The notes beneath the pieces were generated by a model. The model saw only the letters and a program-made list of their open reading frames with translations. It did no database searches and had not been told where the DNA came from. A stretch of 64,000 bases of DNA from Malacoraja senta (taxonomy: Eukaryota): assembly GCA_038087875.1 (NCBI GenBank), contig CM075986.1:17608001-17672000 (forward strand), read 5' to 3'. The translations under genes and the position numbers were made by a program. This document shows, piece after piece, positions 1 through 64,000 of this stretch (the first letter of the stretch is position 1; the number at the start of each line of letters is the position of its first letter).

Positions 1-206
1 GCCATCAATAGTGGAAATGATGTTGATACAGCAGTGCCAGGCATCTGAAATAGTTCGGATGCAAGTAATCTGTATGCAGCCTGCTCAATCCATCAACTCA
101 CAAAAACTGGCAATACGCTATTGCCATGCAAGTGCATTGCGACTCAGGATCTCGGCAAGCCAAAAACTAATTAACAAATAGAAATGCAATGCAAAAGCCC
201 AAATTA

Positions 207-317
<111 letters not shown>

Positions 318-650
318 CTAAAACAATACAATATTATTAAAAAATGAAAGTAGCTAACCAGTGTTTTGCAGAAATAAACTATGAAATTGCCTTAGCAAGT
401 TTAAAAAGCCAAATAACCACTGATCCTGATTATTGATCAACGCTTGCTGTATATTAATTCTACGTTAAGGTGATGCTTGATATTAAGCGGTGTACTAACA
501 ATGACAACTTGTAAATATGAAACAAAAGGACATTTAATCATAATTTCAAAAGCCTCAGACAAAAATGGTGTAGAAAATAAATCTAGTGCATTTGGAAGTA
601 AACATATTTCCCATTAAAACAAATGTGTGGTAGCAGTAACTTTGCAAATA

Positions 651-1246
651 CAGTAAACTCGTTATAACAGACCATGGGGAGAGGGGAATGGTATCCGTTA
701 TTGTTGATTATCCGCTATAATTAAGAACGGGGGGGTAAATATTAACTAGTTGAACGCAAAGCCGGGTGAGAAGCATGGGGCTGAGGGGGGTTAAACCAGG
801 GGGACATTTAAAGGCTGGGGAGCCCACAGAGCTACACACAGTGTAGCAGGGACATGCCTGTACTCGCGCTGCCTTCATGCTGCTCACTCTCTCTGCTCCC
901 GCAATAGGAAGCATGCCTGGGGGTCTGCTCGTTTGGTAACCTGGCGGAAGCGGTCTAAGGGGAGACTCGTGCCGTTACCAGGCAGCCGGGGCACATGTTG
1001 CTGGGGCGACACAGGTGCAGTGGCGTGTGCTGCGTCTGCATCTAACACCCCGGGCAAAGCCGTGCCCAACGCAACGCTCTTCAAGAGTGTTTTACAATTT
1101 GAACTCCGCCCGCCGCTGCCTTTCTGCTGCCCAACGCCACGCGTTGTCCGCCAACTACCACCACGAATGGACACCTTGGTCCGCTAGAACTGAAATCCGT
1201 TAACCAGTGTGATTAAAATATTAACTGTGGATGTTAAAGTTAACTG
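651..1246. mobile_element. Probable Tc1/mariner (Tigger-like) non-autonomous element
   Basis: TA|CAGTAAACTCGTTATAAC start, ...AACTG|TA end, GC-rich interior. Confidence 0.45.
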
Positions 1247-1321
1247 TATTTGAACAGAGCTGTAAAATAGATAATGAAAATGCGGCTTCTTTAAAAAAAA
1301 GCCTTTAAAATTTCTACCTAC

Positions 1322-1369
1322 ATCACTACTTGCTCTCCCTCCATTTCCACACCTCTGCTCTCTCAGTGT
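1322..1369 (-). CDS. STAT3: STAT3 exon 14 (TLREQRCGNGGRASSD)
   Basis: 48 nt, polyT-CTTCTAG acceptor, GTAGGT donor. Confidence 0.96.
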
Positions 1370-2104
1370 CTAGAAGAAAAAAAAATAACTCATTAGCCCA
1401 CTTAATTGTGACTTGGAAGTCAAATGTACTGCAGTTTCAGTTTGCGTGTTAAAGAAGTAGAAGTGGCAAATACTGGTGAAGAGATTCTGTTAATTACTGT
1501 TGTTTAATCACAAAATAAAAATGCAAGCCAGTGGCAAGGTTAGAACTTAATTATAAATAACAAGTTTATTTTCATAAACATAAAGAGCCAAAATAGGGTC
1601 TTTAGGCCACAATCAGGTATTTATCGATATGAATCACACTTGGTCACACATCCTTATGGCAATTCAAGCACTCATCCAGAGTTTAAGGATGGGAGTTTGG
1701 TGGTATCTGGGAAACATTTTTTTTAATTAAGTGCTCATCCAGTTACTTCATTAAAAAAATGTTTCCCAGATCCCACCTAACTCTTGTCCTTAAACCCATG
1801 TCCTCTGGTTTTAGATGTCTCCATTATGAGAAAATTGTCTCACTGTATGCCATTCAAATGAGTTGGTTATCCTTTAAATTGCATTCGAGGGTAATACAAA
1901 GAGCTGTACATTACATTGAGAAAAGTGACTTAATATATTTCATAACCTTTATGCACTACCATTACTTTGTAGCGAACTAGAAGAAGGCTTCACCAGACAA
2001 GTATAATTGGTCTAACTACCATATTACAGTAATGTATTAATTGTATCAAAAATAAACACAGCAGAAAATGCAGAATTCCAGTTTTATACACATTGGCATG
2101 AATG

Positions 2105-2397
2105 TTTAGTTTAGTTTAGAGATACAGAGCGGAAACCACCGAGTCCGTACCGACTAGTGATCCCCGTACACTAACACGATCCTACACACACTAGGGACAA
2201 TTTACATTTATACCAAACCAATTAACCTACAAGCCTGTACGTCTTGGAGTGTGGGAGGAAACCGAAGATCTCAGAGATAACCCACTCGGTCACGGGGAGA
2301 ATGTACGAACACCGTACAGACAGCGCCCGTAGTCAGGATCGAACCCGGGTCTCTGGCGCTGCAAGGTAGCAACTCAACCGCTGCGCTACCATGCTGC
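2105..2397 (-). mobile_element. tRNA-derived V-SINE (HE1-like) with CR1-type 3' tail
   Basis: Box B GGTTCGATCC on the minus strand, V-domain (TTCTCCCCGTG...TTTCCTCCCACACTCCAAG), (CTAAA)n tail. Confidence 0.85.
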
Positions 2398-2407
2398 TCC
2401 AGAGTTA

Positions 2408-2677
<270 letters not shown>

Positions 2678-2922
2678 TTAAGCTGGTATTCTTCTAGGTC
2701 TTTCTCCAGAACTAATTTGTCCTCATGTTTTGTGCTTGTGAAGAACCTTCTTCAGTTAACCCACCAGATCAAAATAAACTCCATCACATGCAATTTATAA
2801 TAGATCATGTGTTCCTCTATCTATCCTGCTTGTTGTACTAATAATTCAGGAAGCATGTCTACTTAAAATCTACAGTTTTAAAAGCTTGGAGAAATGTTGC
2901 ATTTTAATGCAGATTTCTTGTA

Positions 2923-4512
2923 CAGGTACGCGACAGTATTTCTGGAAACTGATGGCACCTCCTTTAATCAGGACAAAATTACGAGAGCACACTTGAAATC
3001 ATCCCCAGAAGTCCTCCTGAAAATGTGGCGCTTAAGCCGTGTGAGGCTGCCAATCTCGTCGGGACTTCCTATCGTTGGGTCCAATTTACTCCCTGCACAG
3101 CCAGGGCTCTGGAACTCCAACCCGGCCAGATACGGGAAACTGTTCCCATAGCTGTCTTCCGTGGAAGACATTGCGGGCCAGTATCTTGGCCCCCTGGCAG
3201 CCTAGGAAGACCGTTCCAGTACCATTTGACTCCTCTGGTTCCTGCAGTCCGGCCTGCTTCTGACTGCAGGAATGGCGGGTGCACCGGCCCTACTGCATTT
3301 TTGGCAGATTCGGCAAATCTCGGCGGTGGCTGGTAATCCTGCTGGGAAAGCGGCACCTCGACCCTGCGGGCCCACCGATCCGACCCACATCTGGACTTCC
3401 GAGGGAAATTCGTTAAACGGAGCATGGGCTACGGTGGGCGGCGCGACTCTCGTCAGCAGCGGCCTCTGCAGTCCGTCTGTCTTTTTATTATTTTTGTCTC
3501 GTTTCTATGTAGTTTTTATTATTTATTTCTTTGTCGGGGTATGTGTGTGGGGGGGTGGGGGTGGGGGGGGGAAACTTTAAAATCTTTCCCCTGCACGGGA
3601 GACCCGACCTTTTCTTTGTCGGGTCTCCGTTGTCGTTGGGGCTGGGCAACGTGGAGCGGCCTCCAGCAGGAACGACCTGGGGCTCCAGTTGCGGAGCTGC
3701 GGACTACTCACCGTCACGGGGCTGGCCGAGTCCGGAGCGGGTGGAGCTGTGGTGGAGCGGTGTTGCGACCCGACCCCCGGAGATTCGGAGGCTACAACCG
3801 CGGGTCTGGCGGACGGCAACACCGGAAGCCCGCAGGTCCCTGGTGGGAGACCGCTTTTCGGGGCTTCCGCAGCGGTGACTTCTCCCGCCCGAGTTGCGGG
3901 GTTGAAGAGCACCTGGAGCGGGGCTTTACATCACCGCCCCGCGCGGCTTAGAATTGCCGCGGGACTTTTCGAGCGCGTGCCGGGGCTCTTACACCAAGAC
4001 CCGGTGCGCGACCTTGCATCACCCGGCGCGGCTTTAATGGCCGCGGGACAATCACCATCGCCCGCCGGGGGCTTTGACTTTGACATCGGGGGGGGGGGGG
4101 GGGCGGGAGTGCAGTGGAGAGATACAGTTTTTTTGCCTTCCATCACAGCGCTGTGATGGATGTATGTGTAAATTGTGTTGTGTCTCGGGTCCTTTTCGTT
4201 TTGTAATGTATGGCTGCAGAAACGACATTTCGTTTGGACCTCAACGGGGTCCGAATGACAAATAAATTGTATTGTATTGTATTGTACCCGTGCAAGAAAT
4301 GCAAGTTTCACTGTAAACCTAATTTACCTTCAATATTTGTTTTATTAAAGGTTTTTGCAGTTCATGGTGCTTTTGAGACACAAGAGGGGTATAATTAGTG
4401 GGTCTGTGGTGTATTGTTGAATTATTATTACATGACCTCTCTTGGTCCATCAAAACGGTAACCCGGCAAGTCTCTGGAACCAAGGGTGCCAGAAAAATCG
4501 GTGGTGGGCCTG
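2923..4512. mobile_element. TA-flanked TcMar-type non-autonomous DNA element, interrupted by a GC-rich retroelement
   Basis: TA|CAGGTACGCGACAGTATTTCTGG versus CCAGAAAAATCGGTGGTGGGCCTG|TA, imperfect TIRs. Confidence 0.5.
3430..4286 (+). mobile_element. GC-rich non-autonomous LINE-derived element with stem-loop and (ATTGT)n tail
   Basis: Ends ...GGACCTCAACGGGGTCCGAATGACAAATAAA(TTGTA)n; architecture shared with the elements at 13503 and 41818. Confidence 0.75.
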
Positions 4513-4540
4513 TATTTATACTACAGCAAAACTCGAATGT

Positions 4541-5204
4541 TGTTGAGCTGGGTGTGGATTTTCCAGACTTAGGATATTATGTCCAATTAATCCCCAAATA
4601 CAGGTTGCTTTCACTTTTTGTTTTAAACATACACATTACACAATGCAATACATTTTCTGGTGAAACAGTTGAACGTGAATTCTAGCTCCCTCGGTGTCCT
4701 GACCAGCAGCTCTGGCTGAATGTATTAAAATGCACCCTGTGTGCACTAAATGTTATGGTTGCCATGCAATGGAGGTGATAGTTGGTATTATATTTGAATT
4801 AGCAGCTGTAGAACTAGATTGGGATTTTAAAATCAACCTGTGTAGCAATTGTGAAATTTGAAAGTTATCAACATAGTACTCAAACTTCCAGACACAAAAT
4901 TCATGGGTAAAACTCCGATAATCCGGCATCTGTTTGTTCAGCATCCTGCTGGGCCAGCATCAAGCTCAGTCATTCATCCAGAAAGTAAGCTTGTCTGCTC
5001 ACCGAGCACGAGAGACATGCAGCCAGAGCTACAGGTTCAGGACACCGAGGGAACTAGAATTCCAGTTCAACTGTTTCACCTGAAAATTTATTACATCGTG
5101 TAGCGTGTATGTAAAAAAAGTGAAACCAAACTGTATTTGTGGATTCATTGGGCATTATATCCCAAGTCTGGAAAATCCACTCACCCAGCTCAACCAACTT
5201 TAGT
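4541..5204. repeat. About 190-bp inverted repeat pair (4541-4733 and 5016-5204), probably a MITE
   Basis: GTTGAGCTGGGTGTGGATTTTCCAGACTT versus AAGTCTGGAAAATCCACTCACCCAGCTCAAC; TA-CAG...CTG-TA outer ends. Confidence 0.7.
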
Positions 5205-5544
5205 GCTTCACTGTAATTTAAATATAATAATTCTACATTAAAATGCAACATTTCACCAAGCATTTGAAGTAGACATGCGTTGTGGAATATTATTACCATC
5301 AGGATACTGGAATTGCACAACAGGCAAAAGGAAAGGCCAGATCACTACTCATCTTACCAAAGAGCCAGCTAACATAGTAAAGCAATTTAAATCTTACTTG
5401 CTCGTTGTGTAAACAAATTTGATTCTTATTTTTAGCCTGGAGTATAGATTGCCTACCATGTATACCTATGCCCTGGTCAGACGAACAGGTGTACATGGTA
5501 GGTCATCTGTACAACACAGTTGTAAGCATTTTGTAGGATTTCCA

Positions 5545-6055
5545 CCAAGGCCTGCTGGATCTCCTGGTGCTAATCATTTTAACTTCCCTTCCCATACTGA
5601 TCTTTCTGTCCTGGGCCTCCTCCATTGCCAGAGTGAGGCCACACACAAACTGGAGGAACAGCACTTCATATCCTGCTTAGGACCCAATAGTATGAACATT
5701 GAATTCTCCTACTTAAGGTAACAACCTACTAACAATCCCCATCTAATTTCCTACATCCCACCTAGATTTTCATCCATTTCTCTCCCCAGCCTATATTCTT
5801 TCCACTGGCTTTACAATTTGCACCTCTCCTATCCTTGTCTCACTCTTTTTGTCCCTTCATCTCTGGGCCTTGTCCAGGCATCTATCTAACAACCACACCT
5901 CTCCCTCCCCTTCCGCTCACCTGTATACACTTATCACTTGCCAGGCTTTATCCTTCCCCCATTATCAGCCTGGAGAAGGCCCCCCCAAGAAACATCACCT
6001 ATTCATGGTACCCAGAGATGTTGACTGACCCACTAAGTTACTCCAGCACTGCATC
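5545..6055 (+). mobile_element. Penelope-like element 3' remnant (ORF C-terminus plus pLTR)
   Basis: ANHFNFPSHTDLSVLGLLHCQSEATHKLEEQH...GPNSMNIEFS resembles the GIY-YIG C-terminus of chondrichthyan Penelope elements; a degenerate pLTR follows. Confidence 0.75.
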
Positions 6056-6215
6056 TATTGTAGAAGGTTAATTGCCAGTTCCATAACATCTTACATCTGC
6101 TCATGATACAATAAATTTGCAACTCGGTGGAAAGTATAAGGAATAGTTTATTAGAAAGACTCAAAATATATTAACCAACATAAAATGAAGTTATAAAAGG
6201 AAAAGAAAATCTCAC

Positions 6216-6245
6216 CCCCTCAACGTAGAACCATCTCCAGAATCC
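6216..6245 (-). CDS. STAT3: STAT3 exon 12, 30-nt micro-exon (DSGDGSTLRG)
   Basis: TTTCAG acceptor, GTGAGA donor; size and phase match human DSGDVAALRG. Confidence 0.92.
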
Positions 6246-7152
6246 CTGAAACAAGATAGACAGACATCATTAGAGTAGTTATTCTGATAAGATCTGTGCT
6301 GTTATAAATTCAGTGGAAATTGAATGATAAAGTAAAGGATATTCTTTTGTAATTTGGAATGCATGAAGCAGTTTTCTTCTCTTCTCTCTCTTCAAACTCC
6401 TCCCCTCCACAAAAGGGAAAAACAAGCAAAGCTTATGTAACTTCACCTTGTCTCACACTCCAATCCTTATCATTTGCACTGTACTACTTCTCACATAAAT
6501 ACACCTTTGCAAAGGTGCTCTTTCCAATATTCCACACAGCACTCTAGCTATACTTTAAGGCTCTGTAAAAGTGACCTACAGATCACTCTCTTTTGTAGTC
6601 CAGCCCGTTGAATTAAGTCTATTAGCCATTCAACCGCAGAGGTCTAGGTCAGCTAGGTGACTTTACCTTGAACAATAAACAACACCAATTAATTTGTGGT
6701 AATGTTTTCAAGCACTGACCTCAAGTAGTTCAGTCTATAACCGCAACACGCTTCCAAATACCATGTAGTGGAAACATTTTAAAGTTACATCAATAGACTG
6801 ATGCTATATTACTTAGATGCTGCTGGGAAATAAAGTTTAATGTTTCATTGTCCCTTGACAAATGAAACTGAAAACATGGTATACAAGTCAGACTTGGGGA
6901 CCATTAGCATTGATAAGTGTGCGGTGTACAGGGAGATTGCCAGATAAAATGCATGTACTATCATTTAAAAAAATATGGCATACTAATTTTGTATTAAAAA
7001 AAATAATATATACTTTTGGGTAAAAAAAAAGGAATTGTGCTCTTATAGTGGAAAAACTCATCTGTTAGAAAATACAGTACCAAATATTCCACGCAAAATC
7101 TATACATCCAGAATTAACACTATGGTTTAGTTTGTACTTCATTTGTACTCAC

Positions 7153-7212
7153 TTGTCAATGGCAACCTTGATCTTTAGCTGATAATTTAACTCCGGAAAC
7201 TTAACAAGCAAC
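7153..7212 (-). CDS. STAT3: STAT3 exon 11 (LLVKFPELNYQLKIKVAIDK)
   Basis: 60 nt, TCTCAG acceptor, GTGAGT donor. Confidence 0.97.
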
Positions 7213-9541
7213 CTGAGAACAGAAAGTATATATTATATGTACTGTAAAAGACTAAAGCACAAATGTAATTGCTGCATTATATGCTCAAAGATGACAAAGG
7301 GCATCAGGCGTTATGGTGAGAAGGTAGGGGAATGGGGTTAGTAGGGAGAGATAGATCAGCCATAATTGAATAGCGGAGTAGCAATGATGAGCCAAATGGC
7401 CTAATTCTGCTATCACTTTTGACCTTATGACATATTGTGGTCTATTTGCAGGAAACCTTTTAGCAAATAATGGTGCAGGAAATGACTCACTGCAGTGATA
7501 ACATCTTGAGGGAAATTTCCTCACAGAAGGACCAAATTAATCAAGGCTGCTAAGTCTACTTGCAACACCTTATTTAAATAATCATAGTGTCATTTTCACC
7601 TCATTAAAGCAATTTTACCTGCCAACGGATGTATAGTCTGATAATTTGACATGTCCCAAGCATTTCAAAACAAGACTGGTACATGAAATCCATTCAAAGA
7701 GCACATCAATTGCCAATAACATGTTCGGCATTCCCTTGGGATTGAAGATGACTTGCTTCTATTCTGGTCAGAGGTAGCTAATGAGGGCAAAACGAGAACC
7801 ACAGACTCGTCCACCGTTGGAACAGGTGACGGGCAAGATGGGACATTCCTTCTGCTGTTTACACAGGGTTTCTGCATGCTCAGGAAACACTACCCAGGGG
7901 TTCTCAATACCATCCTAAATAATCCTCCATTTTGACCAGCCAAGTGGCACAGGTTCCATGTTTGTTGCTCGGGCAGCTAGCATTATTTTTGCATAGAGTG
8001 TGAGCTATTTTACCTGCATTGATTCAGACACAAACCAGCATATGGCATGAAGATTATTGTTGTAATTCCACTATTGAATTATTGGTTAAAGCAGTGTTTC
8101 AAACTTTTGAATCCTTTTGCAGTTTAAACCCACCGATTATTTAGAACTATATTTTTATAATTTCTGCACAGATCTGTAGATATCTTTGTAAACATGCTTT
8201 TGCTGAATTAGAAGGAATGATTTTACTTTCCTGCGAATTATGTTGTTAATAAATGTGCAAATGATTTACAGTGTTAGTGGCAATTTCAGCATTATCCTTC
8301 AGGGCTCTCGTCAATGGTTGCAAGATCTTTTGAATAGACCACCACAAAAATTGGATACCCTCTCAATAGTGCCAATGTTTCATCTAATTCATGCAGAATG
8401 GGTGGACAGCCCTGTATCTAAACATCAAATTAAAAACACTAGCACATCCAACAACACACCAATGCCAGCAACGCAATGAAGTACTGAATTACATCTCTGC
8501 TTCAAGTGATGACTAGAACATAAAAACCAGGCCTGTTATTCTGCCCGTCACATCTGATCCAACATTCAATAATGTTGCCGCTTAAACACTACTCTCCTAC
8601 ATTACTTCAACATCTCTGAAAATCTCTTGGTTAGTCTTCTTCGCATGCACAGCAACTGGGCCTCCACAGTCCTCTAGAATGGCCCTTTATTTTGAGACAG
8701 TGACCTCTGGTTCAAGAGTATGTTTACACTGGTTAGTGTAAATATCAACTCTAGAAAATTCAGAGTACAGGCCTTGTCGGTTTATCTTTCATCCCATGAA
8801 AAATCCCGCTACCCCAGAAAATCAACCTAGTGGGCCTTCACACCACCCTCTCTCTCAGTCACAACTGTACATAATGTTTCAGATGCAATCTTACCAGACC
8901 TCTACATAGATGGAGAAGGACATTTCTACTCTTGCAGTCAAATTAAATCTTCATGCAAAAGGCATCAATGCATTTTTGGCCCTCCTAACCGTTGCTGAAC
9001 CTGCATTTTCCCTTGCAGTGAACAAGGACACCCAGGTCCCTCTGATTACAAACACCTTTCAGGCTCTCATCATTAAAAAAAACATTTCCATTCTGCTTGA
9101 ATCTCAATTTCCAGAAAATGAGATTACTACTGAGACAACTCAATTGCATGTCAGAAATTATGTGAAATGTTTGGATATTCAGTGATGACATTTAGCAGAA
9201 CTCAGTATTTTTATTTTAAAATGTCACGACACTACAATTCCAACTCAATTTTAAAAATGTATTAAAGATGACCAATTAGCAATCAACCACAATAAAAGAA
9301 CTGATCATCTAATAATCAGTCTGATCAGTCTGAAGAAGGTTATCGACCCGAAATGTCACCTATTCCTTTGCTCCATAGATGCTGCCTCACCCGCTGAGTT
9401 TGTCCAGTATTTTTGTCTACCTTCGATTTTTTCAGCATCTGCAGTTCCTTCATAAACATCCAATAATTCAGATGTGTATTCTGCCAGAACAACCTACAAT
9501 GCTTTTGTAGGAGTGCATTGGCATGTTTGTTTTATTACTTA

Positions 9542-9652
<111 letters not shown>

Positions 9653-10046
9653 TCAGCAAACATGCAGGTAGTTTTTTTTAAGACACAGAAAGCAGTGAAA
9701 CATAGAACACATTGCATGGGGTGGTGGTGGAGGCAGATACAATAGTGACATTTAAACGGCTTCACATGGAAGTGCAGGGAATAGAGTGATATGGAACATG
9801 TACAGCTGATGAGGTCAACTTAACTTTGTGTTCGGCACAAACATTGTGGGCCTTAGGGCCCATTCCTGTGCTGTTCTATGTTCTAAATCCAGTTTTAAGT
9901 AGTTACGGAGTATTAACTACAATTATAAGGGGCATTGAATTACATTATAGTTTTCCGTAAATGAATGTCATTTCTCACTAATTGGTCTTTATAAATAATG
10001 GAACTAAATTGGATTCACAAATGGCATAGAATAATGGCAGTTACTA

Positions 10047-10358
<312 letters not shown>

Positions 10359-11017
10359 TTACTGTACAAAAAAAATAGTAAAATCCTGCAGATGCTGGAA
10401 ATCTGAAACAAAAGAAATGTATGCAGGTCAGGAAACATCTGCGTTTAAAGGTTATTGACCAAAGCATTCATTTAATTTCTTCCTCCACATTCTTACTTTC
10501 CAGCTTTCTAGATTGTTCTAGGACTTTGCTGAAGACTGAACTGTAACATTTAGCAGAGAGTGACATACAGATCAGACAACTACATAAACAAAGAAGAAAA
10601 CCCCATTTTGCATTCAAATTCGATTCCCTTTTGTCCACAAAATATCAGTATGTGCTGATATCTTTGATATTAATGCAACAAATCCTAATAATAAAGCAGT
10701 TCATTTAGTACCATCAACTAAATAGTTCACATTGTACAATCAACTAAGTAAATTACTTTCCAGTTGAATTTCAATTTGGAATAGATTTCTAGAAGTTTCA
10801 AAAAGGTTACTGCAACCCTCGCCAAATATGGGAAAATATGCAGCATATAAGCAAGGGATGGCCTACCATTGGCAAGAAAACAAAATATTAAGTGCTTAGA
10901 TGTCTTAATTTCAATCCCACATTATGCATCCCAGCAATCATTTGAGCTACAGCTGACTCTACTGAATTTCATTATCATATTAGAGAAGAATGTATTTTCA
11001 AATTGTAAATTGATTTA

Positions 11018-11191
<174 letters not shown>

Positions 11192-11307
11192 TTACGATAA
11201 GAATTATGATAAATTTAAAAAGGTGTAAGAAACAGTTTAGAATAAGCACATAATCTACATGGGAATCAGTTTCTACACATCTCGTCATCCACACAGAATA
11301 CACTTTA

Positions 11308-11424
<117 letters not shown>

Positions 11425-11530
11425 TTAGAACAACGTTTTATCTGCCCAGCGTGTGATGCTTAATTATTTTCTGTTTACAATGTCTGGATAAATTACTTTG
11501 CTACAATGAATCTTTTTAAACCAGTCTTCA

Positions 11531-11653
<123 letters not shown>

Positions 11654-12613
11654 TTACATTTGCTATAATACGATAATTTGTAAAGTTAACAACACCAAAC
11701 AAATTTCAAAGAACATTTTTTTCTGAACCTTTTGGATTAAATTAGTCAGAATCATAGTTGTACAGCATGGAATTAGGCACTTTGGCCCAACTTATCCATG
11801 CAATGCGAGATACCCCATCCAAGCTAGTCCTGTATCCCTCTAAACCTTTCCTATGTGTTATGCCTTAAAACTAATTTTTAAGAGAAAGGCCACACTTTGA
11901 GAATATTGTGTGCTTGGGAGCACAGATCTCAGCAGGTAAACAGAAGTGTAAGTATACTGAACAATAACAGAGCACCCGAGTGCTGAATGGTAAACCCAAG
12001 CCGTCAGTTTGTGACATTAGATGAGAATTCCCGTCCAAAACTATTAAAGTTTTTGTAAGCAATCATATTGCCTTGCTTGGCAGACCTGAATGACCACAGC
12101 AAATATGCAGGCTTAAAAGGACAGACAGTAATCTAATGAAAATAGTTTTGTAAAAACAAAATTAGCAAATACAATATGCAAGCACTCAAACTAACAGTTG
12201 CAGAGAACAGCAAAAACCATCTCTGAACATAGAACAGTGCTGCACTGGGACAGCACCGTTGGCCCACAACATCTGTGCCCAACATGCCAAGACTAACTCT
12301 TATCTGCTTGCATATGCTCCATATCCCTCAATTCCCTGCATATCCATATGCCTATCCAGAAGCCACTTAAATCTCACTATCTGCATCCAACAGCATCTGC
12401 ACTCAAATGCCTCATATAAACACAAAGAATTCTACAATCAATTCAAATTTATGCAAGGTCCTTTTTACCATAATTCAATAAATTTCTACATAACAACCAC
12501 TCATCCTTCTGGGATCATAATTTTTAAACAATGATATTTAGAGCAAATGGTGATTTATTTACTGCCATATCCTCAGTTCTAAGAAATGCAGAGGACAACT
12601 CAAATGAACTTGC

Positions 12614-12706
12614 CTGAACTCTTTTCCGTACATCCTGTAGATTATCTTCAAGAATACGTTGCTTCTCTGTTACGACAGAACTGTGCTGTGGCAACTGCCC
12701 AGCTTG
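12614..12706 (-). CDS. STAT3: STAT3 exon 5 (QAGQLPQHSSVVTEKQRILEDNLQDVRKRVQ), GC donor
   Basis: Manual translation matches VVTEKQ...LQDVRKRVQ. 93 nt, acceptor TTTTATAG, donor CAG|GCAAGT. Confidence 0.94.
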
Positions 12707-12964
12707 CTATAAAAGGAAATAAATGTAAATTCAAGCAGCACGAAAGGCAGACACAAGACACCTGTGGCAGCAGGTTTCAGGTACCCACGCCCCTTTATAT
12801 TAAAAACCCTTTCCACCTAAAAGCTATGCCCTCTAGTATTTGATATTTTCATCCTGGGATAACAGTTCTGATTGATCATGACTATGTTCCTTTTCATTTC
12901 CCCAATGTCAGTAGAACAATGAATGCTGTGCTGAAGAATGTGGGTACTACGATTTATATTACTA

Positions 12965-13186
<222 letters not shown>

Positions 13187-13502
13187 TCAAAAAACAATGG
13201 CAATCAATGAAGAATTGCCATTCACTATTTTGGTTGTTTAACCAATTTTTTTTAACAAGACGGCCACAATTGACACATGACTTTAAAACCAATGAAAAAA
13301 GTTAAGTGAAAATCATTCATAGGATCAATTATAACAGTAGGAAATTCGTAATGGACTTTTCCATATCAAACCCGAGACAATTGATAAACATAACCTTATG
13401 AACATTTTAAAGTGACTGGCATTCTGAACAGGGAACACCACAATTTTAATTACCCAAACTTAACCTGTCACCTTCTCAAATAAATGGAATTACTTACATA
13501 CA

Positions 13503-14470
13503 GTGGAGGAGGAGCTATCTTGGGGAACAGCTGCTAACCAGCAGCCGTCCGTTAAATTCACTTTTTAACTTAATTTTTAGGGGGGTTTTCTTGTTTTTTG
13601 TCTATGGGGAATTTTGACTTTTAATGTGGGGGGGTAAGGGGGAAACTATTTCTAGGTCCCTACCTGGTCGGTGAGGCAGCTTTTTCTCCGGGCTGCCCCG
13701 TCGACCCGTCCTTGCGGCCTACCAGCGGGCGTGGAGCGGCGTTTCCTGGCGGGGTCTGCCCAGCACCTTCAGCTTCGGTGGCGGCACAGCGCTGGAGCGC
13801 TATCGCGGAGCGGGCGATGCCTTGCCTGGGACGCCGCGCTGGAGCTCCAGTGAGCTCGACCGCCGAGCTCAACACCTCCGGGCTGCGGGACTGCGGAGCG
13901 GCCAGCCGCGGGCGGTGGCGCCGACCCTAACATCGGGAGCCTCGGAGCTCCAAATCGGCGCGGCCTTGTTGGCTTCAGGTGCCACGGACTCCGGTAGGAA
14001 ATCTGCCGCTCCAGGTGGCCCAGCCGCTGCGAGGACTCTCCCGACGCCGGGACAACAACACCCGGTGAGAACGGCCAGAAACATCGGGCCTCCGTAGAGG
14101 CAACTGTGGAGGCCTCAATAGGCCTGACTTTGGGTGAACTGGGGTTGGGGACTGGACATTGTGCCTTCCCCCACAGTGGTAATCATTGTGGGGGGATGAT
14201 TTTTGTGTGTAAATGATATTTTATGTCCAAGATGGCTGCCGGAAGGGTGTGGACGCTGGCGCGCTTTAGCAGCCGCTGCTCTCTCTTCCATATTGTGTTT
14301 TTGATTTTTGTTTTTGGATTGAATTCTCTCTTTAATTTGTGTACTCGTGATGTCTTTACTATTTATTTCATTCCGCTTACGTTTCTACTATTTGTTAAAC
14401 TTTGTAAGGTGTCCTTGAGACTTTTGGAAGGCGCCCATAAATAAAATTTATTATTATATTATTATTATTA
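13503..14470 (+). mobile_element. GC-rich LINE-derived non-autonomous element with L2-type tail
   Basis: Body homologous to the 41818 element; tail TGTAAGGTGTCCTTGAG...GGCGCCCATAAATAAAA(TTA)n. Confidence 0.75.
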
Positions 14471-14472
14471 TA

Positions 14473-16063
14473 CAGTGCACTCCATAATGTTTGGGACAAA
14501 GAGCCGTCCTTTATTGATTTATAATAGAAAAATCACATGTGGTTAAAGAGCAAATTGTCAGATTTTAATAAAGGCCATTTTTATACATTTTGGTTTCACC
14601 ATGCAAAAATTACATGTGTTTATACATAGTTCCCCCCGATTTCAGGCCACATAATGTTTGGGACACATGGCTTCACAGGCGATGGTAATTGCTCAAGTGT
14701 GTTTAATTGCCTCCTTAATTCAGGTATCAGCATCTAGTCTTTCCTCCGGTGTTTCCATCACCTTTGGAAACTTTTATTGTTGTTTATCAACACGAGGACC
14801 AAAGTTGTGCCAATGAAAGTCAAAGCAGCCATTATGAGATTGAGAAACAAGAATAAAACTGTTAGAGACATCAGCCAAACCTTAGGGTGACCAAAATCAA
14901 CTGTTTGGAACATCATTAAGAAGAAAGAGCACTGGTGAGCTTACTAATCGCAAAGGGACTGCCAGGCCAAGGAAGACCTCCACAGCTGATGACAGAAGAA
15001 TTATCTCTTTAATAAAGAAAAATCCCCCAACACCTGTCCGCCAGAAACACTCTTCAGGAGTCAGGTGTGGATTTATCAATGACCACTGTCCGCAGAAGAC
15101 TTCATGAACAGAAATAGAGGCTACACTGTAAGATGCAAACCACTGGTTTTCCGCAAAAATAGGGTGGCCAGGTTAGTTTGACAAGAAGTACTTAAAAGAG
15201 CAATCACAGTTCTGGAAAAGGGTCTCGTGTGCAGATGAGACGAAGATTAACTTGTATTAGAATGATGGCAAGAGCAAAGTATGGAGTAGAGAAGGAACTG
15301 CCCAAGATCCAAAGCACAACACCTCATCTGTGAAACACGGTGGTGGGGTGTTACGGCCTGGGCATGAATGGCTGCTGAAGGTACTGGCTCACTTATCTTC
15401 ATTGATGATACAACTGCTGATGGTAGTAGCATAATTAATTCTGAAGTGTGTAGACACATCCTATCTGCTCAAGTTCAAACAAATGACTTAAAACTCATTG
15501 GCCGGCAGTTCATTCTACAGCAAGACAATGATCCCAAACATACCGGTAAAGCAACAAAGGAGTTTTTCCAAAGCTAAAAAATGATCAATTATTATGGCCA
15601 AGTCAATCACCTGATCTGAACCCAATTGCCTTATATGCTGAAGAGAAAACTGAAGGGGACTGGCCCCCAAAACAAGCATTAGTTAAAGATGGCTGCAATA
15701 CAGACCTGGCAGAGCATCATCAGAGAAGACACCCAGCAATTAGTGATGTCCACGAATCGCAGACTTCAAGCAGTCATTGCATGCAAAGGATATGTAACAA
15801 AATGCTAAACATGACTACTTTAATTTACATGACATTGTTGTGTCCCAAACATTATGGTGCCCTGAAATGGGGGACCATGTATAAACATTGCTGTAATTTC
15901 TACATGGTGAAACCAAAATGTATAAAAATGGCCTTTATTAAAATCTGACAATGTGCACTTTTACCATATGTGATTTTTTTTCTATTACAAATCTCAAATT
16001 GTGGAGTACAGAGGCAAATAAATAAATTATGGGCCTTTGTCCCAAACATTATGGAGGGCACTG
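14473..16063 (+). mobile_element. Tc1-family DNA transposon (IR/DR type) with a decayed transposase (about 14792-15808)
   Basis: TA TSD; TIRs CAGTGCACTCCATAATGTTTGGGACAAAG and CTTTGTCCCAAACATTATGGAGGGCACTG with internal direct repeats. DDE remnants DETK, QQDNDPKH and SPDLNPI with stops and frameshifts. Confidence 0.95.
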
Positions 16064-16695
16064 TATAGTAATAAATTAATTCCTTATAAAAAAATCTCCA
16101 CTAGCTTTACTGGGAAAGAGCAAGTGCTGTATTATTGTTCATAGGCTTAATGCAATCGTGGCAACTATCAATGATGCTTACAAATTATAACGTTATCTTA
16201 GAAATTAAGAAAAAAAGTTGTTAACATTTACCCAAACTGATTGCTATTGGTTTATTATTGTCACAGTAAGTGAAAACAGTGAAAAACTCTTGTTTGTGCT
16301 ATTCAATTAAATCAGACCATAATGTACATGAGTACAGTGAAGACATACACAAGTATAACAGGTAGTACAAAGAGAAAAATAACAAAGTGACAATAGAATT
16401 GTTGGATGCATTATTCCACGGGTTCATCATTCAAGATCTGTGTGTGTTCAAGATTACATTTGGGCTTTGTTCTTGAGTTTCAAATAAAAACTGTAAAGTT
16501 TTTATTTGAAACTTGGCCGTTATTCACGCGACAGGCCGGTAGTACCCAGTTTATGATATTTACCCAGTTTATGATATTTATGGTGATTTTCTAAAATGTT
16601 CCCGTTTCTTGAGTGGTGCTAGCAATTGGAAAACTACAGATGTAATGCCCCTATTCAAAAAAAGAGGTGAATGAAAAGTAGCAAGCTGTATAATC

Positions 16696-16912
16696 TGTAG
16701 GAAGGAACTGCAGATGCTAGTTTAAATTGAAGATAGACACAAAATGCAGGAGTAACTCGGCGGGACCGGCAGCATCTCTGGAGAGAAGGAATGGTTGATG
16801 TTTCGGGTCGAGACTCTTCAGTCTGAAGAAGGGTCTCGAGACGAAACGTCATCCATTGCTTCTCTCCAGAGATGCTGCCGTTCCCGCTGAGTTACTCCAG
16901 CATTTTGTATCA
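16696..16912. mobile_element. Palindromic Penelope pLTR-derived element with hammerhead-like core (16823-16850)
   Basis: Inverted arms; CTGAAGA-AGGGTCTCGAGAC-GAAAC-GTC. Confidence 0.75.
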
Positions 16913-17143
16913 CTTATCTGGTTTGCTTTTCCATTTCTACCAACCGCACCCCTTCTCATGTCATTCGTTCATCCAGCTGTAGGAGATTCAACATTTGTCT
17001 TGTTAACCTCTTCTTTACCCACAATCCAGGGACCCAAGCAGTCATTGCAAGTGAAGCATCAATTCACTTTTGCACTTTCTGGTTTAGTACATTTTGGTGT
17101 TCACCACGTAGTTTTCCCTACGAAACTGTGCAAATTTGTAAAT

Positions 17144-17500
17144 CGCGCGCACTTATATCCATGACGAGTAAAAGGCAGGCCGACTGCGTATGGGCGGCGC
17201 ATGGTTACATAATCATGCGTCACCACGCACTATACGTACGAGGTCAGGACGACTGCTTGTGACCGCAATACGCCTGCGTGCGACCGCAATACGGCTGCGT
17301 GCGTACGCGATACATCACGCCAGAGGCGCGCAAAGATTTTGTGCCCTACAAAATCCTGGAGCGCCGCGTGATACCGCGCGCAACTCCATACCCCTCCGCG
17401 CTTCTCCATGCGACCGTCCCGCGTGGCCCACACACTACCCGTGCGTCTCAATGAGGTCGCGTAAATGGCGCGCAAATGACGGCCAAGTGGGACAGGCCCT
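17144..17500. mobile_element. Truncated PIF/Harbinger-like MITE (one TIR)
   Basis: Ends in GTGGGACAGGCCCT; subterminal sequence is homologous to the 57066 element. Confidence 0.65.
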
Positions 17501-17595
17501 TGGGCCTCAGTTACATTCTGCAAAGATAACAGTTATTAACATTACAATTAAACAGTCCACATATCATAGATCATTATTTTTTCTTTAACATTTTA

Positions 17596-17772
<177 letters not shown>

Positions 17773-18314
17773 TTAAACGGTTATCTCAATGTTTAATGAA
17801 TGCTTCAATCATCACCTTGACATCTTCATTATAATACCAACAATCTAGATAATGGCAAACCAAATAAAGGAAGACAAATTCATTGAGCAAGATCTACAAG
17901 TAAATTAAGACAACTTGATTGAGAGAGATCCAAATCAGAATATAATGCAAACTTTCAAAAACCACATAAAAGGGGATTTCTACAATATTGTCTTTCTACT
18001 ACAGTTGCACATTCACGATGATCTGTAGATGCAGCTTTGGAAATTCCACAAAGCTGCTTCCGATTTATATAGTATTTCCCTCTCCAAACTCCCACCACCC
18101 AAACATAAATTGAGTTTATAACATATTTCTGCAATTATGAATATGAAATGGGAGGAGCTCCAAGAAATCAGATTGCTTTGTTGTTGCAAAATATATTAAT
18201 GAAATTTAGTGCAGAGTTATATACATTAATTTTAGAACCAATAGATATTCCACCAGTCAGTGCATACAGTCATGCTGAAAAGCACCCTGACTAAAGAAGG
18301 TAAGCCCCAGACTA

Positions 18315-18539
<225 letters not shown>

Positions 18540-21500
18540 TTATACAAAGCTGGAAAAAAAAAATAGATGGCACATTGTCAAGTTTTTGTCACCAAAGTAA
18601 ATCTCATTCAGAACAATCAGAATGCGGATCGCAATTTAAGGCTTATAAAATATTTAATGTACCATTAATTCTTGCCCAATCTCTGCCCATCTCCTCCAAA
18701 AGGTATGCTTAAAAACTCAAAAAGAGTTTACAAAAACAAAGAGATATTTTAACTTACAAAATCCACAACATAGAATTTCAGAAATATTGTGAACTTTCAG
18801 GAAATGAAACAATCCTTCAAACAGAATTGCGGGTAAGTACATTGTACATATTTCTATGCAACTGTCACTTTAGGGAAATGCTTACTTATCTGACAGTTTC
18901 TCCTATCTATATATAAATAAAACGTTTTTGTTAGTTCTGAACCAAATTCCTATTACATGTGATAACTGATATAGTATGAATAACATTGAAGTGCCTGAAA
19001 ATTAATTGCTATTACCTACAGTAAAATAAGCTTGCAGGCAATCGATATATAGAGGGATTCAATGACATGTTGCTTTTTGTTTGTATATAACAATGAGCCA
19101 CACACAGGGGAAGATTATTGAATGATTTTGTAATAAAATGTTTACATAAACAAACAGCGATTCTTTACAAGTCATATCTCAAAATGGAGGAGATGGCAAG
19201 ATTGGTTATTTCCAAGAAATGGCCCATTCTCTTTCCTTTTGGCAAATACAGTAGCCCTAACAGATAGTTAAGCCATTTCCAACTTGTCGTAGGTGAGAAA
19301 TAAACAACTAATTTCAGACATTGCATGGTTGTTCCTACAAAATATTTGATCACTAGTCACCCCTTCCAAAATAGTCAGATATAGAAAGAAAATATTCCAA
19401 TTGTTTTTGGCAGAAATAGACAAGTCTCCCTTGAATTATCAGACCAAATGCAAATATATACATATTAGGTGTAGGTTTACTATTGTCACTTGCACTGAGA
19501 TAGTGAGAATTGAGAGATAACACTAAGCTCCCTCAGACTCCAAATGTGAATAAACCAACCTCAAATTCCAATTGCAACCTAGGTAATTTAAAGGACAACA
19601 TTTTTGGTTGTGTGTTATTCTGCATTATATTATGTTTTGCATACCATCATTAAAAGAAAAGTGATCTCACAACAGATGTCATTAGGCAGGGAGAATATTC
19701 TGGGTTCAAGAGCCATACTAAAGTCAAACATGAAATTCAAGATGTGCTGATGGACTACTAACGATGTCGGAGGTGCCATTGTTCAGGTGGCACATTAAAC
19801 TAAGGCATTGGTACAAAAACCACACCACCCTGGCCACGCTCTCATTTCACTATTGCCATCAGGAATACGATGTAGGAGTCTGAAAACTGGGAAGTCCAGG
19901 TTCAGGAGCACCTTCTTCCCATTAACCATTAGGCTATTAAATGCTACAACCTCCTAATAAACTGTGGACTACATAGACTTGGGGGGCATTGATTTTGGTG
20001 TGTGTGTATAATAAACAACAAGTTCATATATATATTTGGTGTTTATTATGGTATTTACAGGGTAGAATGTTTACATATCTGTTGTGCTGCTGCAATATGA
20101 ATTCGGGACATATGACAATAAAACGCTCTTAATTTGACCCAAGTACCCATTAATCAGATTTTAAAATTGTGTTTTGTCCTTTCTATACACGTTAAAATTA
20201 TTACATTTATAGAAATTTGAAATGTAAAAGAATCGGTCCAACATTAGCCCAAAAAGGTGGGAGGCCTCAACACCATCATTAAAACAGAAAACAAGGTATG
20301 ATTTTGGCAATGTTTACATAGACATTGTCAAAATTAAAAATCATCTTGATTTCAAAAATGCAAACACCTGGCACAAGTAGAGTTCTTCCATACAGTAATA
20401 GATTTCTTATCAATTAAAAGCTGATGGAATTAGATTTAATACAAGTGTTTATATTCCACCTCTGGTTTAGAATGGAGAACCGATTTCAGAGCTAACTTAT
20501 GACAAAATTAATTTTCAAGTAACCGAGTTCAAATACAAACTCAGAGCAACATAAAATACATATTTGGCATGAGGAACCCAAACTGTCCTGTGAAGCACAA
20601 GATTTTTTCCAATGTGCAGTTTAATATACTGTTCACGGCTATTTTCTGAATTTGCATCACTCTGTCTAGGCAAACAACAAGTTTCCTAAATGCCTACACC
20701 TAAAGTTGATCAAAATCCATAAAGTAGTGATACGTGTTTTCAAAAAGATTTACTACCCCAGATGCTGGGTTTCGGGGAAAGCCCCACTCATGCGGAAAGA
20801 TTACGTTTCCAAGTGGGCTAAATTAAAATTCCATCATTTGTGGGATCAAACAAACAAAAATGTAAATAGCCAGACCTTAAGTGGTAGACCGCTTTCCTGA
20901 AAGAATATTAGCCAGTCAGTAGATTTTTAAAAACATTCTTCTGGCGGTAATTTCATTATTGACATACCAGCTTTATATATTTAAAAAATTCAGAATGTAA
21001 TTACTCATATTTAAATGGTTCCCCTGATCTTATAGGATCCAAATATGCCCATAATCAACAATGCTAGCGTCTGGATGCCCATACTGTAGTAAACTAAAGA
21101 GCTACTGTCAATGATACCAAACATGAATACATTTCAAAATGTGATTGACAAATGGGGTGCAAGTTAAGTCACAATATTGACGCAATTATAGTGATCGTTA
21201 TTTGGCAGCAAAGCATCTACAGTAGGCAATAAAAAGTCACCAAACTTGAAACAGATGCCATATGTGGTATCTCCCCCTCCACATCGTTTATATCATTTTA
21301 TTTTCTATTGTGAGCTCAGATAAACTCACACAATATTTAGTTTAGAGATACAGCATAGAAACATGCCCTTTGGCCCACTATTTCCACACCATCCATTGAT
21401 CACCTGTTCACACTAGTTCTGTTATCCCACTTTCGCATCCACTCCCTATGTACTAGGGGCATTTTACAGAAGGCAAATTAACCTACAATAAAAGGAGGGA

Positions 21501-22544
21501 TTTTTGCAGAAAAGAAAATACTTCTCTGATTGGATTTACAATCTACATAATATGTGAGCAATAATCAGTGATAATTTTAAATAAGTAAGCACAACTAAAA
21601 TGATCAAAATGATCATTGCAATTTAAAATTGTAGTTAATCACAGAGGAACACAGATTGGTGCCTCTACCAATAGCAAGGATGCGAGATTAGTTTAATCGT
21701 CCTTTGTCATCTCTGCTATCTGCTTATCATGAATCACAAAATCAAACTGCTTTGTGTGCAAGGAAAGGCAGACCTTTCATCCTATGAAGACACAAGGAAC
21801 TGCAGATGCTGGTATATTAAAAAAAAAGACACAAAGTGCTTGAGGCAGCAGTCCTAAAGAACATGAATAGTCACGATTTGGGTGGGAACCCTTTTTCGCT
21901 CTTATATTGTTTCTCGCCACCACCCCCCCCCTCAGAGACCTATATCGGCAGAATTGGTTGCACTGCCAACCACTTAAGCCATAAGTGAGCATATTCACAA
22001 AAAAGTTCAGCCTGAAGAAGGGCTCCAACCTGAAACGCCACTTATCCATGGTCTCCTGAGATGCTGCCTGACCCACTGAGTTACTCCAACATTTTGTCTT
22101 TCTTTGGTATAAACTAGCATCTGAAGTTCATTATTACTTCACAGAACATTTCATGGTTTTTAATCAATATAAAATGCACATGCTTGATGCATGGGGAAAT
22201 AAAAACAAACGGTTAGTTGGCTAAGGTTACCATTTTAAAAATAAACCGATAGCCAAGGTCACAACCTATAAACCTAACCGTCTGATTGAAAGTGAACAGG
22301 TGGTCAGTGTCAGTACTCATGAAAGCATTGAAGTGACAGCATGTTTACATCTTCTCCAGCCCTACTTGCATTAGGCCACATACATTTGTAAATTAATTCC
22401 CCATTTTTAAACTTCAGAAGATGAGGCATACAAATTAATGATAACTACGAGTATGCCGTTATAAATTACTTTTGCTGACACAATACAACCAGGTAAACTC
22501 AATAAGAGAAATAGAACAAACTAAACGGTGATCAAGATGTAGAT

Positions 22545-23320
22545 ACAATGAACTGCAGATACTGGTTTAGACCAAAAATAGACACAAAGTGCTGGAGTAA
22601 CTCAACGGGTCAGGCAGCAACTCTGGAGAAAAAGGGTGGGTGACGTTTCAGGTTGGGACCCTTCTTCAGTTCGAAAATTGGGGGTGGGTGGGGGGGAGTG
22701 AAGAGCTGGAGGCGAGAATGGAACAGGACCAATGAGGACTGGCCACAAATGATCTCAGGCTAGGGAAGGTGTAATCTCAAGAGGGAGACAAAGTGGAGAA
22801 CTGTGGAAATGGTAAAACGACTAGCGTGGAAGGAGGGGGCATGTGGGAGAAGAGTATAAATAGAAGTCACTTAAAATTAAGGAATTCATTGTTCATACTG
22901 CTGGGTTTTGAGCTCCACAGGCGAGATATGAGGTGCTGTTCCTCCAGTTTACGTGTGGCCTCCCTCTGGCAAATGGAGGAGGCCCAGGACAGAAAGGTCA
23001 GTGTGGGAATGGGAAGAGTTGAAATTGTTGGCAACCGGAAAATCTCGTAGACTTAGATTTTTCCCTAGTTATTCCGTGGTCTACGAGTGCATTGAGAGGA
23101 ATCTTTTTGTATCTAATCATGAAAGTTGAACCTATCCGAGTTATAAATAAAAAATTGGAAACTATTAACAACCAGGCTTTGTCCTGCCCATCCTTTCTTC
23201 CTTCCGCCCCAACCCGCCCAACAAACACTCTGACTAAGGGTCCCAACCCAAAATGACACTATCCATGTTCTCCCGAGATGCTGCCTGACCTGCTGAGTTA
23301 CTCCAGTGCTTTGTATCTTC
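22545..23320 (-). mobile_element. Penelope-like remnant: pLTR, ORF C-terminus and an inverted pLTR piece
   Basis: 22870-23040 is a reverse-strand homolog of the 5570-5720 peptide. Hammerhead core on the minus strand at 22642-22669. Confidence 0.7.
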
Positions 23321-26079
23321 TTAAGTGGTTGGAACTGTCAGGTACAGTTGCTGTAAGTGTGATTACAGGTAGAAATGGAGCAATACACATAACAGTAAAT
23401 TACTTCTAACCATTACAAGCACACATATCACAAGAGTAATCTTAGAGTAAATTACACCAATACTATAAATATTCAACAAGTCTAGCAGTATCTGCGGAGG
23501 GGAAAACATGTTAATGGTTCAGATCAAAGATCTTCGTCAAAATCAGAAAGTAGTTACAAATCAAATGTTTTAAATTTCAAATGGGGAACTAGAGAATGAC
23601 ACAATTGGGGAAATGTTGATTTTAACAAGTTCATTGGGCTGTGATAGTTGGTTTCAGAATAGGCCGATTCCGATGAAAGATTTACCTATCTACACCGGCC
23701 AACTTTGTTTTCATCTTTCCATAGATACTGCCCAACATTAACTTATTTCAGATTTCCAGCAACTAGTCTTACATATCCCAAAATGCAGTTCCAGTGTCAG
23801 TTTTTCCCTTTACTCCCTCTCTTAGAGTAGCAGCAATTGACAAGCCTTCACACCCCAATGCATCATGACTATTTATATCAATCCTGTTCGCTCTCCGCAC
23901 ATACTGTCTGACCTACTGAGTATTTCTGTGATCTTTAATTTTAATTTCAAACATCATGCACCTCCAATTTTCTTGAATTTTGATAATAAAATTAAAGCTG
24001 CATGATGGCTATATGAGGCACCAACAATCATCCCGAGGCACCAACAACCTTCCTAGCACATAACCAAAGTTTAAATATAAAATCTGTACATAGCATGTGA
24101 TATAAAAGAATCAATAAAAGGAAAGAAATGGCAAAAGAAATGGAAAAGAAACAGCAAAAATGCTATTGAGAAACACATAATATACTTGAATTCCCAGAAT
24201 TTTATCGGTTTAATGAATAGGAAGGCTGCAATGACACAGAATTCCTGTTCATGAGAAACTGAATTTTTGGAATAACCAGCAATTAATTTCAAAAAACTGA
24301 ATATCCTTCCTCATTCTTGTAAACTCAAGCAAATAAGATTGCAACTTCACGATTTTGTTTTAGTTTCAAAATTATTTTATAAAATTCAACTTCAACTGTG
24401 GGCTCAATGAAGTTGCATTCACAATGATTTGTTACCCAAATGATTTGCTTGAAATAGCACAAAAGTCTGAATTGTATTTGCTCTGACTGAAATACAGTAC
24501 TTTTCAAATTGACCTGGCTATTCTGGGATTAGTTAGCATTGGAATAGCATACAAACCTTTTCACCCTTCGTGGTTAGTTTTGATACACCAAAAAAAGCAG
24601 CCTTTGGGTTTGCATTAACATCACAGTATTTTGGAACCACTCAATCATTTGTGTTATGAACTGTGTACCAACAAATAAATCGTGAAGTGGGAAGAGGGAA
24701 ATGACTCACTAATTTAATGAAATATTACTTTACCTCTGATAATCAAAATGTCTCCACAGCTTTCTCAAGAGAGAGGATGCCTTTTCTGTACTCCAATACT
24801 GAAACACAAAATGAATAATTGGCGAATACATAACAACAATGATAGTTGATGCAGGGGTGCAGAAGATGGTGGGAAATTTTATGTTGAGATGAAGGGGAAT
24901 TACTAATCATAATGGAAATTAAAGTCCCCAAAGTAGAAAAACTGCCCAAAACAATAAATGTTAAGGAATTTATTTTAAATGATCTCATTTATGCACAACA
25001 TAAAATTGTTCCCTTTAACGAACTGCACAATTTGGCAAGTGTTTCATCAATTATCCTGCAATGGATGGATGGACACAAGCATTCAAAGTACTCTCTTTTC
25101 TGACCAACGTCATTAAGACATTCAAATGCTAACAATTTTCTTAGATGCTCAAGAAATGCACTAGATTTTACTTAGGGAATTAAAATTCCCTAACTTCAAT
25201 GACAGTACAAAAATTGTTATTCAGCTCTGATGACTTCTATAAAAAATCTCTTGATCATCCCTGTCACAACCCAGGAGGCTGTTACTGCACTGAAAGGTCA
25301 ACACCGTCAAACCAATTGTTTATTTAAAGGCCCGAAACACCAAAGCAGCTCCATCCTTTCTATGCTACTTTTAATAAACGAACAAAACATTAGCGAGATA
25401 TTTATGTAACAGGTTAAATGTATACCAGTAAACTGAAGATCAAACATGATCTTAGGCAACCTGCTGGAACCTCTCAAACTCTACAGCATTCACTAAAGTA
25501 GATAGTAAATAGCCGACCCTCGTCGTTTTATCTCTCGGTTTACTTACGTAAACTCGTTCAAAAATATCCCCAACTGAACTTGCAAGTGGTCAAGAATAAT
25601 TTACTAAACAGGGATATAGTTTGTGTTGACTTTGAATGCAGCAAAAACATAACAACTAACTAACAATTTCCATATTTCTCTCGCCCCCACCTCCCCCAAT
25701 CCCGGAACAAATCCTTATCCCCGGAGACATAGACATCAATATTTTTTAAACATCGCCACCGTCTACAGCATCTTACGTTTGCATGCTGCCAAAAAAAGTA
25801 AGACTATTATTCACTGACAAGTTATTCTACATATAGCTCACAGTTTAACAGAACAGACGGCAAAAAAACAAACTTGCCAAAGCCACTACTACACTTCCTG
25901 CAACTGACAACATTTCCATTAATGCCATCTCCTCCACGAGTAAAGCCGCGATGGTTTGTTTCTACATCTCGTTTCTCGTTCAGTTGATTTTTTAACACGA
26001 TTTTTTTTTTGTTATTCACAAAAAAAATTTCGGCCAAAGTATGATGAAAACCCTCATAAAAAAGTTGTGTTGTCATTCG

Positions 26080-26700
26080 TTCTCTGTGCGGTCGGCAGCG
26101 TGGACTCGGTTAGTAGGGGTTAGCAGGGAGAGGGGGTGTTGGGCCCGGGCCCAGGCCTGGCCCTCACCTACCCGAAGCCTCCGCCGGCGGAGCAGCACAA
26201 GTCCCGGCCTCAGTCCCCACACACCGTCTGCCCCATCCACGCTTCACAACCTTCGATCAGCCCGCAGTCGATCACAAAACCGGTTCGGAAAGGTTCCTGG
26301 AAGCTGAGAGACTTCAAGGAATGTCAATGTCTGTCAGTAAACCGACAGAAGCGCACCTCCCTCATCCCCTCCCCTGGGCCAACCTACCTTGCTCGCCCTG
26401 ATGGACAGCCGCGCCGACCATTCAGAAGCGGCCGCCCCATCCTCCTCTAGACACGCCCCTGAACGCCGGCCAATGGGGGCCGCGCGAAGGCGGGTTCAGG
26501 GTTCAAGTTTGGTTGACCGGTGCGGAGCGCGGTTATTCCCCGCGGCTGTTCCTTCCCGCCGACTCTCTCCCCCCGGCCGCTCATCCGCTGGCGCTGGGGA
26601 GAAGCCTCGCAGCGGAGGGAGGAGCGCCATGTATCTGGAATCACCGCGGCTGCGAAATCAGCTGAGTTACTGGCAGTGGTGACGCATCGGCCCGATGGCC
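26080..26700 (-). promoter_or_regulatory. STAT3: STAT3 CpG-island promoter and probable non-coding exon 1 (candidate donors at 26387, 26171 and 26167)
   Basis: Non-repeat GC/CpG-rich island upstream of exon 2. GC boxes at 26432-26460, CCAAT at 26470-26474, SBE-CRE element. Exon 1 limits cannot be fixed from sequence alone. Confidence 0.75.
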
Positions 26701-27316
26701 ATTGCCAGAGAACAAAGTAATGGCACTTGTGCTCAGCAATCAAAAACTTAGGAGTGTTTTATTGTCACATGTCTTATTTGCAGCAGCACAACAGGTTTGC
26801 AACGACAGTACTCGATAGATAATATAATAAAGAAACAAACAAAGGAGTTAAATAAATAAAGAAAACCCAATTTGTGCAAAATAAACAGTTGGAGATAGAC
26901 ACAGAAAGCTGGAGTAACTAACTCAATGGGACAGGCAGCATCTCTGGAGAGAAGAATGGGTGACTCAGTCTGAAGAAGGGTCACGACCCAAAACGTCACC
27001 ATTCCATCTTTCCAGAGATGCTGCCTGTGTTACTCCAGCATTTTGTGTCTATCTCCAGCTTTGTTTTGTTTTTTTGCACAAATTGGGTTTTCTTTATTTA
27101 TTGAACTTCTTTGTTTCTTTATTATATTATCTATTGAGTACTATCTTTGCAAACCTGTTGTGCTGCTGCAAATATGACATGTGACAATAAAACACTCCTA
27201 AGTTTTGATTGCTGAGCATGTGCCATCACTTTGTTCTCTGGCAATGGCCATCGGGCGATACGTCACCAGTGCCAGTAATTCAGCTGATTTCGCAGCCGCG
27301 GTGATTCCGGTACATG
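26628..27316. repeat. Large imperfect inverted repeat (arms about 26628-26964 and 26994-27316) centred on a Penelope pLTR remnant
   Basis: The right arm is the reverse complement of the left over about 320 bp, e.g. GAATCACCGCGGCTGCGAAATCAGCTGA versus TCAGCTGATTTCGCAGCCGCGGTGATTC. Confidence 0.95.
26658..26687 (-). promoter_or_regulatory. STAT3 autoregulatory SBE+CRE element (minus strand GCGTCACCACTGCCAGTAACTCAGCTGA)
   Basis: CRE-like TGACGCA at 26680-26686 next to a low-affinity SBE TGCCAGTAA at 26667-26675 and a CAGCTG box. Resembles the recalled mammalian STAT3 IL-6 response element (GTCACGCACTGCCAGGAACTCAGCTGA). Confidence 0.75.
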
Positions 27317-27499
27317 CTCAGCAACCTATATTTACAGTAGGTTTGCACATTAACTGGAGGCGGCTGATAATACAATCATTTGAATAAACAGCTGCTGTGA
27401 TAGAATCTAATTACTTATCAGAACAAAGGTCTGTCAAACATTATGTGCTCAGTATAAGCTGACAGGCTTCTGCAAATATTGCGAATCAGTATTATATAA

Positions 27500-27660
27500 C
27501 TAGACCAAGTGGGACCCATTGGGCCCCGTTCCCCCAACGCAATAATCCACCACTCACCCGTTCCCCCAACGCAACCCGCTTCCACCACTCAACCGTGTTT
27601 CCTACACAGCACAACGTTTCCTACTCAGCACCTTGATTCACAGTAGGTCGACGTTGGAAT
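27500..27660 (-). mobile_element. Helitron 3' end fragment
   Basis: Minus strand ends in hairpin GGGGCCCAATGGGTCCC then ACTTGGTCTAG|T; same terminus as 44028. Confidence 0.6.
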
Positions 27661-28091
27661 CATACAGAGGACACTAACTTTGTTCATAAACTTCTGGTTG
27701 TCTACCCTGCCACCCAAATACCCTGTACATTTCCTTGAAAAGTCGACCAAAAGTACATGGTGAATGGTGTCAGAGTAGGTTTGGAATAAAGACGGCTCCA
27801 TGTAGTCAACAAAGACAAAGCATTGTGAGGGCCCATGTGAGTGCCCATGATTACACTTTTAATTTGTAGAAAGTGGGAGGAATCAGAAAATAATTTGTTA
27901 CTGGTGAGAACAAGTTCCCTCATGTGGGGGAGAGGGTTAAGAGAGGGGAACTGGTTAGATGTAAGTTCTGGAAAGAAGCAGCGGGCCCTAAAGCCTTCAT
28001 GTCTGGATGGAGGTGTATGTAGACTGCATGTCTACGGTAAAGATGAAGCGGTAGGGCGCAGGGAATTGGAAATTAATGAAGTGGTGGATTT

Positions 28092-28585
28092 TGTCGTGGT
28101 TTTAAGACTCAACGTTTGGATAAGATGACACAGACACGGAGAATTCTTCAAAAAGACGAAAGCCTTTATTTGCAAATATTCAGCTGAAACATTCAGAGAC
28201 GGTGCTCTCTGATCCACCGAAACAAGCAGCTTTTTATTGCACTCTTTCGGCCTTATCTCTGCTACATTATCTTTCATGCTGTACTCCTTTTACATCAATC
28301 TTCAATTCTAATATTCTCTGTCTTGCCACCATTACGTTTCCGACCTTGGTTCAGTTTTTACATTTCCTCTCTTATCTTTTCCTCTCTCGCCGCCCTGAAA
28401 TTCCAAACTATTGCTTTTAATTTCCCAGCTATGTTTCAGCTAAAGCCAAGGTTAGACGACACCATTTTGTACTGTTACACACACCATTTTACACTGTTAC
28501 ATATTAGCTTATGTTTAATACAAGGATATAAATGTAAAAATAAGTAACTTGTTTATAACTTAAAGTAACTTGTTTATAACTTCCA
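28092..28585 (-). repeat. ERV 3' LTR; polypurine tract GAGGAGGGAG at 28591-28600
   Basis: TG...CA ends; near-identical to 34858-35371; minus-strand AATAAA at 28165-28170. Confidence 0.95.
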
Positions 28586-29276
28586 TATAACTCCCTCCTC
28601 TGAGACTCCTCCGGGACTCCACCGATTCTCAAAAGACAAAGCAAACCACACACACATCCCCCAGGTCAAATTACCCATAGAGCCCTAAAATGCAGGGTCT
28701 TTTTAATTAAGTTTGCTTAATGCTGTGTAGTGTTCTTTCTCTGGCTCCCTGAGAAACTGGCCAAAAACCCACCCCCATGACGTGAGGCAGGAAAAAAGGA
28801 TCCAGTTCCCCTTACAGACTTCGTTTAACATTTTCCTGACACTTCTTCTCCATCGTAGTAGTGTTCTATCACCGAGATCCACTTCCCTTGAGGGCCTGAT
28901 TCGTCTTCACCCGTTATCATTGGCAGTTGCTTCACAGTAGCTTTCACCAGTGGAGACTTAATACAGGGGACAACACAGCACAACATGATTGCGACTGCAA
29001 ATAGTACGACCCTAATTGTCAAACCAATTTTAATCAGCCATGCTCCCCAAACCCCCCAACATGCTGTCCAGCCACCCAAACAATTGATGTCTGAACCCTA
29101 CGTTTCTATTAACCTCACTCCTTATCCATGGCTTTAATGAAAGACACCTCCAGGCTAGTATTATTACATATGAAGGTGAAGCATTGTTCCCCAAACAAGA
29201 CACATACACCCCTTATTCTGACCTTATTTACACCAGTCTCATAGTCACTAATGTCTCCAAAACACTCACGTTATCT

Positions 29277-30570
29277 TAACCATATAACAATTACAGCAAT
29301 GAAACAGGCCATCTCGGCCCTTCTAATCCGCCGAACACTTACTCTCACCTAGTCCCATCTACCTGCACTCAGACCATAACCCTCCATTCCTTTCCCGTCC
29401 ATATACCTATCCAATTTATTTTAAATGATAAAATCGAACCTGCCTCCACCACTTCCACTGGAAGCTCATTCCACACAGCTACCACTCTCTGAGTAAAGAA
29501 GTTTCCCCTCATGTTACCCCTAAACTTCTGTCCCTTAATTCTCAAATCATGTCCTCTTGTTTGAATCTTCCCTACTCTCAATTAAAAAAAGCTTATCCAC
29601 GTCAACTCTGTCTATCCCTCTCATCATAACCTTCTGCGCTCCAAACAATAAATACCTAACTTGTTCAACCTTTCTCTGTAACTTAGTTGCTGAAACCCAG
29701 GCAACATTCTAGTAAATCTCCTCTGTACTCTCTCTATTTTGTTGACATCTTTCCTATAATTTGAAGACCAAAATTGTACACCATACTTCATAATTGGGCC
29801 CACCAATGCCTTGTACAATTACAGCACACCAAAAGCTTTCTTTACCACCTTATCTACATGAGATTCCACCTTCAGGGAACTATGCACAGTTATTCCTAGA
29901 TCCCTCTGTTCAACTTCATTCCTCAATTCGCTACCATTTACCATGTACGTCCTATTTTGATTTGTCCGGCAAGATGTACCACCTCACACTTATCAGCATT
30001 AAACTCCATCTGCCATCTTTCAGCCCACTCTTCCAAATGGCCTAAATCTCTCTGTAGATTTAAAAATCTACTTCATTATCCACAACACCACCTATCTTAG
30101 TATCATCTGCATACTTACTAATCCAATTTACCACACCATCATCCAGATCATTGATGTATATGACAAACAACAGTGGACCCAACACAGATCCCTGAGGCAC
30201 CCCACTAGTCACTGGCCTCCAACCTGACAAACAGCCATCCACCATTACTCTCTGGCATCTCCCATTCAGCCACTGTTGAATCCATCTTGCTACTCCACCA
30301 TTAATACCCAACAATTGAACCTTCTTAACCAACCTTCCATGTGGAACCTTGTCAAAGGCCTTACTGAAGTCCATATAGACAACATCCACCGCTTTACCCT
30401 CATCAATTTCCCTAGTAACCTCTTCAAAAAATTCAAGAAGATTAGTCAAACATGACCTTCCAGGCACAAATCCATGTTGACTGTTCCTAATCAGACCCTG
30501 TTTCCAGATGCTTATATATATTATCTTTAAGTATCCTTTCCATTAATTTGCTCACCACTGATGTCAAACA
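29277..30570 (-). mobile_element. 5'-truncated CR1/HER1 LINE inserted in the ERV
   Basis: RT motifs [24 protein letters not shown] and KYADDTK; C-terminal TRGH..FFTQRVV..WNELP; CR1 3'UTR. Confidence 0.95.
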
Positions 30571-33500
30571 ACGTTCTTGTTAGAACTCTGCTCTTCCCTC
30601 ACTTCTTTGTCCTCCTGTTCACTTACCTCAGGACTATTATCTAGTCGTACCTGCGGGACAGCCCTCATGTAAGGATTGAAATGGTACCAGGTAGATCAAC
30701 CTTCTACCTGAACTGCGGTGGGTGGTTCGGAAAGCTCATACATACACCTTGTCTCCAGGTTTAAAGGGTCCTTCCTCCTGGTCCCCTTCCAACTGCTTTC
30801 ACTTTATCTGTGCATAAATAGACTTGTATATCATAATTAACTGTTGCATATACTTCTTAACTTCTACTTCTAACTGTTCCAAACTCGGTCCCTTGTAGGG
30901 ACTTCTCCATTGTGCCACCTGCATAGGTCGGCCAGTAAGCATCTCATGTGGTGTTATGTGCGTTATTCGGTTAGTTTACATGCAACATCTCTTCAGTGCC
31001 GATGGCAGGGCATTGATCCAATTCAACTTTGTAGTTACACAAATCTTATTTATATTACCCTTCAATGTTCCATTTGTTCTTTCCACCATGCCCTGTGACT
31101 GCAGGTGTTACACACCCAAATCTGTGTTTTACTCCAAGGGCCTGTAGCACCAGCTTGACTACTCTCTGAATGAAAACAATCCGTTGTCAAAGCTGATTTC
31201 AGTAGGTCTACCAAACCTCTTGATTACCTCATTCATCAGAAACTTTACTACAGTCCTTGCACCTAAATCAATCCAAGCTTACCCTATATGTAATAACAGC
31301 TGATCATCCTCCAGATGCTGTTCTGGCTGCTTCGTCTGCACTTTGATTTCCCTTCTTATGTGCTTGGCATTTAATGACAGCTAGTGCCCCTGACTTCATT
31401 ATTGCCCTTATCAGGTCTGTACTTTACTGCTAACTTTTCATGGGTTCTCCGTTGCTTTTCTCAAAGCCTTTCTGTTTCCCTACTGCTCCAAACACGTGAC
31501 AGACCCCATGAACACATGCTTAGTCGGTATAAACTTCATCTTTCTCACCTTCCCTCATGTCACATGCTGCTTTTAAAGTCTTAATTTCTGCCAACTGAGC
31601 TAAGCAAGATTGCAGGCTTCCAATTTAATTACCTTAAAGTCTAATCCATCCTGATGCACCACTTCAAACCCTGCATACTTGCTATTATGATCCCTTTAAC
31701 AAGAAACATCCACAAGCAAAACCTTATTGTCCCCTTCATTCAAAGGCTCTGACTGTAAAACATTTCTCCGACTTGTGTGTCCTTCTTCTTTCATTATTTT
31801 CCTTAATGACATCACAATTTCAACATACTTTCCAATCTAGTCTGAACTATATCCTTCAATAAACTTCAATTATTTCTTCAATTTGATCCTGCGCTATAGC
31901 TTTAACTTCTTTAGATATTACTCGTCCTGAATATTCTACCTGCTGCTGACAAAACAGTAACTTCTTCCTGGATACTTTATGACCTCCTATGCCATCTTTT
32001 CCAAGAGAATTAAAATGTCTCTCTCACATTGCTTCTCACTTGTGGAACAAACCAACAAACCATCCACATACTGTATCAAATACCTTTTAAGGGTACACCT
32101 TCCAAATCTGCCTTTAACATCTGATTAAAAACATGGGACTAGTATTTAAAACCCTGCCACATCCTAGCCTAGGTGTATTTAATACCTCTTCTTAATGTTC
32201 TTACCATAGCTATGTTCACCACTATCTTAATATAATTATTATTATTTCCTGATTACCATACCTGTTCACATCCCCAACACACCTTATCCATTACCTGTCT
32301 TCTTACTAGCCTTTCTTGACCTCCTCCTTGAGATCCCTCCCTCCCTTGGGGACCCCAGTCCTGTCTGGGCTTATATCCAGATTTATTTCACTCCTGATAG
32401 GGCATTTGAGGAAACGCTCCCCCAAAGACATTTATTATTGGCATGGAATTCTCTGGCCCCTGTTTGGCTCTGTCATAGGACTCACTGTGTGTTGGTGCTT
32501 CACCTATTTCAGTCTTTTCAACCAGGTCTGTTGTTATTGACAACATTGTATTTCTTTTTTTCACGCTCTTTCTTTTTGAGCTCTTCAAGTTACATTTGCA
32601 TCATTTTTCTCTGCACCTCTTCCTGCTGGTCTGCAAGTCTTTTTCCTATCTTTGCGATATTTCTCGATCTCATTGACCAAATGATCGCTGAATCGGGGGT
32701 GGGAAATAGATGACAATCCCACCACCACTGTGGTGGAATGACATCCACCACAGTGGTTCAGAATGTAGTGTTCATTAACTGGTTGCATTCAATTTCTTGT
32801 TCAGTTTCAAGTCTCCACCTATTCAGCTGGTTCTCCAGATAGGCTGCTGGATTATTTGCCTCTCCCAGTGGATTTTGGGTCCACCTTAAGTGGGTAACAT
32901 TGTCTGAGGGCCTGCCATACCCTCTGCCTGACTGTGTCAAACAGCATGCCATTGTTTATTGCATTATTCACAGCATTTTTATACCAGCCATCTTCAGTAG
33001 TTCTGTCAGTTTAGTGGTTCCTATCACTTTCACCAACAGTGCCTTCAAATCTCCCATAGCCAATAATCGTCCCATGTTCTCCTCCAAAGCCCTAATCCAT
33101 TTCCTGCCCCATCAGGAATATTGGGTAAGGTATTTTTTAGCCCCCTCAGTTTATGGGTGCCCCAAAGGATAATCTGTGTCTGTCCTGCTCTTTTCTTTTT
33201 AAAGCAGTCTCATCAATTTATCCCTCTGCTTCCACTTTAATCCTTTCTGGTATGCCTTCTTTCTTATTCTAAACTCAATTTCTTGCTTCTCAGATATTCT
33301 AGCTTCTTTGCAAATGCATTCACCTTTCTTTTAAAATATTCCACTGACTCCTCCTGATTTATTACTTTCACACCTGTCGTTTCCTACTTCTGTTACCTCC
33401 TCACTGCCTCTCTCTCCTTTCTTTCTAAACTGCCTAAATGCATCTAAAGCTGGTCATGTTTCAGCAATTAACTTATTTCCAATTATTTCAATCCATTCTC

Positions 33501-34835
33501 ACCACTATTTAAAATTTCCAATTCCTAGAACTAGTAACAATTTTCCAAATTAACTTTACTGAAAAGAAATCTAAAAGAAACAACAGAAATACCAAGCAAC
33601 CTACATTTTCCAACTTTCCCCTTTTAAGTTACGAGGATACAAAGTGTTAAACAAAGTGTTAAACGTTACCTTACAGCTGTTCGTAACCTCCCCCATTGCT
33701 TACAATCTCTTAAAGGATTTATCACATATATGAACTTCCTCATTCATTCAAAAACGTTTTTTACACACAAATCACATTCGTTCCATTCTTACTTCAAAGA
33801 AATTATGCAATTTTCTACAGATTATAGTTTATATAAACACATTAACATTTATATAATTCTTATCTTCCTTTTAAGTTAAAGTAGGATGGTCTAATCCCCT
33901 ATCAGTCAGGTACCTGAGCGCTGTGATTGGACATTGATTCAGATCGTGATTAGTCATACTCACCGTCACTCAACATCTGACCACACCCCACTAAGATCAC
34001 AACCAATCAAAATCCTAGTCACTCAACATCTGACCACACCCCACTCCCATTAATTTCCAGACAAAGAAAGCACATTTGGCCAGATAGAATGCTGAGAGTC
34101 CAAGCAGCAGAAAGAATGCAGCAAAGTTATCTCCACAAACAGTTAAGAAACTCAGTCCTTACACCTCCTCCGTCCTTGCAGTCACTATATTACCTTAATA
34201 TATTCTTATTGCTATATAACCTTACACTATTCTTATTGCTATTCTACAATATTTTATCACTGTGTACACCATTTCTGTTACCCACTTACCTTCAATTTGT
34301 ATTTTGCCCGTACAAACCCTTAGTCACCTAAGGTGGTATCCACAAAATACTTTATTCTGCCCGTACAAACCCCTGCCCTCAGGGTGGTATCCACAGAATG
34401 CCCGCCTCGTCCGTGCAACCCCCGACGTCTCAGGGTGGCATCCACAAGGTCTAATAAACTCTCACCTGCTTCGTCCGTGCAACCCCTGGCCTCCCAGGGT
34501 GGTATCCACGAAGTCTTAATAAACTCTTAATAATATCACACAATGCAATGCTGTACTTATCACAGATATTATTTACTCACCACACCGCAGCCTTCTCGGA
34601 CAATCCTCCGGGCCTCCTTTTTAGAACAATTTAGTGCCAGATTCTTGGGTCGGAGAGACCTTCTAACTACCTAAGCACTTCTGTGCCCCAATGGCTTCCC
34701 ATGTTCAACAGGTTATTAGTCCAAATGAAGCGGAAAACCGCATAAGTTTATAGGTGGCCACCCTTTTCCTGTTGTCCCTATGAGCCAAGAGGGGTTGGGA
34801 AGTGCCCTGGGCTGTTAATTAATGGTCTCTTACCG

Positions 34836-34853
34836 ACCTTGCTCGCAGCGCCA
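34836..34853 (-). other. ERV primer-binding site TGGCGCTGCGAGCAAGGT, probably tRNA-Ser
   Basis: Starts with TGG 4 nt after the LTR; resembles the complement of vertebrate tRNA-Ser(CGA/UGA) 3' ends as recalled. Confidence 0.75.
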
Positions 34854-34857
34854 ATTT

Positions 34858-35371
34858 TGTCGTGGTTTTAAGACTCAAAGTTTGGATAAGATGACACAGA
34901 CACGGAGAATTCTTCAAAAAGACGAAAGCCTTTATTTGCAAATATTCAGCTGAAACATTCAGAGACGGCACCACCTGCTCGTTCTCTAATTACTCTCTGA
35001 TCCACCGAAACAAGCAGCTTTTTATTGCACTCTTTCGGCCTTATCTCTGCTACATTATATTTCATGCTGTACTCCTTTTACATCAATCTTCAATTCTAAT
35101 ATTCTCTGTCTTGCCACCATTATGTTTCCGACCTTGGTTCAGTTTTTACATTTCCTCTCATCTTTTCCTCTCTTGCCGCCCTGAAATTCCAAACTATTGC
35201 TTTTAATTTCCCAGCTATGTTTCAGCTAAAGCCAAGGTTAGACGACACCATTTTGTACTGTTACACACACCATTTTACACTGTTACATATTAGCTTATGT
35301 TTAATACAAGGATATAAATGTAAAAATAAGTAACTTGTTTATAACTTAAAGTAACTTGTTTATAACTTCCA
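34858..35371 (-). repeat. ERV 5' LTR
   Basis: Direct repeat of 28092-28585, followed on the minus strand by AAAT and the PBS. Confidence 0.95.
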
Positions 35372-37047
35372 TAAGAGCAAGCAAGGTGTCATGGATGTAG
35401 ATGGGAAGGGGCTGGACTAGGGAGGACAAGGTGGATTTGAGGCATGTGGAGATAAATTCAGTTGGGTAAGAGCAGGCGGTTGGAATGGACCTACAGGGGC
35501 CGTCCTGCTTGTAAATCTTGAGAAGATGATAGAAATGGGCAGTGCAGGGTTGGGGAACTATCAGGTTGGATGCTGTGGTGGGGTGATCTCTTGAAGCAAT
35601 GAGATCTGTGATGGTCTGGGAGACAGTGGCCTGACGTTCATTGATGGGGTTCATGCTCATGGGTAGGCATGAGGGGGGTGTCAGAGAGATGCCGTCTGGC
35701 CTCCTCAAGATAGAGGTCAGTCTGCCAGACCACAATGGCATCATTCCTGTCTACGGGTATGATGACAGGTTGGGATTGAGAGTGGAGAGCTGCGTGTTTG
35801 GCAGCAGGGAGGGTTGGGCAGAGGCAGAGGTTGAGGTCGGAGTGAGGACGTATGCTTTGAGTTGAAGGAAGAACAAAGGGAATGCCGGCTTGAGAGGTGA
35901 GACCAAGTTTGGCCCTGTTTCCATCAATTAATGGAGACAGACCTGTGCCTGTAAATCATAGCAGAACGAAAAGTGTTTAAATGGTGAGAGACGAATCGGT
36001 GCCAGGGAGAAAACAAACGGTGGTGAAAATGTGAAATGCAGATTACAACATTTGCTGAAAATCTGAAATAAAACAGAATGCTGGAAATACGCAATAGATC
36101 ATAGAGCACCTGTGAAGAAATAACACCTGAGTTGATGTTAAAGATAAAAGACCTTATATGAGTGCTGGCTGCTTCTGACACGCTGAGTGACAGGACGTTT
36201 CCACTAGAGGGATAGTCTAGGACCTGAGGCCATTGCCTCAGAATAAAAGGACATGCTTTGAGAAAGGAGATGAGGAGGAAATTCTTTAGTCAAGAGTCAA
36301 GAGTGTTTTATTGTCATGTCCCAGATAGAACAATGAAATTCTTACTTGCTGCAGCACAACAGAATATGTAAACATAGAACATAAACAAGAGGAAAAAAAG
36401 TTCAGTTTGTGTATATATACACATACACACATACTCAAAAAACAATCTGTAGAATTCATTCATCCAGAAAGCTGTGGAGGTCAAGCCAATGGATATTTTT
36501 AAAGGTGGTGATTGATAGATTCTTGATTAGTATGGGTGTCAGGGGTTATGGGGAGAAGGCAGGAGAACGGGGTTGAGAGGGAAAGATGCACCAGCCATGA
36601 TTGAATGGTGGAGTAGACTTGATGGGCCAAATGCCTAAATCTGCTCCTATCACATTTGAACGTATGAACAAGAGAGAATGTGGACCTGAAACTGTTGAAA
36701 TCAACATCGACTCTACGAGGACGAGTGGCTGCTGCTGAGCTGAACTTCTACGGAGTTAACATTTCAGGTTAATGATTTTCCATCGGAAATCAGCCATGGA
36801 ATAATCTGATGCCAGATGGCACTCTGTGAGGAAGTCAACCTGATACATCTCATTCAGAAACCAACAATTAATACGATGAATAATTCCTGTACATAATTTA
36901 TGGCACTAATCAGGAGGGCATAGATCTTTGCCCAATTCCAGTCAATGAACGAACAGATGACAATATAAAGTTGTTTAACAGGTGCCAAGAATACTTACTG
37001 AGTACACAGCAGGTTCCGGAGTTTAATACTTTATATTGGTCATCAAC

Positions 37048-37357
37048 TGGTAGAGCTACTGCCTCACAGTGTGAAAGACCCAGGTTTGATCTTGACCTCG
37101 GTTGCTGCCTGTGTGGAGTTTGCACTTTTTTCCTGTGACCACGTGGGTTTTCTCCGGGTACCGCCCACATCCTAAAGAAGTGCAGTTTGTAGGTTAATTG
37201 GGCCTCTGTAAATTGCCACGTGTGTAGGGAGTGGATGCGGAAGAGGGATAACATAGAACTAGTGTGAAAGGATCATCGATGATTGGCTTGGACTCAGTGG
37301 GCCGAAGGGCCTGTTTACATGCTATATCTGTCAACTAAACTAAAACCAAACTAAACT
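37048..37357 (+). mobile_element. V-SINE (HE1-like)
   Basis: tRNA-like head, GTGGAGTTTGCAC V-domain, GGGCCGAAGGGCCTGTT tail, (AAACT)n. Confidence 0.8.
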
Positions 37358-38899
37358 AATCTCCCCTTCCACTCTTTCAAATTAGAGGAAGGGTCTCAAC
37401 TCAAAGAAATGCTCTCTATTTCCCTCCTCAGATGCTGCCTGCATCGATGAGTTCCTCCAGCAGTTTGCCTTCTTCACTGGAAGGACTGCAGTAGTTCAAG
37501 AAGGCAGCTTACCACCAGTTTCTCAATGTGCAATAAATGCAGGGCTTGACAGCAACACCCAGATCCTGAAAAAGAATTTGAAAAATAGCAGGGATTGTGG
37601 AGATGGTTAGTCTCAGCTGAGGCCATGGTAGGGATATTAAAGTTCATCATAATATTTTGTGATCTATATTTATGAAAGGACTACTGATCGGTAATGTGGT
37701 TTGGCATTCTCTTTGTATCGACAAGGCCAGCATTTACTGCTTGCCTGTATTTGCCCTTGGGAAGTGGTGCACTGAGTCACCTTCATGCACTGCTAATGTT
37801 TGGCCATTGGAGACATTCCCACAATGGCCCCGCGTAGGGAAATCCAGGAACTCGAGTAACGTCATCAAGATGTTCAAATGAAACTGGAGTACACGCTGCA
37901 TGAGATAAAAGCTCCACGGAAGGATCTGTGGAGGAAATTAGTAGCTTCAGTTGATTGTCTTCAGTAATTACCTTCCTCCATCCTGCAGGCTGACGATGAG
38001 TGAACAACAGCCAGTATGTGCAACGTCAATGTATTTATTCAGGGATTCTACATCGACTCATGCTGTGAAATCAACACCGGACTTCTCCACCCCCATGTCC
38101 AAAATGCTCTAACCATAGTGGGATTATGAACTCTGCTGCTGAGTGATTACTTTAAATAATCGCTTTCCATCCAGTGTCCAGTATCCATTTCATTCAGACA
38201 AGAGTAACATTGGCATTGGTTTATCATTGTCACGTCTTTTTTCATTGTATCTTGTCACGGTACTTTGACAATTATTAATGTCATGGTACATGTGACAATA
38301 ATAGTAAGGTACACGGATAAAGAATGATTAATATAAAACTCATTTGATCATGTTCTCCAGGCTTTAACTCACTGTCTGTCTCCAGCTGCAGCTTCTGTCG
38401 GCAAATGATTGCAGACTCTTGCAAACCCTTTGTTGTCCCGTGGTCAGTCTCTCTTCTGCAAAGGACGGCGACTGAACGCACTGTAATAACTCCCATATTA
38501 TAAGTAAATCCTGTATTTCCTGTGAAGTCATCTGGAAAACCTTAACCTAAGTGAATTAGTGTTTGCAATTATCCTGATGACACAAAACCACAGACACCAG
38601 GGCCCAGGCTGAACTGTAGGAAAGATTACTTGATGCTGACTTGGCAGAATGCAACATGTTTATATGCTATCTGTCGATTGTATTGGAAAACCAATTGTTG
38701 CATCTCTATGCTAGTATGGCATGATCTTGGAGACTGTAATGAAATCCTACTTACATGTGATGACTGAATACTCTATGCCTGGATAGGTCCATCTCCAATG
38801 ACTCTCAAGAAGCTCAATACCTTCCAGGAGAGAGCAGCCCCTTTGATTGGAAACCCATCAACCACCCAAAACGTTCATTCTGCACATTTTGTATTATTT

Positions 38900-39720
38900 T
38901 AGGTTTAGATTTAAGTTTATTATTGTCATGTGTACCAAGGTGCAGTGAAACGATTTGTTTTGCTTGATACCCAATCTAATCAGAAAAAGTGAAACATAAA
39001 TTCAATCAAGACAAACTCTAGGTAGAACAAAGGGGAAGATACAGAGTTCAGATTGTAGTTTGCAGCATTGTAGTGCAAGGAGTCCAACATCCGCAATGCG
39101 GTAGAGGTGAAATGGTCAGTACAATAGCTTATGGAAGGACCAGTCTTCCCCTTGATAACAGAGTGGAAGAAGCTATATCTGAGTCTAGTGGTGCACACTT
39201 TAAAGCTTCTGTATCTTCTGCCCAATAGGAGCAGGGAGAAAAGAGAATGATCGGGGCGAGACAAGACTAATAATTTTGGCAGCTTTTCCGAGACAGCATG
39301 AAGTGGAGGTGGAGTCAACGGCGGGGAGTCTGGTCCGTGTGATGGACTGGGCTATATTCATAACTCTGTAATTTCTTGTGATCTCGGGCAGAACTGTTCC
39401 TAAATCACCTGTTGTGGTGCAACCCAACAGTCTGAAGAAGGGTCTCGACCTGAAATGTCACCCATTCCTTCTCTCCAGAGATGCAGCCAGTCCCGTTGAG
39501 TTACTCCAGCTGTTTGTATCTGTATTCAGTTCAAACCAGCATCTGCAGTTCCTTCCTACACAGTATGGTTTCTATGGTGCATTTGTAGTTGTTTGTAAGA
39601 GTCATTGGAGACATGCCAAATTTTCTCAGCTTGTCTGAGGAAGTCGAGGTGTTGGTGTGTCTTCTTGGCTGTTGGTTCAAAATGTTTGATCTACAACAGA
39701 TCATTGGTAATATTTATGCC
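38900..39720 (-). mobile_element. Rex1-like LINE 3' remnant with a nested Penelope pLTR (39428-39561)
   Basis: Minus-strand peptide HSLFSLLLLGRRYRSFKVCTTRLRYSFF is typical of Rex1 C-termini; GACAATAATAAA tail. Confidence 0.65.
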
Positions 39721-39732
39721 AAGGAACTCGAA

Positions 39733-40035
39733 GTTTTAGTTTATTTGAGAGATACACCATGGAAACAGGCCCTTCAGTCCACTGAGTCCACATGCTCAGT
39801 AATCACCTGCTCACACTAATTCTATCCTACACACGAAGGACAATTTACAGAAACCAATTAACCTACAAACCTGCATGTCTTTGGAGTGTGGGAGGAAACC
39901 GGAGCACCCGGGGAAAACCCATGTGGTCACAGGGAGAACAAACAAACTCCGTATAGACAGCATCCGTGGTCAGGATCGAACCCGGGTCTCTGGCCCAGTA
40001 AGACAGAAACTCTGCCGCTACGCCACAGTGCTGCC
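39733..40035 (-). mobile_element. V-SINE (HE1-like)
   Basis: Homologous to 2105-2397. Confidence 0.8.
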
Positions 40036-40628
40036 TGCCCAATGGTTCTCACAGTTGTGAGTGTAAATGTGCTTCTGAAATGGTGCGGGCCAGTTGCAGG
40101 CAAATAAGACTAGCTCGGTGAAACAACTTGGTCAGCATGGACGAGTTGGGCTGAAGGGTCTGTTTCCTTGCTGTATAACTGTATGATTGCAATTAACATT
40201 TTATGATGTGCTTCCTCAAGATTGAAGTTTTACTTCCTTATTCTTGACCGTTGTTCACGAAAGGTTGCATCAATGGAGCTGAAATGATCAGATATCGGGA
40301 GGCTCTTTGCCAAGGTTATTATCTCAACTAAATGAATAAAGTTGAATGAAAGGATTTCGAGAACTGGAACATGAATATCCAGGTGACACTTCATGGCATC
40401 CCAACTGTGATCCCTGGTCTCCTCATTGAAGGCCAGGACCTTGGAAGCAGTCCCGGGCAACATATCCAAATACTCTGGGAAATAGACTATGGCTATTAGT
40501 TACATGAAATCAGGAAAATTCTACTGTACTATGCTGATCTTTCTCCTTCAGTGCCTTACCTATCCTTCACTGCACAGGTTGTAGGTGGTTTTCCCCAGGT
40601 GTCAGATATCAGTGCTGTTCTCCATAAA

Positions 40629-41164
40629 TGGGGTTGACAACTGTCTCGTATTAGCCGGGACATCCCGTTTCTTGGGCTAAATTGGTTTGTCCCATACGGG
40701 ACCGCCCTTGTCCCATATTTGACTGCTACTACTCGGGTTGAGGAGGCTGTCAGGTCGGAGCGCTGTGTCCGGCCCCGCCTCACCCGTCCCGATGTTGTGC
40801 AGCCCATGAAGTGCAGCAGCAGCTCCTCGCCCGTGGCCCCGTCGGTCGGCAGCCCTGCCAGCTGTCCGACTTTCGGACGTTCGCTTACCACCAACACCGC
40901 CACCCCTCCTTCTCAAGGCCGGTCATCGGTTCATGAGTTGGATGGGGTTCTGGACTTTGCGCGCAACGTCGCGCACAAAGTCCGGCGCTCAGGCCAAAAC
41001 TCCTCAGCTGGCTTGCCGGCTGGGCTTTGTACGCAGTCCAGTACCCAGGCCAACTCATCATTCACCCAGCCACGGCCGAGTCGGTCAACGAATTGCCATT
41101 GGGAATTTGTCCCTTATTTTGACATTTTGTCCCTTATTTGGGATTGAGAAAGTTGGCAACACTA
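40629..41164. mobile_element. hAT-type MITE
   Basis: TIRs TGGGGTTGACAAC and GTTGGCAACACTA; 8-bp TSD TCCATAAA/TCCATAGA; subterminal TGTCCC repeats. Confidence 0.8.
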
Positions 41165-41817
41165 TCCATAGACAACACAAGTGTTTGTACTTTTAATTAA
41201 TTAATCAAGTGAATTACATGAATTGAAAGAGGGATTCTGCTGATGTCCGCATCAAGAAATCTAAGCTCATCAACAGATCAGTGGAACAGTGTGAGAACTG
41301 ATTATATCTTCCTTTCTCCATCAGGTGCCTCCTCACCACTGAACACAATGAATACATCTCTCCAGTATCTTCCTGAACAAGGGTTCTGACCCGAAACTCA
41401 TATCAACATCCATATTCTCCAGGAATGCTGCCTGACTCGCTGCATTACTCCAGTATTTTGTGTCAATCTTTGGTATAAACCAGCATATGGAGTTTCTAGT
41501 TATTACATCTCTCTGAACTCAACCACTCTATGCAGGTTTAGGCGGTCCAGAGCAGAGCAGTTACCATACCAGGCTGAGATGCATCCCGTCTCTGTACTTT
41601 CTATAGTGCATCTGTAGTAGTCCATGCCAAATCTTCTCAGCTGACTAAAAAAGTAAATAAGCTGATGTGCTTTGTTGATCAGCGCAACACTTACCAGTTC
41701 CTCTCTAGCTGGTTAATGGTGGTCTCGCTAGATTTCTCCTCTGACTAGACAGTATGTGTCTAGTTTCTACCCAAAATCACAGCGGAATGTGGAATAAAAC
41801 CTGGATCCTGTCCTTAA

Positions 41818-42625
41818 GGTGGAGGCGCCGTCGAGTATGGCCACCCTGCCTGCAGCTGTTCGTCTTTTCACCCTGTTTTTTTATTTTTAGTGTGTTATAA
41901 GTTTTGTCTTGGAGGTCTTCTAGTCTTTTTATGTGGGGGGTGGGGGAGGGGGAAACATTTTTTCTCAGTCCCTACCTGGTCGGAGATGCGTCTTTCCTCC
42001 GAGCTGCATCTTCGCCCTCCTTGCGGCCTACCAGCTGGACTGGAGCGGCGTTTCCTGCCGGGACCGGCCAGAACTTCAGCTTCGGCGGCGGCGCAGCGCT
42101 GAAGCACCATCGCGGAGCGGGCGATGCCTTACCGAGGGTCGCCGTGTGGTAAGCTCCAGAGTGCTGAGACCGCCGACTCCAACAGCTCCAAGAGCGTCCA
42201 GCCGCGGGCGGCGCTGAGTTTAAACACCACGGAGCCTGGGATCTTTCGCCGAGATCGCCAGTGTTGGAGCTCCGACCAGCGCGGCCTGCGGACTACGGGA
42301 GCCGCGGTCTCAGGCCGCTGAGAGTGTTCTTCCGACGCCGGAGCTCCATCATCCGGCGAGAGGGTCTGAAACATTGGGCCGCCGTCGCGGCGACGGCGGA
42401 GGCCTCAAATAGGCCCCGACCATGGGTGAACATAGAGGAAGAAGACTGGACTTTGCTGCCTTCCCTTATTGTGGGAACCATTGTGGGGGGATGTTTTTAT
42501 GTTTAATGTTAAATTCTCTAATGTTGTGTTTTATTTTTATTGGTGTGCTGCAATGGCAACTCAAATTTCACTACACCAATTGATGTATGTGACAATAAAT
42601 GTCCTTTGTCCTTTATCCTTTGTCC
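41818..42625 (+). mobile_element. GC-rich LINE-derived non-autonomous element with Rex1-type tail
   Basis: Body homologous to the 13503 element; tail AATTTCACT..GTGACAATAAA(TGTCCTT)n. Confidence 0.75.
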
Positions 42626-42706
42626 GAAGGTGCTGACTATTCCTCCAAAACACCCCAGATTGTCTTAATAGTGCAATTTTTAATCCTGCTGGTATTCTTT
42701 TGATAA

Positions 42707-44028
42707 TCTGTCTATTTCTAAAACTCTTATCTTGTTGGGATGTCTGTCTGTCTGCGTGCGTGCGTGTGAGATCCTGAAATTACGCCAAAATGGTACATGA
42801 TAGCGCTAAAATATTTTGCACCACCATACTCACAATTGTCTTGTGGTCTGTTTTCAACAAGTTTTGTTCAGATTGATGTTATATTTCACAAGTTATTAAA
42901 ATTTTTAGCTCTACAAAATCCCACTTTGGAATCCAATAACTTTGTGCTGTGCCAGTTGCTGGCAGTGAAAACTATGTCCTCTGTTTCTCAATTCCCCTAC
43001 TCTGGGCAAGAGACTCTGTGCGTCTACACGATCTATTCCTCTCATGATTTTGTACACCATGCTATAGGAAAGATGGTGTCAAGCTGGAATGGCACAGAGA
43101 AGATTACAGCTATGACGTCACAAAGGGATCTCATTTGCAACAATGTTGCAATCATAGAACACTTAAAGGGCCTGTCCCACGGGCATGCGACTCCATGCGG
43201 CAAGCACGACCTAACCGCAAGCGGGGGCCGCGCGGAGGTCGAGTGATCCCCGCACAGGTCCAGTCCCACCAGCATGCGGCTGCATGCGGCAAGTGCTACC
43301 AAACTGGAAGCGGGGGCCGCGCGGAAGTCGAGTGCCGTCAAGACGGTGCGTACGGCGGCGAGGCGGTGCGCACGGCCTCGATGCGGCTGCGTCCGGCGTC
43401 GAGGCGGTGCGCACGGCCGTCGATGCGGCTGCGTCCGGCGTCGAGGCGGTGCGCACGGCCATCGATGCGGCGCCCATGGCCTCGATGCGGCTGCGGGGCG
43501 GCAGGCCGTTGCCGCACGGAATTTTTGAACAGTGTCAGTTTTTCGGAGCCCCGCGCGATGTCGGGACCAGCTCCGCACAACTCCATGCGGCTCCCGCGAT
43601 CGAAGTGGGACCGGCCCCGCGACCTCCGCGCGGCACCCGCACGGCTCCCGTTTGCGGTTAGGTCGCGCTTGCCGCATGGAGTCGCATGCCCGTGGGACAG
43701 GCCCTTTAGTCCTGGCAGAGTGAGGCTGAAAAGGAGGGGGAGGGGGCAGTGTTAGGCTGAACAGGTGGGGGAGGGAGTGCTGGGGGAGGCAGGGGAAGTG
43801 GAAGTGGATTTTTTTTTAAAGTCCAAGCAGCAAGTGCTTGCATTTTTGTTCTAAGTTTAACAAGAGGGAAGATGAGGGGCTATGGGTGAGTGGTGGAATA
43901 TTGCGTTGGGGGAGCGGGTTGTGTTGGGGGAACGGGTGAGTGGTGGAATATTGCGTTGGGGGAACGGGTTGCGTTGGGGGACCAGACCTCTCGTGTGACA
44001 GGGACCCAACAGGTCCCACTTGGTCTAG
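42707..44028 (+). mobile_element. Non-autonomous Helitron containing a CR1 fragment and a nested Harbinger MITE
   Basis: A|TC start; 3' hairpin GGGACCCAACAGGTCCC then CTAG|T; no TSD. Confidence 0.65.
43167..43705. mobile_element. PIF/Harbinger-like MITE with long TIRs and internal 33-bp tandem repeats
   Basis: AGGGCCTGTCCCACGGGCATGCGACTCCATGCGG and its inverse; TAA/TTA flanks. Confidence 0.8.
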
Positions 44029-44749
44029 TGTTCTTTAAATTTGTTGAATATCCTTCTTAGAGGGGCTGCATCTGGAAGATAAATGGCAGTGAAATGCTGA
44101 TGTGCATGCACAGTGCACAGCGTCGACGGCTGATTTAAAGGCGAACTGATCTGCAACTTGATAGTTGGATGAAGGATGATTCTTAATGAAGGACGTGTAC
44201 AGTTTAGTGAGCCACTGCTCACAAAGCTACATAGACAATATGGCCCGATGAGGTGATGAAGAATTACAGGCTCTGTGACATTTGTTGTCCAACAAATAAT
44301 CATCCAGTAAATTGTTCAAATTCTATCCGTATTTACACAAAATAAAAATTGAGTCAGCTTGGATTTTTGTTAATTAAATTTTTGAATTGCAAGTTAATCT
44401 CTCTTTACCTGTTCATCACTCCCCTTTGGTTCTGTTTCCCATCATCTTACATCAAGGGATAAGTTACAGTAGACAATGACTTATTGTTGGTGCAAACCAC
44501 AGCACTCAGAGAAAACCCACACAGGCAGGTGGAGAACATGCAAACTCCACGCAGAGAACACCTGAGGTCACGATTAACTTTGTGCTGCTGGAAGCAGCTC
44601 ACCAGCATTTATTGTCTCCTGGCAGACTGTACAGCAGTGGTTTTCTGGATCATCCTTCTACTGCTTCCATCTATCCAAGGTCAGGATTGGACACATTCAC
44701 TGATGTTTGCTCAATGTCAAATCCACCAGTTACTCCTCAGATATTGAAT

Positions 44750-44982
44750 AATGACACAAGATTGCTGGAGTAACTCATCGAGTCAGGCATCATCTCTGGA
44801 GAACATGGATAGGTGACATTTTGGGTCGTGACCCTTCATTAAAGCGGGTCTGAAGAAGGGCCCTGACCCGAAAACATCACCTATCCATGTTCCCCAGAGA
44901 TGCTGCCTAACCCACTGAATTGCTCCAGCACTTTGTGTCGTTTTTTTGTTAAACAATCAACTGCAGTTCCTTGTTTCTACAT
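44750..44982. mobile_element. Palindromic Penelope pLTR-derived element
   Basis: Inverted arms around a degenerate hammerhead core at about 44850-44880. Confidence 0.7.
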
Positions 44983-45289
44983 GTTACTCAGATAATTATG
45001 CAGTCTCAGCTCATGTGTAGCAAGATGTCCTCACTGAAAAGCAGATGTGTATTAGGTCGTGACCATGCCCAACAAGTGGCTGAAATAACCATTTACAATA
45101 GGAAAAGTCTGACCACAATAGCATAGAATAAATCCCACTTGATATCTTCTTTGTGAAGAGTTGTAAATTCTAATAAGTGATGGAAAGCTTGACTAAGAAA
45201 TTAAAGGTTTAGACATTTGTGTAGCAAATGCAAAATTGTACATGTGCTGGTGTTTCTGTTAACCACAATAAGGACCTTTGATTGTGTAA

Positions 45290-45620
45290 TTTCCTGAGGA
45301 GATGTCGCAAACCTAAGGTCTGGATTTAGTGCAGTGTAACGAACCGGATTTGATTAGGGAGCTTAAGGTAAAGCAAACGCAAGGAGATAGTGACCATAAT
45401 GTGATAAAATTCAACCTGCAATTTGAGAGGGAGAAGATGAAATCAGAAGTGTTGGTATTACTGTTGAATAAAGATAACGACAGAGGCATGAGGGAGGAGC
45501 TGACTAAAGTTGATTGAAAAGGGACCCTAGCAGGAATGACGTTGGAGCAGCAATGGTTAAGGGACAAATAGCATCGCTCCACTGCAATGGATCAGATAAG
45601 TGGATAGCTTCCTTCCACAG
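45290..45620 (+). mobile_element. CR1 ORF2 fragment (end of the APE domain)
   Basis: GDSDHNVIKFNL motif. Confidence 0.7.
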
Positions 45621-48600
45621 GATATAGAATATCTATAAGATAGAAATCTGGAAAAAAAGCCATCAACTTTAAGAAAAGCTGTGGTAAATATTACCATGGT
45701 ATCTCTTTCAACAAGATGTGTTGATAGTTTTACTCTATGTACCTCAGTGCAAAGAAATAACAACAATCGACAAGCGACGCATTCATGTCTATGAGACTGA
45801 TTTTTATTATGAATTGTTAAGCAAAATGGAAGTACAGTATATAGTTGGCAAATATGTAAAGTCTGCTGCATATTGTTTCCCCATAATTGCTATTATTGTA
45901 CTGACAAAGAGTAAGCTAAGTATCAATTCTGTTGTATTAATCTTAAAAATACAGATATTAGATAAGTCAATTACCTACCATGCTGCTAGCCAGAGTACAG
46001 TCATACATTTAACCAAATCATCAAATTGAAGTCAACACTCTATAGAAACATACATTTGAAGAAAATTGCAGTTCCGTTAAACAAATACAGTCTTAAAAAA
46101 AGGAAGTTGTGTATTACAGTGTGCTTTCAAAGCTTAAGGAAGAATGACTTTTAACCTTGGGATTGGCAGTAAAATGGGCAAGACTCATATAACTGAAACA
46201 GACAATATATTTGAGGCAAAGCAAATTTTGTAAGCTTCTCCACAATGAAGAGATTGGTGCAAATACTGAAAAGCAGGTGTGTGTGGCTGATTTACTGAGA
46301 TGAAACGTGCCAACTGGTCTTAAAGCCTGTTACCTCTTCCTAAAAAATAATAACTGTGCACTGTCACCAACTATCAATATGCTGTTAGATTTCAGACTTG
46401 TAATGTCCACTTTTTAAGGTATGGTACTTGGAAACATTTATCCTCATTTCAAAAGGTATCAGGCCACATTATTTTAACTGCAGATTTCCAATTGACAAGA
46501 AAAAAACAGTGGATGTGCCTATTTATGGAATCCAAGCTAACTACAGTAGTAGAAGCATTTGACACATTTGTATGAAATGCCATTTTTTCTAATTGAGCAG
46601 CCAATGACCTATTTATTTCAAATAAATATTCATTATAATTGCAGACAATCATTTTTCATACAAATCTTAAGAACATTCTGATACCACAATATATAATTAT
46701 ATGGTCATTAACTAATGGAAAGTTGAATCACTAATTTGTATTTTGGCTTTTCCATTGGTTTGCAAAATATTACTTATCAATCTCCCCTGATATTACTTAT
46801 CAGCAATTAATACTAAAGAGAAATAATAGGCAGAGGATATTTGGATGAGAGCGTACAGACAGAGCCAATTTGAAGGTTACACATTTTGCCTTTGCTTTGC
46901 ATTTTCATTGACAGCGGACAGTGGGAAGATGAATTTGTTTTGGTCTAATGAGCCAGGTCTTGCCAGTTATGGCTCCATAGCACCTCTGCTGGCAGGAAAA
47001 CGTAATTTCAGATTTACAGCTGCTACTTGATTCATAGTGGCACATCTGGTGACGACATGACGGATATAATCATTTTAATATACTCTTTATAAATGCAAAA
47101 AAGCTTTGTATATTATTGCATAGATATTTTTAAAAAACTAAAGCGTTGGACTGGTTTCTCAGTAAAATTATATAATGATGAAAAATGTATAAATTCCTTG
47201 ATGAGATGCAAAATCTCCTTTCCCCAAAGTACAAGACGTTAATTCCACATCTCATCAACTATCTTCAATTACGTGTAAGCAGCTGCTACAGCAGGTTGAT
47301 GCGGTATGTATATAAATTCTTAAAATGAATTTTAATTATTATACAATAGTGATGCAGCAGTATTGCTGGTATCATGCAACACACTACAGCTCTGCCTGTT
47401 AATATAATTACTGCGTGTAAAAGCAAATTACTGAAAACTGGAACGGTAAAATGCATCCAGTAATTGATTTATCGAGCTATGCCATGAATGCAAAAGATAT
47501 TTCATTTAATGTAGACAATAGTATTGACGTCATACAAGGTCTCCTTTTTCACCCGTTGGCAAGAGCAATATTTCTTTCCACTTTTATCCTGTTCCATTGC
47601 CATAGCAATACATAGCACATTAATGTCCTGAATCATTCCCTATTCTCTGGCCTTCATCTCACATCCTGACTGTTCCATGTTTAACTCTCCTGAATGGGAG
47701 GACAAGGCTTAATTTTGTCTCTCCCCAGACTGTGTTGCAGTACGCAAACTTTAATCCATATTTTCAACTGTCATCATTAGCTAATGTCATTAGAACTCAT
47801 CCCTGAAAGCTATTTAATTAGATCATATTTTATGTTGCTGCTGATGTTAGTGCAGCAGGAAAAAAAAGGAAGATTTCATTTTGTTCTTGGATTGTCAATA
47901 AAATCATTGATAAATCAACACAGCATATCATTCTGCCGTGGGGAAATAAAATCAATAACATGAAATTAATAACCTGTGATAAAAAAGGCTGATGACCTGA
48001 ATAAATCTTTATAATAATCAACGATACACTACCTTTAAAACCTTTCATTATATACAAGTGTCTCTAATACAGAAATTAATTGCTCCAACACTATATATCC
48101 ACTTGATTGAAACATCCATCTCAGTTTGGAAAGAATTTATTAAAATTGCTCACCTACTTATTTCAGAACACCTTTCACATTGGGCCGAGTGTCTGCTGGG
48201 TTTTGCCAGGAGCTACACATAGAACTATTGGCATTCCCCAACAAACGGACTGGCTGGTTTTGGGAATCCCATGTGAATGCAGAAGTCTGAATTCAGACTT
48301 ACAACTGATGTAGGATCCACAAGCTGTATAACTATGGGAAACACAGATACGTTACATTGTTTAAAAATTATTTGGTTGAGCAATAGGTTGATTGATTTCA
48401 TTATTCAAAACTATTTGTAGGTCATTTTAGTTGACGCCTTTACTACATTTTAATGTCTTTTTTAAAAATCCCATAGTTTTTCAAAGTGTTTGAAGTTCAG
48501 ACACTGAAAAACCTCAACAGTGTTGACAGCAACCAGAGACTGCGTGGCTGTTTCCAACTGACAAAGTGTGGGTATTGCTATATTCTGGCACCCCCACGTG

Positions 48601-48987
48601 ATTTAACTCAAGGGAAGTCATGGTAGATGCAGGCTGTGGATCCCACTGAGGAAAATCCACCTCATTACTTAATGCTCTCATTGTGTAACTTATAGGGTCA
48701 CAGAGACATTTTTAAAAAGGCTGTTCCCCAAAACTGACTTAATTGGGAACTGAAAGTCTGCTGAGTATTCCAGTGAAGAGATGACAAACAGGTTTGCTTT
48801 ACCTCACCAATGCAAGGTTTACTGGCAATGGTCTTCGAATAACTGAGATGAGAGGGTTATAAAGTTGCGCAACACAAATTTCCTAACGCATTTGTACTTT
48901 ACGGTCTACTATTCCGAAAACATTTTGCTCTATTCTTTCTATTTGCCTCAGCCAACGAGCAAGAACCACGTGACATCAATACAGTCA

Positions 48988-49713
48988 TTACTCAATTCTC
49001 CTTTTCTGAAGCAGGAGTTCGGTCTCAATATCCGCGTCATCCTCCAGTGATTCCTCGTGGATTTCTTCAATAAGGAGATCAGTGTTGTCTTCATCTTCTA
49101 CAATGTGTTCCTCTCCCTGGCCTTCCATCATCTCCACTTCCTGCACCACCACATCCCCGTCTCTCATCTTTTTAACCCAGAAGGTAAACGGTGGGATCCT
49201 GTAGACGGTCGTCCGACACCTTGCTGTCTTTTGATGATTTGGTGAGAAGGACTTCCTCAGCTTTGATCTGGAGTCTTTCATCTTCTCCTTCCGTTCCTGT
49301 GTTACTATCTTGTTGCCGAGCTTATTCATTTTTTTTTCAAGTGTGTGCCTTGTCTTTTCCAGATTTTCTTTTGTCGCTACCCTGGTCTTCTCCACACTCT
49401 CCCTTGTTCTCAGCCGGGTCTTCTGCAGATTATCCCTTGTCCTTTGCTTAGCCTTTTCCATTGATTCCTTGGAGAATGCTTTCTTGAAATCTTCCATTCG
49501 CTTCATGCTAGTCTTCTTGACACGGACGGCTGTTGTTTCCTCTTCAATTACTTCAAGTTCAACGTCTTCATCAGAGGAGAGTGAGATGTTATCACCTTCA
49601 GGCGTCTCCTCATTGGTCACAAGCTCTTTTCCGGCTTCACTTTCTTCGGGTGCCTTCAGGCTTTCTTTCACAGACTTCCCGAGGCTCAATTTCACCGGCA
49701 TTGGTGTTTCATC
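48988..49713 (-). CDS. CAVIN1: CAVIN1 (PTRF) last coding exon, DETPMPVKLSLGKS...LLLQKRRIE*
   Basis: LSSDE acidic block, DFKKAFSKE, ENLEKTRHTLEK undecads, LRKSFSP and VYRIPPFTF motifs. TTTTCCAG acceptor at 49714-49715. Adjacent to STAT3 as in mammals. Confidence 0.95.
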   Translation of the reverse strand, partial: DETPMPVKLSLGKSVKESLKAPEESEAGKELVTNEETPEGDNISLSSDEDVELEVIEEETTAVRVKKTSMKRMEDFKKAFSKESMEKAKQRTRDNLQKTRLRTRESVEKTRVATKENLEKTRHTLEKKMNKLGNKIVTQERKEKMKDSRSKLRKSFSPNHQKTARCRTTVYRIPPFTFWVKKMRDGDVVVQEVEMMEGQGEEHIVEDEDNTDLLIEEIHEESLEDDADIETELLLQKRRIE

Positions 49714-52700
49714 CTGGAAAATACAAAAGCACTATTACAGCCAGGGTTTGACTCTTTGACAAAATCATTATTAACATGTTCAAACATTATGTTTGATCAT
49801 ATATTATTCAAATTAGCTCACTACTTTTCACTGGAAGGAGTATCCTACCACCCAAGAACTAATGTTCCAATAAATTTGGCCGATATTATCTTGTGTTCTA
49901 CCGCTCCAGCATGGAGACTATTTTTTTTCCACCGTGTTGAAGACAATGAGAAAGGGCTGAAAGTATATGTGCCCATTTTCTTTATAGATTTAGAAAAGCC
50001 ATTTATCCCATGGCAGTTGTGTGTGAATGAAGAATTCAGATCAAAATCCATTTCCAGATTTTCCCAACAAAGCTTTCGGATGGTATCAAAGTCACCTCAA
50101 CAATTTTAACATCACAGACAAGGGATCGGTATTCTGCCAGTGTTGTACACTCTCTCCAATTTGTTGGCTTGTCCCAGCCATGCAAAGGGATGTACGACTA
50201 TCATGGTGAAGTATCTGCTCAACCCTGTATTGGAGTTGAACCCCCTCAGAAATGTAGGGCCATAGTGTTCCACCACTATCAGAGAGCTGGAATGCTGAGA
50301 CTCAATGGGCATACCTTTGATAAATATAGGGACACACAGAGTTGTGGATGGCTTTGCTTGAGCACACGCCTCTCTACTTAAACTGGGAAATAACACTAGA
50401 GTAAATATCGTTCTAGGAGGACCTTAAAATTCCCATGACATCACGAGCCTTGATAAGGAAGCAAAACAGAAAGTGTTGGAGGAACTCAATTGGTCAAACA
50501 GCATCTGCGGAGGGTATGGATCAGCAATGTTTTGGGTCGGGGACATTCTTCAGATTGGTGTTGCCTGACCAACTGAGTTACTCCAGCACTTTGTGTTGTA
50601 CTCAAGATTCTAGCATCTGCAGAAACTTGTATTTCATGGTAAGGAAGGAACCAATCAAAAATATTTATCTCTGTATGATTTAACTTTCAATACTTCAACA
50701 TTCATAAAACGGCTTGACGGCCAATGGCACATCTGGTTTGCATCATTAGCACCCAACATATACATATCAAAGCTCCGACCATTGAGTTTCAGTGTTCCAG
50801 CTCTCTGACAGTGGTGTAAATATTGGAACATATTAGACAATAGACAATGGGTGCAGGAGTAGGCCATTTGGCCCTCTGAGCCAGCACCGCCATTCAATGT
50901 GATCATGGCTGATCATCCACAATCAGTACCCCGTTCCTGCCTTCTCCCCATATCCCTGGACTCCGCTACCTTTAAGAGCTCTATCTAACTATTGAATGGG
51001 ATATGGAAGACGTGCCTCATCATTGAAGAGAGAAGGCATCATGGGCATGATGATTTGTGGAGAAGATCAAGTCAATGGGCTATACGTGGCAAATTCCCGC
51101 CCTGAATTTGCATTGCATAGGGCAGTGAACCAATATACAAAAACAGACCATTAACCCTGACACATGACTTCAAATTTCCCCTTTCCTGCTATCGCTTGCC
51201 CAGAGCCGAGGAACAATCGTGGCATAGGAGGACATTCAATTGATCGGATTTGCGCCAGATCCAAGTAAAACCATCTTGTTGGTCTATGGTCCTGTGCTTC
51301 CCCCACAGTGCTGCGAGGTCTCTTCTCTCAACGTCCTGTCCTGTTGCCTCCAGATGGCACCGTTTAATCTGGTTTCCACCATCATACAGTTACTGAATGT
51401 CACTTCAGAAATACTCTTGGTGTAAGTTTCTTCCCTCAAGATTTAAACCCGTTTCCTGTCCTTCAACACTTGCAGTTGGGATCAGTTTCCCTCTATTTAT
51501 ACTATCTCAATCAGTCATGGCCTTTCACAGGTGAAAACATATGAGCCAACTAGTGATCCATTGTACCTTTCAGCACCAGTGTCATACAGCTGCCTAATGT
51601 GTACCTAGTCAAAGAGTCATAGAGTGATACAGCATGGAAACAGGCCCTTTGGCCCAACGCCCACACCGGCCAACATGTCCCAATTAGACTAGTCCCACTT
51701 GTCCACATTTGGCCCATATCCCTCCAAACCTGTCCTATCCATCTACCTGTTTCTTAAACGTTGGGATAGTTCCTGCCTCAACTACCTCTTCTGGCAGCTT
51801 GTTCCATACCCCCACCACCTTTTGCATGAAAAAGTTACCCCACAGATTCCTATTAAATCTTTTCCCCTTCACCTTAAACCCATGTCCTCTTATCCTCGAT
51901 TCACTTACTCTGGGCAAGGGACTCTGTGCATCTACCCAATCTAGTGATCACGAACCAAAGGCAGCAGGAAAATAAATCACAATATAACCCAGGATACAGA
52001 GCATGCAGGAATTGTCAGACAAAGATTTCTTGATGTGTAGGAAGGAACTGCAGATGCTGGTTTCTGGTAGACACAAAACACTGGAGTAACTCAACGGGTC
52101 AGGCAGCATCTCTGGAAAAAAGGAATAGGTGACTTTCCGGGTCGAGATCCTTCTTCAAACCTATTTCTTGTTGCTTGTAGCACGAGAAACAGATATTTGG
52201 GATGGGAAGCAGAATTCACGAAGAGATGGGGGCAGCAGCCTGGCTCTGCAGTTGAAGCCTCACCGCAGACTCAGGAGGTGTGAGCTGCAGAAATCCAAGC
52301 GGACATTCCAATGCAACATTCCAGTGCAGTGTCACGGAAGGGGTCAGTTTTCAGCTGACGCATTAACAAGGAGCTGTTTGTCCCTCAGGCAGTGCCAGCA
52401 CTCGGAGAACGCCAGAGTTCTCAAACCAGGAGGGTCATTCCTCAAATATCCAACACACCAACATCTGGTCATTCATCTCAGTGGTGTTTTTATTCTTATT
52501 CATATTTTATGTTTACTCTCAACATAGAAGGAGGCTGTTTGGCCCATCAAGTCTATGACAGCTCAGGGCAATTCTATAACCCACCTCCGACTCATTTCCT
52601 GGCAAATTCCTCAGTCTCACCTTAAATCGTGTCATCTGATTCTCCCACTAACGGTCAACATCAGGGGTGACTTACCGAGGCCCATTAACTTGCCATCTTT

Positions 52701-53610
52701 GAGAAACCCCACAGGGAAAACTGCACAGACGGAACTGGAGGTCAGGACTGATCCAAGTGTGCTGAAGCTGTGAGGCAGCAGCATTACTGTGTCGGCCTAA
52801 AAGACAGCCATTCCATTGAGCCAAAGTGATCGAAGGGGCCCTTTGTATATATAGCTTTTTATTTTCTCTTGCTTTTGAAGAAATATTACAATTCGAAACA
52901 CTAACTTTTCTTTTTTCCACAGATGCTGTTTGTCCTGCTGAGAATATTCAACATTTACTGTCTTCTGGCATCTGCAGTTTTGGGCTTTCTGATTGCTACA
53001 CCAGATATATTTCCTAAGATGTGAAGTGGTTTGTTGCATCCTTGGGTCTGTATACATCATGTTGAAGTGAGTATCTGCAAATGTATGTGAAGGAGTGAGT
53101 TCATGGTGGGCAATGGACATTCTCTTTGCTGACTCTCTGCAGAGAAGTTTAGCTTAGAGGCCAAAGGAACTTACTCTGGTCAGGCCATTTCCTTTGCAAA
53201 TGGAGTGAGGTGTCTTCAACTGGGGTCTGGGTCTGGGAGGTAGTGGGGGAGAGGGGCGGGATGGGAGGCGGTGATGGAGAGGGAAATGTCAAAGGAAGGA
53301 AAATGGGATTGCTCATTGCGGAGTCATTTGACCGGGATTGGTGGGTTATTGGATCTGTACATAGAGGTGACTGGTAATCAAGGGGTTGGACCGGTAGTCA
53401 ATGAAGGTGCTGGTCATCAGCAAGTGAAGTGACGGATGGAAGCGTTCAGTAGTCTTGCAGATCGAGCAAGCAGTATGTGGTTGGTAGGTGGGATCTGTTT
53501 GGGTTTATTATTATCACGTGTACCTTCTTCTTCTCGCGTACGGCGTGCACAGCCTAAAGTTGTAGGACAACTTGTTCTGTTTGATCATATTTGATTGTGC
53601 AGGCCAGGTT

Positions 53611-53664
53611 GATTGCATTGGTTGAAACAGGGCGGTCCACGTGAAGGTTGAAATCTCCCACCCC
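53611..53664 (-). ncRNA. Putative minimal HDV/CPEB3-like self-cleaving ribozyme
   Basis: GGGGUGG-GA-GAUUUCA-ACC-UUCACGU-GGA-CCGCCCU-GU-UUCAA-CCAA-UGCAAUC maps onto P1, P2, P3, L3, J1/4 and J4/2 of the HDV fold. Confidence 0.7.
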
Positions 53665-54291
53665 TCCAGAACTAAATGTGTTTCAAAAGAAACTAATAGA
53701 CTATGGGTTAATAACTGGGAAAAAGCTAATTCTAAAATTTTGGAAGAAGGCTCCAATACCAACTATAAATATGTGGATTTCAAATATGTTTGAAACATTA
53801 CACCTAGAAGAGATAAGACTCCTCCTAGCAGGTAAACCAGATCACTTCCACCTGACGTGGTCTGCATTTATAGAATTATTACAAATATAGGGTGCAAAGG
53901 TACTTTAAAAAAAAATTGAGGTCAGGTAAGGGGGGATGATAGTTGAAGAATTGGTATGTCCCATTTGCGTAATGCTCATAAAAATATTTGTTTCTCTCTT
54001 TTTCCTCTTTCTCTTTCTCTTTCTTTTCTAGGGTCTATTTCTTAACTCTTTTTCTTTTGTTTTTAATTTTGCTCTTATAGGGTCTTCGTCCTTTTTTGTT
54101 GTCACATTTTCTACACTCTCACTTTTTCCTTCACTTTCTTCTTTCTTTCAATCTTTTCCTTTTCTAGTGTAAAAAATAAATGGAGTACATTAATTGTAAG
54201 AAGACATAAGTGACGAGTACTAATGTATGTGGTTGTAATGTAATGTACTTCTAATAAATAAAAAATAAAAAAAAATAAAAATTGAAAAAAA
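53665..54291 (+). mobile_element. 5'-truncated L1-clade LINE (ORF2 C-terminus, 3'UTR, A-rich tail)
   Basis: GKKLILKFWKK..P..MW..LEEI..F..TWSAF peptide; polyA-like tail; 15-bp TSD GAAAT(C/T)TCCCACCCC at 53650-53664 and 54292-54306. Confidence 0.88.
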
Positions 54292-55663
54292 GAAATTTCC
54301 CACCCCATCACGTGTACCAAGTTACAGTGAAAAGCTACATTTCGCATGCTCTCCAAACAGATTAGATATACTGTATAATACATAAATACAATGATGTCAA
54401 ACACAAGCACAATAGGTAAAGGGGAGTGCAGACAATAGTTCTCAGCATTGTTGCACATCAATACCATAGACAAAAACCAATGTCTACAATGGAGAGGTGA
54501 ATCGGACTGTACCGAAGCTTGTGGAAGGACTGTTCAGAAGCCTTATAATGAAGGGGAATAAACTGTTCCTGAGTCTGCTGGTGCAAACTTTCAAGCTTCT
54601 GTACCTTCCGGTGGAATGGAGCAAGGACAAGAAAGAACGAGTAGTGTGTTGGGTCGGGTTGGTACTGGGGGTGGTGAGTATTGTAGATATTGAGTGTGAA
54701 TTGCATGGGTGGTAGGGTGTGTGATCTGTGGGGTTTAATATCGACTTAAAGTGAATTTACCTCAAAACAGGTTCCCAGTGTCTGAAAAAGTGTCTCGACC
54801 CGAAACGGCACCCATTCCTTCTTTCCAGAGATGCTGTCTGTCCTGCTGAGTTACTCCAGCTTTTTGTATCTATTCCCAGTGTTAACATTGGATCTTTTCG
54901 GACATGGGCCCATCAAGTTACACAGGAGCAGGGTTGACACTGTTGTGAGAACCAGTTTTTGCCCCAGTGAAACTGCTAAGGATCGCACATGAACAAATGG
55001 TGCTCTAACACCTCTGACCATTTCAGGATCCTTTGTGTGTTACCACACCATGTGCAGCGAGGACAATGAATGAAGATTATGGGCTTCATTGTACCAATTT
55101 ACAAATGCTTATTTATCTCTGAAAGGCAATAAGGAATGTGGTGCTCTGGAATCTCGGTTCTCAGAGTCTGAATTAATGATCTTTTTTTCCCACCATAGGA
55201 CATCAAATAAAAGCTTTGGGAAAAATCTCTGATCTCCATCATAGATAAGGAGTGTGTAATATAAGGAGTTTCAAATAAATCTTGCCATGAAGGAGATTTA
55301 CGGAGTTATTTGCCACTTTGGTGGACATTCCCCAGGGTAGGTGGGATGCCGTTTCTTGCCAATGACTGCATACACTAATGGGGAAATCCCACCCCCATCT
55401 GAGTTTGATCAAACTGTTTTAGTACATCTGCGTGCAGGGATGTGGTGTGGTGTTACCATGTTATATATTGTACTCCAACAACTAATCTGGCAGCAGGAGG
55501 AACTCGATCTGCAGCCTCAGCTGTATTTGAGCACACATGCTGTTCAGACGGACCAGAAGTTTTTAAAACAGCTGTCTTAACTTTCACCTATATGGAAAGG
55601 AACCCCACAGTTCATCTGCAAATATCCTTGTAAAGGCAAAACCAAATAGCCAGAGGAACACCT

Positions 55664-55961
55664 GGGGGCAGCACAGTGGCGCAGCAGTAGAGTTGCTGTC
55701 TGACAGGGCCAGAGACCCACTTTCAATCCTGACTATGGGTGCTGTCTGTACAGAGTTTGTACGTTCTCCTGTGACCGCATGGGTTTTCTCCGGGTGCTCC
55801 CGTTTTCTCCCACACTTCAAAGGTTTGTGGGTTAATTGGCTTCGGTAAAATTGTCAATTGTCCTTAATGTGTAGGATAGTGCTAGTTGGCTGGTTGGTTG
55901 TGGACTTAGTGGGGCCATGGGCCTGTTTCCGCGCTGTATCTCTGTATCTGTATCTCTAAAC
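55664..55961 (+). mobile_element. V-SINE (HE1-like)
   Basis: GGGGCAGCACAGTGGCGCAGC head, V-domain, CR1-type tail. Confidence 0.8.
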
Positions 55962-56375
55962 TCATCAGGTCAGGCAGTGTCTGCGGAGGGAAATGGACAG
56001 ACTTAGAACCATCTCGACCCAAAACGTCATCTGTCCATTCTGTCCACAAATTGTGCCTGACCTGCTGAGATCCTCCAGCGCATGACTTTTGCTCAGGATT
56101 CCAGCATCCACAGTCTCTTGTGACTCCTTGTGGAGTAACTGAAATGTGTTCTATTTTTGGTTTCTACTTCCTGTATCCCGATTAACTGGATTATCTTCAA
56201 CCCTTGATGGAGGACCAACCAACACTGTGACCCCGGACCAGTTTTCTCACTGTTTATATTGTCCAGGGTGTCCACCCTGACCGGCAACAGTACTAAGAGG
56301 AAACCACCGAGGAGAAGTATCGAGCGCCAAAGCAGCCCTGCAAAAAGCAGTGACACTCAGCGGAATGTATCACAT

Positions 56376-56680
56376 TTTCATAGTCATAGTCATAATCAAG
56401 TTTTATTCGTCACTTGCACATAAAGTGCAGTGAAATGAATTTGCCAGCAGCGGTACAATAAAAAAAAGAACACACAAAAACACAATAAAAAAAATCAACA
56501 CAAACATCCACCACAGCATTCATCACTGTGGTGGAAGGCACAAAGATTGGCCAGTCCTCCTCCATTTCCCCCCGTGGTCGGGACCACAACGCTCCGCAGG
56601 GCGTCCAGATGTACAGACAGGTAAAAGTCCAGGTAAGTCCTGAATCGGTGCCTCCCCACCGGAGACCGCGGCTTCAAGAT
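56376..56680 (-). mobile_element. 3' part of a LINE-derived non-autonomous element (same class as 3430 and 41818)
   Basis: Minus strand TGCCTTCCACCACAG..CTGTGGTGGATG hairpin, then GTGACGAATAAAA and a (TGACTA)n tail. Confidence 0.65.
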
Positions 56681-56759
56681 TACCCCCTCACACCATCCCC
56701 CACACAAGACATTTTGTTGAAAGATTAGCATGTTTCGATAAAATGGCTCCAGGAAACCC

Positions 56760-57050
56760 CAAAGCACCTTGTCCTCAATAAAGCGCATCTGAAGTGTTCT
56801 CATGTTGTAATGGATGTAATGGAGTAGGTTTTATACCTGGTTCGTGCATTGTGCATTGCAAGCTCTCACAAACACTTTCCTGATAATGGATAATCACAGG
56901 ATAAATATTGGCTTGGACGCCGCCTTTCTCTGAGATTCTGCCATGGTATCTTATTACATTTTCTCAAGATGACAGGAGGTCCAGTTTAATATCTTGTCCC
57001 AAAGACAACATCTGTAAAAGTGCAGCGTTCCCGCAGTGTTGTACTGAAGT
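56760..57050 (-). mobile_element. Old Deu-domain SINE (SacSINE1/AmnSINE1-like)
   Basis: GGATAAATATTGGC..GCCATGG..GTTTAAT..AAAGAC..GTGCAGC..CAGTG pattern matches the recalled Deu core. Confidence 0.55.
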
Positions 57051-57065
57051 ATTATTTGAGAGTAA

Positions 57066-57694
57066 AGGGCCTGTCCCACTTGGCTGTCTTTTGCGCGCCA
57101 TTTACGCGACCTGCTAGCGTGTGGGCAGCGTGTGGGTAGCGCGTGGGTAACGCGTGGTTAGCGCGGGATGGGCGCATGGAGTGGTGTGGAGGAGTGTGGA
57201 CTTCGTCCTGAACGAAATCTTCGCGCGCCACCGGCCTGTCGCATAACTGACGGCCAAAGTGGGACGCAACGTCTCACCTCCAACAAGCGATCGTCGAACT
57301 CGGCCTGGGGCTGCACGGCCGTTGCGGATCCGGATCCGGCCCCACTCCTACTCCCAGAGCGGGGCCAAGAAGATTGAAGATAGACACAAAATGCTGGAGT
57401 AACTCAGTGGGACCGGCAGCATCTCTGGAGAGAAGAATGGGTGACGTTTCGGGTCAAGACCCTTCTTTTGGACTGAAGAAGAGTCTCAACCCGAAACATC
57501 ATCCATTCCTTCTCTCCATAGATGCTGCCGGTCCCGCTGAGTTACTCCTGCATTTTGTGTCTATCTTCAAATGACATCACGCGCTCCAGACGGCTGTGCG
57601 AACGCATGATGACGCGCACGAATCTCGCGGGACCATCGCGTGTCAGTCACTACCGGCCTGTCGCGTAAGTGACGGCCCAAGTGGGACAGGCCCT
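57066..57694. mobile_element. PIF/Harbinger-like MITE with a nested Penelope pLTR palindrome (57373-57571)
   Basis: AGGGCCTGTCCCACTTGG and CCAAGTGGGACAGGCCCT TIRs. Confidence 0.8.
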
Positions 57695-58769
57695 TAGTGG
57701 AGAGATGGATTTTTACCTCTAACATTTAACCAACCATGGGCATGCCACCACCATCCCAGGGACCACCGCAGCTTCTGAATGTTCCTGGTATCAGTGGGTA
57801 GTGAGCTGGAAATGTGGTGGGGCACAGGCTTTGCATTGATTTACTTTTCATTCCCATTTTTAGGATGCGGACAGAAACAGCTTTTATTCCCTTTTCCTAA
57901 TTGTGCTTGAGAAGGTGATAATGAATCACCTTCTTGAATTGTGACAGACCTTCTGATGGAGATACATTCACTGTGTCATTGGGTAGGGAATTCCAGAAGT
58001 TAAATCCAGCAACGCTGAAGAACAGGCGATATATTTTCAAGTTAGGATGATGCACGATTTCAAGGGAACCTGCAAGGTGTTCCGAACCATTTAAAAAGCA
58101 TTTGGACATATATATAGATAGGATGGGTTCAGAGGGGTATGGGCCAAATGCAGGCAAATGAGACTAGTCCAATATGCCAACTCAGTGAGCATAGACAAGG
58201 TGGGCCGAAGGGCCTGTTTCTGTGCTCTGTGACTCTACGAGATTGTGCTGGTTAAATCTTGTTCTCCAATTACTGATACTGTGTTTCTGCCTGGTAACTG
58301 CGATAACTTTCTTGTGATGTTTCATCCAAAATGGCCTTCAAACTACACAGTCATGCCATTACAAAGATTACATATTTCCACTGAGGCAACATCACCAGTC
58401 TCTGCCTCGGTTCACTTGCTGCTGAACCTCTCAACACGTTTTTCTTCCTTCAGCTCTTGATAGTTCTGGCAGCCCTCCCTAGTGCAATGCTCCATTGGCT
58501 TAAACCTATTCTGAACCCCTCTTCCCATTTCTAAACTTACCACCACATCTATTCATCATGGCCTCGGTTTAAATGGAAGTTGTTGATGTTGTTCAGAACT
58601 GCTAACTCTTGAGATGAAGATGAGTCATAGTCATATAGTACGGAACAAGTCCTTTGGCCCATCTATATTGATGGCATTAGAATGCATTAAGACCATTTGA
58701 TTCTATGCCTTACCTGTTTAAGTTTAGGTTTATTATTGTCATATGTACCAAGGTACTGTGAAAAGCTTA

Positions 58770-59099
58770 TGGCCCTGTCCCACGGTACGAGTTCATTCCA
58801 AGAGCTCTCCCGAGTTTAAAAAAAATCAAACTCGTGGTAAGCACGGATGTTGAACGTAGCGGGTACGTCGGAGTTCGGGGACGTTTCCTAGCGGCTCGTA
58901 ACGCTAACGGCAGGTACTCGGGAAGACTCGCTAACGGCGGGTAAGCTCGGGAAGACTCGTGAAGATTTTTCAACATGTTGAAAAATGTCCACGAGAGCCC
59001 CGAGTACCGACGAGCGGCCATTACCGTAAATCTCCGAGTTCGAATCAGGGCAAACTCGGGAGAGCTCTTGGAATGAACTCGTACCGTGGGACAGGGCCA
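58770..59099. mobile_element. Young PIF/Harbinger-like MITE
   Basis: About 45-bp perfect TIRs TGGCCCTGTCCCACGGTACGAGTTCATTCCAAGAGCTCTCCCGAGTTT; TTA TSD on both sides. Confidence 0.9.
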
Positions 59100-60340
59100 T
59101 TAGTTTTGCAATCAAATCACATAATACTATACGTTAAGGCAATCAAGCCAAGCTAGGTACATTAGGTAGAGTGGATGGAAAGATACAGAATGCAGAATAT
59201 AGTTCTCAGCATTATAGGGCAGCAGTTCTAGTTTTACAGGTACAAAATATGAATAAGTTTATTGGCCAAGTTGTACACATACAAGGAATACAAGGAAAAG
59301 AGTAAGGCGATTCGATCCTCTTCTGGGACCAGCACGCAAAGAGCCACCACCCTCGGGTGCCAGTTTAGGCATCTATTTAAATGTCTCTTAAACATAGTAT
59401 CTAATTTTACCACTGCCTCTGGCATCATGTACCGGATACCAACCACTCCCTGCGTACAATAAATTACCCCTCAGATATTCTTTAAAAAGCCTGGTTCACC
59501 TTAAACCTTTGCATTCTTGTTTTTGATAATGCTACCATGAGATACCAATTTTGACTAACTACCCGAACTTTGATGCTTATTTACATCTCCTGAAAGCAGA
59601 CAGAAACTAACCCGTCGCCCAAATGCCTACTGTTCCTTAGCTGAACTATTCCTGAATTTAGAAGCTATACATTTTTCAAGCAGAATTTAAACAAATTCGT
59701 GCAAACACGGACTGGATTACTTCATCATTCCTGTAATTCTTAAGCTGATAGAGTGCACAAATCTGCCGCAGATATTTGATTCTGGTCAGTAAACATTGGT
59801 GGAATCTGGGGGAGAGTGGGCAGGACAGAGTAACAAGGGCAGCTGCACATTCCGATGCCTCGTGCTTCAGCTAACCACATTACCGCCCTCTGCTGGCATA
59901 ACTTAACATTGAGCCCAACCAGTTGGAATTATGTGTAGGAAGGAACTGCAGATGCTGGTTTACACTGAAGATAGACACAAAGTGCTGGAGTAACTCAGCA
60001 GGACAGGCAGCATTTCCGGAGAGAAGCAAGGGGTGGCGTTTCGGGTCGAGACCTTTCTTCACACTGTCTCCTCATTTTTTCTCAATATAAAAAACCTTGA
60101 CAAATCCAGAACATGCAACTAACTGTTCCTACTTTCCATTGGGGTTAGACTCTAATCAATGAGCCACCACCTGGAATAAGTTCTCATGTGTCTTGAATTT
60201 TGGAGCTTAAGATATGATTCCTTTGCCATTAATGCGAATTATGGAAGTGATGGTAACATTGATGATATTCTTGCAGATTTTACCATTTTAAGAACATTAA
60301 AAATTACCAAATGATTTTGAAATTGCAGATGTTCAAAATG

Positions 60341-60730
60341 GACAATAGACAATAGACATAGACAATAGGTGCAGGGCTAGGCCATTTGGCCCTTCGAGCC
60401 AGCACCGCCATTCAATGTGATCATGGCTGATCATCCCCAATCAGTACCCCGTTCCTGCCTTCTCCCCATATCCCCTGACTCCGCTATTTTTAAGAGCCCT
60501 ATCTAGCTCTCTCTTGAAAGCATCCAGAGAACCTGCCTCCACCACCCTCTGAGGCAGAGAATTCCACAGACTCACCACTCTCTGTGAGAAAAAGTGTTTC
60601 TTCGCCTCCGTTCTAAATGGCTTACCCCTTATTCTTAAACTGTGGCCCCTGGTTCTGGAGTCCCCCAACATCGGGAACATGTTTCCTGCCTCTAGCGTGT
60701 CCAAACCCTTAACAATCTTTATATGTTTCA
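60341..60730 (-). mobile_element. CR1/HER1 3' fragment
   Basis: SRTRGHSL..FFSQRVVSLWNSLP..GYGEKAG peptide plus 3'UTR and (TCTATTG)n tail; related pieces at 7300-7430, 36190-36660, 50834-50990, 51607-51940 and 61576-61890. Confidence 0.9.
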
Positions 60731-62587
60731 AAGGCTGTATAATTGCTTTGTGATTTAACGCGTTGTGTCTTCATTTGCAACCTGTGGTGCTGTTACACCA
60801 AGAACCATCACATTGCAAAGACCTTGGAATAGCCTGCTGGTGCCCTCTGATGACAACCACTGTAATGTAATCTGCTGCACAAACGTAGGAGGATGGGCTC
60901 GGCGTTTCTCATCTCAAGGCTCATTGACTTGGACGTCATCGGCCTAGTTTTTTAAATGATTTAGTTTTAATTTTGACAGAAGTTGGAAAAGGTTGCACAA
61001 CATTTCGAAGGTCTTGGCTCTGATGTCAATACCTTCGCATTTTCACATTTGATGGAACATCAAATGTGAAAATCTAGAAGAGACATTTAACTGGGTTTTA
61101 TTGTCATATTGATCATTGAGAAAATATTGGGTTCATTCCATGTCCTCTCCACAGAAAATAAAAGGCTTTGGTGAAATATATAAATGGATAGTGCACGATG
61201 CGGTCAATTAACCAGTGAGTCATTAGTGTCATTAAATGAAATGTCTGAAGCTCAACGGCTGAGAGCACTTAAAGATTTTTCCATAAAAGGCATAAGCACG
61301 ACTGACAGAGCGAGTACAGTCTGTGTGGTTGCAAAATACCATGGGTAGGGAATGTGAAATATTTGTGTTCTCAAAAAGCCAAACGTAGGTTGGAAAATCA
61401 TTTATAATGTTCCATGGATTGAGAGCAGCCAATTTTAAACTTGCTGGTTAAACTTAAAACTCACACAAAAGGTATTGGTTAATATTGAATCTCAGGGGAT
61501 TACTTATAAAGGGTAGTATTTGTTCTGAAGAACTGAGTCAGTGGTGCAAGTGGAAGCTTGATCACAACGCCCAGTTATAGAGTCATATAACATGGAAACA
61601 GGCCCTTCGGCCCAAATTGCCCACAATGACTAAGATGCCCCGTCTACACTAGCCCCACCTGCGTGCATTTGACCCATATCCCTCTAAACCTTTCCTATCC
61701 ATGTAACTATCAAAATGTTTTTTAAACATTGTTTTAGCAACAACTATGGTGCATTAGGCACTTCAGCCAAAAATTGCCCACAACGACCAAGATGCCCCAG
61801 CTACACAATTCCCACCTGTGCGCATTTGGCCCATATGCCTCTATACCTTTCCTATCCATGTACCTGTTCAAATGTCTTGTAATTGTTGCTATAGCAACAA
61901 CTGAGAAACTATGGTGAGTGAGTGAATCTCCCCAGCATTACCTGACACCTAGAACAATCCTTTCCAAACATTTGGCATGGTCATGATGGGCCGAATGGCC
62001 TACATCTGGCATTATGAAGTACATCACTTTCGAGAAACCAAATCTCATTTTCCCTGATAAGGACACTAAGTGCTGGAGTAACTCAGCGGGTCATTGGGGA
62101 ACATGGATAGATGAGGTTCAGTAAAAAATATCCATAGTGTGTAGAATAGTGTTAGTGCATGGGGGTGATCGCTGGTCGGCATGGACTCGTGGGTTGAAGG
62201 GCCTGTTTTCGTGCTGTATCTCCAAACTAAACAGACAAAATACGATACCATTGTCAATTTGGCTCCAGAGAGGTATTGCATTCCAAGGGGCAGAGAAGTA
62301 CCCCAACAGTCTCAATCATCTGTCTTTCAGGACTGAAAGAACTGCATATCATCTGGGTCATCCCTGCTGGGCTACACTCAGGCCCTTTATAATATAGGAT
62401 CAGAAGAAAACAATACACACTCACATTGGTCTTTCAAATCCTCTGGACTTTCCAAAGTATCTCCCAGCTAGTGAAATCATTTCTGTCAATAGGCATTGCT
62501 GTAGCTCAGAAAATTAGTAGTCAAATTACTCACAGCAGGGTCCTGTAAACGGCAGTAACATGAATTCCATTAACCATGTTGGTGGGA

Positions 62588-62815
62588 GGTACACAAAAAT
62601 GCTGGAGAAACTCAGCGGGTGCAGCAGCATCTATGGAGCGAAGGAAATAGGCAACGTTTCGGGCCGAAACCCTTCAGACTTCAGTCTGAAGAAGGGTTTT
62701 GGCCCGAAACGTTACCTATTTCCTTCGCTCCATAGATGCTGCTGCACCCGCTGAGTTTCTCCAGCATTTTTGTGTACCTCCGATTTTCCAGCATCTGCAG
62801 TTCCTTCTTTAACAC
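62588..62815. mobile_element. Young palindromic Penelope pLTR-derived element with intact hammerhead core (62686-62713)
   Basis: Near-perfect inverted arms of about 90 bp; 16-bp direct repeat AACCATGTTGGTGGGA at 62572-62587 and 62816-62831; CTGAAGA-AGGGTTTTGGCCC-GAAAC-GTT. Confidence 0.85.
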
Positions 62816-64000
62816 AACCATGTTGGTGGGATTGGCCGCTAATACACCATGCTATGCTAACCTAAATAAAGTCATGAGGTGATTTCCATTTAGCTCAATG
62901 CAACCTCTCAGCCAAAGTCTAGACACAGTCACGGCTCTACAGCCTGAAATCTGAAATGTGGCTCAAACCCTTGATCTTCTGATTCAGGTGAATGAGCAAG
63001 TCTGAATTAAAGCAATTGCCAACTAAAATCCCAAATTTTACCTAACCCAATGCAACCAGCTTTCTAATCAGAAGGTAAAAGCTTGAAGTCAGGGTTTACA
63101 TTTTGATTGGAAACTCCTCCTGCGCTTGGAACATTTGACAGTTCCATATTAGGCATCTAGCTGAAGACTAGCAGAGCAATCAGCGTCCCACCGCACGGGG
63201 GTAGGATTCTGGCCAATGTTCAACACTCGGACCCATCAAACCAGGACATGGAGTTGGTGCCAGTCACAGCGTGATCTTTTCGTTTCACCTGGAGGAGGGC
63301 ATGTACTGAGGAGAATGCTAAGGAAAAATGCCAAAGAAAACTAAATCTGCATAACGTATTCAGTGCAGAATGTTGGAGAGAAGAAATCTCAGGAGCGAGT
63401 CTCAAGTGGTGAAAGGAGATCAGAATCACATTCTGATGTGTTGGCAGAGCAGTGGGCTTGTGGCATATCAACGGGGTCTTTCTCATCTGCAATAAAGGGT
63501 AAATACTTGCTAAGAGTTAATCAGAGGTGGAGCTGGTGAGAGGGAATAAGAAACCAAGTTAACAGCAGAGGGAATGTGGATTCAACATTCAGAGGCATTT
63601 TATACCAACACCTGTCAAGAGAGACGAGTACAGAATTCCCAAGCAAAGAATGATACTCAAAGCTGGTACAGGTAACGAGGCAATTCCTCTGTTGATCTTA
63701 ACCAAGTTCCCTCGCACTGGCGGGCTCTTTTCACAGTGTTGTCCACTCACATTCTCATCAAAGTAGTCAATGGGAGGAAATGTGGCAGATATGAAGGACT
63801 GTGGTTAAATGTGCTACAGTACACCTCAACTTCTGTGCGTGCTACATTGCAGAGTTTCATGAGAAAATCGATTGGGGAACATGTTTTACTATGGCTAGCT
63901 TGAAGTTTGAGATTTTGCTCTGCATGTGACAAACCTTTATGTAGTGATGCCCAAATATTGTCTGTGATTACAATGTTTTGCATTATGTGCTCATGTAGAA

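What the first reader, a model, noticed from the sequence alone, without database searches (positions are those of the whole stretch)
26628..27316. Penelope-centred fold-back duplication copied the STAT3 SBE-CRE autoregulatory element
Seen: a ~690-bp imperfect palindrome. From outside in, each arm holds unique promoter DNA (about 26628-26748), a Rex-like tail fragment and a Penelope pLTR, with a hammerhead-like core as the spacer (about 26965-26998). The mirrored copy keeps the SBE (TGCCAGTAA, 27270-27278), a CRE half-site (ATACGTCA, 27258-27265) and the CAGCTG box. The arms are about 85-90% identical by eye, which argues against an assembly artefact. Inference: PLE insertion or template switching duplicated host regulatory DNA. 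STAT3 may thus have two divergently oriented cytokine-response elements about 600 bp apart, with possible effects on autoregulation, upstream antisense transcription or cruciform formation.
Basis: partly seen in the sequence, partly recalled or inferred. Interest (0 to 1): 0.75.

Follow-up and report, generated by a model that had tools for sequence, protein, structure and literature searches.

The report
Old fold-back copy of STAT3 promoter module
Just upstream of the skate STAT3 gene, a 689-base mirror-image duplication centred on a hairpin-shaped jumping-element remnant made a second, inverted copy of a promoter module conserved since before skates and bony fish split, and that copy looks like a passive by-product.

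Summary
Window 26628-27316 is a 689-bp imperfect palindrome with arms 26628-26964 and 27316-26995. The arms share 297 matches, 18 mismatches and 29 gap bases.

It is not an assembly artefact. Short-read contigs from two samples of the same species and from two related species carry both arms and the outer junction, at single-copy depth. The structure therefore predates those species splits.

The outer about 90 bp of each arm is unique DNA. The left copy sits beside the CpG-rich STAT3 exon 1 region. Its core (26615-26689) aligns to the stat3 upstream region of a teleost in gene-sense orientation, so it is the ancestral promoter module.

The centre is one of the very abundant about 190-bp fold-back Penelope-tail units, noted elsewhere in this genome by the scan (s1-187587, s1-200045). 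Four other units in the window stop at their own ends. Only this one extends about 258 bp into flanking DNA.

Best reading: fold-back synthesis primed at that hairpin copied the flank, and a short homology joined it back. Whether host repair or the element's reverse transcriptase did this is open.

The mirrored copy shows no extra constraint. One relative has lost its CRE half-site. Function is untested and looks unlikely. The 'hammerhead' core here is degenerate, and the 'Rex-like' label is untested.

The parts
18399..18527 (-). STAT3 first coding exon (start codon plus 43 codons); fixes gene identity and orientation
   Evidence: Six-frame scan. The PDB search gives the STAT3 N-domain 4zia as best hit, E 6e-23, against STAT1 at 1.7e-16.
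26380..26627 (-). CpG-rich region (GC 0.69, CpG o/e 0.96): presumed STAT3 core promoter and non-coding exon 1. It holds a ZNF341-like bipartite motif (26545-26571) and a CCAAT box (about 26471-26475). It is not part of the palindrome.
   Evidence: The region is collinear with the Goodea stat3 upstream region. The transcription start was not mapped.
26628..26717 (-). Left arm, outer part (A): unique DNA and ancestral distal promoter module. Read on the minus strand it holds a CRE half-site (TGACG, 26680-26684), the SBE-like 9-mer (26667-26675) and the CAGCTG box.
   Evidence: Single-copy depth. The stretch 26689-26615 aligns to Goodea L003 6973-7046 at 74% over 77 nt, E 1.2e-5; local score 32 against shuffles 13.3 +/- 1.4.
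26718..26885 (+). Left arm, middle part (B): fragment of a moderately repeated retroposon-like element with an A-rich end abutting the central unit. It is unclear whether 26722-26741 ('t') belongs to the element or is flanking DNA.
   Evidence: Depth is 10-500 times single copy. A second family copy at 20152-20023 aligns to 26718-26860.
26886..26964 (-). Left half of the central fold-back unit (U): inverted Penelope-tail mini-copy. It lacks about 20 nt of its hammerhead-like core and carries a 4-nt duplication.
   Evidence: blastn to other units; alignment A1; word depth about 1e6.
26965..26994 (+). Spacer: the right half's hammerhead-like core. CTGAAGA is at 26970-26976 and the helix II hairpin at 26978-26989. 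At 26990-26994 the sequence is AAAAC where the family consensus has GAAAC.
   Evidence: No Rfam hammerhead match.
26995..27067 (+). Right half of the central fold-back unit (U), with an 8-nt deletion relative to other units.
27068..27218 (-). Right arm, middle part (B'): inverted copy of B.
   Evidence: Contigs from relatives cover 27011-27141 and 27113-27249.
27219..27316 (+). Right arm, outer part (A'): derived inverted copy of the promoter module. SBE-like 9-mer at 27270-27278, CRE half-site at 27258-27265, CAGCTG at 27282-27287. All 7 CpGs are kept.
   Evidence: A contig covering 27177-27522 has zero differences in two samples of the species, and relatives have contigs covering 27230-27517.
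27309..27326 (+). Outer junction. An 18-nt stretch matches 16 of 18 positions, in direct orientation, with the sequence at the A/B border of the arms (26722-26741; mirrored at 27207-27224). Its first 8 nt overlap the end of A', so it is the candidate homology used to seal the fold-back.
   Evidence: score 17 against a shuffle maximum of 13 in 2000 shuffles. The 18 nt outside the palindrome alone give p about 0.02.

Best explanation
This is a genuine, evolutionarily old fold-back (hairpin-primed) inverted duplication. Before the event, the region upstream of the skate STAT3 promoter read: distal promoter module A, then an old retroposon fragment B, then a palindromic about 190-bp Penelope-tail unit U. 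A break or a stalled fork at or in U let the 3' end fold back on U's own hairpin. DNA synthesis then ran back along the same strand for about 260 nt, copying B and about 90 bp of unique promoter DNA in inverted orientation. The new end was released and joined to the far side of the break through a short homology (GGYACATG). Later small deletions near the centre (about 20 nt and 8 nt, plus a 4-nt duplication) broke the symmetry and probably stabilised the palindrome. The result is a second, outward-facing copy of the conserved CRE-half-site/SBE-like/E-box module, 603 bp from the original. It lacks the core promoter and appears to be drifting neutrally. Shown here: the structure, its reality in several samples and species, the uniqueness and deep conservation of A, the polarity (left is ancestral), and the central unit being a natural palindrome. 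Inferred: the fold-back steps, the polymerase involved and the neutrality of the copy.
For: Structure. Not an artefact: in two samples of the species, contigs cover 26300-26772, 26744-26880 and 27177-27522 at single-copy depth, the last with no differences. Two other species have contigs covering 26300-26716, 26697-26917, 27011-27141, 27113-27249 and 27230-27517. Words from the right-arm and junction stretch occur in at least eight coded organisms. Depth in A and A' is about 5 and 22 word-depth, equal to the unique flanks; B is 50-9000 and U about 1e6. A is ancestral promoter: it adjoins the CpG island, and its core aligns to the Goodea stat3 upstream region as a single copy in gene-sense orientation (E 1.2e-5; z about 14). 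Goodea's protein is STAT3. At 26666 and 26685 the left arm keeps the teleost state and the right arm is derived. The centre is a natural palindrome: five fold-back units lie in the window. Four have arms of 89-99 nt ending at the element's ends, and only this one extends 258/259 bp further. Junction homology. Age: four arm mismatches in A/A' are shared by all three species, while 27219, 27269 and a 1-bp deletion are specific to the window's lineage. Known mechanisms: fold-back priming at breaks and short inverted repeats makes inverted duplications (PMC10622511, PMC3907307, PMC3315005).
Against: No outgroup with the empty site was obtained, so the pre-event arrangement is only inferred. Short-read contigs cannot cross U, so the direct adjacency of the two halves of U rests on the assembly alone. 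The 18-nt junction repeat has more than one reading: a target-site duplication of B, the start of a second B-family copy, or chance plus microhomology. The sequence after it is only weakly B-like (p about 0.04). Classical fold-back at a break gives a hairpin-capped or dicentric chromosome unless synthesis aborts early, and an interstitial 330-bp outcome needs that extra step. The neutrality of A' rests on very few substitutions, and all 7 of its CpGs survive, which could hint at a protected, unmethylated state.
Confidence: 0.6

Rival explanations
1. Insertion-coupled origin. The Penelope-like element's own reverse transcriptase made the palindrome in one event. cDNA was primed on the nicked plus strand at the A-rich end of B. 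It reached the 5' end of the truncated RNA, snapped back on itself (the usual way these elements gain an inverted partner copy) and did not stop at the element's end. It continued about 260 nt into the covalently attached host DNA before the intermediate was resolved.
For: Penelope-like insertions typically carry an inverted 5'-truncated partner copy, and the mechanism is still undefined (PMC8557442). The centres of the five fold-back units in the window all differ, as expected if each inverted pair forms anew at insertion. The palindrome's symmetry starts exactly at the element's outer ends, with no intervening target-site duplication. U abuts the A-rich end of B, a plausible target. Divergence between the U halves (about 7%) is similar to that of B/B' and A/A' (about 5%), compatible with a single event.
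Against: None of the four other units in the window shows any run-on into host DNA. The process would need strand-displacing DNA-templated synthesis by the element's enzyme over 260 nt, which has not been documented to my knowledge. The divergence figures are too imprecise to separate one event from two.
Confidence: 0.25
2. The mirrored module is a working second cytokine-response element kept by selection. In this reading STAT3 in skates has two divergent SBE/CRE modules that strengthen autoregulation or drive upstream antisense transcription.
For: The SBE-like 9-mer and the CAGCTG box are intact in A' in all three species examined. A' keeps all 7 CpGs, with CpG o/e 0.98, amid CpG-poor repeats. 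The palindrome has persisted through at least two speciation events. Enhancer modules often act in either orientation (general knowledge).
Against: Between species A' changes as fast as the flank (4 of 98 against 10 of 201), whereas A shows 2 of 90. Since the duplication, the 53-nt core of A' has taken three to four substitutions plus an indel across lineages, against one in the left core. Two of the three arm differences in the core fall on positions identical between skate and teleost. Organism C has 27264 C>G, destroying the CRE half-site, and relatives have a CpG-to-TpG change at 27291. A' has no core promoter, ZNF341-like site or CCAAT box beside it. No plus-strand gene lies downstream; the next gene is CAVIN1-like on the minus strand. 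Fifteen intact bases are expected by chance at 5% divergence.
Confidence: 0.12
3. Assembly artefact: a chimeric fold-back long read or a mis-join created the mirror copy.
For: Palindromes with short spacers are a classic product of missed-adapter or fold-back long reads. Contigs cannot cross the central repeat.
Against: The arms differ by 18 substitutions and several indels. The right arm and its junctions with B' and with the unique DNA beyond 27316 appear in independent short-read contigs of two samples, at the same depth as flanking unique DNA. They also appear in two other species with their own substitutions.
Confidence: 0.02
4. The whole palindrome is a mobile fold-back or Pack-type element that captured promoter DNA and inserted here.
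For: This genome has transposons carrying captured gene starts (earlier scan note s1-174993, not checked by me). Long terminal inverted repeats are typical of fold-back elements.
Against: A and A' are single copy in all four runs. The left copy is continuous with the CpG island and is collinear with a teleost stat3 promoter well beyond the palindrome's end. No other copy exists in the window.
Confidence: 0.01

Closest known systems
Fold-back (hairpin-primed) inverted duplications seeded by short inverted repeats or palindromes (yeast, E. coli, human constitutional and tumour rearrangements; PMC10622511, PMC3907307, PMC3315005)
   Same: Two inverted arms around a short spacer. A pre-existing inverted repeat lies exactly at the centre. 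Unique flanking DNA is copied. A short homology marks the outer junction.
   Different: The scale is tiny (arms of about 330 bp rather than kb to Mb). The event is interstitial, with no terminal deletion or amplification. It is fixed in the germline and shared by several species. The seed is a retroelement mini-insertion.
Complex tandem/inverted insertion structures of Penelope-like elements (PMC8557442), including the fold-back 'tail' mini-insertions noted in this genome (s1-187587)
   Same: The central about 190-bp unit is of this kind: two 5'-truncated tail copies head to head, at very high copy number, with a hammerhead-like motif.
   Different: In the described structures, and in four other units in this window, the inverted repeat contains only element sequence. 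Here it continues about 258 bp into non-element DNA on both sides.
[quoted passage not shown]
   Same: It lies a few hundred bp upstream of the STAT3 start region and just upstream of a ZNF341-like bipartite motif, as described for human. It has a CRE-type half-site next to a non-canonical STAT-like site. The block is conserved from skate to teleost.
   Different: No mammalian sequence was available to align. The skate site is TTACTGGCA rather than TTCN3GAA, and the CRE is only a half-site. Binding and cytokine response are untested. Mammals are not known to have a mirrored second copy (my knowledge).
Origin-dependent inverted-repeat amplification and other replication template-switch models (PMC4689423)
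   Same: A template switch between strands at a short inverted repeat generates inverted copies without loss of information.
   Different: Those models predict an inverted triplication with a third, direct copy. The DNA after 27316 resembles the left arm for only about 18 nt and then weakly at best.

Membership tests
Fold-back inverted duplication | Two arms in inverted orientation separated by a short spacer | tested here: met
   Arms 26628-26964 and 27316-26995 with a 30-nt spacer.
Fold-back inverted duplication | A pre-existing short inverted repeat at the centre that can prime fold-back | tested here: met
   The central unit belongs to a family of natural palindromes with 89-99-nt arms; four other examples lie in the window.
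Fold-back inverted duplication | The arms include DNA that was single copy before the event | tested here: met
   A and A' have the same depth as unique flanks in four runs. A is orthologous to a teleost promoter block present once.
Fold-back inverted duplication | Microhomology or short homology at the outer (resolution) junction | tested here: inconclusive
   There is a 5-8 nt overlap (GGYACATG), and the next 10 nt also match the arm-internal sequence. The origin of this repeat is ambiguous.
Fold-back inverted duplication | The structure exists in the organism and not only in the assembly | tested here: met
   Independent contigs from two samples and two related species cover both arms and the outer junction. 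The very centre is not bridged by short-read contigs.
Hammerhead ribozyme | Match to a curated covariance model | tested here: not met
   No Rfam hammerhead family matches at E up to 10 at the locus, at an intact-looking unit, or at gathering score anywhere in the window.
Hammerhead ribozyme | Conserved catalytic core: CUGANGA, helix II, GAAA, and an NUH cleavage triplet | tested here: not met
   The family consensus has CTGAAGA, a GC-rich hairpin, then GAAAC and GTC. It also has an extra A before helix II. This copy reads AAAAC at 26990-26994, so the G of GAAA is lost. The copy is hammerhead-like by eye only, and likely inactive.
Penelope-like element insertion (pLTR/tail) | 5'-truncated copy with an adjacent inverted 5'-truncated partner | tested here: met
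   Half-units occur alone (about 10) or as head-to-head pairs (5) in the window, all sharing the same outer (3') end. The pattern is as described in PMC8557442.
Penelope-like element insertion (pLTR/tail) | Sequence continuity with an element encoding a Penelope-type RT plus GIY-YIG endonuclease | not tested
   No full-length parent was sought. The attribution rests on the structural pattern and on the earlier scan note s1-187587.
STAT3 autoregulatory IL-6 response element | Lies in the STAT3 promoter upstream of the start region | tested here: met
   STAT3 exon 2 is at 18399-18527 on the minus strand. The CpG island is at 26380-26627 and the block at 26637-26689 lies directly upstream on that strand.
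STAT3 autoregulatory IL-6 response element | Evolutionary conservation of the block | tested here: met
   Skate versus Goodea stat3 upstream: 74% over 77 nt, including a 14-nt identical run. E 1.2e-5; score 32 against a shuffle maximum of 18.
STAT3 autoregulatory IL-6 response element | Canonical motifs: full CRE TGACGTCA and STAT site TTCN3GAA | tested here: not met
   The left copy has TGACGCAT and TTACTGGCA; the right copy has TGACGTAT and the same 9-mer. The mammalian element is itself described as low affinity (PMC3427313).
STAT3 autoregulatory IL-6 response element | STAT3/CREB binding and cytokine-dependent activity | not testable with these tools

The most novel reading that the evidence does not exclude
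A Penelope-like retroelement, while inserting next to the STAT3 promoter, snapped back and reverse-copied about 260 nt of the host DNA it was attached to. This would be a previously undescribed way for a retroelement to duplicate cis-regulatory DNA. The resulting inverted copy of a module conserved since the skate-teleost split would have been retained in skates as a second, working cytokine-response element.
Probability: 0.05. Interest if true: 0.75.

Novelty: new member of a known kind. Interest (0 to 1): 0.4.

Why it matters
This is a clean, naturally fixed small-scale example of a process usually studied in yeast, bacteria, tumours and patients. A short palindrome, here a retroelement remnant, seeds a fold-back that mirrors neighbouring unique DNA. 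It shows one route by which abundant hairpin-forming mini-retroelements can duplicate host regulatory sequence. It also shows that a 689-bp near-palindrome can survive several speciation events once its centre is made asymmetric.

A by-product is evidence that the STAT3 distal promoter block, a ZNF341-like site and a CCAAT box keep their order and spacing between a skate and a teleost. That block holds a CRE half-site, an SBE-like site and an E-box. This layout gives a concrete target for testing how old STAT3 autoregulation is.

The functional claim about two response elements is the part that would matter most, and it is the least supported.

Tried and rejected
- **Rfam.** Scans of the locus, of the whole window and of an intact unit gave no hammerhead, only weak miRNA-like hits caused by the hairpin.
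- **Mammalian promoter sequence.** Text searches for papers printing the mammalian Stat3 CRE/SBE sequence found only descriptions. PMC99807 is not held. The match to the mammalian element therefore stays untested.
- **Full-length STAT3 protein.** A search with exon 2 against the 50% representatives returned exon-sized ORFs and STAT1-like full-length proteins.
- **Other orthologous loci.** L001 (unknown species, 7 kb upstream) and L002 (an eel, 10 kb upstream) do not contain the promoter block. Only the Goodea locus L003 does.
- **Empty site in other elasmobranchs.** A search with the ORF spanning the promoter (26447-26743, minus strand) found nothing.
- **Third direct copy.** The idea that the DNA after 27316 is a third, direct copy of the arm (an inverted triplication) was rejected. 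Similarity is 16 of 18 nt for 18 nt, then weak at best (p about 0.04).
- **Target-site duplication.** The idea that the 18-nt repeat is cleanly a target-site duplication of B was weakened. Another B-family copy aligns, marginally, into that stretch.
- **Scan-notes lookup.** A lookup of B by sequence in the scan's notes returned nothing.

Full report
**What is there**

Reading 26300-27700 and the repeat finder show nested inverted pairs. A gapped self-alignment joins them into one palindrome. The left arm is 26628-26964 and the right arm 27316-26995. They share 297 matches, 18 mismatches and 29 gap bases, with a 30-nt spacer. As single-stranded DNA the 706-nt stretch folds into a single hairpin of -329 kcal/mol, against shuffles of -85 +/- 6.

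**Gene context**

A six-frame scan finds the STAT3 start ([10 protein letters not shown]...) at 18399-18527 on the minus strand. Its best solved relative is the STAT3 N-terminal domain, E 6e-23, against STAT1 at 1.7e-16. A PTRF/SDPR (CAVIN1-like) last exon lies at 48988-49701 on the minus strand.

The stretch 26380-26627 has GC 0.69 and CpG o/e 0.96. It is the likely core promoter and non-coding exon 1, although the start site was not mapped. The left arm therefore begins directly upstream of the STAT3 CpG island, on the gene's sense strand.

**Is it real?**

One read-laying run used four runs kept as short-read contigs. In two samples of the window's species, three contigs matter:
- a 3485-nt contig covers 26300-26772;
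- a 137-nt contig covers 26744-26880;
- a 346-nt contig covers 27177-27522 with no differences, spanning B', A', the outer junction at 27316 and the unique DNA beyond.

All have the depth of flanking unique DNA (about 5 and about 22). These samples differ from the window at 26377 and 26462, so they are not simply the assembly.

Two other coded species carry contigs over 26300-26716, 26697-26917, 27011-27141, 27113-27249 and 27230-27517. These differ from the window by about 4-5% and have their own indels. Both arms and the outer junction therefore exist in three species. An assembly artefact is excluded, and the event predates their divergence.

A second index search finds words of 27205-27475 in at least eight coded organisms. 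That result cannot say which part of the stretch they hold. Contigs break at the central repeat, so the adjacency of the two central halves rests on the assembly.

**Layers of the arms**

Word depth is single copy over 26629-26722 and 27240-27333. It is 50 to 9000 over about 26723-26863 and 27099-27239, and about 1e6 over 26911-27051.

The centre is a member of a family seen throughout the window. About ten half-units stand alone. Five head-to-head pairs lie at 16727-16911, 26886-27057, 44744-44939, 57374-57575 and 62591-62775. This matches the published habit of Penelope-like elements of inserting as extreme 5'-truncated copies with an inverted 5'-truncated partner (PMC8557442). It also matches an earlier follow-up in this genome (s1-187587), which I checked only in part.

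For the four other pairs, the palindrome ends at the element's own ends, with arms of 89-99 nt. Only the STAT3 one runs on for 258 and 259 bp.

Alignment A1 shows three changes in the STAT3 unit:
- it has lost about 20 nt of the left half's core;
- it has lost 8 nt of the right half;
- it has gained a 4-nt duplication.

The 30-nt 'spacer' is simply the right half's core, left without a partner.

The core looks hammerhead-like by eye: CTGAAGA, a GC hairpin, then GAAAC and GTC in the family. However, Rfam reports no hammerhead here, in an intact unit or anywhere in the window. This copy reads AAAAC where the family has GAAAC.

The middle layer B is a moderately repeated element with an A-rich end next to U. 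A second copy at 20152-20023 aligns to 26718-26860. I could not test the 'Rex-like' label.

**Is the outer layer STAT3 regulatory DNA, and which copy is the original?**

I could not obtain a mammalian sequence. Papers describe the Stat3 IL-6 response element as a CRE plus a low-affinity STAT3 site, located just upstream of the ZNF341 site (PMC3427313, PMC10620851), but they do not print it.

An outgroup was reachable. A Goodea atripinnis contig (L003) encodes a partial protein whose N-domain matches STAT3 (2.9e-70) far better than STAT1. About 3 kb upstream of its first coding exon, in gene-sense orientation and present once, lies a block aligning to skate 26689-26615 on the minus strand. Identity is 74% over 77 nt, E 1.2e-5. 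The local score is 32, against 13.3 +/- 1.4 with a maximum of 18 in 200 shuffles.

The run TGCCAGTAACTCAG is identical in both species. Downstream, TCAACC, CCCGCCT and a CCAAT box follow in the same order and at similar spacing. A ZNF341-like bipartite motif follows in both species, at skate 26545-26571 and Goodea 7089.

The left copy is therefore the ancestral distal promoter module. At the two informative arm differences (26666 and 26685), the left arm keeps the teleost base and the right arm is derived. The palindrome stops at 26628, so the CpG island, the ZNF341-like site and the CCAAT box were not copied.

**Does the mirrored copy look constrained?**

The table compares the window with organism B.

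| Region | Coordinates | Differences |
|---|---|---|
| A (left, unique) | 26628-26717 | 2 of 90 |
| A' (right, mirrored) | 27219-27316 | 4 of 98, plus a 1-bp insertion |
| Unique flank beyond the palindrome | 27317-27517 | 10 of 201 |
| CpG island | 26300-26627 | 14 of 328 |

Within the 53-nt conserved core, the left copy has one change and the mirrored core three, plus an indel. Organism C adds 27264 C>G, which destroys the CRE half-site. The change 27291 C>T in the relatives is a CpG loss.

Of the three arm substitutions in the core, two hit positions shared by skate and teleost. The numbers are small, but they fit neutral drift of A' and constraint on A.

Two points favour function weakly. 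The 9-mer and the E-box are intact in all three species, although 15 bases surviving 5% divergence is unremarkable. A' also keeps all seven CpGs.

**Age**

In A/A', four substitutions between the arms are shared by all three species. By contrast, 27219, 27269 and the 1-bp deletion near 27255 arose in the window's lineage. Pre-split arm divergence of about 3.5% against species divergence of about 5% puts the duplication somewhat earlier than the split. This is a rough estimate.

**How it formed**

The centre of symmetry coincides with the centre of a natural palindromic unit. Symmetry continues from the unit's outer ends without any intervening direct repeat.

At the outer end of the right arm, 27309-27326 matches 16 of 18 positions, in direct orientation, with the stretch at the A/B border of the arms. 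The score is 17 against a shuffle maximum of 13. Its first 8 nt overlap the end of A'.

The simplest account has three steps:
1. A break or stalled fork occurs at U.
2. The 3' end folds back on U's hairpin and synthesis runs back through B and into A.
3. The new strand is released and anneals to the far side of the break through this short homology.

These steps are documented for inverted duplications in yeast, E. coli and human (PMC10622511, PMC3907307, PMC3315005).

What the 18-mer was originally remains open. It could be a target-site duplication of B, or the start of a neighbouring B-family copy.

The main rival is that the Penelope-like element's own snap-back during insertion ran on into the attached host DNA. 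The differing centres of the five units and the similar divergence of all three layers allow this. The absence of any run-on in the other four units speaks against it. An inverted-triplication model is not supported, because no third direct copy follows 27326. The later central deletions probably helped the palindrome to persist; this is an inference from general knowledge of palindrome instability.

**Verdict**

The structure is real, old and correctly described. Its origin as a fold-back seeded by a Penelope-type hairpin is well supported. The agent, host polymerase or element enzyme, is unresolved. The copied DNA does include a deeply conserved STAT3 promoter module. Nothing here indicates that the second copy functions, and the limited evidence points to drift. 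It is a neat new example of a known kind of rearrangement and not a new kind of system.

Noticed in passing
window 26545-26571 (minus strand); L003 7089-7113: A ZNF341-like bipartite motif (GGGAGR, an 11-13 nt spacer, then GGAASRGC) lies about 100 bp downstream of the SBE-like site in both the skate and the teleost Goodea. Only 2 matches to the relaxed pattern occur in the whole 64-kb window. This echoes the human layout described in PMC10620851. It is not included in the palindrome.
   Followed up: partly
window 26430-26530 (minus strand) versus L003 7140-7210: The skate and Goodea STAT3 upstream regions share TCAACC, CCCGCCT and a CCAAT box (ATTGG) in the same order. Both are about 200 bp from the SBE-like site, which suggests a conserved promoter layout beyond the duplicated block.
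   Followed up: partly
window 27475-27615: A second very high-copy repeat (word depth up to about 1e6) with internal 32-35-bp direct repeats (CCCGTTCCCCCAACGCAA twice) lies just beyond the palindrome. Many contigs show 'goes back about 50' joints there, which suggests variable tandem copy number across the genome.
   Followed up: no
window 30060-30467 (minus strand): A reverse-transcriptase fragment (Pfam RVT_1, E 8e-19) sits in the CAVIN1-STAT3 intergenic region. Its family was not determined.
   Followed up: no
window 27317-27440 versus 26742-26852: The DNA just beyond the right arm is weakly and collinearly similar to element B of the left arm, in direct orientation (score 18, p about 0.04 by shuffling). 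It may be an old second copy of the same repeat family, or it may be chance.
   Followed up: partly
window 26377 and 26462: Both samples of the window's own species read T and G where the window has G and A. These are either polymorphisms or assembly base errors in the CpG island.
   Followed up: no
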